Origin: Natronospirales bacterium | GTDB taxonomy: Bacteria; Pseudomonadota; Gammaproteobacteria; Natronospirales; REEB76 | Reading direction: 5' to 3' | DNA: 54,712 nt | Assembly: GCA_018971605.1 (NCBI GenBank) | Contig: JAGXAL010000003.1 | Span: forward strand, 1 to 54,712 | Shown: in pieces, positions 1 to 54,712 of the stretch | Layout of the letters: each line of letters begins with the position of its first letter | How positions within the stretch are numbered: position 1 is the stretch's first letter | The notes under the pieces: generated by a model | What the model was told of the DNA's origin: nothing | The model's input: only the letters and a program-made list of their open reading frames with translations | The model's database searches: none | Program-made: the position numbers and the translations under genes

Positions 1-368
1 GACTGCATGGGCAGGGTGCCGAGACCGGCAAAGCGCTTGGGATGCTTGGCAACTACGCCGGCAATGTGGTCGTTGAGTATCCTGGCCAAGTCCAGAGTAT
101 CTTTCGGCTTGGCCCAGTAACTGAACATCACCGGCACGGTGGACAGCACCTGCACAGCCACGCCGTGTGTGTCGCATTCCTTGATGCGGGTTGGCGGATC
201 CCAGCAATTGGCTTCGATCTCGCGGAAAAATTCTCCATCGCGCAGCATGCGCGCGCAACCGGGGCCGTGATGCTCCAACTGGATGAAGCCGCCGTAGCCG
301 TAGCGCTCCTTCAGGTTCGGCCAATTCTCCGGCAAGATGTGGGTGTGGATGTCAATCTTGAATGTCAT
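1..368 (-). CDS. nbaD: 2-amino-3-carboxymuconate-6-semialdehyde decarboxylase (ACMSD, amidohydrolase family); 5' part, runs off the left edge
   Basis: Not in the ORF track. Manual translation from ATG 368 gives [28 protein letters not shown]...[17 protein letters not shown]...LNDHIA...[11 protein letters not shown], with the HxH metal motif and typical ACMSD segments. AGGAAAAGG lies upstream and nbaC is nearby. Confidence 0.92.
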
Positions 369-375
369 TACCTTT

Positions 376-400
376 TCCTCTCTCCCTCTTCAGGGGAGAG
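376..400 (-). repeat. REP-like palindrome, family A (CTCTCCC-loop-GGGAGAG-AGGA), 5'-truncated copy
   Basis: Minus strand reads CTCTCCCCTGAAGAGGGAGAGAGGA, with the same stem and tail as the copies at about 2078, 6965 and 8758. Confidence 0.6.
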
Positions 401-408
401 CATAAGCG

Positions 409-467
409 GGCTCATGTCTGAGTTAAGTGGTACGCAGAAGTGCGTCCATCTAAAAGAATTATTAAGC
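409..467 (-). mobile_element. Degenerate integron attC site (59 bp) at the 3' end of the cupin gene
   Basis: Minus strand GCTTAAT-AATTC-TTTTAGAT-GGACGCACTTCTGCGTACC-ACTTAAC-TCAGAC-ATGAGCC is collinear with the short attC layout RYYYAAC-AATTC-RTTCAAGC...GCTTAAC-TCAxGC-GTTRRRY. The cupin TAA stop lies in the R''-like box. Confidence 0.6.
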
Positions 468-842
468 GTCTCCCGTTGGTACGATAGCTGCAGTCTCAAC
501 CATCAAAATGATCGCCCGCTCGGGAGCGCGAGTGCGATGCACAATTCCTTTTGGTATGACATAGCCCTGCTGTGCCTGAAGTTCAATGGACTGGTCTTCG
601 AGGTCGATGATGAAACGGCCCTCGAGGACAAAGAAAAACTCGTCGTCGTTGGCATGCTTGTGCCAGTGGTACTCACCCTGCATTACACCCAGCCGGATCG
701 CAGAGTCATTGACCTTGCATAAGGTCTGATTAAACCACTTGGCCTCGACCTGCGAGACCACACTGCGAACGTCCACGAGGCTGAGCGCGGGAAACAAGAT
801 GTTCAGGTTGGTGGTGTAAGGGGAATCGCTTGGCTGTGACAT
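462..842 (-). CDS. Cupin-domain protein (mannose-6-phosphate isomerase-like small cupin)
   Basis: Cupin motifs GEYHWHKHANDDEFFFVLEG and VIPKGIVHRT. ATG 842 has GAGG upstream and is preferred over the ORF-track start at 884. Confidence 0.85.
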   Translation of the reverse strand: MSQPSDSPYTTNLNILFPALSLVDVRSVVSQVEAKWFNQTLCKVNDSAIRLGVMQGEYHWHKHANDDEFFFVLEGRFIIDLEDQSIELQAQQGYVIPKGIVHRTRAPERAIILMVETAAIVPTGDA

Positions 843-880
843 GCAGTGCCTCAAAAGATTGGCTCGAGGAGACAAGGAAA

Positions 881-1504
881 TCACCCATTACTTGGGGGAT
901 TTGTCCCGGTGATTTTGGTGATATCGGCGTCCACCGTTATCCAATTGACGTGAAGATTCGGACGTTTTTTGAAATACATCAATAATTGGTCACGCTTGAC
1001 AAAGCAGTATGAGCACCACGGTGCCCAATATTCGAGCACGGTAAATTTGCCGGTGATGTCTGGTTCAATGATAGGCGATTTCTCATCGGGGATCAGAGAC
1101 CCAAGCCATGTATGTAAGGGTTTGCCATTTTGTAGCGGGGCAGGAGATGAGAATACGCGATCCAACTGCGCATCAAGATCGCTGGATTCGGCGGTACGCG
1201 AGAATATTTCGTTACCGGCCTTGTCGAAAACATAGAGCTGTGGCAAGACAAACACGGTGGCGCTAACCGTGCCGTGTTTACCCTCTTTCATGGCTTTCGC
1301 TTCTTTTGTCGACGCCTCCTGAATGCTTTTCTGCATCTCCGTCAATAGTTGTGCTTGTAGTATCTTGTTTGGCACTTTGTAGTGATACAGGCTGACTGAG
1401 ATCGGCAGACCATGGAATCCATCATAGAAATTAGGTGTTGCTGCCAACACAACACCGCAGGAAAGGCCAATCAGTATGATTGTTGATTGCAATAGTGGTT
1501 GCAT
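881..1504 (-). CDS. Exported thioredoxin/TlpA-like protein, apparently circularly permuted
   Basis: Signal-peptide-like N-terminus (MQPLLQSTIILIGLSCGVVLA), motif GKFTVLEYWAPWCSYC near the C-terminus, GGAGG before ATG 1504, visibly lower GC than the flanks. Confidence 0.7.
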   Translation of the reverse strand: MQPLLQSTIILIGLSCGVVLAATPNFYDGFHGLPISVSLYHYKVPNKILQAQLLTEMQKSIQEASTKEAKAMKEGKHGTVSATVFVLPQLYVFDKAGNEIFSRTAESSDLDAQLDRVFSSPAPLQNGKPLHTWLGSLIPDEKSPIIEPDITGKFTVLEYWAPWCSYCFVKRDQLLMYFKKRPNLHVNWITVDADITKITGTNPPSNG

Positions 1505-1518
1505 AATGTGATCCTCCG

Positions 1519-2040
1519 TTAACATTTCTTCGGAGGATCCATAATTACCCCGCATTTCTTGCAGGTACGGTTCTCCAAGCTCCCGAAAAATCGGTCAAAC
1601 ACCGGCGGGAACTGAGTTTCGATGTTTTCCAGGTGGAAGTATTCCTCGTAGAGTTTGTGGTGGCATTGCTCACAGAACCACAGCAGGCCGTCTTGTTCTT
1701 CCGGCAAACGCGGGCGCTCGATCACCAAGCCCACCGTATCGGCTTTACGCTGCGGCGAATGTGGCAGATGTGGCGGGATCAGCAGGATTTCGCCTTCGCG
1801 GATGGATATATCCACCGGCTTGCCGTGCTGCATGGTTTTCAAGACCATATCGCCTTCCACCATGTAAAAGAATTCTTCGCCGGGGTCGTCGTGGAAATCC
1901 TTGCGCGCGTTGGGTCCGCCCACCACCTGCACCACGAAGCCGGTGTCGGTGTAGATGCGCTTGTTGCCGACCGGCGGCTTGAGCAGCTCGCGGTGATCGT
2001 CAATCCATTTTTTGAAGTTGATGGGGGTCAGGTCCCACAT
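1519..2040 (-). CDS. nbaC: 3-hydroxyanthranilate 3,4-dioxygenase
   Basis: [24 protein letters not shown] and PHSPQR motifs; rubredoxin-like CEQC and CKKC pairs. Confidence 0.97.
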
Positions 2041-2077
2041 GAGCGTTTTCTCCTCGAGCCGGCGAGAGGAAGAACCC

Positions 2078-2115
2078 CCTCACTCTAATCTCTCCCCCGG
2101 AAGGGGGAGAGAGGA
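2078..2115 (+). repeat. REP-like palindrome, family A
   Basis: CCCTCACTCTAATCTCTCCCCCGGAAGGGGGAGAGAGGA: a CCCTCAC leader followed by a perfect TCTCTCCCCC/GGGGGAGAGA stem. Confidence 0.75.
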
Positions 2116-2131
2116 CTAGGTGCGAACCCAA

Positions 2132-2551
2132 TTATACGGTCGCGATACACTTCAGTTCGATTGCAATCGGCGTTGGTAACGCGGTGACTTGAACAGTTGT
2201 GCGGCAGGGTTGATTATCCTTGAAGTATTCCGCGTACACCCGGTTGTAAATAGCGAAGTCACGCTGCATGTCGGTGAGAAACACCGTGACGTCCACCAAC
2301 TTCTCCCAGCTCGAGCCGGCATCTTCGAGAATCAAGCGCACGTTCTCGAATACCGAACGGCATTGCGCCTCGATGTCGTGGCTGATGACCTTGCCGCTGG
2401 CGTCGAGTGTCACGCCGGGAATGTCCTTGCTTCCGCGCTTGCGCGGCCCGACGCCGGACAGAAACAGCAGATTGCCGACGCGGCGTGCGTGCGGATAGGC
2501 TCCGACGGGTTCCGGCCCTTGCGCCGAGTCGATCTTTTCGGACTTATTCAT
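2132..2551 (-). CDS. nbaF: RidA/YjgF-family protein, probable 2-aminomuconate deaminase
   Basis: PVGAYPHARRVGNLLFLSG, PCRTT and IELKCIA RidA motifs. Overlaps the ALDH stop and precedes nbaC; substrate inferred from context. Confidence 0.85.
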   Translation of the reverse strand: MNKSEKIDSAQGPEPVGAYPHARRVGNLLFLSGVGPRKRGSKDIPGVTLDASGKVISHDIEAQCRSVFENVRLILEDAGSSWEKLVDVTVFLTDMQRDFAIYNRVYAEYFKDNQPCRTTVQVTALPTPIAIELKCIATV

Positions 2552-3989
2552 ATTTGATACAGACGTTGCGCGCTTCGGTGAAAAACCGCATGGCTTCCCA
2601 ACCGCCTTCGCGGCCGGTGCCGGATTGTTTGACGCCGCCCATGGGCACGCGCAAGTCGCGCAGCATCCAGCAATTTACCCAGATGAGGCCGGCTTCGAGG
2701 CGCGCGGCGATACGGTGGCAGCGTGAGACATCGCGGCTCCACAGCGAGGCGGCGAGTCCGTAGGGCGTGCCGTTGGCCCAGGCGATGGCCTGTTCTTCGC
2801 TGTCGAAGGGAATCAGCGTGACCACGGGACCGAAAATTTCTTCCTGATTGGTGCGACAGTCTGGAGGCAGGTTCTCGATGACCGTAGGTTCCACAAACCA
2901 ACCCTTGGCGCAGCGGCCATTGAGGTTCGCGCGTCGCCCGCCGCACAGGACTTTGCCACCTTCCTTGCGCGCCAAGTCCAGATAACCCAGCACTTTTTGC
3001 AGGTGTGGCTCGGAGACCAGCGCGCCTTGTTCGGTCTGTTCGTCCAGCGGATCACCGAGCCTGAGCGCCTGGGCGCGCTTCACGAACTCGTCGCGGAAAC
3101 GTGCGTACAGACTGCGCTCGATAAATATGCGTGAGCCGCACAGGCAAATTTCGCCCTGGTTGGAGAAGGCCGCGCGCAGGCTTTCCGCCACGGTGCGCTC
3201 GAAGTCACAATCCGCGAATACCAGCGTGGGATTCTTGCCGCCCAACTCCAGCGAGAGTTTCTTGAATTTGGGCGCAGCGTGGCTGGCGATGTTGGCGCCG
3301 GTTTTGGTGCCGCCGGTGAAGGAGATCGCCTTCACTTCGGGATGCTCGACCAGCAGCGCGCCGGCCTTGGGGCCGAGACCGTGCACCACGTTGAGTACGC
3401 CCGCCGGCAAACCCGCTTCAATGCACAGTTTGGAAAACAGATAAGCCGTCATCGGCGTCAATTCGGAGGGCTTGGCCACCACGCAGTTGCCGGCGGCGAG
3501 CGCCGGCGCGAGCTTCCAGGTGAAGAGGTACAGCGGCAGATTCCAGGGCGAGATGCAGCCCACCACGCCAAGCGGCGAACGCAATGTGTAGTTGATGGCG
3601 CCGGATTCCATGGCGTGCGATTCGCTCGCGAATTGACTGGCGGCGGCGGCAAAGAAGCGCAGATTGGCGGCGGCGCGCGGGATGTCCACGCTGCGCGCAA
3701 CCGCGAGCGGTTTGCCGGAGTCCAGGCTTTCGGCGCGCGCCAGTATTTCAAGATCGCGTTCCACCAGCGTTGCGAGCCGGTGCAGCCACTCGCCGCGCTC
3801 CGCGGCGGGCGTGGCTGACCATTGGGGAAAGGTGCGCCGGGCCGCGGCCACGGCGTTGTCTATGTCAGTCTTGTGGGAGTCGGGGATGCGTGCGTAAGCC
3901 TGTCCCGCGGCCGGCTCGAAGTCCTCGAGCCAGCCGCCGGAGACGGCGGGTACCAGTTGTCCGTCTATATAGTTGGAGATCGTTTGCAT
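2544..3989 (-). CDS. nbaE: Aldehyde dehydrogenase, probable 2-aminomuconate 6-semialdehyde dehydrogenase (ALDH8-like)
   Basis: ISPWNLP, SFTGG, LELGGKNP (catalytic Glu), GEICLCGSR (catalytic Cys) and EEIFGPV; operon with nbaC and ACMSD. Confidence 0.88.
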   Translation of the reverse strand: MQTISNYIDGQLVPAVSGGWLEDFEPAAGQAYARIPDSHKTDIDNAVAAARRTFPQWSATPAAERGEWLHRLATLVERDLEILARAESLDSGKPLAVARSVDIPRAAANLRFFAAAASQFASESHAMESGAINYTLRSPLGVVGCISPWNLPLYLFTWKLAPALAAGNCVVAKPSELTPMTAYLFSKLCIEAGLPAGVLNVVHGLGPKAGALLVEHPEVKAISFTGGTKTGANIASHAAPKFKKLSLELGGKNPTLVFADCDFERTVAESLRAAFSNQGEICLCGSRIFIERSLYARFRDEFVKRAQALRLGDPLDEQTEQGALVSEPHLQKVLGYLDLARKEGGKVLCGGRRANLNGRCAKGWFVEPTVIENLPPDCRTNQEEIFGPVVTLIPFDSEEQAIAWANGTPYGLAASLWSRDVSRCHRIAARLEAGLIWVNCWMLRDLRVPMGGVKQSGTGREGGWEAMRFFTEARNVCIKYE

Positions 3990-4019
3990 CTTGTGGGTCT
4001 GGCCATGCAGTGGCTATGG

Positions 4020-4028
4020 ATTTTACCA
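4020..4028 (-). promoter_or_regulatory. Candidate extended -10 (TGnTAAAAT) for the 3-hydroxyanthranilate operon
   Basis: Minus strand TGGTAAAAT about 30 nt upstream of the ALDH ATG; no clear -35. Confidence 0.4.
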
Positions 4029-4112
4029 GTGTGGCCCGGCTTGATGGGCAGGCTGCGTCACCGTGCTTTCTTTAAAGGCGGCATTTTGCCGCGATTCCTG
4101 TCCCCGGCTTGT

Positions 4113-4249
4113 CTTCCCCTTCCGAAGGAAGGGGTGTTTTACTTCCCCTTCGCTTGCGAAGGGGGATTGAAGGAGATGTCTCTTCATGTACGCGTGACAG
4201 CATCCCCCGATGCTGCGCATCGGCCCCCTTCGTTCCGAAGGGGGGCAAG
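4113..4249. repeat. Cluster of three CCCCTT-loop-AAGGGG palindromes (REP/BIME-like)
   Basis: Hairpins at about 4113-4134, 4142-4177 and 4202-4249. The second and third are related units in inverted orientation (ATCYCC...CCCCCTTCG..CGAAGGGG). Confidence 0.7.
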
Positions 4250-4258
4250 CAGAAGGCG

Positions 4259-6070
4259 TCAATGGGGCGATGTGGAAGCGGGCGCGGGATCGCGCGTGAT
4301 AGTGGTGTACTGCTTCGCCAGTTTCTCGAAGTGTGGGTCGTCGTGCAGCGGCGTGATGAACTCGGGATTGATGGCAAGATCATTGCAGGCGATCGGAGCG
4401 GCGGCGCAGAGGCCTGGCAACATTGACATCGCGGTTTCCTTCTCGCCCAGCGCCAGATAGAGCTGTATCAGGCCGGATTGCGAGAACGGACTGAGCTTGG
4501 CGTGGCTCAGACTAGCCAGCGCGGCCAGCGCCTTGGGACGCAGCGTGGGTTCGAGCCGCGTCTGATACGTGAGCCGGCCCGCCTCGATCAACTTCCTGTC
4601 CAAGGCTGTACTTGGTTGTGCGAGATCGAACGCTTTGACCGCGTCCTCGCCGCGCTGCATCTCGGCGTACGCAAAGGCGAGATAGAACGCAGCATCGATG
4701 CCGTGCGGCGAGAGCCTGTTCAGCGCCAGCGATGCCGCGACCATCTGCGGCCAGTTGGACAGATCCTGGTAATACGAGGCGAGACTAACCTGCACTTCTG
4801 CGCTGTCCGGATCGAGTCGCGCGGCTTCCTGTGACTGGGCCAGCGCTTGCTGGATCGGCAGCACGTCGCTGTAAACGTCATGAGCGGCCGCATTGCTGGG
4901 ATCGAGCGCCAGTGCCTGCTTCAATTCCGCCTTGGCCTCGGCGATGCGGTTGTCGTTGACATCCGCATTGCCCAGTGCCACCAATGCGTTGACGTTGTGT
5001 GGGTCGAGCGCCAGCGCCTTCTGCGCCGCCGAGCGGATTTTCGGTAGGACTTCCTTCAGCGGCAGCGTCGAGATTTCCGACAACTTTACGTAAGTTTCTG
5101 CCAGCCCGGCCCAGGCGTCGGCATAGCTGGGATCGAGTTTCACGGCCTGCTGGAAATAATCCTCTGCCGCTTGCATATCAGCCGCGGTGAAGCGATCCAT
5201 GGCCGCGAGACCCTTGAGATAGAGTTGGTGCGCCTCCGGATTCTGCGTCGGTGCGCCTTGCATCGCAGCAAACTTCACCTTGAGCGCATCCGCGACCGCG
5301 ACGGTGATCTTGTCCTGCACTGCGAAGATGTTCTTGAAACTGTCGTCGTAGTGCTCCGACCACAGTTGCCGGCCGGTGACCGTGCTGACCAATTCCACCG
5401 ATACCCGCACCTGATCGCCGTCGCGCTGGATGCTGCCATCCACGATGTGCGCCACGTTCAGCGCCTTGCCGATCTCGGCGGGTGATTGTTTGCCGGTTGA
5501 ATATCTGGAAGCCGTGCCCCATGCGATCACGGTGAGGCCGGTGTTCTGGCCCAGGGCATCGGTGAGTTCCTCGGTAATGCCGTTGCTGAAATACGCCTGT
5601 TCGGGATCACCGGAGAGGTTGGTGAATGGCAACACCACAATGGAAGCGGAGGGCGGATTGAAGATAGGCGCTGCCGGTTTGGCCTCGGTTTGGGCGGCCG
5701 TCTGTTCCGCCGCTACGCGTTGTTCGGAAAAGCGGAAGGCGAAAATACCGGAGACCACCACCGCCGAGATGATCAGGGGCACGACGACGGCGCCGAGCTT
5801 CCAGTGCCGCCGCTGCCAAGTGGTTTGGTTGTCGAGCGCCGCAGGCTTGACCAGCAGCCAAGACAGCGCCAGCGCTACCGGAAAGCCCGCAATCAGAATG
5901 ATGATGATCGCCGGCACTGCCGCCGACCAGCCGAAATACGGAAAGGCACGCGCTACAATCTGAATCAGCACCGCGATGGACGCGCCATACCACGCTGCGA
6001 CGCGGTAGATATGGTGCTGCTTGAGGCGAGTGAAGATACCCGGCGGGTTGTTGTTTTCGTTACGGTCCAC
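4259..6070 (-). CDS. Membrane-anchored TolB-N-like (SIVVLPF) domain + TPR protein
   Basis: About three N-terminal hydrophobic helices after LKQHHIYRVAAWY, then SIVVLPFTNLSGDPEQAYFSNGITEEL, then several TPR-like repeats (AVKLDPSYADAW, ALALDPHN, ALALDPSN). Confidence 0.8.
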   Translation of the reverse strand: MDRNENNNPPGIFTRLKQHHIYRVAAWYGASIAVLIQIVARAFPYFGWSAAVPAIIIILIAGFPVALALSWLLVKPAALDNQTTWQRRHWKLGAVVVPLIISAVVVSGIFAFRFSEQRVAAEQTAAQTEAKPAAPIFNPPSASIVVLPFTNLSGDPEQAYFSNGITEELTDALGQNTGLTVIAWGTASRYSTGKQSPAEIGKALNVAHIVDGSIQRDGDQVRVSVELVSTVTGRQLWSEHYDDSFKNIFAVQDKITVAVADALKVKFAAMQGAPTQNPEAHQLYLKGLAAMDRFTAADMQAAEDYFQQAVKLDPSYADAWAGLAETYVKLSEISTLPLKEVLPKIRSAAQKALALDPHNVNALVALGNADVNDNRIAEAKAELKQALALDPSNAAAHDVYSDVLPIQQALAQSQEAARLDPDSAEVQVSLASYYQDLSNWPQMVAASLALNRLSPHGIDAAFYLAFAYAEMQRGEDAVKAFDLAQPSTALDRKLIEAGRLTYQTRLEPTLRPKALAALASLSHAKLSPFSQSGLIQLYLALGEKETAMSMLPGLCAAAPIACNDLAINPEFITPLHDDPHFEKLAKQYTTITRDPAPASTSPH

Positions 6071-6118
6071 GCTGCCCTCCGGCGCGGGATTATGCCTGAT
6101 TTCCCGCGTTGAGCATCC

Positions 6119-6958
6119 TCAATTTACCCCTGGCCGCTGCGCGCGGGGGCAGTCCACGCAGCACCAACCGCCGCTGTCAGAGCCGTCGAGGCGCAGCGCC
6201 GAGAGCCGCCCGCCCCAGACACAGCCGGTATCCAGCGGATAAACATTGTGGCCTTTGACTTCGCCGACCGTGGACCAGTGGCCGAAGAGGATGTGCAGAT
6301 TGGCGCTGGCGCGGTTTGGCACCGTGTACCACGGCATGAAGCCCGCAGGCTGGCTTCCGGGCGCGCCCTTGCTGGCCAGATCCAGGTCGCCGTCTGCGTT
6401 AACGTAGCGCAGGCGTGTGAAGCAGTTGACGATGAAGCGCAAGCGTTCGATGCCATTCAACTCCGGCGACCAGCGCGCCGGCTGGTTGCCGTACATGTGG
6501 CGGAAGAATTCCGCGTGATCGGCGCTGCGCAGCACCTGTTCCAATTCCTGCGCGCAGGCGCTGGCGGTGGCGAGATCCCACTGCGGCGGGAGACCGGCAT
6601 GCACCAACGTGAAGCCCAGCGTCGCGTCGTGATGCAGCAGCGGCCGGTGGCGCAGCCAGCGCAGCAATTCGTCGCGGTCCGGCGCGGCCAGTACGGCATT
6701 CAGCGTGTCCGCAGACCGGTGTTTGTCGACGCCGGCCGCCAGCGCCAGCAGATGCAAGTCGTGATTGCCGAGCACAGAGATGGCGCGTGCGTCCAGGCTT
6801 TTCACGAAACGTAGCGCATCCAGCGATTTCGGCCCGCGGTTCACCAGGTCGCCGGTGAACCACAGCGTGTCTTCGGCCGGGTTGAACTTGATGCGCGCTA
6901 GCAGCTGCTGGAGCTCGTCGTAACAACCCTGGATGTCGCCGACGGCGAAGATAGACAT
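6119..6958 (-). CDS. apaH: Symmetrical bis(5'-nucleosyl)-tetraphosphatase
   Basis: GDIQG, GDLVNRG, LGNHD, FGHW and LDTGCVWG; follows apaG. Confidence 0.97.
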   Translation of the reverse strand: MSIFAVGDIQGCYDELQQLLARIKFNPAEDTLWFTGDLVNRGPKSLDALRFVKSLDARAISVLGNHDLHLLALAAGVDKHRSADTLNAVLAAPDRDELLRWLRHRPLLHHDATLGFTLVHAGLPPQWDLATASACAQELEQVLRSADHAEFFRHMYGNQPARWSPELNGIERLRFIVNCFTRLRYVNADGDLDLASKGAPGSQPAGFMPWYTVPNRASANLHILFGHWSTVGEVKGHNVYPLDTGCVWGGRLSALRLDGSDSGGWCCVDCPRAQRPGVN

Positions 6959-6964
6959 TATTTC

Positions 6965-7001
6965 CCCTCACTTTGGTATCTCCCCCCGCGGGGAGAGAGG
7001 A
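6965..7001 (+). repeat. REP-like palindrome, family A
   Basis: CCCTCACTTTGGTATCTCCCCCCGCGGGGAGAGAGGA between apaG and apaH. Confidence 0.7.
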
Positions 7002-7047
7002 CAAGGAAGGCGATTTTGCAAACGCGAATTGCAAAACCGCCGTCAAT

Positions 7048-7431
7048 TCAGTGCAACAGGCCGGGGACTGCCAAGCGGAAAGGCGCGATGGGTGCGTCGA
7101 AGTGTTCGCCCTGGTCGTTGATCATTTGGTAGGCGCCCTGCATGGCGCCCACCGGGGTTTCCAGGATCGCGCCGCTGGAATAGCGGAAACCCTCGCCGGG
7201 TTTGAGATACGGCTGTTCGCCCACGACACCTTCGCCGCGCACTTCTTGCACCTTGCCGTTGGCATCGGTGATCAGCCAGTGGCGGGTGAGCAGTTTGGCC
7301 GGCACCAAGCCTTCGTTGCGGATGGTGATGGTGTAGGCGAACGCGAAGCGGTTCTGCGCCGGATCGGATTGCGCCGGCACAAACGCGGTTTCCACGTCCA
7401 CGCGGATGCTGTTGCTGGTCGGATTGTTCAT
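7048..7431 (-). CDS. apaG: ApaG protein
   Basis: [16 protein letters not shown] and [11 protein letters not shown]. Confidence 0.97.
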
Positions 7432-7485
7432 GGCGACTGGAGCTGGGAGTACGCGCTTATTTTACCGGAATTGGCGCCAAGCCAA

Positions 7486-7920
7486 TCAACTCAAGCGTAC
7501 TACGAGCACGTCACACGGCGTCTTGTGCACCAGAGATTTCTCGGTTGAGCCCATGAGCAGCGCCAAGCCGTGACGGCCGTGACTGCCGAGCACCAGCAGA
7601 TCGGCCTTCTCCTCGGCGACCACCCGCAGGATTTCCGCCTTGATGTTGCCGACCTCCACGCGCCGCGCAGCCGATTGCAGGCCCAGGTTGTCGCACAAGG
7701 CGTCGAGCCGCCGGCGTGCGCCCTGCACGAGCTCGCCTTCGATGTCCACCGGCGGCGGCAACAGTGCTTCGCCGGCCGGATCCACGGGAATGAACTCCAC
7801 TACGTGCAGCAGGCTCAGCTTGGCGCCGTAACGGCCGGCCAGTTCCTGGGCGCGGTGGGCTACAGCCTCGCTACCCGGCGTCAGGTCCACGGCGATGAGA
7901 ATGTGTTGGTATCCGCTCAT
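7486..7920 (-). CDS. Universal stress protein
   Basis: YQHILIAVD, DLLVLGSHGRHG...GST and PCDVLVV. Confidence 0.93.
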   Translation of the reverse strand: MSGYQHILIAVDLTPGSEAVAHRAQELAGRYGAKLSLLHVVEFIPVDPAGEALLPPPVDIEGELVQGARRRLDALCDNLGLQSAARRVEVGNIKAEILRVVAEEKADLLVLGSHGRHGLALLMGSTEKSLVHKTPCDVLVVRLS

Positions 7921-7978
7921 GGTGCTCCTCCGGTTGGAGCGTCAAGTATACGGGCGTCCGGTCTGGATGCCAGCTTGC

Positions 7979-8749
7979 TCAGAGGGCGGCGAGGCGGGCG
8001 TAATCGCCCGTGCTCAGGGTTTCCGGGCGGGCCGACGGGTTGAGGCCGGCCGCGCGGATCGCGGCTTCGTCGGCCAGGCCGCGCAGCGCGTTGCGCAGCG
8101 TCTTGCGCCGCTGGCTGAAGGCCTGATTGACGATTTTTGCAAAGCGTGACTGGTCGGCGATCTTGAAGGGAGGCGTGGCGTGGGGCGTGAGGCGCACGAA
8201 GGACGACTCTACCTTGGGAGCCGGCGTGAATGCTCCGGAGCCGATGTGGAACAGCGGCTCCACGCGACAGCGTGCCGCGAGCATCACGGTAAGCCGGCCG
8301 TAGTCTTTGCCGCCCGGTTTCGCGGCCATGCGCTGCACCACCTCTTTCTGCAGCATGAAGTGCATGTCGGCGATGGTCTGCGCCTGATCCAGCAGGTGGA
8401 ACAGCAACGGCGTGGAGATGTTGTAAGGCAGGTTGCCGATCAGGCGGATTTTTTCGCCCGGCGGCGCCAGCGTGCGGAAGTCGGTCTTGAGCGCATCGCC
8501 CTGGATGACGTGCAGTTCGCCCTTGCCCACCGCAGCGGCTTGCAGTTGCGGAATCACGTCGCGATCCAGTTCCACCGCGGTGAGTTGGCCGTGACGTTCC
8601 AGCAGCGGCAGCGTGAGCGCGCCGCGGCCGGGGCCGATTTCGACCAGCGAGTCACCGGGTTGCGGATTAATGGCCAGCAGGATCTTATTGATGATGTTGC
8701 GGTCGTGCAGGAAGTGCTGGCCGAAGCGTTTGCGGGGATGATGTTGCAT
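7979..8749 (-). CDS. rsmA: 16S rRNA m6,2A1518/1519 dimethyltransferase
   Basis: RKRFGQHFL, EIGPGRG, GNLPYNIS and MLQKEV. ATG 8749 chosen because the longer start lies inside a repeat. Confidence 0.97.
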   Translation of the reverse strand: MQHHPRKRFGQHFLHDRNIINKILLAINPQPGDSLVEIGPGRGALTLPLLERHGQLTAVELDRDVIPQLQAAAVGKGELHVIQGDALKTDFRTLAPPGEKIRLIGNLPYNISTPLLFHLLDQAQTIADMHFMLQKEVVQRMAAKPGGKDYGRLTVMLAARCRVEPLFHIGSGAFTPAPKVESSFVRLTPHATPPFKIADQSRFAKIVNQAFSQRRKTLRNALRGLADEAAIRAAGLNPSARPETLSTGDYARLAAL

Positions 8750-8757
8750 CGCAAATC

Positions 8758-8799
8758 CCCTCACCCTTGCCTCTCCCCCGCGGGGGAGAGGAGATAAGG
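8758..8799 (+). repeat. REP-like palindrome, family A
   Basis: CCCTCACCCTTGCCTCTCCCCCGCGGGGGAGAGGAGATAAGG between pdxA and rsmA. Confidence 0.8.
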
Positions 8800-8836
8800 A
8801 ATTTGGAAGTGGAGTATTGACACGGGCCGGTGATAT

Positions 8837-9835
8837 CTAGTTTTTCGCCTTTGACTTTCGAATGATCGCTAACGCCATTGCTACCGCAGCCTCCAGACTC
8901 GAATGCTCGGCGCGGCCGGTACCGGCGAGTTCCAGCGCGGTGCCGTGGTCCACGGAGGTGCGGATAATGGGCAGGCCGAGCGTGATGTTCACGGCGTGGC
9001 CAAAGCCGGCGTGTTTCAGCACCGGTAATCCCTGGTCGTGATACATGGCGAGCACGGCATCCGTGTTTTTGAGGCGCTCGGGGCTGAAGGCGGTGTCCGC
9101 AGCGACTGGGCCGGTAATGGACATGCCTTCGGCCCGTAGCGTTTCACACACCGGAGCGATCATCTCGATTTCCTCGCGGCCAAGATGGCCGCCCTCGCCG
9201 GCGTGTGGATTGAGACCGAGCACCAGGATGCGCGGCGCGGCGATGCCGAATTTGTCGCGCAGCTCCGCATGCAGCACGCGCAGGCTGTGGGTCACCGTAT
9301 CCCGCGTAATTGCACGTGGTACGTCTTTGAGTGGCAGGTGGGTGGTGGCGAGCGCTACGCGCAGCGTACCGGCGGTGAGCAGCATCACCGGGGGCGCTGC
9401 ATGACAGCGTGCAGCCAGATATTCCGTATGACCGGTGAAGGCGATGCCGGCGTCGTTGATAATCCCTTTGTGAATCGGTGCAGTTATCAGCGCGTCGAAT
9501 TCACTGCTGAGGCAGCCATCGATCGCGCGATCCAGCGTGTCCAGCACGTAACGGGCATTGACCGCATTGGGTTTGCCGGCAGTAACCGGTGCGCGCAGCT
9601 TCGCCGGCAGCACTTTCAGATGCCGCGCGGCTTGTGCAGAGCGCTTCGAGGGAACGTAGTCGTCCAGATGCAGATCAAGCTTTAATTGGTGCGCACGCGC
9701 GGCGAGCAATGCGGGATCGCCGATGGCCACGATATCGACGGCATGTGCGTTTTGCGTGAACGCGATGCAAATGTCCGGGCCGATACCCGCAGGCTCGCCG
9801 GTGGTGAGCGCGACGCGCGGGAGCGGTGCAGGCAT
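8837..9835 (-). CDS. pdxA: 4-hydroxythreonine-4-phosphate dehydrogenase
   Basis: GEPAGIGP, GHTEYL, NPHAGE, MYHDQGL and RTSVDHGTA. Confidence 0.97.
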   Translation of the reverse strand: MPAPLPRVALTTGEPAGIGPDICIAFTQNAHAVDIVAIGDPALLAARAHQLKLDLHLDDYVPSKRSAQAARHLKVLPAKLRAPVTAGKPNAVNARYVLDTLDRAIDGCLSSEFDALITAPIHKGIINDAGIAFTGHTEYLAARCHAAPPVMLLTAGTLRVALATTHLPLKDVPRAITRDTVTHSLRVLHAELRDKFGIAAPRILVLGLNPHAGEGGHLGREEIEMIAPVCETLRAEGMSITGPVAADTAFSPERLKNTDAVLAMYHDQGLPVLKHAGFGHAVNITLGLPIIRTSVDHGTALELAGTGRAEHSSLEAAVAMALAIIRKSKAKN

Positions 9836-9857
9836 GGCGTGGGCGCTGCGGCTCCGC

Positions 9858-11261
9858 TCAGCTTTCCAGATGGTATTCGATGAAGGCCGAATCCTTGAGC
9901 TGGCTCAGCCACTGCTGGATGATTTCCTCGGATTTGCGCGAGTAGAGGGCGTCATAGGCCTTGTTCTGCGCGTATTCGGCGGTTTGGTCCACGGTGCGCC
10001 GGCCCAGCACCTGCACGATGTGCCAGCCGAATTGGGTCTTGAACGGCTCGCTGATCTGGCCGACCTGAAGCTTGTCCATTTGCTCCTGGAAGGCCGGCAC
10101 GGTGGCGCCCGGGTCCAGCCAGCCAAGATCGCCGCCATTGCTGCCCGAACCCGGATCCGCGGAATATTGCTTGGCGAGTGTGGCGAAGTCGGCGCCGGCG
10201 AGAATTTCCTTGCGCAGCTCTTCGAGTTTGGCCTTGGCCTGGGCGTCGCTCATGATGGCGCTGGTGCGAAGCAGGATGTGGCGCGCGTGGGTTTGCGTGA
10301 CTTCCTGCTTGCTGATTGCGGCGATTTTCACGTCATCCAGCTTGACGATGTGGAGGCCGCTGGGGCTGGAAATCGGCTCGCTGATGTCGCCTGCGTGCAT
10401 CTGGCGCACGGCATCCGCGAAGATCGTGGGTAACTCGGAGCCCTTGCGCCAGCCGAGATCGCCGCCCTTGAGCGCCTGCTGTCCCTGGGAGTATTGCACT
10501 GCGGTAGCAGCGAAGTCCGCACCGTGCTTGAGCTTCTGGTAAACCTCGTCGGCCTTGCTGCGCGCCGCCGCCACCTGTTCGGGCGTGGGATCGGCAGGAA
10601 TGGTGATCAGGATCTGCGACAGGTGATATTGGTTGTTAGCATCGCCGTTGGCGGTGTCGGCTTCAATCTGGGCTTGCACCTCGCGCGGGGTGATGTGCAT
10701 CTGGTCGTTGACCACCTGCTGTTCCAACTGGCGGATGATCAATTGGTCGCGCAGGTCCTTGCGGAAATCCGTGTAACTCAGGCCTTGCTCCTCAAGCTTT
10801 TTCGGCAACTGCGCCAGCGTGATGCCGTTGCGCTCGGCGATGCGGCTCAGATTCTGGTTGACGATGTCGTCGCTCACGTTGACGCCCTTGCTGTCGGCCA
10901 TCTGCAGCTCGATGCGCGTCATGACCATCTGGTCGAGCACCTGCTTGCGCAGCACGTCCGCGGGCGGCAGCGCCGTGCCTTCCGCCTGGATCTGGCGGGT
11001 GATATCCGCAACGCGCTGATCCAGTTCGCTCTTGAGGATTACTTGGTCATTGATGACCGCCACCACGCGGTCGAGCAGCACGCCGGTGTGATCGGCCTTG
11101 GCGATGGCCGCGGCCACGGCAGTCGCCTGGGCCGGCGCCTTGTTCATCACTGCGGTGGCGCTGACATCCGGGTTGGGCTTGGGCCTGTTGGAGGCACAAC
11201 CTTGGGCCAGCAGCAGCGCAGCGGCCAGCGCGACGGCCAGGAAGCGGGCGGATTTCTGCAT
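9858..11261 (-). CDS. surA: Periplasmic chaperone/parvulin PPIase SurA, with possible lipoprotein N-terminus
   Basis: LDRVVAVIN start of the SurA-N domain, two parvulin domains (GGDLGW twice), position between lptD and pdxA. Confidence 0.95.
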   Translation of the reverse strand: MQKSARFLAVALAAALLLAQGCASNRPKPNPDVSATAVMNKAPAQATAVAAAIAKADHTGVLLDRVVAVINDQVILKSELDQRVADITRQIQAEGTALPPADVLRKQVLDQMVMTRIELQMADSKGVNVSDDIVNQNLSRIAERNGITLAQLPKKLEEQGLSYTDFRKDLRDQLIIRQLEQQVVNDQMHITPREVQAQIEADTANGDANNQYHLSQILITIPADPTPEQVAAARSKADEVYQKLKHGADFAATAVQYSQGQQALKGGDLGWRKGSELPTIFADAVRQMHAGDISEPISSPSGLHIVKLDDVKIAAISKQEVTQTHARHILLRTSAIMSDAQAKAKLEELRKEILAGADFATLAKQYSADPGSGSNGGDLGWLDPGATVPAFQEQMDKLQVGQISEPFKTQFGWHIVQVLGRRTVDQTAEYAQNKAYDALYSRKSEEIIQQWLSQLKDSAFIEYHLES

Positions 11262-11276
11262 GGAACAAAACCTGAA

Positions 11277-13514
11277 TTACTGCGGAGGGGTAGTGTCGGA
11301 ATAGCCTAGGATACCATTTTGCAGGAAGTCTTCGAGATGCCGGCCGATGCTGGTGAGTCCCTTGAGCTGCAATTGGAAGAAGATCGCGGTGTTGGCCTGG
11401 CCGGTCTGGGTGATGTAGCGGCGGTGCACGATCTGGAAGGCCCAGCAGCAACTGTCGTATTCGAAGCCGGCGAAACTTTCCAGCGTGAGCTTGTTCTGCA
11501 CGTCATAGTTCCAGCGGCCCACCACACTCCAGTGCCGGCCGAGCGGCCAGGCAAAGGAAACATCGGTTTGCTTCAGGTTGAGTGCGCGGTTGTAACGGTA
11601 GGCCAGATTGAGCACCTGATGAAAGGCCGGGTGATACTGCAGGCCCACCGAGGCCAGGTCAGTTTGGCGCGTGGCCGGATCCCATTGCTGGCCGTAGCTG
11701 GTGGACCAGTTGTTGTTCAGGTTGAGGATCAGGTCGCCGACCACGTCGGAAAACAGATTGGTCTGCGGCGCCACGCCCGGCAACTGCACGTCGCGATTGC
11801 GGAAATAGCGGATCTGGCCGAGATCGGCTTCCAGCAGTTCCGAGCCGTCGCTGGCGTCCAGCAGGCGGCTGGTGAGCGCGTAGCTCAACTGGTTGGCGTC
11901 TGCCTGGCGGTCGGCACCGTAGAAACTGTTGTCGGTGAATAATTGCAGAAAGCTGAACTGCGGCTGGATGGTGTCGAACAGCGGAATCTGGCTCTGGTCG
12001 CGGTAAGGCACGTACAGGTAAAAGAGGCGCGGTTCCAGAGTTTGCAGGTAGCTACTGCCGATGTTGCGTTGAAAGAACAGGCCGCTGTCGAGGCTCAGGA
12101 TGGGTGTGACGCGCGACAAGTTGCTCTGCATGCCGGCGGGAACGTTCTGGTTGAAGTCGTACTCGGTGACGCGCATGGCTGCCGTGGGCGTGAAGTACCA
12201 GGCGGCGGCGCCGAAGCTGTAACTGGCGCTGGGTTTGAGGTCGAGGCGCGCCGCGCCAATGCGTTCATCCTGCTGGAACTGGTCGAATTCCGTGTTCAGG
12301 GAAAATTGCGCGGCTCCCAAATCCGGGCTGCTTTGCCAGTTGAGCAGCGCTTGTGGCAGGCGCTTGTAGGGGTAGCTCGCGGGCGGGACCGTGGGGTCCA
12401 CCACCTGCCATTCCTGCAACTGGGTGAGAAAAGTCCAGTCGGAAGTCGGTTGGCCGTAACTCACGGCCAAGTGCCGTTCTTGCGTGGTGGTGGCGATGGT
12501 CGCGAGGCTGTCGCCCAAGTCCTGAAAATACAGATTATCGGACACCCAGTTGTAGGCAGTATTGAAATTCCAGCCGGTGGCCAGCGGCGTGCTGTCGGAA
12601 AAGTTCAACAAGCCGCGTTCACGGTCGGCGAGCTTGTCGTGCGGCAGGAAGGCAGTGTCAATCTGTCCTTGGCTGCCGCCGAAAGTGAGCCAGCGGAATT
12701 CGCCGCCCAGGTCCACGCCGCGCTTGGTGATGATGCGTGGTACGAAGGTGGCGTCATAATTGGGCGCCAGATTGAAATAATACGGCGTGCTCAGATCGGT
12801 GCCGGTAAAAGTGGAAAAGCCGAACGACGGATCCAAAAATCCGGACTTGCGCGCGTCGTTCAGCGGAAAGTTGATGTACGGCGTCCAGAAGATCGGCACG
12901 CCGAAGAAATCAATGGTGACGTTGTGGCCCACGCCGGTGTTGGTGGCCTGATTGAGCTCCAGGTCCGGCGCATTCAGCATCCAGTCGCGGCTGCCGACCG
13001 GGCAGGTGGTGTAATGCACGTCGCTCAGCACGTCGTGGTCCGGGTCGAGCGCCTTCAGCAACTTGGCGCTGCCGCGTCCGTGGCGCTGCGGCAGGCTGAA
13101 TTCGGCGTCATTGAACACGCCGCTGGAGTTGTTGAAGTTGTAATCCGCCGTCGGCCCGCGCAACTCCATATTGGGTGAGACAAAGTGCACATTGCCGCTG
13201 GCGTGGGTGTCGCCGCTAGCGCTGTTGTATTGCATTTGCGCGGCGGTCATCTGCCTGTTGCCCTGGGTGGCGTGGACGTTGCCGCTGAGCAGGGATTCGC
13301 CGTGCACGTAGCCGGCGAGATGATCGGCGCTGACGTGCGTCGGCGCATTGGCGCTGACGGCAGCCGGCGCGGGCGTGTGCGTGGCGGCCGCAGATGCGGG
13401 TATCGGACAGGTGGCCCACTGGTTATAGCCGATAGTGCCCGGAGGGTTGTCGGCGAACAGCGGCGTGCAGGCAAGCAGGGCGGCGGCAATGAGCAGCGCG
13501 CGGCTCACGTTCAC
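11277..13514 (-). CDS. lptD: LPS-assembly protein LptD
   Basis: YTTCP, RKSGFL, PYYFNLAPNYD, DRQADANQ and YDSCCW. GTG 13514 has GGGAG upstream; start uncertain. Confidence 0.95.
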   Translation of the reverse strand: MNVSRALLIAAALLACTPLFADNPPGTIGYNQWATCPIPASAAATHTPAPAAVSANAPTHVSADHLAGYVHGESLLSGNVHATQGNRQMTAAQMQYNSASGDTHASGNVHFVSPNMELRGPTADYNFNNSSGVFNDAEFSLPQRHGRGSAKLLKALDPDHDVLSDVHYTTCPVGSRDWMLNAPDLELNQATNTGVGHNVTIDFFGVPIFWTPYINFPLNDARKSGFLDPSFGFSTFTGTDLSTPYYFNLAPNYDATFVPRIITKRGVDLGGEFRWLTFGGSQGQIDTAFLPHDKLADRERGLLNFSDSTPLATGWNFNTAYNWVSDNLYFQDLGDSLATIATTTQERHLAVSYGQPTSDWTFLTQLQEWQVVDPTVPPASYPYKRLPQALLNWQSSPDLGAAQFSLNTEFDQFQQDERIGAARLDLKPSASYSFGAAAWYFTPTAAMRVTEYDFNQNVPAGMQSNLSRVTPILSLDSGLFFQRNIGSSYLQTLEPRLFYLYVPYRDQSQIPLFDTIQPQFSFLQLFTDNSFYGADRQADANQLSYALTSRLLDASDGSELLEADLGQIRYFRNRDVQLPGVAPQTNLFSDVVGDLILNLNNNWSTSYGQQWDPATRQTDLASVGLQYHPAFHQVLNLAYRYNRALNLKQTDVSFAWPLGRHWSVVGRWNYDVQNKLTLESFAGFEYDSCCWAFQIVHRRYITQTGQANTAIFFQLQLKGLTSIGRHLEDFLQNGILGYSDTTPPQ

Positions 13515-13592
13515 CGGCAAACTCCCGGAGCGATGGTTGACACGGGGTACAATCGCACACTTTATTGGCGGGTTCAAACTCGGGAGTCGCCG

Positions 13593-14588
13593 GTGGCGGT
13601 GGAACGCTTACAGGAATTGCGCGTCTGGACAGCGCAGGCGTTGCGACTTGCGGCGGTTGATTTGCAGGCGCTGCCGGCGGATGCCAGTTTCCGCCGCTAT
13701 TTCCGGGTACGGGATGGTGCGCGTTCGTTTATTGTCATGGACGCGCCGCCACCCCAGGAGAATTGCCGGCCGTACGTGCAGGTAGCCGGTCTGCTCAAGA
13801 CGGCCGGTGTGCATGCCCCGGAGATTCTGGCCCAGGATTTGGCGCGCGGGTTTCTGTTGCTCAGCGATCTCGGGCGGCAAAGCTATCTTGAAGCCTTGAA
13901 GAATGGCAATCCCGACGAATTGTTTGCGGATGCCATTGACGCGCTGATCCGTTGGCAGCGCGCCAGCCGCCCCGGGGTATTGCCGGTTTACGACCGCGCG
14001 CTGCTGCGCCGCGAATTGAACCTGTTCCCTGAGTGGTACCTGGCGTGGCACCTTGGCGTGACGCTCGGCGCGAACGAGCAGGCCGGGCTGGAAGGCGTAT
14101 TTCAATTGCTGGAGGACAGCGCCCTGGCTCAGCCTCAGGTATATGTGCATCGCGATTACATGCCGCGCAACCTGATGGTGGCCGTGCCCAATCCGGGCGT
14201 GCTGGATTTCCAGGACGCGCTCTTTGGTCCGATCACTTATGACATTGCCACGCTGTTCAAGGACGCCTTCATTTCCTGGGATGCCGGGCAGATTCTGCGC
14301 TGGCGTCGCCAATATTGGCAGCAGGCGCGGCAGGCTGGATTGCCGCTGCCGGACTTTGACGAATTTGAGCGCGCCTGCGACTGGATGGGCATGCAGCGGC
14401 ACTTCAAGGTACTCGGGATTTTCGCACGCCTGCGTTACCGCGACGACAAACGGGGTTATCTCGAAGATACGCCGCGGTTTTTGAATTACGTACGCACTAC
14501 CGCGCGCCAGTACCACGCGCTTGCCTCGCTGTTGCCGGTGCTGGACGTTGTGGAGAGCCGCACACAGACTGGGGTTTGCGCGTCGTGA
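13593..14588 (+). CDS. amgK: Anomeric MurNAc/GlcNAc kinase (APH family)
   Basis: DASFRRYFR, MDAPP, HRDYMPRNL and LDFQDA; divergent from lptD and coupled to murU. GTG 13593 follows GGGAG. Confidence 0.9.
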   Translation: MAVERLQELRVWTAQALRLAAVDLQALPADASFRRYFRVRDGARSFIVMDAPPPQENCRPYVQVAGLLKTAGVHAPEILAQDLARGFLLLSDLGRQSYLEALKNGNPDELFADAIDALIRWQRASRPGVLPVYDRALLRRELNLFPEWYLAWHLGVTLGANEQAGLEGVFQLLEDSALAQPQVYVHRDYMPRNLMVAVPNPGVLDFQDALFGPITYDIATLFKDAFISWDAGQILRWRRQYWQQARQAGLPLPDFDEFERACDWMGMQRHFKVLGIFARLRYRDDKRGYLEDTPRFLNYVRTTARQYHALASLLPVLDVVESRTQTGVCAS

Positions 14589-15259
14589 AGGCCATGATCC
14601 TTGCGGCCGGCAGAGGCGAGCGCCTGCGGCCGCTGACCGACACGTTACCCAAGCCTTTGATCGTGGTGCACGGTCAGACGCTCATCGAGCGGCATTTGCA
14701 GGCGCTGAGCGTGGCAGGCTTTCACGAGATCGTGATCAACGTCTTCTGGCTGGCGGATAAAATCAAAAAGCATTTGGGTGACGGCTCGCGTTATCGTGTG
14801 CGTATCCGGTATTCCGAAGAGCCGGAAGGCGCGTTGGACACCGGAGGCGGAATTCTCAAGGCGCTGCCCTTGTTGGGCGCCGGTCCGTTTCTGGTCGTCA
14901 GCGCCGATATCTACACGGATTTTCCGCTTGCCAATCTGAAAACTGCGTTGGCCCATGCGGATTTCGCGCACTTGGTAATGGTGCCGAATCCGTCGCATCA
15001 TCGCGAGGGTGATTTTGTTCTGGATGCCCAAGGCCGGTTGCATGCCGACGGTCGTCCGCGTCTCACTTACGCCGGCATCGGCATGCACCGCCCGGAATTT
15101 TTCAGCGAATGTTCGCCGGGGCGGTTTTCGATGCTGCCCTGGTGGCAGCGGGCCATGCGTGCGGGACGTGTGAGCGGGGAGCTGTACGACGGCGACTGGC
15201 AGGACATCGGCACGCCGGAAAGTCTGCGTGCCTTGAACGCTCTTAGTTCTGATTCGTAG
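14585..15259 (+). CDS. murU: N-acetylmuramate alpha-1-phosphate uridylyltransferase
   Basis: KAMILAAGRGERLRPLTDTLPKPL and WQDIGTPE; GTGA overlap with the amgK stop. Confidence 0.92.
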   Translation: MKAMILAAGRGERLRPLTDTLPKPLIVVHGQTLIERHLQALSVAGFHEIVINVFWLADKIKKHLGDGSRYRVRIRYSEEPEGALDTGGGILKALPLLGAGPFLVVSADIYTDFPLANLKTALAHADFAHLVMVPNPSHHREGDFVLDAQGRLHADGRPRLTYAGIGMHRPEFFSECSPGRFSMLPWWQRAMRAGRVSGELYDGDWQDIGTPESLRALNALSSDS

Positions 15260-16943
15260 CAATCCCGAAATACGGACTGGCGGCGTTGGTGCCGATCAGC
15301 AGAAATTCACTGGAGTTGATTGGGTAAATCGCAAACGGCGAACCGCCGCCGCTGCTGTTGATTGTAGCCGTGCCGCGGGCCCCGCCATTAAGCATGTAAT
15401 TGCCGCCCAGCGATAGCATTGATGATACGTTGCCACTCAGGTTCTGGAGCATTTGGCCACGGAGATTGCCGTTGCCGTCGAGTCCGAGTGTGCCCACGGC
15501 AGCGGATAAATTCGCAGCGCTGGTCTGGCTGCCAAGAGCGAAACCGAAAACACCTTTGAGGAAGGAGTTGTTGAAGGTACTGCCCTGGGTTTGCATTACG
15601 ATGTAGCCGCCCGCGGCAATCGCCGAATTGGTGGTGATGAACTCGGCCAACTGCGGCGACAGCATGTAGAACACATAGTTTTGCGGCGTCGTATTTCCGG
15701 GATTGTTCAACGTCAACGTGCCGCGGCCATTGACATTGGCATCGGCACTGTAGGTGCCCGTTATAGTTGCATCGCTCTGGACATTACCCGGCATGTTGAT
15801 GTCGGTAGTGACGGTCCCGAGACTGCCCAAACCGTTGGGGTTGAACTGGCCGGCCTGCACGTAGTATTGGGTGGTACTGTTGCCATTGATCAGGAATACG
15901 TATGGCCCGCTGAGCGATGAATTAGCGTAGGTTTGTGGCGCCTGTGCGGAGAGATTGCCGTTGGCGGTCACGCCAGGATCATCGGACAGCAGCGCGAAAT
16001 CCGAGGCCGATGCCACATAGAAACTGTAAACATGATTGCCGTTACTGTCCTTGATGGTCAGCGTGCCATGGTTATTGCCATCGAATGCGTAGCTGCCGGT
16101 GTAGGAAGTGCGGGACAGCGGCTTGGATCCGTTGACATCTTCAAAACCGGAAATGCTGGTGCCGTTCACGGTACTGATAAGGGCAAGCTGGTCGAAGCCC
16201 TGGGCACCGGTTTGGCCGCCAGTATTGAGTATCAGCGGCGCGTTGAACGCTGAAACATTGCCTGCTGCAGGATCCTGAACCGACAGTGACCCGGTGAGCG
16301 TTGTGCCATTGCTGGTACTCAACAGGAAGGCTTGCCCGTTTGCCTGCATGGACAGTTCGAAATTCAGATTGTCGAGGGCAAGGCTGCCGCTACCGTCGGG
16401 ATTGATGCTGTAGCTGCCAGTGAATACGGCCTTGGTTTGTATCGCCGTTCCGTTGTTGATGTCTTGCAGGCCGGAACTGATCTGACCGGTGCCGTTGGCA
16501 GTGAATTCTCCTATGGCGAACCACGGTGCGCCCTGGTTGTTGCCGCTGAGCGCAAACACGTAACCGCCCTCCAGCGAAGCGTTCGCATAGGCGATCATGA
16601 GCGTGGCGGAACCGGAAGCGCCGCTGTTGCCTTGCTCGATCGCGGTGATGGTTACTTTGCCGCCGGCAGGAGGCAGGTTGGGCGCCGTGTAAAGTCCGGT
16701 TGACGAAATGGTGCCGAGATTGCTGCTGCCGCCAGCAACACCGTTCACCTGCCACACAAACGCCGTGCCGCCGTCGCTGGCCGTGGCCGTCATCTGTTGG
16801 GTGGCACCCGCCAGCACTTGCATGCCTGAGGGCGAGACGCCGACGCCCGTGGAAGCGGTAGAGCCTCCGGAACCGCCGCAGGCGGCAAGCGCCAGGGTGA
16901 CGGCGATCAGGGCAAAAAATCCAGTTTGCGAAGACATGTGCAT
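15243..16943 (-). CDS. Uncharacterised lipoprotein: Ig-like domain + four ~110-aa beta-rich repeats
   Basis: Lipobox LAAC-GGSGG; Ig-like segment (WQVNGVAGG...GTISSTGLYTAP); repeats start ANASLEGGYVF, NVSAFNAPLIL, ANSSLSGPYVF and NNSFLKGVFGF. Confidence 0.8.
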   Translation of the reverse strand: MHMSSQTGFFALIAVTLALAACGGSGGSTASTGVGVSPSGMQVLAGATQQMTATASDGGTAFVWQVNGVAGGSSNLGTISSTGLYTAPNLPPAGGKVTITAIEQGNSGASGSATLMIAYANASLEGGYVFALSGNNQGAPWFAIGEFTANGTGQISSGLQDINNGTAIQTKAVFTGSYSINPDGSGSLALDNLNFELSMQANGQAFLLSTSNGTTLTGSLSVQDPAAGNVSAFNAPLILNTGGQTGAQGFDQLALISTVNGTSISGFEDVNGSKPLSRTSYTGSYAFDGNNHGTLTIKDSNGNHVYSFYVASASDFALLSDDPGVTANGNLSAQAPQTYANSSLSGPYVFLINGNSTTQYYVQAGQFNPNGLGSLGTVTTDINMPGNVQSDATITGTYSADANVNGRGTLTLNNPGNTTPQNYVFYMLSPQLAEFITTNSAIAAGGYIVMQTQGSTFNNSFLKGVFGFALGSQTSAANLSAAVGTLGLDGNGNLRGQMLQNLSGNVSSMLSLGGNYMLNGGARGTATINSSGGGSPFAIYPINSSEFLLIGTNAASPYFGIATNQN

Positions 16944-16994
16944 GCGATTGCCAGCCGTGGCTGCAATCTTACACCCAGGGGCGCACGATACGGT

Positions 16995-17816
16995 TTACTG
17001 CAATTTGACTTCCACGGTGTGGGCCGCGTTCAGACCGAAGATCCCGAGTTCCAGATAGGTGCCGGCGGCGCCGCCGAAATTCCCCGAAATGGACGCCGAG
17101 CTGAGGAATCCCAGCCCATTCATGACACCCGGGCAGCCGCTGCCGCTGGCGGTCCAGTTCACGTAGAACAGATTGGTCTGCGGGTCCTGCTGCACCAGCG
17201 TGCCGGCGAGCGTGCAACCGTTGGCATCGTTGCCGGTGAAGCTGCCGTTGCCTGCGAAGTTGAGGGCCACGGCAGCCGGGGTTTTGCCGAGATAGTAACC
17301 GTCCCATTGGCCTTGCAACCCGGCCAGCGACGGCGTGCTGCTGTAAGGTGTGTTGGTGTTCAGCGTGAAATTGCCGTTCAGGCCGGTAGCTGTGGTGGTG
17401 GGAGGACTGCCAACCAGGGCATAGGACGTCAGCGTGGCCTGCATCGAAGTGGAAGTGCCGGAGGACGCATAAGTTCCCTTCACTATGAAGGGCACCACGC
17501 CGCTGACAATCGGGAAGTTCGTGCCGGGCGCGGGAGTTCCGATCAGTATCGAAGTGAAGGGTGCGGTGTTGGGTACTGATTGCAGCATGAAAATATTGCC
17601 CTGGCTGTCGGCAAAATAACCGAAGCCGCCCGCCGATACGGCGCCAGCGACCGCAATCTGGCTGCCGCCGTTGAGGTTGTAGGTTCCCGCCCACGGGCCG
17701 GGCACCACTTCCAGAATGGGCGTGGGCGGAGCGGATGACTTGCTGGAACTCCCGCAGCCCGCGAGCGCGGCGGCGGCCAGCAGCATTACCAGGATAGCGG
17801 ATCGGTTCATGTACAT
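16995..17816 (-). CDS. Uncharacterised beta-rich lipoprotein
   Basis: Lipobox LAGC-GSSS; G/S/T/N-rich; two units beginning GPWAGTY and GQWDGYY; one internal Cys pair. Confidence 0.78.
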   Translation of the reverse strand: MYMNRSAILVMLLAAAALAGCGSSSKSSAPPTPILEVVPGPWAGTYNLNGGSQIAVAGAVSAGGFGYFADSQGNIFMLQSVPNTAPFTSILIGTPAPGTNFPIVSGVVPFIVKGTYASSGTSTSMQATLTSYALVGSPPTTTATGLNGNFTLNTNTPYSSTPSLAGLQGQWDGYYLGKTPAAVALNFAGNGSFTGNDANGCTLAGTLVQQDPQTNLFYVNWTASGSGCPGVMNGLGFLSSASISGNFGGAAGTYLELGIFGLNAAHTVEVKLQ

Positions 17817-17876
17817 GGAGTACCCGTGTATCTACATTATTTCCTGAGGCAATTTACACACAAGAGCGCGGCCTGC

Positions 17877-19586
17877 TTAATACTGGCTGACCATCAAGCC
17901 GCTTACCGGGGAGGGGCCGGCACCCAGCAGGATGAGCGAACCGCTGGAGATGGGGTAAAACGCGAAATTGGTGCTGGTGCCGCCGTTGGTGGTCAGCGTC
18001 ATCAGCCCGCGCGTCGAAGTGTTGGTGCTTGACGCGGTGACCGCGTAGGTGCCGGTGACTGACAACTGTCCGGATGCCGTGCCGTTGTCGTTGGTGTTTT
18101 CGAACCCGGCGATGGCGCCGATGCCATTCAGCGTAAGCAGGCCCATGGATAGCGTCGGCGTCGCCCCTGCGGGGCTTGCCAGGGACAGGGTGTAATTGCC
18201 GCTGAGCGCGACGGTGGAGAAACCACCGGTCTGCAGAAACAGCAGGCCACTGGCGTTGATGCCGGGATCGCTGGACAGCAGGAACGCCGAAGTCGGCGTG
18301 ATCTCGTAGTACACGTAATTATTGGCGCCGCTGGCGCCGTTCAGGGTAATGGTGCCGCGACCGGAGGTGCCGTAGATAAAGCTCCCGGTGAGCGTGCTGT
18401 TGCTGGCGAGAGTCCCCGCCAGATTAATGTCCGAGGTGCCGGCATTGATGGTGCCGCCGACCGTGGTACTGGTGGCGAATCCGCCAGCGATCCCGTAGGC
18501 GGAAGTTCCGTTGCTGCCGGCTGCGTAGAAGACATAACCGCCGGCAAGCGTGCTGGTCGAGGTCACGGACTGCTGCTGGAAGGCGGTGCCGCTGAGGTTG
18601 CCGGTGCTGTCGGTTTCGATGAACTGCAACTGGTTCGGGGAAACCAAGTAGAAGCTGTAACTGCGTGTGCCGGTCGAATCCGTGAAGCTGGCAGTGCCGC
18701 GTGCGCCGCTGCCGATGCTGTAGCTGCCGCTGAACGGCTGATTCGCGGTGCTGCCGCCGAGGTTCAGGTCTTCTTCCGCGTAGGTCAACGTGTTCGTTCC
18801 GTTGGTCACGAAGGTACCGATGGCGTTCAAGGATTTGCCGGAGGCATTGCCGCTGAAACTGAACACGTAGGCTGCGTTCAGGTTGGTGAGCGTAAGCGCG
18901 GTGGACTGCTGTGCGTAGAAATTGCCGCTCGCGGTGGTGCCGGAGTCGGTGCGCATGACCACGGCTTGACCCTGGGTGTTGAGTGTGAAGCTCAGGTTGA
19001 CGCTGCCCTGGGAGCTGGTGAAGGTGGCGATGCCGATGCCGCTGGCATCAATGAAATAACTGCCGCTGAACGGCAGGGCCGTGGACACGCCGGACGGACC
19101 GTTGATGTCTTCCACACCGCTGCCGATCTGGCCGTTGCCCGCGGTGAAGCTGCCTACCGCGGCCCAGGGGCTTGCGGATTGGGTGCCGTTCAATGTGAAT
19201 ACAAAATTGCCGTTCAAGGATGCGTTGGAGAAAGTGATGCCGATGGTCACCGAGGTGACGGCGGCAGGGTAAGCCTGGGGGGAGGCGCTGATCACCACCG
19301 TGCCGTTGGCAGTCGGCATGTCCGGCGCGGTGTACAAGCCCTGAGGCGTAATGGTGCCCACGGCGCTGTTGCCGCCGGGGATGGCGTTCACGTACCAAAG
19401 TACCGTGGTATTGCTGCTGTTGGCCACCACCGCGCTGAGCTGCAGGCGGCTGCCGGCCGCGATCGTGGTGGGAATCGGTGTCACCAAGGTGATCGTCGGC
19501 GGGGTTACCTGGGAGCTGCCGCCGCCGCAGGCTGTCAGCAGCAAGGCGAACATCAGCAGGCAAAGTTGTCTGGGCGCTCGCAACAT
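17877..19586 (-). CDS. Uncharacterised lipoprotein: Ig-like domain + four ~110-aa beta-rich repeats (paralog of 15243-16943)
   Basis: Lipobox LTAC-GGGS; WYVNAIPGG...GTITPQGLYTAP; repeats start SNASLNGNFVF, LTNLNAAYVF, TSTLAGGYVF and TVALSGNYTL; GAGGAG upstream. Confidence 0.82.
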   Translation of the reverse strand: MLRAPRQLCLLMFALLLTACGGGSSQVTPPTITLVTPIPTTIAAGSRLQLSAVVANSSNTTVLWYVNAIPGGNSAVGTITPQGLYTAPDMPTANGTVVISASPQAYPAAVTSVTIGITFSNASLNGNFVFTLNGTQSASPWAAVGSFTAGNGQIGSGVEDINGPSGVSTALPFSGSYFIDASGIGIATFTSSQGSVNLSFTLNTQGQAVVMRTDSGTTASGNFYAQQSTALTLTNLNAAYVFSFSGNASGKSLNAIGTFVTNGTNTLTYAEEDLNLGGSTANQPFSGSYSIGSGARGTASFTDSTGTRSYSFYLVSPNQLQFIETDSTGNLSGTAFQQQSVTSTSTLAGGYVFYAAGSNGTSAYGIAGGFATSTTVGGTINAGTSDINLAGTLASNSTLTGSFIYGTSGRGTITLNGASGANNYVYYEITPTSAFLLSSDPGINASGLLFLQTGGFSTVALSGNYTLSLASPAGATPTLSMGLLTLNGIGAIAGFENTNDNGTASGQLSVTGTYAVTASSTNTSTRGLMTLTTNGGTSTNFAFYPISSGSLILLGAGPSPVSGLMVSQY

Positions 19587-19699
19587 GGGTTAGTCTGCTC
19601 CTCGATAAACCATCAACGTGATACGCGATACCAACACGACCGACAGCCGCAAAAGTTTACCTGCGGCCTGCCGGTATGGATTCAAATATATGCTGGCAC

Positions 19700-20671
19700 T
19701 CAGGCCATGCTGACCAAGCCCTCGGCTTGGTGATCGGCATGATAGGACGAGCGCACCAGCGCGCCACTGGCTACGTGCCGGAAACCGATCTGGTAACCAT
19801 AAGTCTCGATATCCTTGAACTCATCCGGTGTCACGTAGCGCACAATCGGATGGTGGAAGCGGCTCGGCTGCAGATATTGGCCGACTGTCAGCATGTCCAC
19901 TTGGTGCGCGCGCAGGTCGCGCATCACCGCGCGGATTTCGTCCAGGGTTTCGCCCAGTCCCAGCATCACGCCGGACTTGGTGGGCAGTTGCGGATGCGCC
20001 TGCTTGAAGTGCGCGAGCAGCGCGAGCGAGTGTTGATAATCGGAACCCGGGCGCACCTCGCGGTACAGACGCGGCACGGTTTCCAGATTGTGGTTGAACA
20101 CGTCCGGGGGCGCGGCGGCCATCAATGCCAGCGCCACGTCCATGCGTCCGCGGAAATCCGGCACCAGCACCTCGATGCGGGTTTGCGGGCAGAGCTCGCG
20201 GATCGCGCGGATGCAGGCGACGAAATGGCCGGCGCCGCCGTCGCGCAGGTCATCGCGATCCACGGAGGTGACCACCACGTATTTCAGGCCCATGGCCTGG
20301 ATGGTGCGCGCGAGGTTCCGCGGCTCATCTGTATCCAGTGCCACTGGTCGGCCGTGGGCCACGTCGCAGAAGGTGCAGCGGCGCGTGCAGATGTCGCCCA
20401 TGATCATGAAGGTGGCGGTGCCCTTGCCGAAACATTCGCCGATGTTGGGGCAGGATGCCTCTTCGCAGACCGTGTGCAGCCGATTGGCGCGCAGGATTTG
20501 TTTGAGGCGCGCAACTTCGGGGGTGGCCCAGGAGCGCACCCGGATCCACGCCGGCTTGCGCAGCGGTGTCACCGTAGGTTCGATCTTGACCGGGATGCGC
20601 GCCATTTTTTCAGCAGCGCTGAGCTTCTGGCCTGGCTCAAGCCGGGCGCGAGCGGCGGAAGACTCGATCAC
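19700..20671 (-). CDS. lipA: Lipoyl synthase
   Basis: [20 protein letters not shown] (radical SAM) and RSSY. Confidence 0.98.
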
Positions 20672-21351
20672 AAGAATTCCTCGGGCTGGCGGATGGCGGA
20701 TGTCATCTGACGGATCGGGGCGCGGGTATTGTACCCCAGCCGTTCGAGCAGTCTGGGTTTCAGGGCCGCGGCCACCGCGCCGACGCTTGCCGGTCCGCCC
20801 AGGTCTTGCACCTGCGTCATTTGCAGCCCGGCGTAACCGCAGGGGTTGATGCGCGTGAACGGCTCAAGATCCATGGCCACGTTGAATGCCAAGCCATGAT
20901 AGCTGCAACTCCGGCGCACGCGTAAACCCAGCGAGGCGAGTTTGCGGCCGTCGCCCGTGTACACGCCCGGCGCTCCGCGCCGGGTCAGCGCGCGGATGCC
21001 GAACCCCGCGAGCGTGTCCATGACAGCGAGCTCGATGGCTTCGACCAGTGCGCGCACGCCCAAGCCCAAGCGTTTCAGGTCCAGGAGCGGGTACACCACC
21101 AGCTGGCCGGGACCGTGATACGTCACCTGGCCGCCGCGGTCGGTGTGGATCACGGGGATGGCACCCGCTGCGAGCACGTGCTCCAGCTTGCCGGCCACTC
21201 CGAGGGTGAACACCGGCGGATGCTCCAGGAACCAGATCTCATCGCGTGTGCCGGAATCGCGGTCGGCGGTGAACTGCTGCATGACGCGCCAGGTGGATTC
21301 ATAGTCCGCAAGGTCGAGATCACGCAGCAGCGGCGGTTCGATGGCGCGCAT
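20668..21351 (-). CDS. lipB: Octanoyltransferase
   Basis: [28 protein letters not shown] and INPCG. Confidence 0.97.
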
Positions 21352-21614
21352 CACAAGGCCACGAGCACGTGCGGGTTGCCGCTCAAGGCCCGGTACAGCG
21401 CGTCCAGTTGTTCGCGGCTCTCGGCGGTGAAGCTGACAGTTATGGATATAAAGCGCCCGGCGCTGCTCGCCTGGCGCGTGATCTTGAGCGTTTCCATCGG
21501 GGCCACGTGGGCAGCCACGATGGCCGCCACGGCACTGTGAAATTCCTCGGTGTCACGGCCCATGATTTTCACCGGGAACTCGGTTGGAAACTTGAGCGGC
21601 GAGGCGTCGTTCAC
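21351..21614 (-). CDS. ybeD: YbeD/DUF493 family protein
   Basis: [23 protein letters not shown] and QLDALYRAL; canonical position before lipB. Confidence 0.92.
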
Positions 21615-21618
21615 GGCT

Positions 21619-22485
21619 TCAGGCAGCGGCCAGTTCCCGCTTGTGCCGCTGAAACAGGTCGTACACCTGGCGCCATATCGGGCCCGGTGCGCCGCGGCCC
21701 AGCTTGCGGCCGTCCAGTTCGCTCACCGCGTACAGCTCGCGCGTGGAGCTCGCCAACCAGATCTCCTCCGCCGCGCGCAGTTGTGCCGCCGGAATGCGCG
21801 CTTCGCGGTGCGCCAGGCGCTGTTCGGCCGCCAGTTCCAGGATCACGTCGCGGGTAATGCTGGGCAGCAGATCGCGGCTCTTGGGCGGGGTGATGATTGC
21901 GCCACCGGCAACGATGAACAAACTGCTGGCCGTGCCTTCGGTGGCATAGCCGTCGCGCAGCAGCACCGCCTCATGGCAATTCTGGTCTGCGGCCGATTGC
22001 CGCAGCAGCACGTTGCCGAGCAGCGCCGTGGATTTGATGTCACAGCGCCGCCAACGCAGGTCTTCGAGGGTAATGGCGCGGGCGCCGGCCGCGAGCAGCT
22101 CCGCTGGCACCTTGGCGAGCGGCGTGCACATCGCAAACACCGTGGCCGGCACATTGCGCGGGAAACCGTGATCGCGGCCGCGGTCGGCGCCGCGGGTGAC
22201 TTGCAGATACAGGGCCTGGTCGCCGGCGCCGTTCTTTTGCACCAGGCCGTTCAGCAGCGTGGTCCATTGATCCACGCCGTAGGGATTAGTCAAACGGATG
22301 CCGTCGAAACTGTATTGCAGGCGTTGCAGGTGCGCCGTCAGGTGAAACAGCCTGCCGCCGTACGCCGGGATGACCTCATAGACGCCGTCGCCGAACAGGA
22401 ACCCGCGGTCCAGCGGTGAAATCCGCACCTCGGCCAGCGGCAAGTAAGCGCCATTGAAGTACGCGAGCGGCAGCGGTTCGGCCAT
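21619..22485 (-). CDS. dat: D-amino acid aminotransferase (PLP fold type IV)
   Basis: DRGFLFGDGVYE, YLQVTRG, RCDIKS (PLP Lys) and LPSITR; lies between dacA and ybeD. Confidence 0.88.
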   Translation of the reverse strand: MAEPLPLAYFNGAYLPLAEVRISPLDRGFLFGDGVYEVIPAYGGRLFHLTAHLQRLQYSFDGIRLTNPYGVDQWTTLLNGLVQKNGAGDQALYLQVTRGADRGRDHGFPRNVPATVFAMCTPLAKVPAELLAAGARAITLEDLRWRRCDIKSTALLGNVLLRQSAADQNCHEAVLLRDGYATEGTASSLFIVAGGAIITPPKSRDLLPSITRDVILELAAEQRLAHREARIPAAQLRAAEEIWLASSTRELYAVSELDGRKLGRGAPGPIWRQVYDLFQRHKRELAAA

Positions 22486-23639
22486 TATTTTTTCGTGAAC
22501 CACAGGCGCACGCTGTCGATGATGCGCCTGAAAATGTTGCCCTCGGGTACCGCGCGCAAGGTGTACAGCGGCGCGTCCAGCAGCGTCTTGCCGTCGTAGC
22601 TCACTTGGACCTGGCCGGCGGCTGCGCCTGCGGCAATCGGCGCCACCAGCCCGGCCGGCGTCTGCAGGCCGGCACTGAGCTCGGCGTAGGTGCCTTTGGG
22701 AATGGTGACGTACAAGTCGTGCACCACGCCCACCGGCACGCGGCTATCCGCGCCTTTCCAGGCCTTGAGTTCGGTGATCGCGGAACCCGCGGTATAAAGT
22801 TTATGGGTGTCGTAGAAATTGAAGCCATAATTCAGCAGGGCCTCGTCATCGATGGCGCGCGCTTTTTCCGAGGGCGTGCCCATGACCACGGCGATCAGGC
22901 GCATGCCGTTGCGCAGCGCCGAGGCCACCATGCAGTAGCCGGCCTTGTCAGTGAAACCGGTTTTGAGACCGTCCACCGATGCATCGGTGAACAGCAGCGA
23001 CACGCGGTTCGGCTGCGTGATGCGGTCCCAGGTGAAACTCTTTTCGGAAAAAAACTGCCGGTAATAATCCGGGAACTGGTTGATGATGGCTTGCGACAGA
23101 AGCGCCAGGTCGCGCGCCGAAGTGTGGTGAGCCGGATCATTGGTCAGGCCCGAGGCATCCACGTAGTGGGTGTTGTGCATGCCGAGTCTTTGCGCGTACT
23201 CGTTCATGAGCCCGACAAAGCTGTCTTCGCTGCCGCCGACGCGCTCCGCAAGCGCCACCGCCGCGTCATTGCCGGATTGCACGATCACGCCCTGCAGCAG
23301 GTTTTCCACGCTCACCTGGCTGCCGACGTTGGCGAACATGCGCGAGCCGCCCATGCGCCAGGCCTTGACGCTGATGGTTACGGGGGTGTCGAGGCTGATG
23401 ACACCGTCCTTGAGCGCGTGGAACACCACGTACGCGGTCATCAGCTTGGTGAGACTCGCGGGTTCGGACTGCTGGTCCGGGTTGCTCGCGGCCAGCACTT
23501 GACCGCTGTTGGCGTCCATGAGCACGTAACTCTTGGCCTGGAACTGGGGTGGCGCGGGAATTGGCAAGGCCTGAACCGCGGCGCTGGTGAACAGGGCAAG
23601 CAGCCCCAGGAGACAGGCAATATGAGGCTGGCTAATCAA
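22485..23639 (-). CDS. dacA: D-alanyl-D-alanine carboxypeptidase (PBP5/6)
   Basis: ASLTK (SxxK), SGN and KTG motifs; TTG start uncertain. Confidence 0.93.
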   Translation of the reverse strand: MISQPHIACLLGLLALFTSAAVQALPIPAPPQFQAKSYVLMDANSGQVLAASNPDQQSEPASLTKLMTAYVVFHALKDGVISLDTPVTISVKAWRMGGSRMFANVGSQVSVENLLQGVIVQSGNDAAVALAERVGGSEDSFVGLMNEYAQRLGMHNTHYVDASGLTNDPAHHTSARDLALLSQAIINQFPDYYRQFFSEKSFTWDRITQPNRVSLLFTDASVDGLKTGFTDKAGYCMVASALRNGMRLIAVVMGTPSEKARAIDDEALLNYGFNFYDTHKLYTAGSAITELKAWKGADSRVPVGVVHDLYVTIPKGTYAELSAGLQTPAGLVAPIAAGAAAGQVQVSYDGKTLLDAPLYTLRAVPEGNIFRRIIDSVRLWFTKK

Positions 23640-23738
23640 GGCAACACCTCGTCAAAACAGGCTGAGGAAGCCGGCCGACAGGCGCCGGCCGGGCGCGCAA
23701 TTTTAACCCGGACGGTCGCGGAAACCTATGATTTGCGG

Positions 23739-24578
23739 TCAGGGGATGACGACTTGCGCGCCGGCAAAACCCAGCGTGTCGAGTTGCGCGGTGAGCGCAT
23801 CCACGTGACTGACGTCGGCGATCGGACCGATACGCACTTTGTACAAGGTGATGCCGTTTTGCAGCTCGGCAAGAATGAACGCCCGGCCCAGGGACGCGGC
23901 GCGCAAGCGCGCGAGCACGCGGGTGGCGTTGCTTTCCGTGGCAAACGCGCCGACCTGCACGAACAATTGCGGCGTGCTGCTCGTGCCGGTGCCGGCCGGC
24001 ACGGCGGACGTAGCGCCGGGCACCGGCAGGTTGCTGCCGGGCCCCACCGGCGGCTGCGGTTCGCCGGGCGTGACCGCTGTCACGTCCACCAGCGCGGTGC
24101 CGGTGCCGAGCATGCCGATGCGCGCCGCGGCCGCGTAGGACAGGTCAATGATGCGGTTGGGCACGAAGGGCCCGCGGTCGTTGACCTTGACGATCACGCT
24201 CTGCCCGTTTTGCAGATTGGTGACGCGCACGTAACAGGGCAGCGGCAGCACCTTGCTGGCCGCGGTCATGGCGAACATATCGTAAGTCTCGCCATCCGAG
24301 GTGCGGCCGCCGTGGAATTTGGTCCCGTACCAAGACGCGATGCCGCGTTCGTCATAGCCGCTGCAGGAGGGCAGCAGGCTGTAGGTCTCGCCGTTCACGG
24401 TGTACGGCGAGGTGTTGCCGTAGCGGCTCGGTGTGACGTATTGCGGGACCGCGTTCGGCACCTGCGACAAGTCCACCGGGGTGGCCGGAGCGTGATCCTG
24501 CACGGGAAACTGCGCACACGCAGCCAGCAGCACGGCCGCGCCCAGCGCCAGTGACGCCGATACTTCAGGACGGCGCAT
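23739..24578 (-). CDS. rlpA: Septal ring lytic transglycosylase lipoprotein RlpA
   Basis: Lipobox LAAC; ASWYG, VNDRGPF and IIDLS; C-terminal SPOR domain (VQVGAF). Confidence 0.95.
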   Translation of the reverse strand: MRRPEVSASLALGAAVLLAACAQFPVQDHAPATPVDLSQVPNAVPQYVTPSRYGNTSPYTVNGETYSLLPSCSGYDERGIASWYGTKFHGGRTSDGETYDMFAMTAASKVLPLPCYVRVTNLQNGQSVIVKVNDRGPFVPNRIIDLSYAAAARIGMLGTGTALVDVTAVTPGEPQPPVGPGSNLPVPGATSAVPAGTGTSSTPQLFVQVGAFATESNATRVLARLRAASLGRAFILAELQNGITLYKVRIGPIADVSHVDALTAQLDTLGFAGAQVVIP

Positions 24579-25635
24579 TGGGTCCCGCTAGTGCGCGTGC
24601 TTCGCTGATGCGTGCCGCCAGGTCATAAACGGCCATGGCGTACAAGGGGCTCTTGTTGTACTGCAGGATCACGCGGAAATTATTCAGCCCCAGCCAGTAT
24701 TGCGTGCCGTCCTGCAACTGCAGCGCCACCAGCATCGCCGGCGTATCGTCTGCCAATCCTTGGCTCGTGACCACGCCGTCAGCGCGCAGCGCACCGACGG
24801 TGGTGGGGGCGAAAGTCGCGGGCGGCCGGGCGATTACCGCAGGCAGCGCCGCGGGTACCGCCACCAGACCGTCCGGTTGCCAGCCGTGTACGTGGAAGTA
24901 ATTGGCCACGCTGCCGACGATGTCGGCCCAGTCGTTCCAGATGTCGGGAGGCTTGTGGCCGCCGAAGGCCACGGCGTACTTGCGGTAGCTGTCCGGCATG
25001 AATTGCGGCACGCCCATGGCGCCGGCGTAAGAACCGCTCAGGCTCAGCGGGTCCAGATGCTGCTCGCGGCACATGAGCAGGTATTGCTCGAGTTCGCCCT
25101 GGAAAAACTCCGAGCGTGACGGGTAATCGAAGCTCAGGGTGGCGAGCGCATCGAGCACCGAATACCCGCCTTTCTGGCGGCCGTAGAAACTCTCCACGCC
25201 CAGAATCGCGACCACGATGGCGGGCGACACGCGATACCGCTGTTGCGCCTCGGCGAGCAGCGCCGCGTGCGCATTCCAGAAGGCCACGCCGGCCTGCACG
25301 CGCGCGTCGTTCACGAACAGCGGCTGGTACTGATACCAGGGTTTGGCTTCGTAGGGCTTGGCGATGGTGGTGAGGATGCTGTCGCGCTTTTGCGCCGCAC
25401 CCAGGATTTTTTCCAGCCAGCTGCGCTCGAAGCCGTCCTGCTGCACCAATTTGTTTATGAACGCCTGCACGTCGGCACGTGCGGTGTAGCCTGCAGGTGC
25501 GGTGGGGGCGGCTGACGCAGGCGCGCGATGCGGCGGCGCCGGCCGCCCGGGTTTGACCAGGTGTGCGCAGCCGGCCAGCAACGCACCCAGGGCGAGCGGC
25601 AATATCGCCTTGGTCCGCGCTTGCGAAAACGTCAC
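24565..25635 (-). CDS. mltB: Lytic murein transglycosylase B (lipoprotein)
   Basis: GTG 25635 overlaps the rodA stop; lipobox LAGC; ILGVES, GSYAGAMGVPQFMP and YNKS. Confidence 0.93.
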   Translation of the reverse strand: MTFSQARTKAILPLALGALLAGCAHLVKPGRPAPPHRAPASAAPTAPAGYTARADVQAFINKLVQQDGFERSWLEKILGAAQKRDSILTTIAKPYEAKPWYQYQPLFVNDARVQAGVAFWNAHAALLAEAQQRYRVSPAIVVAILGVESFYGRQKGGYSVLDALATLSFDYPSRSEFFQGELEQYLLMCREQHLDPLSLSGSYAGAMGVPQFMPDSYRKYAVAFGGHKPPDIWNDWADIVGSVANYFHVHGWQPDGLVAVPAALPAVIARPPATFAPTTVGALRADGVVTSQGLADDTPAMLVALQLQDGTQYWLGLNNFRVILQYNKSPLYAMAVYDLAARISEARALAGPNAPS

Positions 25636-26765
25636 GTGGCCAGCAGCTTGCGATGCGAATGGATGCTCATGAGCATGCCGAAACCCGCCATCAGCGTCAC
25701 CAGCGAACTGCCGCCGTAACTCACGAGCGGCAAGGGCACGCCCACCACCGGCAGGATGCCGGAGACCATGCCGCTGTTGATGAACACGTAGGTGAACAGC
25801 GCCATGGTGATGGCGCCGGCCAGCAGCCGCGAGTAGGTATCCTGGGCGCGCAGCGCGATCAGCAGCGAGCGCGCGATGATGAAACCGTAGAGTGCCAGCA
25901 GTACGATGGCGCCGATGAAGCCGAATTGCTCGCCGAGTACCGCATAAATGAAATCCGTGGAGCTTTCCGGCAGAAAATCCAGTTGCGACTGGCTTCCGTG
26001 CAGCCAGCCCTTGCCGAACATGCCGCCCGAGCCGATGGCGATCTGCGACTGGATGATGTGATAACCCGCGCCCAGCGGATCGCGTTGCGGGTCGAGGAAG
26101 GTCAGGAGGCGCTCGCGCTGGTAGACGTGCATGAAGTGCCAGACGATGGGCGTGGCGATCGCCAGCGCCACTGCGATCAGCAGAATCACGCGCAAGCGCA
26201 GCCCGGCGAGAAACACCGCGAAGGCGCCGGCGCTCAGAATCAGCAGGGCCGTGCCCAGATCCGGCTCGATGGCCACCAGCAGCACCGGAATGAAGATCAT
26301 GGCGGCCAGCGGCAACAGTTGTTTCCAGTTGGGCGGCAAGGGCCGGTCGTGCAGGTACCAGGCGACCATCATGGGCACCGCAATCTTCATGATTTCCGAG
26401 GGCTGGAAACGCACCACGCCGAGGCTCAGCCAGCGCTGTGCGCCGCGGCCGATATGCCCGGAATGCAGGGTGAACAGCAGCAGCATGAGCCCCAGCGCGA
26501 ACAGCCACGGTGACCACTGGCGCAGAAACTGCGGTGAAATCTGCGCGACCGCCAGCAGCACCACGAAGGACAGCGCCACGCGTACGGCCTGACGGTACAC
26601 CATGCCGGTGTCCTGGTTGCTGGCGCCATAGAGGATGGCGAGCCCGGCGAGCGACAGCACGATCAGCGCCAGCAGCAGCTGGCCGTCGAGATGCAGGCGC
26701 TGCAACAGCTGTTCGCCGAGACTGGCGTCGCCGCGGGGCGGAGCGGAGGCGAAGACGTTGAGCAT
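25632..26765 (-). CDS. rodA: Rod shape-determining SEDS glycosyltransferase RodA
   Basis: GAQRW, FQPSE, EPDLGT, LPESSTDFI and PLVSYGGSS. Confidence 0.97.
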   Translation of the reverse strand: MLNVFASAPPRGDASLGEQLLQRLHLDGQLLLALIVLSLAGLAILYGASNQDTGMVYRQAVRVALSFVVLLAVAQISPQFLRQWSPWLFALGLMLLLFTLHSGHIGRGAQRWLSLGVVRFQPSEIMKIAVPMMVAWYLHDRPLPPNWKQLLPLAAMIFIPVLLVAIEPDLGTALLILSAGAFAVFLAGLRLRVILLIAVALAIATPIVWHFMHVYQRERLLTFLDPQRDPLGAGYHIIQSQIAIGSGGMFGKGWLHGSQSQLDFLPESSTDFIYAVLGEQFGFIGAIVLLALYGFIIARSLLIALRAQDTYSRLLAGAITMALFTYVFINSGMVSGILPVVGVPLPLVSYGGSSLVTLMAGFGMLMSIHSHRKLLAT

Positions 26766-28639
26766 CAGGGCTGCTTCGGTGCCGGGTTGATTTCGTGCAA
26801 AAGATACTCGTCCATGACGGCGCGCGCTATGGGCGCGGCCGTGCCGCCGCCGCCGCCGCCGTGGTCCACCTCCACTGCCACCGCGATCCTGGGATCGTTG
26901 ACCGGCGCGAACGCAATGAACAGTGCGTTGTCGCGCAGCGCCTTGGGAATGTCCGCCTCGGACTCCTCGCCGAACACGCCGAGGCGCTTGCGATACACCT
27001 GCGCGGTGCCGGTTTTGCCGGCAATGCTGTACTTGGCGCCGATGCCGATGTTGTGCGCCGTGCCTTCCCAGGTGGCCACCACGTTCTTCATGGCCTGCAC
27101 CACGATGTTCCAGGCGCTAGCGTAGGATTCCTGCACCGGCGGCAGCGCGTGCGCTTGGGTGTCGGTGATTTTGCCGGAGAGCGGGTCGCCGATAGCGTGC
27201 AGCAGTTGCGGCACGAAGCGCTCGCCGTGCATGGCTATCGCCGCCACGCCGTCGGCGAGCTGAAGCGGCGTCACCAAAAGATAGCCTTGGCCGATGCCGA
27301 CGATCACCAGGTCACCCAGATACCACGGCTGGTGCAGCGTCTGGCGTTTCCACAGCGGCGAGGGCACCACGCCGTCGCGTTCGCCCATGAGATCGATGCC
27401 GCTGGGCTCGCCGAAACCCAGCTGCGTGGTCAGGTAATCGTGAATGCGGTCAATGCCGAGCTTCAGGGCCACGGTATAAAAATACACGTCGCAGGACTGG
27501 GTGATGGCGTTGGGCAGGTCGATCTCGCCGTGGCCGCCGGCTTTCCAGTCGCGGTAGGGATGCGGATTGGGTGGCACGTACAGATAGCCCGGGCACATCA
27601 GGTTCTTGAACGGATCCACCACTTTGTAATTGAGCGCCGCCAGCGCCAGAAACGGCTTGATGGTGGAACCCGGCGGATACTGGCCGCGCAAGGCGCGATT
27701 GAACAGCGGCTGCAGCGGATCGGTATTGAGCTTGGAAAAATCCGCGGGGCTGATGCCGCCGATGAACAGGTTGGGATCGAACGACGGCGTGCTCACCAGC
27801 GCCAGCACCCCGCCATCGCGCGGGTCGATGGCGACCACCGCGCCGCTGTTGCTACCCAGCGCCTTCTCGGCGGCTTCCTGCAGGCGCACATCAATGCTGA
27901 GATACAGGTTTTTTCCCGGCACCGGCGGCGTGTAGGACACCACGCGCACCGTGCGTCCCTGAGCGTCGGCTTCCACCTGGCGCACGCCCGTCGATCCGTG
28001 CAGCAGGCTTTCATAGGCGCCCTCGATACCGATCTTGCCGACCTGCGAGGTGCTGGTGTACTGGTTGGGATCCAGGCGCGCGAGTTCATCCTGACTGATG
28101 ATCCCCGTATAACCGATCACGTGCGCGGTCACCGGGCCGAGCGGGTAATAGCGCGCCAGCGTGGCGCGGATGTCCACGCCCGGAAAATCCTGGCGGTCCA
28201 CGGCAAAGTGTGCCACCTCGGCGTCGGATAAATTGCTGCGTATCGGCAAGGGTTGGAAGGGTTTTTTGGTCTTGAGCAGGTCGTCGAATTGCTTCAGATC
28301 CTGCGGACGGATGTCGATGACCTTGGCGAGCGCCTTGAGCGTGGCGTCGAGGTCCGGCACCTGTTCGGGGATGATGTCGAGCTCGTAACTGGGACGGTTT
28401 TCCGCCAGCAACACGCCGTTGCGATCGTAGATCAGCCCGCGCGGCGGCATCACCGGCTCGTTGCGCAAGCGGTTGCCTTCGGCGAGCGTCACGTAGTGTT
28501 CGTGGCTTACGATCTGCAGGTAAAACAGCCGCGTGACCACCGCCAGCAGCAGTATCAGGCCGATACTGCCCACCACGATGACGCGCAATGTAAATTGATG
28601 GCGCTCCAGCCATTCATTGCGGATGCGGATGCGCGCCAC
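26765..28639 (-). CDS. mrdA: Penicillin-binding protein 2
   Basis: PRGLIYDRNG, STIK, SCD and KTGTAQ; lies between mreD and rodA. Confidence 0.97.
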   Translation of the reverse strand: MARIRIRNEWLERHQFTLRVIVVGSIGLILLLAVVTRLFYLQIVSHEHYVTLAEGNRLRNEPVMPPRGLIYDRNGVLLAENRPSYELDIIPEQVPDLDATLKALAKVIDIRPQDLKQFDDLLKTKKPFQPLPIRSNLSDAEVAHFAVDRQDFPGVDIRATLARYYPLGPVTAHVIGYTGIISQDELARLDPNQYTSTSQVGKIGIEGAYESLLHGSTGVRQVEADAQGRTVRVVSYTPPVPGKNLYLSIDVRLQEAAEKALGSNSGAVVAIDPRDGGVLALVSTPSFDPNLFIGGISPADFSKLNTDPLQPLFNRALRGQYPPGSTIKPFLALAALNYKVVDPFKNLMCPGYLYVPPNPHPYRDWKAGGHGEIDLPNAITQSCDVYFYTVALKLGIDRIHDYLTTQLGFGEPSGIDLMGERDGVVPSPLWKRQTLHQPWYLGDLVIVGIGQGYLLVTPLQLADGVAAIAMHGERFVPQLLHAIGDPLSGKITDTQAHALPPVQESYASAWNIVVQAMKNVVATWEGTAHNIGIGAKYSIAGKTGTAQVYRKRLGVFGEESEADIPKALRDNALFIAFAPVNDPRIAVAVEVDHGGGGGGTAAPIARAVMDEYLLHEINPAPKQP

Positions 28640-28640
28640 G

Positions 28641-29132
28641 TCAATTGACCTGGAAGCGCTGCTGCAACATGCCGAGGAGCTGCATGCTCCAAGGCCACAA
28701 CAGGCTGGTGATGAGCACCGGCATCCAGCGCAGCAACGCGCCCTGGGTATAGCCGAGCATGCCGTCGACCCAGTACAGCACGAAGCTGTAGAGCAAGCTC
28801 AGCAGGAATACCACCAGCATCTGCTGCCACCACGGGAACACGCGGATCTGCAGGTGCAGCTTGAGCGTCACCCAGGCGATCAGCAGCAGCGCCAGCGCGT
28901 GCTCGCCCAAGAGCGAACCGGTGAGCGCGTCGAGGAGAATGCCGACGCCAAAGGTCACCAGCAAGCCCACGCGGTGCGGTAGAAACAGACACCAGTAGAT
29001 GGTGGCCAGCAACAGCCACGCCGGGCGGAAGGCTTCGGCCCAGTCCGGCAGCGGCCAGATGCTGAGCAGCAGCGCCACCAGATAAGTGACCACGATGACC
29101 CAGTTGGCGCGGCGGCGGAGCACGAAGTTCAT
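28641..29132 (-). CDS. mreD: Rod shape-determining protein MreD
   Basis: Hydrophobic; RPAW...YW and DALTGSLLGEHAL; synteny. Confidence 0.95.
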   Translation of the reverse strand: MNFVLRRRANWVIVVTYLVALLLSIWPLPDWAEAFRPAWLLLATIYWCLFLPHRVGLLVTFGVGILLDALTGSLLGEHALALLLIAWVTLKLHLQIRVFPWWQQMLVVFLLSLLYSFVLYWVDGMLGYTQGALLRWMPVLITSLLWPWSMQLLGMLQQRFQVN

Positions 29133-30052
29133 CGCGGCTTGCCCTTGGGCGGCTTCTTCACGCTGTGGGTCTGCGGCGGCGACGGGAGCGGCGGCGCCAC
29201 GGCAGGAAAAAACAGCAACACCGCGTGGCCGCGGTTGAGTTCGGCCACCGGCCGCGCGCTCACCCGCGCAAACGGATCAGCGGGATTGCGTTGCACCTGG
29301 GTAATCACCGCCACCGGATAACCGGCGGGGTAGCGCCCGGCCAGGCCCGAGGTGACCAGCAGATCGCCCACCCGCACGTCGGCATTGTTGGCGAGATACG
29401 GCAGCGACAACAGGCCGGGGTCCGCGGTGCCGATGGCCAGCGTGCGCAAGCCGGTGCGGTTGATCTGCACCGGCACCGCCTGAGTCGGATCGGTGATCAA
29501 CGCGGCTTCCGAGGACAAGGGGTCCGCGCGGATGATCTGGCCGATGATGCCGTGCGCATCGAGCAGCGTCTGGCCGTCGAACACCCCGGCGCGCGTGCCC
29601 TTGTCGATGGTGATCACGTGACGGAAAGGATCCATGTCCACCGCCAGCAGCGTCGCCGCCATCACCTGCCCGTCCAGCCGCTGGCCGGCCTGCAGCAAAT
29701 CGCGCAGGCTGGCGTTTTCCTGTTCGAGCGCCTGGAATTGCTGCAACTGCGCGGAGTCAGTGAGTAACTGCTTTTGCAGGGAGGCATTTTCGCGCACCAG
29801 CGCGCTGTGGGTCGCGAGTTTCTGCTCGGCCCAGCCGGCCAAGGCATAAGGTGCGTTGACTGCGGCCTGGATGGGGTAGACCACGGTGGACAAGGCCGCG
29901 TGCACTTTTTCCAGGTGACCGCGCTGATGATCGTAGAACATCAGCACGATGCAGGCGGCGATCAGCAGCAGCGTGCGCAAGGCGCCCGCGGGATTGCGCG
30001 TGAACAAGCGCGGTGAGCGCTGCAAGGGATGGAAGGTGAACATGCGCGTCAT
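29129..30052 (-). CDS. mreC: Rod shape-determining protein MreC
   Basis: One TM helix, coiled coil (ENASLRDLL), IDKG and GDLLVTSGL.GRYPAGYPVA; start 30052 or 30043. Confidence 0.93.
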   Translation of the reverse strand: MTRMFTFHPLQRSPRLFTRNPAGALRTLLLIAACIVLMFYDHQRGHLEKVHAALSTVVYPIQAAVNAPYALAGWAEQKLATHSALVRENASLQKQLLTDSAQLQQFQALEQENASLRDLLQAGQRLDGQVMAATLLAVDMDPFRHVITIDKGTRAGVFDGQTLLDAHGIIGQIIRADPLSSEAALITDPTQAVPVQINRTGLRTLAIGTADPGLLSLPYLANNADVRVGDLLVTSGLAGRYPAGYPVAVITQVQRNPADPFARVSARPVAELNRGHAVLLFFPAVAPPLPSPPQTHSVKKPPKGKPR

Positions 30053-30215
30053 TGTGCGCCGCGGCTGGCGCGCCGGCGTACGTGCAGGCAAAACAGTGCA
30101 AGTGGCAAACCGCTCTCCGGGCGCCGCGCGTGCGCCGTTTCAAGGCTGCTGATTTTCCGGGGAGCGGGCCGCGGCTGCAACCGCCGCCGATGGATGCCGG
30201 AAGCGGCGGGCGCCG

Positions 30216-31316
<1,101 letters not shown>

Positions 31317-31409
31317 CTAGCAACCGCCACCCGCGGCGGCAAGCCGGTTCATGGCATAATTTGCGGGAAATCACCGGATTTTCCCCGAGTGGCTCACCGG
31401 AGCATGAGC

Positions 31410-31697
31410 ATGTCGCTGACCCCGGACGAGGTTAAGACCATCGCACGCCTGGCGCGCCTCGCCATCGGCGAGCAGGACATCCAGCAGTACGCCCGCAACC
31501 TGTCGCGCATCCTGGAATTCGTGGCGCAGCTCGACCAGGCCGACACCCGCGACGTCGTCCCCATGGCGCATCCGCTGGACATGGCGCAGCGGCTGCGCAG
31601 CGATGTGGTCAGCGAGACCGACCAACGCGACTTGTTCCAGCAGAACGCCCCGCAAGTGCAGGCCGGCCTGTATATCGTGCCCAAGGTCATCGAATAA
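31410..31697 (+). CDS. gatC: Asp/Glu-tRNA amidotransferase subunit C
   Basis: IARLARL, PMAHPL, LRSD and VPKVIE; start 31404 or 31410. Confidence 0.95.
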   Translation: MSLTPDEVKTIARLARLAIGEQDIQQYARNLSRILEFVAQLDQADTRDVVPMAHPLDMAQRLRSDVVSETDQRDLFQQNAPQVQAGLYIVPKVIE

Positions 31698-31706
31698 CCG
31701 GTATGG

Positions 31707-31733
31707 AATCGCGGCGGAGACCGCCGCTCCCAC
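31707..31733 (-). repeat. REP element, family B (GTGGGAGCGGC-loop-GCCGCGAT)
   Basis: Minus strand GTGGGAGCGGCGGTCTCCGCCGCGATT; related copies at 40150 and 51213-51262. Confidence 0.75.
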
Positions 31734-31774
31734 AATTTATATAGTGCAATTTTTCAAGCAGTCTAATTCGCAAA

Positions 31775-33229
31775 ATGCTCACCCAGACACTTGCCGAACT
31801 GTCGCGTGATCTCAAGGCGCGGAAAGTCTCCAGCGCCGAAGTGACGAGCGCTTATCTGGCGCGCATCCAGCGTTTCAATCCGCAAATCAACGCCTTCATC
31901 ACCGTGCTGCAGGAGCAGGCGCTGGCCGAAGCCCGTGCCGCCGATGCCCGCATTGCTAAGGGCGACGCGCACTTGCTCACGGGCGTGCCGATCGCGCACA
32001 AGGACATCTTTTGCACCGCCGGCGTCAAAACCAGCTGCGGATCGAAGATGCTCGACAATTTCGTCGCGCCTTACGATGCACATATCGTGACACGCCTGAA
32101 GCAGGCGGGCAGCGTGCTGCTCGGCAAAACCAACATGGACGAGTTTGCCATGGGCTCCTCCAACGAAACCAGTTTCTACGGCCCGGTGAAAAATCCTTGG
32201 GATTCGACGCGCGTGCCCGGCGGTTCCTCCGGCGGTTCGGCGGCGGTGGTGGCGGCACGTCTCGCTTGCGCGGCCACCGGCACCGACACCGGCGGTTCCA
32301 TCCGCCAGCCGGCGGCACTCGTGGGTTTGACCGGCGTCAAACCCACCTACGGGCGGGTGTCGCGCTACGGCATGATTGCGTTTGCGTCCAGCTTGGATCA
32401 GGCCGGCGTGATTGCCTACACCGCGGAAGATGCCGCGCTGCTGCTCTCGGTGATCGCCGGTTTCGATCCGCGCGACTCCACCAGCGTGGACCGCCCGGTG
32501 CCGGATTACGCCGCGACGCTCGAGCAACCCATCCGCGGCCTGCGCATCGGCGTGCCCAGGGAGTTTTTCGATCCGGGCCTGGACCGGCGGGTCGCCGAGG
32601 CCGTGCAGACGGCACTCTCTATATATAAGAAGCTCGGCGCCCGGGTGCAGGACATCAGCCTGCCGAATTTCGGCCTGTCGGTGCCGACCTATTACGTGGT
32701 GGCGCCCGCCGAGGCCTCCTCCAACCTGTCGCGTTTCGACGGCGTGCGCTTCGGCCATCGCTGCGGAAATCCCGTGGACTTGATGGACCTCTACACCCGC
32801 AGCCGCGGCGAAGGTTTCGGTGCGGAAGTCAAACGCCGCATCATGACCGGCACTTATGTGCTGTCCGCCGGTTACTACGATGCCTATTATCTGAAGGCGC
32901 AGAAAACCCGCGCGCTGATCCGCCGGGATTTTCTCGAAGCCTTCACGCACGTGGACGTCATCATGGGGCCGACCACGCCCACGCCGGCCTTCAGGCTCGG
33001 CGAGAAGACCGACGATCCGGTGACCATGTACCTGAACGATATCTACGCCAACGGCGTGAATCTCGCCGGATTGCCGGGCCTGTCCATTCCCATGGGTTTC
33101 GTGGACGGCCTGCCGGTCGGCCTGCAGATCATCGGCAATTATTTCGACGAAGCCCGCATGCTCGGCGTGGCGCATCAATATCAGCGCGAAACCGACTGGC
33201 ACCGTCAAGTCCCCAAGGGCTTCGAGTAG
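31775..33229 (+). CDS. gatA: Asp/Glu-tRNA amidotransferase subunit A
   Basis: [25 protein letters not shown] and DTGGSIRQP amidase signature. Confidence 0.98.
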
Positions 33230-33234
33230 CCGCC

Positions 33235-34671
33235 ATGGAATGGGAAACCGTCATCGGACTTGAAATCCATACGCAGCTTTTGACGAAGAGCAAGATCTTC
33301 TCGGGCGCGTCCACGGCGTTCGGCGCGCCGCCCAATACCCAGGCCTGCCTGGTGGATCTGGGTTATCCGGGTGTGCTGCCGGTGCTCAATCACGAGGCGG
33401 TGCGCATGGCGGTGAAGTTCGGCGTAGCCATCGGCGCGCAGGTGGCGGAGCGCTCGGTATTCGCGCGCAAGAATTATTTCTACCCGGACCTGCCCAAGGG
33501 CTACCAGATCAGCCAGTACGAGCTGCCGGTGGTCAGCAAAGGCAGCGTGGAAATCGAACTCGAGGATGGCACCAGCAAGCGCATCGGGATTACCCGCGCG
33601 CATCTGGAAGAGGACGCCGGCAAGTCGCTGCACGAGGGCTTCGAGGGGGTCTCGGGCATAGACCTGAACCGCGCGGGCACACCGCTCCTGGAGATCGTTT
33701 CGGAACCCGACATGCGCTCGGCCAGGGAAGCCGTGGCCTACATGAAGAAAATCCATTCGCTGGTGCGTTACCTCGACATTTGCGACGGCAACATGCAGGA
33801 AGGTTCGTTCCGTTGCGACGCCAACGTATCGGTTCGCCGCAAGGGTGAAGCCAAGTACGGCACGCGTGCGGAACTCAAGAACATCAATTCCTTCCATTTC
33901 GTCGAGAAGGCCATCGAGTACGAGATTGCGCGGCAGATCGAGCTGCTCGAAGGCGGCGGCAAAGTGGTGCAGGAGACCCGCCTGTATGACTCGAAAAAGA
34001 ATGAAACCCGCTCCATGCGCAGCAAGGAAGAAGCCAACGACTACCGCTATTTCCCCGATCCCGACCTGCTGCCGCTGGTCATCGAGCCGGCGTTCATCGA
34101 AGCGGTGCGCAAGACGCTGCCGGAACTGCCGGACGCCAAGAAACAGCGGTTTGCCGAGCACTACTGCCTGTCGAGCTACGACGCGAGTCTGCTTACGGCA
34201 AGCCGCGCTCTGGCGGATTACTACGAAGCCGTGGTCAAGGCCGTGGGCGGCGAGCCGAAGCTTTGCGCCAACTGGGTGATGGGCGAACTGGCTGCCGCGC
34301 TCAACCGCGACAACAAGGAAATCACCGAAAGTCCGGTGAGCGCCGCGGTGCTTGCCGGGCTCATCAAGCGCGTGTTGGACAATACCGTGTCCGGCAAACT
34401 CGCCAAGGACGTGTTCGAAGCCATGTGGGCAGGCGAGGGCGATGCCGACGCGGTCATCGGCAAGCGCGGCCTTAAGCAAATCACCGACAGCTCCGCCATC
34501 GAGAAAATCATTGACGAGGTCATGGCCGTGAATCCCGAACAGCTGACCGGCTACCGCGGCGGCAAAGACAAGCTGTTCGCATTCTTCGTGGGGCAGGTGA
34601 TGAAGGCCAGCAAGGGCAAGGCCAACCCGCAGCAAGTCAATGAGCTGCTGAAACGCAAGCTCGCGGGCTGA
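33235..34671 (+). CDS. gatB: Asp/Glu-tRNA amidotransferase subunit B
   Basis: [31 protein letters not shown] and YRYFPDPDL. Confidence 0.98.
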
Positions 34672-34729
34672 GCCGCCTCAGGTATTGAAACAGCCTGGTC
34701 CCGGCCCCATAAATCGGCGCATGCCAGTC

Positions 34730-35632
34730 ATGTCCCTTCAGTCAGAATCAAACTTCGCGGTGGAGCGCGACAGCCTGCGGCGTTTCATCTTCGAGCAGCT
34801 GCCGGTACAAGGCCGGCACGTGCACCTGGATGCGAGCTGGCGTGCGGTCCTGGAACACCAGGACTATCCCGCGGCGGTGCGCAATCTTTTGGGCGAGGCC
34901 TGTACCGCCAGCGCCTTGCTTGCGGCCACACTCAAGTTCGACGGCATGCTGACGCTGCAGATCCGCGGCGGAGCTTCGGTGCCGCTCCTGGTCGTGCAAT
35001 GCACCAGCGGCTTCAATCTGCGCGGATTGGCGCATTGGCGCGGTGACGCGGACCAAGCCGCGGGGCTCAAGTCACTGGTCGGTGACGGTCAGCTCGCCAT
35101 CACCATCGAGCAGAACCAGAAGGTCGAACGTTACCAGGGCATCGTGCCCTTGGAGGGCGCGACCCTGTCCGCATGTCTGGAAAGCTATTTCCAGCGTTCC
35201 GAACAATTGCCGACGCGCCTATGGCTGAACGCCGATCGCGACTCTGCGGCGGGGTTTTTGCTGCAGGCCATGCCGGATCATGAAAATAATGCCGATGCCT
35301 GGCAACATGTGACGGTGCTGGCGGATACACTCAAGCCCGCGGAACTCGGCGGTTTGCCGGCGCAAGCGCTGCTGCACCGCCTGTACCACGAAGACGATGT
35401 GCGCCTGTTCGGCGCCGCACCGGTGGCGTTCCGTTGCCAGTGCTCGCGCGCGCGCATCGAAGCCACCTTGCGCGGCTTGGGCGCAGCCGAAGTTCGCGGC
35501 ATCGTGAGCGAACTCGGCAAGGTGCACGTGGATTGCGAATTCTGCGGGCGGGGTTATGACTTCGACAAGGTGGACGTGGAAGGCCTGTTTGCGTCTGCGC
35601 CCATGGCCACGACACCCGCGCAGCTGCACTGA
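34730..35632 (+). CDS. hslO: Redox-regulated chaperone Hsp33
   Basis: DSLRRFIFE, YQGIV, YFQRSEQLPT; zinc centre CQC...CEFC; start 34721 or 34730. Confidence 0.95.
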   Translation: MSLQSESNFAVERDSLRRFIFEQLPVQGRHVHLDASWRAVLEHQDYPAAVRNLLGEACTASALLAATLKFDGMLTLQIRGGASVPLLVVQCTSGFNLRGLAHWRGDADQAAGLKSLVGDGQLAITIEQNQKVERYQGIVPLEGATLSACLESYFQRSEQLPTRLWLNADRDSAAGFLLQAMPDHENNADAWQHVTVLADTLKPAELGGLPAQALLHRLYHEDDVRLFGAAPVAFRCQCSRARIEATLRGLGAAEVRGIVSELGKVHVDCEFCGRGYDFDKVDVEGLFASAPMATTPAQLH

Positions 35633-35706
35633 TACGCATAGCGCGGCGATGCCGCAGGCTGCGGCAGATTCCGGTTCACCCGGGCCTGCGTCAGCCGCGC
35701 TGCTTG

Positions 35707-36099
35707 CTATGCAAGGTCGGGCTGCGCCGATTCAGTGATCGCGACTTCGAGCGGTGTCGCGTGACCGTCGGCCAGCCGCCAACCGCGCAACTGCAGCACA
35801 CCCTTGGTATCGAGCGCGATATCCAGAAACAGTCCGGTGCAATCCGCGAGCGCTGCCGTTTGTGCGGCGGCCAGCGGCGGCAGGGGCATATTGGAACTGC
35901 GGTAGAACGCCAGGGGCGCCTGTGTACGGGCGCGCAGCGCGACTTTGTTCAAATCGGCATCGGTTGGGATCGGCACACATCGGTAGCGATCTTGACGGTC
36001 GCGGATCACGAAGCCTTGCGCCAGCCCGGCGGTCCGCTGCGCCTGACGCAGCAGTTGATTCACCAGCGTGCGCGGCAGCCGCAGCGTGTCATCTGCCAC
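35707..36099 (-). CDS. JAB/Mov34 (M67)-like protein lacking the catalytic JAMM motif
   Basis: LPRTLVNQLLRQAQ and IALDTKGVLQLRGW resemble gammaproteobacterial M67 proteins, but YRSS replaces YHSH. GTG 36099 overlaps the upstream gene. Confidence 0.65.
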   Translation of the reverse strand: MADDTLRLPRTLVNQLLRQAQRTAGLAQGFVIRDRQDRYRCVPIPTDADLNKVALRARTQAPLAFYRSSNMPLPPLAAAQTAALADCTGLFLDIALDTKGVLQLRGWRLADGHATPLEVAITESAQPDLA

Positions 36100-36565
36100 G
36101 AGCCGAGTTCCCGTAGGCGACAAACTGACCTGCAAATTTCGCGCACACGGCGTGTGATTGCGTTATCTCGGCCTGCAATTTGAGGCGCGCCTTGTTGCGG
36201 CGCTGCAGGGTGTCCAAAAAAGTCTGGCGTGCAGTCGCCTCCGGCATTGCACAACGGGCGATCAATATATCCGTGACCGGACGCAGGAATTGCATGCGCG
36301 ATTCAGCCACTACGATGTGCGCGGCCGGCCCGGGTTCCAGCAGCAGCCATACCAGTCCCCAGCAGGCAAGCATGGCGAGACTGTCGAGGCTGCCGCCGAA
36401 GGCGGTGCCCTCGTGGTTGAGGTTAGCGGCCAGCGGCGCACTCAGCGTCAGGCCGGCCGCATTGCAGGTATCCACTCGCGCATGCATGTGCTGCACCAAT
36501 GGTATGTGTGCGTGCAGATAAACTTCGAGCCGCTGGCCGGCGGCCGCATCTAGCGTGAGCGGCAT
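36089..36565 (-). CDS. YiiD C-terminal-type hotdog thioesterase
   Basis: LHAHIPL, APLAANLNHEGTAFGGSL, WGL and FLRPV. Confidence 0.88.
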   Translation of the reverse strand: MPLTLDAAAGQRLEVYLHAHIPLVQHMHARVDTCNAAGLTLSAPLAANLNHEGTAFGGSLDSLAMLACWGLVWLLLEPGPAAHIVVAESRMQFLRPVTDILIARCAMPEATARQTFLDTLQRRNKARLKLQAEITQSHAVCAKFAGQFVAYGNSARGR

Positions 36566-37299
36566 ACCGGACATGCTGGATCCTTCTTTATATGGGTCAT
36601 GGATAGCGTGCCACGGATGGCGTCCAGCCGCAGCAAGCGGCCGGTGAGCGGCGCGCCCACGCCGGCGATGAGTTTTACGGCCTCCAGTGCCATGAAACTG
36701 CCGATCACTCCCACTACGGGCGCAAGAATGCCGTTGCTGCGACAGTTTTCCAGCTCCTCGCCGGCTTGCGGGTACACGCAGGCGTAACAGGGACTCGCGG
36801 CATCGCGCGCATCGAACACCGTGACCTGACCTTCCAGACGGATCGCCGCCCCGGATACCAGCGGCGTCCGGGTCTTGACGCAGGCCGCATTCACCGCAAA
36901 GCGCGTGCCGAAGTTGTCGCTGCCGTCGAGCACGATATCGGCGCGGTCGACGACCGCTTCGAGTTCAGCGCCCTGGAGCCTCCGGTCCAGTAACTCCAAT
37001 TGACAGTCCGGGTTGAGCGCCGTGAGCGTGGCGGCCGCGGCCGTGGTCTTGGCGCGGCCGAGGTCGGCGCTGGAGTACAGAATCTGGCGCTGCAGGTTGG
37101 ACAAATCCACACGATCAAATTCGTTGAGCACGAGCGTGCCCACGCCGCTCGCGGCGAGATACAGCGCGGCGGGCGAACCCAGTCCGCCCAGTCCCACGAT
37201 CAGCACCCGTGCCTGTCTGAGTTTTTCCTGGCCGGCCGCGCCGAACTCCGGCAGCGCCAAGTGGCGGCTGTAGCGCAGTTGGTAGTCTTTGGCGTTCAC
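36550..37299 (-). CDS. moeB: MoeB/ThiF E1-like adenylyltransferase
   Basis: RYSRH, GLGGLG, SNLQRQ, DNF, CYAC, catalytic-position Cys (ENC) and CPVC. Confidence 0.92.
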   Translation of the reverse strand: MNAKDYQLRYSRHLALPEFGAAGQEKLRQARVLIVGLGGLGSPAALYLAASGVGTLVLNEFDRVDLSNLQRQILYSSADLGRAKTTAAAATLTALNPDCQLELLDRRLQGAELEAVVDRADIVLDGSDNFGTRFAVNAACVKTRTPLVSGAAIRLEGQVTVFDARDAASPCYACVYPQAGEELENCRSNGILAPVVGVIGSFMALEAVKLIAGVGAPLTGRLLRLDAIRGTLSMTHIKKDPACPVCRSR

Positions 37300-37329
37300 G
37301 GAAATGGCATCATGGTTGCCGAATGCATT

Positions 37330-37824
37330 TTACTGCGCGGCCGACAAGCGTTTCGCCGACAGCAGCACCACCGGCTCCAGCGGCACGTCGCCGTGCGCAC
37401 CGTGCCGCCCGGTTTTCACGCCCGCGATCCGGTCCACGATCTCGGTGCCTTTGACTATCTTGCCGAATACCGCGTAACCGTAATCGCGCTGGCCGTGGTC
37501 GAGGAAGGCGTTGTCCGTCAGATTGATGAAGAACTGGCTGGTGGCGCTGTGGATGTCGGAGGTGCGCGCCAAGGCGATGCTGTAGCGCGTGTTCAGCAGC
37601 CCGTTGGCAGCCTCGTTGCGGATGGGCGCATGCGGTTTTTTCTGGTGCATGTCTGGCTCGAAGCCGCCGCCTTGAATCATGAATTTCGGGATGACCCGAT
37701 GAAAAACCGTGCCATTGTAGAAACCTTCGTCGACGTAGGCGAGGAAATTTTCCACGCTGAGGGGCGCCTTGTCAGGATAAAGTTCCAGCGTGAGATCGCC
37801 GAGACTGGTGGTCATGTGAATCAT
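37330..37824 (-). CDS. Cyclophilin-type peptidyl-prolyl isomerase
   Basis: [23 protein letters not shown] and YAVFG; ATG 37824 follows GGGAG. Confidence 0.95.
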
Positions 37825-37855
37825 GGTAAAACTCCCAGGTGCATGCTGAAGGGGT

Positions 37856-38701
37856 TCAATCTGCAAACCGGCCGGTGGTGACGCGTTCGATGCCGGCCAA
37901 ATCGCGAAAAGTCTGCAGCTCGCCGAATCCGGCCGCCGCCAGCAGCCCGCGCACCCCGGCTGCCTGATCGTAGCCATGTTCGAGGGCCAACACGCCGCCC
38001 GGCTCCAGATGCGCAGGCGCGCGCAGCGCGATTTTACGAATGGCAGCCAGGCCGTCGGGCCCGCCGGTGAGAGCCCGCCGCGGTTCGAAGCGCAGGTCAC
38101 CGGCGTTGAGATGCGGGTCCGTATCCGGCACGTAGGGCGGGTTCGAGGCGATCAGGCTGTAGCGCCGTCCGGCGACGGGCGCGAACCAGTCGCCCTGCAG
38201 AAATTCTACGTTCTGCAGGCCGAGGCTTTTGGCATTCTCGCGCGCCGCCTCCAGCGCGGGATTGCTCACGTCAACGGCAGTCACCATGCAGTGGGGCCGC
38301 TCCTTGGCGAGCGCCAGCGCGATCGCACCGCTGCCGGTGCCAAGGTCCAGCAGGTACCAGCGCGCGCCCACGGGCACGTGGCGCAGAGCCTGTTCCACCA
38401 GCACTTCGGTTTCCGGCCGCGGAATCAGGGTCGCCGGAGTCACCTTGAGACTCAGCGACCAGAAATCGCGTTGCCCGGTGAGATACGCCACCGGCCGGCC
38501 CTTGTGGCGCGCCACCACGAGCAGCGCGAACAAGCGCAGCTGCTTGTCCGCGACGCGCTGCTCGGGATGCGCGAACAGCTGGCTGCGGGAAATCTGCAGC
38601 ACGTGTGCGAGCAGAATTTCCGCATCCAGTCGCGGTGTGCTGCTGGCATCGGCCAGCCGGGTGCCGGCCATGCGCAACAGGGTGGCTACGGTAACGTCCA
38701 C
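37856..38701 (-). CDS. prmC: Release factor glutamine methyltransferase
   Basis: [21 protein letters not shown] and LEHG. Confidence 0.97.
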
Positions 38702-38780
38702 GAATTCCCCCGGTGATTGGGCTTATTTTAAGCGCTTCCGTACAATAGCGCCTGCATTTGGCGGCAGCGACGGAGACCGC

Positions 38781-40142
38781 ATGAAAATTTATTCGAACGT
38801 GCTCGAGATGGTCGGCCGTACGCCAATGCTGGAACTCAAACGCTTGGATGTGGGCCCTTGTCGGCTGTTCCTCAAGCTCGAACTCATGAACCCCGGCGGC
38901 TCCATCAAGGATCGCATCGGCCTCAGCATGATTGCGGAGGCCGAGAAACGCGGCGATCTCAAGCCGGGTGGCACCATCATCGAAGCCACTGCCGGCAATA
39001 CCGGCCTGGGGCTGGCGCTGGTGGCGGCGCAGAAAGGCTACCGGCTGGTACTGGTGATCCCCGACAAGATGAGTCAGGAAAAAATCTTCAACCTGCGCGC
39101 CATGGGTGCGGAAGTGGTGCTGACGCGCTCCGACGTCGGCAAGGGCCATCCCGAGTACTACCAGGACCTCGCGCGGCGCATGGCTGCGGAGCAGGGCGCG
39201 TTCTTCATCAACCAGTTCGGCAATCCCGACAACGTCAAGGCGCACGAAACCACCACCGCGCCGGAAATCTGGGAGCAGATGGAGCACCGCTTGGACGCGG
39301 TGGTCGTGGGCGTGGGCTCGAGCGGCACGCTCACCGGCCTCGGCCATTATTTCCGCAAGGTGGCGCCGCAGGTGGAAATGGTGCTCGCCGATCCGCAGGG
39401 TTCGGTGCTCGCCGATTACCTCCATACCGGCAAGCTCGGTCCCAAGGGTTCCTGGCTGGTGGAGGGTATCGGCGAGGATTTCATTCCCGACATCTGCGAC
39501 CTGTCGGTGGTCAAGCAGGCCTACAGCATTCCCGACAGCGAGGCCTTTGCGGTGGCACGCGAGGTGCTGAAGAAAGAGGGGCTGCTGCTCGGCTCTTCGT
39601 CCGGCACGCTGATCGCCGCGGCGCTGCGATATTGCCGAGCGCAGAAGACCGCCAAACGCGTGGTCACACTCGGCGCGGATACCGGCAACAAGTACCTGTC
39701 CAAGCTCTACAATGATTTCTGGATGATCGAGCAGGGTTTCATGGAGCGCCCGCGGCGCGGCGACCTCGGCGATTACGTAGGCCGGCCCTATTGGGAGCGT
39801 GCCACCGTGTACGTGGGTCCGGCGGATACGCTGGAGACCGCGCATACGCGCATGCGCAACAATGGCATTTCGCAGTTGCCGGTTATCGAAGGCCGCAAGT
39901 TTCTGGGCGCAGTCACCGAGAACGATTTGATTCACGCGGTACGTGGGGATAAACGCGGCTTCGCCCTGGAAGTGCGCGTGGCGCTGGATGCGGATTTTCC
40001 GCGTATTGCCGCGAAAGCGAAGCCGGACGCCTTGTTTGCGCTGCTGGAGCAGAAAACCTCAGTCGCCATCATGCACGACGAGGAGTTTCTCGGCCTGGTT
40101 ACGCGCAGTGACTTGCTGAACCGCCTGCGCTTGCAGCATTAG
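38781..40142 (+). CDS. cbs: Cystathionine beta-synthase (PLP) with C-terminal CBS pair
   Basis: NPGGSIKDR, EATAGNTG, GVGSSGT, VEGIG, C-terminal CBS domains; ATG 38781 follows GGAG. Confidence 0.9.
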   Translation: MKIYSNVLEMVGRTPMLELKRLDVGPCRLFLKLELMNPGGSIKDRIGLSMIAEAEKRGDLKPGGTIIEATAGNTGLGLALVAAQKGYRLVLVIPDKMSQEKIFNLRAMGAEVVLTRSDVGKGHPEYYQDLARRMAAEQGAFFINQFGNPDNVKAHETTTAPEIWEQMEHRLDAVVVGVGSSGTLTGLGHYFRKVAPQVEMVLADPQGSVLADYLHTGKLGPKGSWLVEGIGEDFIPDICDLSVVKQAYSIPDSEAFAVAREVLKKEGLLLGSSSGTLIAAALRYCRAQKTAKRVVTLGADTGNKYLSKLYNDFWMIEQGFMERPRRGDLGDYVGRPYWERATVYVGPADTLETAHTRMRNNGISQLPVIEGRKFLGAVTENDLIHAVRGDKRGFALEVRVALDADFPRIAAKAKPDALFALLEQKTSVAIMHDEEFLGLVTRSDLLNRLRLQH

Positions 40143-40149
40143 ACATTAA

Positions 40150-40173
40150 AATCGCGGCTCAAGCCGCTCCCAC
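40150..40173 (-). repeat. REP element, family B
   Basis: Minus strand GTGGGAGCGGCTTGAGCCGCGATT. Confidence 0.78.
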
Positions 40174-40192
40174 CATAGATAGGCTGAACACC

Positions 40193-41359
40193 ATGCAGAC
40201 ATCAAGCAGAAAACCCGGCTTCGGCACGCGCGCCATCCACGCCGGCCAGTCGCCGGATCCCACGACCGGCGCAGTCATGCAGCCGATTTATGCGACTTCC
40301 ACGTATGCGCAGGAAAGCCCCGGCAAGCACAAGGGCTACGAGTACTCGCGCACCCAGAATCCCACACGCATGGCCTACGAGCGTTGCGTCGCCGACCTGG
40401 AAGGCGGCACACGCGGATTCGCCTTCGCCTCCGGTATGGCGGCGACCGCAACAGTGCTGGATTTGCTGGATTCCGGTAGTCACGTCATCGCCATGGACGA
40501 CATGTACGGCGGCACCTACCGGCTGTTCGAACGCGTGCGCAAGCGCTCGGCCGGGCTGAAGTTCAGCTTCGTGGATCTGCGTGAACGCCAGGCCCTGGAA
40601 GCTGCCATCCGTCCGGAAACCCGCCTGATCTGGGTGGAAACCCCGACCAATCCGCTGCTGAAACTGGTGGATCTGGACATGGTTGCGGAAGTCGCACGCC
40701 GGCACCAATTGCTGACGGTGTGCGATAACACCTTTGCCTCACCCTACAATCAGCGGCCCGTCGAGCACGGCTTCGACGTGGTGATGCATTCGGCCACCAA
40801 GTACCTCAACGGCCATTCCGACATGGTGGGCGGCATGCTGGTAGCGGGCGCACGCACCGAATTGGCGGAACAGCTGGCGTTCCTGCAGAACTCGGTGGGT
40901 GCGGTGGCGGGGCCGTTCGACAGCTTCCTGGCGTTGCGCGGCCTGAAGACGCTGGCGTTGCGCATGGAGCGTCACGCTGCCAATGCGCTGGAACTCGCCG
41001 GCTGGCTGGAAAAGCATCCGAAAATTGAACGCGTGATTTATCCGGGGCTGGCCAGTCATCCGCAGCATGCGCTGGCAAAAAAGCAGATGCGCAGCGGCAG
41101 CGGCATGCTCACGATTTTCCTCAAGGGCGGCGAGGCCGAAGCGCGGCGCTTTCTGGAGTGCTGCGAATTATTCACGCTGGCCGAGAGTCTCGGCGGCGTG
41201 GAAAGCCTGATCGAACATCCAGGCATCATGACGCACGCTTCGGTACCGGCTGAGACTCGCGCCAAGCTGGGCGTGAGCGATACGCTGGTGCGCTTGTCGG
41301 TGGGCGTGGAAGACGTGAATGATTTGCGCGCCGATCTGGAGCAGGCGCTGGCCTCTTGA
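40193..41359 (+). CDS. Cystathionine gamma-lyase/gamma-synthase
   Basis: YSRTQNPT, FASG, ETPTNP, DNTF, HSATKY (PLP Lys) and AESLGG; downstream of cbs. Confidence 0.92.
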   Translation: MQTSSRKPGFGTRAIHAGQSPDPTTGAVMQPIYATSTYAQESPGKHKGYEYSRTQNPTRMAYERCVADLEGGTRGFAFASGMAATATVLDLLDSGSHVIAMDDMYGGTYRLFERVRKRSAGLKFSFVDLRERQALEAAIRPETRLIWVETPTNPLLKLVDLDMVAEVARRHQLLTVCDNTFASPYNQRPVEHGFDVVMHSATKYLNGHSDMVGGMLVAGARTELAEQLAFLQNSVGAVAGPFDSFLALRGLKTLALRMERHAANALELAGWLEKHPKIERVIYPGLASHPQHALAKKQMRSGSGMLTIFLKGGEAEARRFLECCELFTLAESLGGVESLIEHPGIMTHASVPAETRAKLGVSDTLVRLSVGVEDVNDLRADLEQALAS

Positions 41360-41373
41360 TCGCGGTACCAATG

Positions 41374-41404
41374 AAAAGGGCAGGCTGTTTTACCAGCCTG
41401 CCCT
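41374..41404 (-). terminator. Intrinsic terminator between converging genes
   Basis: 11-bp stem AGGGCAGGCTG/CAGCCTGCCCT, followed by a short T-tract on the minus strand. Confidence 0.7.
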
Positions 41405-41483
41405 GTGCATAAACACTCTTGCCGCCCAAGGGCGGTCAACAAGCGACTCCGGCCTCCGCGACCGGATCCGCTGTCATCCGTGA

Positions 41484-41684
41484 TCAGTGTTTTGTAGTGG
41501 CTGCCGGCGCCATCGCCTTGGTTGAAGGCGCAGCTGCCGTGGAGGCCGCAGGCGCAGCCTTCGTGGAAGCAGCGGGAGCCGCAGCCGTGGAAGCCGCCGG
41601 AGCAGCGGTATTTTCAGGCTTGCTGCAGGCAGCCAAGCCACAGACCAGAACTGCAGCGGAAAGGACAATAAGATACTTCTTCAT
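41484..41684 (-). CDS. Small Ala/Pro/Ser/Thr-repeat lipoprotein
   Basis: MKK, hydrophobic core, lipobox LAAC, then three APAAST(A/K)A repeats; GGTGG upstream and a terminator downstream. Confidence 0.8.
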   Translation of the reverse strand: MKKYLIVLSAAVLVCGLAACSKPENTAAPAASTAAAPAASTKAAPAASTAAAPSTKAMAPAATTKH

Positions 41685-41873
41685 GTTAGTTCACCACCAG
41701 AATGTACGGGGAAGACGTAAGTTCATGATACTACTCGACGATTTGAATGCAAACCGTGCGATCGGGCGCAAATTTTAGCGAATCCCCGCTGAAAATCCCG
41801 GATTAGCATCGCATATATTTATTTTATTATTAGAATCATTGGGTTACATTCTGCGTTCGATTTCGAGGCGACC

Positions 41874-42554
41874 ATGCCCGCGCAAGTGCTCAATCTGCCC
41901 GCGATGACTGCAGCACAGGTCGCTGGAGATGTGCACGTAACCACACTCGTTCAGGCCATGGCCGGTGATTTCGTCAGACAGGGATGGGCCGTACGCGAAA
42001 ATTTTCTGGAGCTTGCGCGCTGGCAGGCGCTCGCCGCCGAGGCCGAGCAGCTTTGGGAGCAGGGTGCATTTCGCAAAGCGGGCATCGGCCGCGTGGCGGC
42101 ACAGCACGTGGACGCCGGAATTCGCGGTGATTACACCCTGTGGCTGGACGCGCAGCGGACTTCGGCTGCCACCGGGTTTGTGGCGCGCGAACTGGAAGCG
42201 CTGCGCAGCACGCTGAATGCTGCCGCCTATCTGGGCCTGTTCGAGTTTGAAGGGCATTTCGCCAGGTATCCCGCGGATGCCCGCTATGCGCGCCATCTCG
42301 ATCAGCCGGGCGGCAGCGAGGCGCGCCGCGTCTCCGTGGTTTTGTATCTGAACGCTGACTGGCAAGCCGGCGACGGTGGCGAGTTGTGTTTGTATCCGTC
42401 CGGGCCACTGCAAGCGACTGCGGCAACTGCCGTCAGGGTACTGCCGCGCGGCGGCACACTCGCGATATTCGCAAGCGCCGATACGCACCACGAAGTGCGG
42501 ACGGCGCGGCGTGCACGTTTGAGCTTGAGCGGCTGGCTGCGCAGCCGCGCTTGA
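41874..42554 (+). CDS. 2OG-Fe(II) oxygenase, PHD/EGLN (SM-20)-like prolyl hydroxylase family
   Basis: IRGDYTLWL, YARHLD (HxD), VLYLNADW..GDGGEL, HEV and RLSLSGW. Confidence 0.9.
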   Translation: MPAQVLNLPAMTAAQVAGDVHVTTLVQAMAGDFVRQGWAVRENFLELARWQALAAEAEQLWEQGAFRKAGIGRVAAQHVDAGIRGDYTLWLDAQRTSAATGFVARELEALRSTLNAAAYLGLFEFEGHFARYPADARYARHLDQPGGSEARRVSVVLYLNADWQAGDGGELCLYPSGPLQATAATAVRVLPRGGTLAIFASADTHHEVRTARRARLSLSGWLRSRA

Positions 42555-42612
42555 AGGCGCATCGGTCCTCGGGCACACTGACTTGGCAAGCACGCGTCCT
42601 AGAGAGTTCGCC

Positions 42613-43500
42613 ATGTTTCAACTGGATTCCGCGCCACTACGGCCCACCAGTGTCTGGTTACGGGGCCTGGAGCTCGGCTGGCTGGCATTCGGACGCTTGT
42701 TCGGGCTGGCGGCGCTGTTCGGCCTGATAGGCCTGTTGCCGACGTTTTACATCGCCGGGCGCCTGGGCGATACCACGCTCACACGCGACAGCCTGCTGCA
42801 ACTGCTGCGCGCACCGCATTTCGTCATGAATTTTCTGCTGCTGGAGTTGCTGGTGCTGGTGTGCGGTTCGTTTGTGAACGCCCTCATCATCCGCAGAGTC
42901 GAGCGCACGGCGAGCCGCGCCGCCGCGGCACGCGATCTGCGTTTTGTCACGGGCAAGCTGCCCGCACTGATACTGGCCGGAATCCTCGCGACCCTCACCT
43001 TGTTGATAGGCATGCTGATTGCGGCAGTGGTGGGCGGTATTCTCGGCGCGCTCGCGACCAGTGCCTTGGGCCGCGCGGCAGCGGTGGGGATTGCACAAAT
43101 CTGTGTGCTCGCGGCCATGCTGTTCATCATGGTCAATCTGATGTTCTTCCCGTTTGCCATCGTGCTTGACAGCAAGGGTCCGGTCGCGGCGCTGAACCAC
43201 AGCAGCGCCCTGGTCTGGCGCAACTGGTGGCGCACGTTCTTGGTGCTCTTGATCACGGTGGCAGCGGTCGCGGTATGCGCCGCGGTAGTGATGCTGCTGT
43301 TGTCGTTGCCGCTGGCATCGTGGTGGCATACGTTGGCCGACGCGGATACCGGCCGCTCGCTGCTGATAAAAGGCGTGCTGCGGCTGGTGGCTACCGCGGT
43401 ATTCATGCCTTTCATAATCGCGATTCTGTACGTCCTGTATCGTGATCTCAGGCTGCGGCACACACCGCCGGTGGCGCCGACGGCGAGCTTGCAAGCCTGA
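42613..43500 (+). CDS. Polytopic membrane protein (YciC/UPF0259-like)
   Basis: About six hydrophobic helices; FAIVLDSKGPVAALNHSSALVWRNWWR and LYRDLRLR. Confidence 0.72.
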   Translation: MFQLDSAPLRPTSVWLRGLELGWLAFGRLFGLAALFGLIGLLPTFYIAGRLGDTTLTRDSLLQLLRAPHFVMNFLLLELLVLVCGSFVNALIIRRVERTASRAAAARDLRFVTGKLPALILAGILATLTLLIGMLIAAVVGGILGALATSALGRAAAVGIAQICVLAAMLFIMVNLMFFPFAIVLDSKGPVAALNHSSALVWRNWWRTFLVLLITVAAVAVCAAVVMLLLSLPLASWWHTLADADTGRSLLIKGVLRLVATAVFMPFIIAILYVLYRDLRLRHTPPVAPTASLQA

Positions 43501-44253
43501 GTGCCCTTGGGCGCAACGGCCAAGCCATTGCAACTTCCGATCGGCGCAGCGCTTGAGGAAGGCTGGCGCCTGTTTCTCAAGTCACTGCCGGCGGTTTTTC
43601 TGCCGCTATGGGCTGCCTGTCTTGTGGATGCGCTGCCGGGAGTCTTCGGCGGCGGTGGCCTGCTGAATTTCCAGCTTACGCGCAACGTCATTCTGATCAC
43701 GGTTCTTTGCTGGCTCGTGGAGAGCGGGCTGTACGGCGCGGCCATCCTGCGCATGGACGCGTGCGCCGCCGGAGTCACGCGGTCTTATGCGGATAGCTTG
43801 CGAGCCGGCGCAGGTGCGGCGCTGACCATCCTGGTCGGAGATTTGTTATACAACCTCGCCACTTGGGTCGGTTTTTTTCTTTTGATCCTGCCGGGGGTGA
43901 TTCTGGGCACCACGCTGGCGTTCTTCGCCTGTGCCGCGGTGTTGGATCGCAAAAACATCGTGGAGGTGATCGGTTACAGCCACCGGCTCGCCCGGCCGCA
44001 ATGGTGGCGGAGTTCGGCGGTGCTGTCGGCGCCCGCGATCGTGCTGCTGGTCTACGACGTGATTGCCGGCTGGCCCGACATCATGAGCGCGGTACGGCAG
44101 CTGAGTTCCGGAAACCTGTCGCCCGCGGCGTCACCGGTGAATTTATGGTACGACTTGGGATTGATGCCCGTGGTCGGTGCTTTGGTCTGGTGTTACGTGC
44201 TCGCCGTCGTCTACGTGCAATACCGCAATCTCAAAGCCCGCGCCCGAATCTGA
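43501..44253 (+). CDS. Polytopic membrane protein (YciC/UPF0259-like), related to the upstream gene
   Basis: FFLLILPGV, AAVLDRKN...SHRLARPQWWR and QYRNLKAR; starts immediately after the previous stop. Confidence 0.72.
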   Translation: MPLGATAKPLQLPIGAALEEGWRLFLKSLPAVFLPLWAACLVDALPGVFGGGGLLNFQLTRNVILITVLCWLVESGLYGAAILRMDACAAGVTRSYADSLRAGAGAALTILVGDLLYNLATWVGFFLLILPGVILGTTLAFFACAAVLDRKNIVEVIGYSHRLARPQWWRSSAVLSAPAIVLLVYDVIAGWPDIMSAVRQLSSGNLSPAASPVNLWYDLGLMPVVGALVWCYVLAVVYVQYRNLKARARI

Positions 44254-44283
44254 AAAATCCAGTCACGGATTTTTCAGCATGCA

Positions 44284-45369
44284 TCAACTGGCCGCCATCT
44301 CCGCGAGTTGTTCCGTCTGGTATTCGTTCATGAGCGGCACGATCAGCTCGTCCAGCTTGCCCTGCAAAACGTCATCCAGCTTGTAGAGCGTGAGGTTGAT
44401 GCGATGATCGGTGACCCGGCCTTGCGGGAAATTGTAGGTGCGGATGCGTTCGGAGCGGTCGCCGCTGCCGACCTGCAGCTTGCGTGATTGCGCCTGGGCG
44501 CTACGCTGCTTCTCGCGCTCGGCGTTCAGCAGTTTGGCTTTCAACAAGGACATGGCGCGCGCACGGTTTTTGTGCTGGGAGCGCTCGTCCTGGCATTCCA
44601 CCACGATGCCGCTGGGGATATGCGTCAAACGTATGGCGGAATCGGTCTTGTTGACGTGCTGGCCGCCGGCCCCCGAGGAACGATAGGTGTCCACCTTGAG
44701 ATCGGCGGTGTTGATTTCGACATCGTCCACGGCTTCGACTTCCGGCAGGATGGCCACGGTGCAGGCGGAGGTATGGATGCGCCCCTGGGCTTCGGTTTGC
44801 GGCACGCGCTGCACCCGGTGGACTCCGGATTCGAATTTCAGGCGTGAATACGCGCCCTGTCCGATGACGCGGGTGATGATCTCCTTGTAGCCGCCGTGCT
44901 CGCCGGAATTTTCACTCAGCACTTCCAGACGCCAGCCGCGCGCCTCACTGTAGCGGGCGTACATGCGGAACAGGTCGCCGGCGAACAACGCGGCCTCACC
45001 GCCGCCGGTGCCTGCGCGGATCTCCAGGAACAGATTGCCGCTGTCGTGCGGATCGCTCGGCAGCAGCAGCGCCAGCAATTGCGGCTCCAGCACCGCCAGC
45101 CGCGCCCGAGCCGCGTGCTGTTCCTCGGCCGCCAGCGTACGCAGTGCCACGTCGCGATCCTGCACCATGGTTTCCGCGCTGCGCAGATCGCCTTCGGCCG
45201 CCTGCCAAGCGCGGAAATTGGCCGCCAGCGGCTCCAGCCGGGCGTATTCCTGCGACAGTTCGCGGAATTGCTTTTGGTCGCGGATGACCGCCGGGCTGGC
45301 CAGTAACGCCGCCAGTTCTACATGACGAGCTTGCAGCTTCTCGAGTTTCAGACGGAGGGAATCCTTCAT
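44284..45369 (-). CDS. prfA: Peptide chain release factor 1
   Basis: [15 protein letters not shown] (PxT), GAGGQHVN and RTYNFPQGR. Confidence 0.98.
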
Positions 45370-45375
45370 GGATGT

Positions 45376-46662
45376 TCAGCGGTGCTCGTCTGAATCGTCA
45401 TCCGCACCATCCTCTTTGAGGCCGAACAGCTCGTGGGCTTCGCGGATGATGTGGTCGCGGCCTTCGTGCGCCGCCTTGCGCAGATACGCCGTGGGGGCGT
45501 GCAGCAGGCGGTTGGTGAGGGTTTCCGCCAGAAACTTGAGGGCAGCCTCGGAGGTGGCGCCGCCGGCCAGTAGATGCTGCGCCTGCTCCAGCGTGTGGTC
45601 GCGCAGGCTTGCGGCATTGTCACGCAAGGCGCGGATGGTCGGCACCGCATCCAGCCCGCGCAGCTGCTCCATGAATTGCGCAACCTGGGTCTCGATGATG
45701 CCTTCGGCTTCGTGCGCCGCGGCCTGGCGCGAGCGCAGGTTGTTTTCCACGGTGCCGTGCAGATCGTCGATGGTGAACAGGTAGACGTCCGGCAGCTTGG
45801 CCACCGCCGGTTCCACGTCGCGCGGCACGGCGATGTCGAGTATCAGCAGCGGCCGGTGTTTGCGGCTCTTGAACGCCGTGACTACGGCAGTGTGCGTGAG
45901 GATGGGCTCGGGGCTGCTGGTGGAGGCAATCACGATGTCGGCCTCGTCCAGATGCGCGGGGATTTCGTGCAGGCCGATGGCATAGCCGCCGAAGCGCATG
46001 GCGAGCGCGTGCGCGCGGCTGAGCGTGCGGTTGGCGACAATCAGCCGGCGCGCCCCCTGTTCGCGCAGATGATGGGCTACGAGTTCGCTGGTTTCGCCGG
46101 CGCCGATCAACAGCGGTGTGAGTTCGCGGAAATCCGCGAAGATGCGACGCGCCAGGTGCACGGTGGCGTAGGCCACGGACAGCGGGTTCTCGCCGATGGC
46201 GGTGTCGGTGCGCACCAGCTTGGCGACTGTAAAGGCGAATTGGAACAGGCGGTGCAGGTGCTGGCCGGCGACACCGCCGTGCTGCGCCAACTCGTAGGCC
46301 TGCTTGATCTGGCCGAGAATCTGCGGCTCTCCCAGGATCACCGAATCCAGGCCGCAGGCCACGCGGAACAGGTGACGCGCCACGGCTTCGCCCTGATGAA
46401 CGTAGAAGCGGGCGCGCACATCCGGATCGTCGGCGCTGCGCACCTGTGTCAGCCAGTCGGTCAGGCGAGTGCCGGCGCCATCTTCGAGGTAGGCATAAAT
46501 CTCAGTGCGGTTGCAGGTGGACAGGATCGCGGTTTCGTGGACTCCGGCAAGCGCCGCGGCGCCATGCAAGGCCGCGGGGATTTGCTCGGCGTCGAAACTC
46601 AGGCGTTCGCGCAGGGCGACCGGTGCGGTGGCGTGACTGATACCGAGGGCGAAGAGTGGCAT
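45376..46662 (-). CDS. hemA: Glutamyl-tRNA reductase
   Basis: STCNRTE, GEPQILGQ, IGAGE and DIAVPRD. Confidence 0.98.
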   Translation of the reverse strand: MPLFALGISHATAPVALRERLSFDAEQIPAALHGAAALAGVHETAILSTCNRTEIYAYLEDGAGTRLTDWLTQVRSADDPDVRARFYVHQGEAVARHLFRVACGLDSVILGEPQILGQIKQAYELAQHGGVAGQHLHRLFQFAFTVAKLVRTDTAIGENPLSVAYATVHLARRIFADFRELTPLLIGAGETSELVAHHLREQGARRLIVANRTLSRAHALAMRFGGYAIGLHEIPAHLDEADIVIASTSSPEPILTHTAVVTAFKSRKHRPLLILDIAVPRDVEPAVAKLPDVYLFTIDDLHGTVENNLRSRQAAAHEAEGIIETQVAQFMEQLRGLDAVPTIRALRDNAASLRDHTLEQAQHLLAGGATSEAALKFLAETLTNRLLHAPTAYLRKAAHEGRDHIIREAHELFGLKEDGADDDSDEHR

Positions 46663-46794
46663 GGCGTTCGAATCGGGCAGGGATGCAGATTTTGGGCGAA
46701 TTTTTGCGTTCTAACAAGCACTTGCGACCGGCACTCTCTGGGGCGGCAGCGGGCGGCAGAGTATAGTGGCATCAGCAGGAGTCAGTGGCATTGC

Positions 46795-48480
46795 ATGAAA
46801 GCGGTTTTTCTTGCCGGTCTCGGAATTTTAACCTTGGCTTTCGCGGGCTGCGCGACTGCGCCTGCGCCGCGCCTGGCGATACCCGCGCCCGGTAATCCGG
46901 CAAGCGGCCCGGCCGAGTCTCTCACCTACCACGTATTCATGGGCGAGCTCGCCTGGCAGCGCGGCGAGCGCCGGATCGCGGTGCAGCAATATGCACAGGC
47001 TGCACGCCTGAGCAGCAATCCGAAGCTCGCTGAACATGCCGCGGTGATGGCGTTCCGCTCGGGCGACGATGCGCTGGCGTTGTCGCTCAGCCGTCACTGG
47101 CTGGAGCTCGACCCGAAAAATACCGATGCGCGCCAGCTCGAGGCGGTCCTCGATACCCGGCTCGGCAACACCGCTGCCGCCACCCGCGAATTTGAAGCTC
47201 TGTTGCACGATCTGCCCGGCTATAACTTGCTGCTGGTTGGCGACCTGCTCGGCAAGGAAGCCGGTGCGCAATCCAGCCTGCCCGTCATGCAGAAGCTCGT
47301 GGCTGCACAGGCGCAGTCCGCTGACGCCCATTTTGCGCTGGCGCGGCTGGCACTGCAGGCCGGGCAGCCGCAACTGGCAGTGAGCGAGGCGCAACGCAGC
47401 GTGGCGCTCACGCCTGACTGGAATCAGGCCGTGGTGCTGGAAGCGCAGGCATTGGTGGCGGCGGGCCAGCCACACGCCGCCGCGCAACTGCTGCAGGCGC
47501 GTGTCAAGGCGGCCCCCGCTGATACCGACCTGCATCTCGCGTATGCGGGGCTGCTGGCGCAGACCGGACAAGACAATGCGGCGCGCGATGAATTCAATGC
47601 GGTGCTCAAACAGCACCCGCGCAATGCCGATGCGCTGTATGCGCTCGGGCTGCTGGCTTTGCAGGCGAATCAATGGGAGCCGGCGCGTGCTTATTTCATG
47701 CGCTTGCTGGCTACCGGAAAGCGCAAGAACGATGCGTTTTTCTTCCTTGGTGACACCGCGGAAGAGGCCGGGCAATACCTGACGGCGTTGCAGTGGTATC
47801 AGCGGGTGGATGGCGGCCAGTACTGGCTGCCGGCGCAGATCGCCACCGCCCGCGTGCTGTTGCAACAGCACAAGTCCGCGGAGGCCCGCGGCTATATCGA
47901 CAAACTGGTGGCTGACGACACGGACGATGCCGTGCAGTTGCGGCTGGCCGAAGCGCAGCTGTTCAGCGGCAGCGGCGATGATCCGACGGCGCTCGCAATC
48001 TTCGATCAGGCGCTCGCGGAAAATCCGGGCAACACCGATTTGCTCTACAGCCGCGCGCTGTTGCGCGAAAACCTGGGGCAGGTGGCACAGGCGGAAGACG
48101 ACCTGCGCCTGATTCTCAACCGCCAACCGGACAATGCCGACGCCCTCAATGCCCTGGGCTACACCTTGACGGTGTATTCCACGCAGTATCAGGAAGCGCG
48201 CACTTATATAGAGAAAGCGCTGCAGCTCAAGCCGGGCGATCCCGCCATCATGGACAGCATGGGCTGGGTGGAGTACCGGCTGGGTAATTATCCGCAGGCA
48301 CTGGGTTATCTGCGCAAGGCTTACACGCAGCTTGCCGACCCGGACGTGGCAGCGCACCTGAGCGCAACCTTGCTGGCCGTCGGCGACAAGCAGGAAGCGC
48401 GTGCCGTGTGGGACTCGGCTCTCAAGCAACATCCGGATAACAGGGCGTTGCTGAAACTGCGGCCGCGTTTTACACGATGA
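46795..48480 (+). CDS. TPR-repeat lipoprotein (conserved upstream of lolB)
   Basis: ATG 46795, lipobox FAGC, many TPRs, ALNALGYTL and DSMGWVEYRLG. Confidence 0.9.
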   Translation: MKAVFLAGLGILTLAFAGCATAPAPRLAIPAPGNPASGPAESLTYHVFMGELAWQRGERRIAVQQYAQAARLSSNPKLAEHAAVMAFRSGDDALALSLSRHWLELDPKNTDARQLEAVLDTRLGNTAAATREFEALLHDLPGYNLLLVGDLLGKEAGAQSSLPVMQKLVAAQAQSADAHFALARLALQAGQPQLAVSEAQRSVALTPDWNQAVVLEAQALVAAGQPHAAAQLLQARVKAAPADTDLHLAYAGLLAQTGQDNAARDEFNAVLKQHPRNADALYALGLLALQANQWEPARAYFMRLLATGKRKNDAFFFLGDTAEEAGQYLTALQWYQRVDGGQYWLPAQIATARVLLQQHKSAEARGYIDKLVADDTDDAVQLRLAEAQLFSGSGDDPTALAIFDQALAENPGNTDLLYSRALLRENLGQVAQAEDDLRLILNRQPDNADALNALGYTLTVYSTQYQEARTYIEKALQLKPGDPAIMDSMGWVEYRLGNYPQALGYLRKAYTQLADPDVAAHLSATLLAVGDKQEARAVWDSALKQHPDNRALLKLRPRFTR

Positions 48481-49109
48481 GAGTCCGCGACCTGTGCGCT
48501 GCCAGTCTGTTGCTGCTGGCGGGCTGCACCAGCGTGCCGGGCACGGCGCCCGAAGGCCCGCCCAACGAAGCCGCCTGGCAGGCGCGCTCCGCGCAATTAC
48601 AGAAACTGAGCGATTGGGAATTGCAGGGACGCGTCGGCATCGTCAGCGGCCAGCACGGCGGCAGCGGCTCCATGGACTGGCGCCAGCAGGGCGCGCAAGT
48701 GGCCTTCAGCTTCCGCGGGCCCTTTGGTGCGGGCACACTCGAGGTGCGCGGTGACACGCAAGCGCTGCGGGTACGCAGCTCGCACGGCGATGATTTTCTT
48801 ACTACCGATCCCGAAAAGGATTTCGCCGTGCGCTTCAGGGTGCCGTTGCCGGTGCTGAGCATGCGCTACTGGATGTTGGGGCTGCCGGATCCGGGCGCGC
48901 CGTTTGCCAAGACCGTGGACGCTCATGGGCAACTGGTTACCTTGGCGCAGCGTGGCTGGCAGGTGGATTACCAGGATTACGCCAAATTCGGCGGTTACGA
49001 TCTGCCCACGCGCCTGCTGATCCGGCGCGAGGACACGCGCATCAAAGTCGCAGTGAATGACTGGCTGGTGGGGCCGGCCATCAGCAACACGCCTGCGCAT
49101 CCACAATGA
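48477..49109 (+). CDS. lolB: Outer membrane lipoprotein LolB
   Basis: Lipobox LAGC, WELQGR, LP...YWMLGLP and GWQVDY; precedes ispE. Confidence 0.93.
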   Translation: MRVRDLCAASLLLLAGCTSVPGTAPEGPPNEAAWQARSAQLQKLSDWELQGRVGIVSGQHGGSGSMDWRQQGAQVAFSFRGPFGAGTLEVRGDTQALRVRSSHGDDFLTTDPEKDFAVRFRVPLPVLSMRYWMLGLPDPGAPFAKTVDAHGQLVTLAQRGWQVDYQDYAKFGGYDLPTRLLIRREDTRIKVAVNDWLVGPAISNTPAHPQ

Positions 49110-49966
49110 GCGCCGCCGTCAGCCGCGGCTGGCCGGCGCCCGCCAAACTCAATTTGTTCCTGCACGTCACCGGTCGGCGTGCCGACGGTTATCACCTCCT
49201 GCAAACGCTGTTCCAGTTCCTGGATCACGGCGACACGCTGGATTTTGAATTACGCGCCGATGGACGCATCACCCGGCCGACCGGGCCCGGGGAGATTGCC
49301 GAAGCCGAGGATCTGGTGGTGCGTGCGGCGCAACTGCTGCGCGAATCGAGCGGTGTGCGTCACGGCGTGGACATCCATCTGCACAAGCGTCTGCCGCATC
49401 AGGCTGGTCTGGGCGGCGGCAGTTCGGATGCCGCGACCACCCTGGTGGCGCTCAACCGGTTGTGGGCTGCCGGCTTGGATACCGAGGCACTTGCCGCGCT
49501 GGCGCTGGAACTCGGAGCCGATGTGCCGGTATTCGTGCGCGGGCGAGCGGCCTGGGCGGAAGGTGTGGGCGAAATTCTGACCCCGGTGGACCTGCCGGAA
49601 CCGTGGTATCTGGTGCTGCAACCCGGCTGCAGCGTCGCCACGCGCGAGGTATTCCAGGCCCCTGATTTGACACGAAATTCCGCGGCAATCACAATAGCGC
49701 GCTTTTACGCGGGCGAGGGCCAAAACGATTTCGAGCCGGTGGTGCGCAAGCGCTATCCGCCAGTCGCGCAAGCCCTGGATTGGCTGGGCCAGAGGGCGCC
49801 GGCACGTCTGACGGGTTCGGGCGCCTGCGTGTTTGCCGCTTTTGAGAGTGAAAACGCCGCGCGACTTGTGTTGAGCGCGTTACCGCAAGCTTGGCAGGGG
49901 TTTGTCGCCCGCGGGCGTAATCGTTCGCCCTTGCTGGACCGATTAGCACAATCGGCTACTGAATGA
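49106..49966 (+). CDS. ispE: 4-diphosphocytidyl-2-C-methyl-D-erythritol kinase
   Basis: PAKLNLFL, GLGGGSSDAA, LGADVP and LTGSG. Confidence 0.98.
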   Translation: MSAAVSRGWPAPAKLNLFLHVTGRRADGYHLLQTLFQFLDHGDTLDFELRADGRITRPTGPGEIAEAEDLVVRAAQLLRESSGVRHGVDIHLHKRLPHQAGLGGGSSDAATTLVALNRLWAAGLDTEALAALALELGADVPVFVRGRAAWAEGVGEILTPVDLPEPWYLVLQPGCSVATREVFQAPDLTRNSAAITIARFYAGEGQNDFEPVVRKRYPPVAQALDWLGQRAPARLTGSGACVFAAFESENAARLVLSALPQAWQGFVARGRNRSPLLDRLAQSATE

Positions 49967-50114
49967 TTGGGGCGTAGCCAAGTGGGTGAGGCCGAGAGGC
50001 CGAACGCCCGGAGCCGGATGCGTAGGGCCGGACTTTCGCGCGCAGCAGGATGCGAAGCGCGAAAGGGCAGCGCACTACAGTGCAATGAGGCTTGGTTACC
50101 CGAGAGAGTTGAGT
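49967..50114 (+). repeat. tRNA-Gln 5'-end duplicate followed by a structured spacer
   Basis: TTGGGGCGTAGCCAAG at 49967-49982 is identical to 50115-50130; several hairpins follow. Confidence 0.75.
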
Positions 50115-50115
50115 T

Positions 50116-50190
50116 TGGGGCGTAGCCAAGCGGTAAGGCAGCGGGTTTTGATCCCGCCATTCCCAGGTTCGAATCCTGGCGCCCCAGCCA
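50116..50190 (+). tRNA. tRNA-Gln (UUG)
   Basis: 75 nt; acceptor TGGGGCG/CGCCCCA, anticodon stem GCGGG-TTTTGAT-CCCGC, GGTTCGAATCC T arm, encoded CCA; canonical ispE-prs position. Confidence 0.97.
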
Positions 50191-50256
50191 TCGTGTGTTT
50201 TTGGTACTGCGTTTCAGATTGATGTGTCAGGTACGATTTGAATTAGCGAGGGTGCC

Positions 50257-51210
50257 GTGTCAGCAGGCAGCATGATGGTGTTCGCGGGCAATGCCAACCC
50301 GCAGCTTGCGAACCGTATCGTCACTCATCTGCAGTTGCCGTTGGGCAAGGCCCAGGTAGGCCGCTTCAGCGACGGCGAAGTGACCGTGGAGCTGATGGAA
50401 AACGTGCGCGGCCGCGACGTGTTCATCGTGCAGTCCACCTGCCCGCCGACCAACGACAATCTCATGGAGTTGCTGGTGATGGCGGATGCGTTGCGCCGCG
50501 CCTCCGCGGCACGGGTCACCGCGGTAGTGCCGTATTTCGGCTATGCGCGTCAGGATCGGCGGCAGCGCGCCGCGCGCGTGCCGATCACCGCCAAGCTGGT
50601 TGCCAACCTCATGGTTTCCGCCGGCGTGAATCGCCTGCTGACCGTGGATTTGCACGCCGACCAGATCCAGGGATTCTTTGATATCCCGGTGGACAACGTG
50701 TATGCCTCGCCGGTTTTGCTCGGCGATGCCTGGAAGCAGAAGTTCAAGAACCTGGTGGTGGTATCGCCGGATATCGGCGGCGTGGCGCGTGCCCGGGCGC
50801 TGGCGAAACGCCTCGACGATGCGGATCTCGCGATCATCGACAAGCGCCGCCCGCGGCCCAACGAAGCGCAGGTGATGAACATCATAGGTGAGGCGTCGGG
50901 CAAGACCTGCGTGATCGTGGATGACCTGGTGGACACTGCCGGTACGCTGTGTCTCGCTGCCAAGGCCTTGAAAGAGAAGGGCGCCTCCAAAGTGCTGGCT
51001 TATATCACGCACCCGGTGCTGTCCGGCAAGGCCATTGAAAACATCGAGGCTTCGGTATTGGATCAATTGGTGGTTACCGACACCATTCCGCTTGGTGCCA
51101 AGGCGCAGGCCTGCAAGAAGATCCGGCAGTTGTCCATTGCGCAACTGCTGGCGGAAACCATGCGTCGCGTGAGCGACGAAGAATCGGTGTCGTCACTGTA
51201 TGTAGATTAG
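50257..51210 (+). CDS. prs: Ribose-phosphate pyrophosphokinase
   Basis: [26 protein letters not shown] and [10 protein letters not shown]. Confidence 0.98.
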
Positions 51211-51212
51211 GG

Positions 51213-51262
51213 GTCGCGACAAGATGTCGCTCCTGCTGTGGGAGTGGCATTTAACCGCGATT
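51213..51262. repeat. Back-to-back doublet of family B REP elements
   Basis: Minus strand GCAGGAGCGACATCTTGTCGCGAC (51213-51236) and plus strand GTGGGAGTGGCATTTAACCGCGATT (51238-51262). Confidence 0.65.
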
Positions 51263-51272
51263 CATTTGTGGA

Positions 51273-51296
51273 GCTTCGTTTGGTCGCAGGCGAAGC
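51273..51296 (+). promoter_or_regulatory. Probable rplY (L25) leader hairpin
   Basis: GCTTCGTTT-GGTCGC-AGGCGAAGC stem-loop about 30 nt upstream of rplY. I recall a GGUCGC loop as typical of proteobacterial rplY leaders; needs an Rfam check. Confidence 0.6.
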
Positions 51297-51324
51297 GTGT
51301 TAAACGTAACTGGAGTATCGAGAC

Positions 51325-52167
51325 ATGGCTATCAGCTTCAATCTGAGCGCCGAAGTCCGTCACGACAAGGGGAAGGGTGCGAGCCGCCGCCTGCGTCGTG
51401 TTGGCAAGGTGCCGGGAATTCTTTACGGGGCCGGTGAGCCGGCGATGGAACTGGCTTTCGATCACAACGAGCTGCGCAACAGTTTGGCGCACGAGGCTTT
51501 TTACTCGCACGTCCTCAAGATCAAGGTGGACGGCGGCGAGCATCAGGCGATCGTCAAGGATCTGCAGCGCCATCCTGCCAAGCCGCTGATCATGCATCTG
51601 GACCTGCTGCGCGTGAAGGACGACGTGGAAATCCGCGTGCATGTGCCGCTGCACTTCCTCGGCGAAAAGGACGCCATCGGCGTCAAGCAGCAGGGCGGCG
51701 TGGTGTCGCGCAACTTCATCGAAGTCGAGATCGCGTGCTTGCCGCGCTATCTGCCGGAATACATCGATGTGGACGTGACCAATCTCGAGATCAATCACGC
51801 GCTGCATCTCTCCGACCTGAAACTGTCCGAGGGCGTGCGCATCGTGCAACTCGCCTACGGTGAGGAGCACGACCTGCCAGTGGTCGCAATCCACCATCCG
51901 CGCATCACGGTCGAGGAAGAGCCTGTGGCCGAAGCTGCTGCGGCTCCGACCGAAGGTGCCGCCGCGCCGGCGGAAGGTGCTGCGGCCGCGCCCGCCGAAG
52001 GCGGCAAAGCCGCGCCTGCGGATGCCAAGGCGGCCGCCGCAGCCGGCAAAGGTGCTGCTGCACCCGGCAAAGGTGCCGCACCCGCGGCTGCCGGTGGCAA
52101 GCCCGCGCCTGCCGACAAGGCCGCGCCCGCGGCCGACAAGGGCGGCAAGGGCAAGGACAAGAAGTAA
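51325..52167 (+). CDS. rplY: 50S ribosomal protein L25/general stress protein Ctc, long form
   Basis: GKGASRRLR, VPGILYG, QRHP and HLDL; TL5 C domain; long Ala/Pro/Lys tail. Confidence 0.97.
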   Translation: MAISFNLSAEVRHDKGKGASRRLRRVGKVPGILYGAGEPAMELAFDHNELRNSLAHEAFYSHVLKIKVDGGEHQAIVKDLQRHPAKPLIMHLDLLRVKDDVEIRVHVPLHFLGEKDAIGVKQQGGVVSRNFIEVEIACLPRYLPEYIDVDVTNLEINHALHLSDLKLSEGVRIVQLAYGEEHDLPVVAIHHPRITVEEEPVAEAAAAPTEGAAAPAEGAAAAPAEGGKAAPADAKAAAAAGKGAAAPGKGAAPAAAGGKPAPADKAAPAADKGGKGKDKK

Positions 52168-52171
52168 GCGC

Positions 52172-52205
52172 ACGCCGGTCCGTTCGGGACCGGCGTTTGC
52201 TTTTT
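52172..52205 (+). terminator. Intrinsic terminator-like hairpin between rplY and pth
   Basis: ACGCCGGTCC-GTTCG-GGACCGGCGT followed by TTGCTTTTT. Confidence 0.75.
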
Positions 52206-52211
52206 CCGGTC

Positions 52212-52856
52212 ATGGCAGCAAGCACGCCGATACAACTCGTGGTCGGCCTCGGCAATCCCGGGGCCGATTACGTTTTGACGCGCCACAACGCCGGCTTCTG
52301 GTTTGTGGATGCGCTGGCGCGGGCGCACGGCGGCAGTTTCAGTCACGAGCGCAAGTTCAGTGGTGACGTCTGCCGGCTCAACATCGCCGGACACGACGTA
52401 CGCCTGCTCAAGCCCGACACCTTCATGAACCGCAGCGGTCAGGCAGTGCAGGTATTGGCGGCCTATCTCAAGCTGCCGCCCGAGGCCATCCTGGTGGCGC
52501 ATGATGATCTGGATCTGCCCGTGGGCACGGTGCGTTTGAAACAAGGCGGCGGTCACGGCGGCCACAACGGTCTGCGCGACATCATTGATCGGCTGGGCGA
52601 AAACTTCGCGCGCCTGCGTTTCGGCATCGGCCGCCCGGAAGTCAATGAAGAAATCATTGATTACGTGCTGCACCGCGCGGGCGATGAAGATGAATCGAAA
52701 ATCATGGAAGCGGTGGGTGCGACCCTTGCGGTGCTGCCGAAGATTCTCGCCGGTGAAATGGAAAAGGCCATGCACGAACTGCACAGCCGTGGCGTGGTGC
52801 CGCGAGCGCGCCGCAGCGATAAATCCGCAGCCCACACGACCAAAGATCAGTCATGA
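52212..52856 (+). CDS. pth: Peptidyl-tRNA hydrolase
   Basis: VGLGNPG, TRHNAGF, FMNRSG, HDDLD and GHNGL. Confidence 0.97.
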
Positions 52857-53944
52857 GCCTGAAATGCGGCATCGTCGGTTTGCCGAATGTCGGTAAATCC
52901 ACGCTCTTCAATGCGCTCACCAAAGCCGGTATCGCCGCGGAAAACTATCCTTTCTGCACCATTGATCCCAACGTCGGCGTAGTCGCGGTGCCCGATGCGC
53001 GCCTTGCGGAGCTTGCCGCCATCGTGCACCCGCAGAAAATCGTGCCGGCGGCGGTGGAATTCGTGGATATTGCCGGTCTGGTGGCCGGCGCCTCCAAGGG
53101 CGAAGGTCTCGGCAATCAGTTTCTGTCGCATATCCGCGAAACCGACGCCATCGCGCACGTGGTGCGCTGTTTCGAGAACGCCGACGTGGTGCACGTCTCG
53201 GGCAAAGTGAATCCCGTCTCGGATATCGAAACCATTAACACCGAACTGGCGCTCGCGGATCTGGAAGTCGTCGCACGTGCAGCGGAGCGCAACGCACGTG
53301 TGGCCAAGTCCGGCGACAAGGATGCGGTGGCCCGCCAGAAGGTCCTGGAAGCGCTCAAGGCCCAACTTGATCAGGCCAAGCCGGCGCGCACGCTCCGTTT
53401 GAATGCCGAAGAACTGGCACTGGTGCAGGAATACGGCCTGTTGACCCTGAAACCCACCATGTACGTCGCCAACGTGGACGAACACGGCTTCGACAACAAC
53501 CCGCTGTTGGATCAAGTACGTGCCATCGCGCAAGCAGAGCATTCCGAAGTGGTGCCAGTATGCGCTGCTATGGAAGCGGAGATTGCCGAGCTGGACGACA
53601 AGGACAAGGCCGACTTTCTCAAGGACCTGGGGTTGAGCGAGCCAGGGCTGAACCGCGTGATCCGCGCGGGTTATAAATTATTGGGACTGGAGACCTACTT
53701 CACCGCCGGCCCCAAGGAAGCGCGTGCCTGGACTATTCATCGTGGCGCCACCGCACCGCAAGCCGCTGGCGTGATCCACACGGATTTCGAAAAAGGTTTC
53801 ATCCGTGCTGAAGTCGTAGCTTATGAGGACTACGTGAAATACAAAGGCGAGGCGGGTGCGCGCGAAGCCGGTAAATGGCGGCTGGAAGGCAAGGATTACA
53901 TCGTCAGGGAAGGCGATGTGATGCACTTCCGCTTCAATGTATAA
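52853..53944 (+). CDS. ychF: Redox-regulated ATPase YchF
   Basis: [25 protein letters not shown] and [13 protein letters not shown]. Confidence 0.98.
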
Positions 53945-53954
53945 TCTGCGCCCC
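53940..53954 (+). promoter_or_regulatory. Candidate -10 box plus GC-rich discriminator for tRNA-Met
   Basis: TATAAT overlapping the ychF stop, followed by CTGCGCCCC; no good -35. Confidence 0.5.
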
Positions 53955-53969
53955 TCGATTTTCCCTTTT

Positions 53970-54046
53970 GGCTACGTAGCTCAGCTGGTTAGAGCGCGGC
54001 ACTCATAATGCTGAGGTCGGTGGTTCGAGTCCACCCGTAGCCACCA
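53970..54046 (+). tRNA. tRNA-Met (CAU), elongator type
   Basis: 77 nt; GGCTACG/CGTAGCC acceptor, CTCATAA loop, GGTTCGAGTCC, encoded CCA. Confidence 0.96.
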
Positions 54047-54712
54047 GCAATATCAAGCACTTACATTTTCACTTCACTAATATCAGCTTGGGTTGTGCCC
54101 CGATTGTGCCCCGCTTAGGGCACACAATCCGCTCCGCGTGTTCCCGCAGGTGAACGACGCCCAAGTGTGCATAACGACGCACCATGTCCGCACATTCCCA
54201 GCCGCCCAATTCCTGCAACACATTGAGTGGCGTCCCTGCCTGCGCATGCCAAGACGCCCAGGTATGCCGCAGATCGTGCCAGCGGAACGGTTCCAGTCCC
54301 GCTTTCTTCACTGCGGCCCGCCAGGCCTTGGTGTTCACCTGCCACACGGGTTGCCCCTGGTAGGTAAACACGTACTCCGCATGCGCGCCCAAGCAACCCC
54401 GCAACACCGACATGGCTTCCGCATTGAGCGGTACGCCGATGGCTTTGCGCGCTTTCGCCTGATCCGGATGAATCCAGGCCAAGTGCTGACGCAAATCCAC
54501 CTGCGACCACTGCATACGGCAAACGTTGCGCTGTCTTAATCCCGTGGCGAGTGCAAACCGCGCCATCGCGGCCTGATGCGGCGGTAGGTACGACAAGAGC
54601 TGCTCGGCCTGCTCTCGCGTGATCCACCGGATGCGCTTGTTGCGCACCACATAAAAGTGAATCTTCGGCACCCGTTCCAGCCAATCCCACTCATCGCGCG
54701 CCTTGCGCAGGA
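54047..54712. mobile_element. Left end of a prophage/genomic island integrated at tRNA-Met
   Basis: The integrase stop is 22 nt from the tRNA CCA end and the gene points toward the tRNA. Confidence 0.8.
54069..54712 (-). CDS. Phage-type tyrosine integrase, 3' part (start lies beyond the right edge)
   Basis: Frame open to the edge (LRKARDEWDWLERVPKI); TGLR, HDLRHTWASW, LGGW and RRYAH catalytic motifs. Confidence 0.95.
   Translation of the reverse strand, partial: LRKARDEWDWLERVPKIHFYVVRNKRIRWITREQAEQLLSYLPPHQAAMARFALATGLRQRNVCRMQWSQVDLRQHLAWIHPDQAKARKAIGVPLNAEAMSVLRGCLGAHAEYVFTYQGQPVWQVNTKAWRAAVKKAGLEPFRWHDLRHTWASWHAQAGTPLNVLQELGGWECADMVRRYAHLGVVHLREHAERIVCPKRGTIGAQPKLILVK

Follow-up and report, generated by a model that had tools for sequence, protein, structure and literature searches.

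RESULTS

Gene and Sequence Elements

The window, by which is meant the whole stretch of DNA analyzed (54,712 nucleotides of contig JAGXAL010000003.1 from a Natronospirales bacterium), contains an open reading frame that runs from an ATG at 1504-1502 to a TGA at 883-881 and lies between the genes for a 3-hydroxyanthranilate 3,4-dioxygenase (3-HAO) and a cupin-domain protein. Its location on the minus strand is a detail absent from the preliminary description of this DNA. The features assigned to the gene and its neighbors are as follows.

881..1504, minus strand: coding sequence of the proposed permuted thioredoxin-fold protein, 207 residues plus the TGA at 881-883 (open reading frame list, translation, 20 full-length homologs)
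1512..1517, minus strand: Shine-Dalgarno-like GGAGGA, 7 nucleotides 5' of the ATG (read directly in the sequence)
1442..1504, minus strand: residues 1-21, predicted Sec signal peptide with a hydrophobic core and a VLA↓A cleavage-type site (sequence and family consensus)
1283..1396, minus strand: residues 37-74, edge strand (37-43) and long helix (46-74) (AlphaFold secondary structure)
1145..1255, minus strand: residues 84-120, cis-Pro loop, β-hairpin (89-93 and 99-104) and helix (110-119) (hhalign, family HMM, AlphaFold)
1241..1243, minus strand: codon for Pro88, which would be the cis-proline in the active-site loop (conserved without exception in 61 aligned members; aligns with the canonical (I/L/Y)P(T))
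1046..1144, minus strand: residues 121-153, linker, the equivalent of the N-terminal extension in TlpA-like domains (hhalign, VIA-align)
908..1045, minus strand: residues 154-199, strand, CxxC helix, strand and short helix (Pfam, hhalign, PDB profile matches, AlphaFold)
1004..1015, minus strand: codons of Cys164-Ser-Tyr-Cys167, the CxxC active site (sequence; both cysteines invariant in 61 of 61 members)
1519..2040, minus strand: 3-HAO, the upstream neighbor (Pfam PF06052, E 5e-59)
462..884, minus strand: cupin-domain protein, the downstream neighbor (Pfam PF07883), whose GTG start overlaps the TGA stop as GTGA

The GGAGGA element sits in a 14-nucleotide gap, directly past the TAA of the upstream 3-HAO gene, and its distance from the ATG favors the start at 1504 over an in-frame ATG at 1555. 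The N terminus of the encoded protein is predicted to be a signal peptide from its hydrophobic stretch and from the site at its end, which is VLA↓A in the window protein and VSA↓ATP in the family consensus, in keeping with the signal peptide proposed in the preliminary description. The WAPWCSYC motif comprises residues 160-167 and exactly 40 residues follow Cys167, whereas the segment beginning with LPQLYVFD starts at Leu87, 77 residues ahead of Cys164; the earlier account had likewise given 40 residues after the motif, containing one helix and one strand, and had placed the LP segment about 75 residues before it.

A Conserved Family of Small Proteins

A word-indexed search returned 20 homologs of 195-253 residues, with 46-64% identity to the window protein over 92-100% of the query, and in their alignment all 20 have the same order of motifs and the same C-terminal end; a congeneric homolog terminates exactly at ...WITVDAD. 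HMMER, run exhaustively against 1.84 billion cluster representatives (E ≤ 1e-3), produced 83 matches, and in 57 of these, all shorter than 310 residues, Pro88 and the CxxC motif by our own count fall within one continuous alignment. Across the remote members of the permuted family, about 77 residues separate LP from CxxC, and about 40 residues follow the CxxC; where the tail is longer, it consists of a charged low-complexity extension and does not contain a second thioredoxin half. One match, P0025 (1771 residues, E 4.8e-21), was rejected as spurious, being a repetitive eukaryote-like sequence aligned with the low-complexity helix at residues 31-96. A second word-indexed search, with the family profile, gave 26 matches, of which 3 were new, too few for coupling analysis.

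The alignment used to assess conservation has 61 members; besides the window protein, it contains 8 close and 52 remote homologs. Of the set of 57, P0049, P0063, and P0076 were left out because of their long tails and P0059 because, at 111 residues, it resembles a fragment. Only Pro88, Cys164, and Cys167 are invariant across the 61 members, but it should be noted that these were picked after inspection of the motifs, so that the invariance is somewhat inflated and partly built in. Leu87, Gly97, Trp160, Ala161, Trp163, and Asp194 are kept in at least 90% of the members, and six sequences that fail the LP pattern nonetheless carry the proline. In P0059, outside the alignment, the first cysteine of the CxxC is replaced by Asn. 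The CSYC dipeptide to which the preliminary description drew attention is real, and the trait common to the close subfamily is CxYC (Tyr166 is present in at least 90% of 21 sequences), whereas CxPC is the more common form in the wider family.

Homology of the Two Halves with Canonical Thioredoxin Domains

Several comparisons support the identification of residues 154-199 as the N-terminal half of the canonical thioredoxin fold, placed last in the chain. The Pfam Thioredoxin model (PF00085) matches the window protein at profile positions 19-59 of 103 only, with a score of 15.8 bits (cut-off 23.5), and in 14 of 14 other members it is matched at positions ∼17-64 of 103, always by the C-terminal part of the protein; some relatives pass the cut-off, such as P0033 with 36.8 bits, through a match limited to positions ∼17-62. 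When compared by hhalign with a canonical reference consisting of 49 canonical domains cut from tandem proteins, the C-terminal half aligned with canonical columns 6-63 with a probability of 98.9% (E 3.3e-17), and the family profile matches solved thioredoxins at E 1e-9 over thioredoxin residues 15-62. The best sequence matches are StoA, DsbE, and ResA, and the scores of the window protein with the corresponding NCBIfam models are all below the cut-offs (15.1 versus 123.15 bits for DsbE, TIGR00385; 14.3 versus 170 bits for ResA, NF002854; 15.9 versus 210 bits for StoA, NF041202).

Residues 84-120 are supported as the C-terminal half of the canonical fold, placed first. The hhalign comparison puts LPQLYVFDKAGNEIF... 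on canonical columns 99-130, which hold the (Y/L/I)PT strand, the hairpin, and the last helix, with a probability of 61.7% and a P of 7.7e-5 for a single comparison, a result that is weak when taken alone. The family profile also tiles the thioredoxin 5jy5, matching its residues 15-62 with the C-terminal half and its residues 66-106 with the N-terminal half, although the latter stretch is again weak alone (conditional E 0.0058, independent E ∼1e3); the same swapped pair of matches was obtained with ResA (4nmu), and positions 60-89 of the Thioredoxin_2 model match residues 63-104 of the relative P0005. Pro88, which is followed by a hairpin and helix in the AlphaFold model, is thus homologous by sequence to canonical cis-Pro segments. 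The window protein and every family member examined have the opposite of the canonical order, in which the CxxC unit precedes the cis-Pro unit. The preliminary description had proposed a natural permutation of the thioredoxin fold, to be checked by profile comparison of each half and by a search for homologs with the same order. Both lines of evidence support the proposal, since the two halves are homologous to canonical ones and are swapped, and since all of the 20 close homologs agree in the order.

Tandem TlpA-like Proteins

Alignments with the family HMM that span both motifs were also found in longer proteins, three of them in P0060 and P0069 and a further one in P0073, a longer protein with a family domain. 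P0069 has 464 residues and three TlpA-like domains. HMM positions 56-151 run continuously through it from the GIPTF loop in domain 1 to the WATWCGPC helix in domain 2 (40.5 bits), and a second unbroken alignment crosses the junction between domains 2 and 3 (42.5 bits). The outer halves match separately: HMM positions 95-155 cover the CxxC half of the first domain, and positions 54-91 cover the cis-Pro half of the third (17.5 bits). One further junction-spanning match is present in P0060. In the tandem proteins the distance from LP to the next CxxC is 76-85 residues, as compared with 77 in the permuted family.

Predicted Structure and Structure Searches

The AlphaFold model made with the 21-sequence alignment has a pLDDT of 76, and that made with the 61-sequence alignment has a pLDDT of 88.7 and a pTM of 0.81 and is a single compact domain; residues 1-20 have a lower mean pLDDT than the domain (∼57-60). 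In the predicted secondary structure, strand 37-43 is followed by helix 46-74, strands 89-93 and 99-104, and helix 110-119, and the C-terminal half contains strand 154-160, helix 165-179, and strand 186-192, followed by a helix of 4 residues. Cys164 and Cys167 thus lie between strand 154-160 and helix 165-179, at the start of a helix that follows a strand.

No PDB chain was matched at E ≤ 0.001 by Foldseek with either model. The highest-ranked chains were those of APOBEC and cytidine deaminase proteins, with TM scores of at most 0.28, and a deaminase reading was rejected because there is no conserved His/Cys-x-Glu upstream of the cysteines, the only invariant residues being the proline and the two cysteines named above. 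The engineered permutant of DsbA, 1un2, ranked 17th with the first model (TM 0.22) and was absent among the 50 best rows for the better model.

With VIA-align, the best scores for both models (Z 6.3-6.5) were to UGGT chains, the top match being the TRXL4 domain of UGGT at Z 6.5, which is below the level that the tool calls informative. A wide search with both models and a second comparison with the better one found no full-length thioredoxin match, as is expected for a permuted fold because the aligners follow chain order. Dozens of thioredoxins align only from residue 1 to residue ∼62-67, over about 60 residues and with Z of about 3, and these alignments cover the model from residues 30-40 through residues 195-198. 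From these alignments, it appears that strand 37-43 replaces strand 1 of thioredoxin and that residues 154-192 are the CxxC unit. TlpA-like chains (ResA 2f9s residues 38-109, 3hdc, 3kcm, 4hqz, and 3raz) align only with model residues 122-203, the alignments of ResA/TlpA-like chains beginning at residues 122-136. Proteins with the order strand-strand-helix-strand-helix-strand (designs of the Top7 type, and RsgI at Z 5.8) align with residues 85-195, which suggests that, in the model, the hairpin half and the CxxC half share one sheet. A contact between Pro88 and the CxxC would follow from the antiparallel pairing that the VIA-align matches imply.

Strand 37-43 and helix 46-74 presumably represent the strand and joining helix found ahead of the cis-Pro loop in the TlpA/peroxiredoxin topology. 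As we take these elements to be ones that normally follow the CxxC unit, the arrangement would be a strict circular permutation, with the cut directly after the strand that succeeds the CxxC helix.

Genomic Context and Distribution

The run of genes in the window that includes the flanking 3-HAO and cupin genes also contains genes for an aldehyde dehydrogenase, a RidA-like protein, and an ACMSD-type amidohydrolase. A 61%-identical copy in the congeneric genome G006 lies between the dioxygenase and amidohydrolase (decarboxylase) genes, the copies in G002 (59% identity), L001, and L002 lie between an α/β-hydrolase gene and mutS, and those in L003 and G016 follow ddl. No gene partner is common to the window and these six loci; the context is therefore not conserved and supports no particular substrate. 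The gene is sporadic, being found in 5 of 31 related genomes including that of the window itself, in 3 of 18 other members of the genus, and in 3 of 300 genomes drawn evenly from the class, with at most 11 candidates scored per genome. A scan of genomes with the wide profile gave 25 loci, nearly all of which match only from query residues ∼118-152 onward; two longer matches, L034 and L038, were both inspected and rejected as canonical TlpA-like proteins with extra N-terminal domains.

DISCUSSION

The thioredoxin fold is among the best-studied catalytic scaffolds, with an active site in which a CxxC motif and a cis-proline come from opposite halves of the chain. The protein described here is probably an exported thioredoxin fold of the TlpA/ResA type in which the order of these halves is circularly permuted, having originated from tandem domains. 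It shares several features with the TlpA/ResA/CcmG (DsbE) proteins (Redoxin, PF08534; AhpC-TSA, PF00578; 1JFU, 2F9S, 4NMU), including the W-A-x-W-C-x-x-C strand and helix, an acidic residue six positions before the first Cys, an (L/I)P loop leading into a hairpin in which a Gly is conserved, a segment equivalent to the N-terminal extension that comes before the active-site strand, and predicted export. It differs from them in having the cis-Pro half ahead of the CxxC half, in having its new ends just past the strand that follows the CxxC helix, and, in the close subfamily, in having CxYC in place of CxPC.

Permutations among thioredoxin-like folds were reportedly described by Qi and Grishin in 2005. 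One source (PMC3091736) states, with reference to a classification paper, that thioredoxin-like folds include cases of circular permutation. The structure of an engineered permutant of Escherichia coli DsbA, cpDsbA_Q100T99 (1UN2), has been solved, and according to its entry title the global fold is preserved. Judging by the name of the entry and the topology of DsbA, this thioredoxin-fold oxidoreductase has its new termini between the CxxC and cis-Pro halves and the cis-Pro half first, so that its cut site is probably equivalent to that found here; however, it is man-made and of the DsbA type with a helical insert, whereas the window protein is natural and TlpA-like. The TRXL4 domain of UGGT (5MU1, 5Y7O), the best order-dependent structural match (Z 6.5 over 109 residues, rmsd 3.4), is, according to two reports (PMC7687155, PMC8024514), a thioredoxin/DsbA-like domain built of non-consecutive stretches of sequence, but it is eukaryotic and non-catalytic. 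Permutation among thioredoxin-like folds and an engineered permuted DsbA are therefore already known, and what appears to be new, relative to the open-access literature, is a natural CxxC family of the TlpA type; a search of that literature, to which subscription journals do not belong, turned up no CxxC thioredoxin or TlpA family described as permuted in nature.

The tandem TlpA-like proteins P0069 and P0060 offer a route to such an arrangement. The family profile is colinear with the part of these proteins that extends from one cis-Pro to the CxxC helix of the following domain, but they retain complete domains of normal order, whereas the permuted family corresponds to one junction-spanning unit together with the preceding strand and helix. 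Unbroken matches across the junctions of P0069, with separate matches to its outer halves, form the pattern expected if a tandem array had lost its outer halves. It is therefore most likely that the permuted family arose from a tandem TlpA-like multi-domain protein by permutation through duplication, in which the ancestor would have been trimmed of the leading half of one domain and the trailing half of the domain after it. If so, the junction-spanning likeness to tandem proteins would provide a worked example of this process. A conserved natural family with swapped halves would demonstrate that the chain can be rewired in nature, and not only by protein engineers, with the active site intact.

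A simpler account of the gene is that it is a decaying Trx/TlpA copy truncated at its C terminus, in which LPQLYVFD resembles a cis-Pro segment by chance. The short tail after the CxxC, the scores below the cut-offs of curated families, and the patchy presence of the gene within the genus all agree with decay, but a full-length chain with the same end has been kept in 20 homologs at 46-64% identity, the layout is common to 57 of the 83 remote matches with Pro88 retained in all 61 aligned members, the gene has a strong ribosome-binding site and its stop is coupled with the start of its neighbor, and the AlphaFold prediction is confident over the whole mature chain. The preliminary description had named a truncated normal Trx as the case that would overturn its proposal; the homologs rule this out, and we regard the truncation account as scarcely credible. 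A different possibility is that each chain is a half-thioredoxin that completes its fold with another, so that in a domain-swapped dimer or oligomer the CxxC half of each subunit would be packed against the hairpin half of a partner. Permuted or split α/β folds can swap, and a linker of ∼35 residues is long enough for either arrangement; however, a confident monomeric domain is predicted (pTM 0.81), and the linker matches the inter-domain spacing of the tandem TlpA proteins (76-85 residues), which is compatible with intramolecular packing, so that swapping seems quite improbable.

The remaining alternative accepts the permuted fold but assigns the protein a role other than that of a general reductase: it might act as an oxidase or an isomerase, sense redox state, or carry a metal or reactive metabolite. 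CxYC would then reflect a shifted redox potential, and the location in a 3-hydroxyanthranilate operon would reflect a specialized function there. A tyrosine in the second variable position of the CxxC is typical of glutaredoxin and of DsbC/DsbG rather than of TlpA, and its prevalence in the close subfamily, as opposed to CxPC in the wider family, is in accord with such a role, as is the position of the gene between 3-HAO and decarboxylase genes in two genomes whose copies are 61% identical. But these two genomes are kin, and the two cases are therefore not independent; other relatives adjoin mutS or ddl, and the presence of Glu158 at the presumed position of thioredoxin Asp26 and the Trp-x-x-Trp-Cys context are typical of reductases. 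A non-reductase role is consequently judged to be rather doubtful. A more specific proposal, that the CxYC subfamily was recruited to a 3-hydroxyanthranilate catabolic operon to act in the periplasm on thiol adducts or on oxidative damage arising from 3-hydroxyanthranilate, an auto-oxidizing aminophenol, or from its quinone-imine products, is unlikely, although, if true, it would connect a redox enzyme of the envelope with an aromatic pathway in the cytoplasm.

The reading that we favor, a permuted TlpA/ResA-type fold, suggests how the active site may be assembled. After the signal peptide, the edge strand and long helix would lead to the Leu87-Pro88 loop, the hairpin, and its helix, and the linker of ∼35 residues, corresponding to the normal N-terminal extension, would join this cis-Pro half to the terminal unit of strand, CxxC helix, and strand. 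The hairpin strand past Pro88 would pair in antiparallel fashion with the strand ahead of the CxxC, setting Pro88 beside Cys164 and Cys167, as in every thioredoxin.

On the basis of its sequence, the protein is most likely to be a periplasmic thiol-disulfide oxidoreductase. Glu158 lies six residues ahead of Cys164, a position that we take to be that of the buried Asp26 of E. coli thioredoxin, and the W-A-x-W-C context, together with the CxPC of the wider family, is of the TlpA/ResA type. In exchange with periplasmic partners, Cys164 would attack and Cys167 would resolve the mixed disulfide. The same genome encodes DsbD with a canonical TlpA-like gene adjoining, DsbA-like proteins, and eight Redoxin-type matches, and by analogy with other TlpA-type proteins the permuted protein is probably a reductase, perhaps fed by DsbD, from which electrons would flow to keep it reduced. 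The CxYC of the close subfamily may, as a matter of speculation, shift its redox potential.

Domain models and order-dependent searches see only half a domain in a protein of this kind, with the result that it is labeled either as hypothetical or as an ordinary TlpA, and inventories of envelope redox enzymes would accordingly undercount permuted proteins. In public databases the members are named “hypothetical protein” or “TlpA family protein disulfide reductase,” and no Pfam family is assigned to the nearest ESM Atlas clusters.

Genomic Context of the Permuted Thioredoxin

The permuted thioredoxin gene of the window belongs to a catabolic gene run for 3-hydroxyanthranilate, of the lower kynurenine type, at positions 3-3989 of the minus strand:

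2544-3989, minus strand, aldehyde dehydrogenase
2132-2551, minus strand, RidA-like protein
1519-2040, minus strand, 3-hydroxyanthranilate 3,4-dioxygenase (3-HAO)
between the 3-HAO and cupin genes, minus strand, permuted thioredoxin, predicted to be exported
462-884, minus strand, cupin
3-368, minus strand, ACMSD-type amidohydrolase, incomplete at the window end

An operon for a cytoplasmic pathway is unusual company for a redox protein with predicted export. The same operon is present in the congeneric genome G006 (locus L024, contig C33, positions 1-3627), where the 3-HAO gene, a permuted thioredoxin gene 61% identical to that of the window and the amidohydrolase gene adjoin in this order, but the cupin gene that separates the last two in the window is absent from between them.

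The genome of the window (G000) also encodes an ordinary envelope reducing pathway, in which a canonical TlpA-like Redoxin gene directly follows that for DsbD, and the permuted protein might draw on this pathway as well.

G000:C17:3774-5608, DsbD, open frame of 753 aa

Elsewhere in the window is a protein with TPR repeats at residues ∼298-416 and a possible function in the envelope or in the maturation of cytochromes; the CcmH/CycH TPR domain model matches it at E 1.4e-4 and 22.2 bits, short of the 42-bit cut-off.

4259-6070, minus strand, TPR-repeat protein, 603 aa

Variant Family Members and a Spurious Match

A shorter family member, from the congeneric genome G016, lacks the long helix insert and ends exactly in ...WITVDAD; no sequence past the last strand appears to be required. 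Its gene is immediately preceded by one for D-Ala-D-Ala ligase, an arrangement shared by another family locus, L003.

L027 (G016:C40), 1504-2025, minus strand, permuted thioredoxin family member, 173 aa

Among the matches of the HMMER family search, P0059 (111 aa) is a fragment-like member whose sequence opens at the position equivalent to LP and reads W-N-P-A-C instead of W-C-x-x-C. It could represent either a variant with a single cysteine or a fragment from gene calling. P0025 (1771 aa) is eukaryote-like and highly repetitive; it reaches E 4.8e-21 through ten repeats that align to the low-complexity helix (query residues 31-96), and this match appears to be spurious, an artefact of adding up the repeats.
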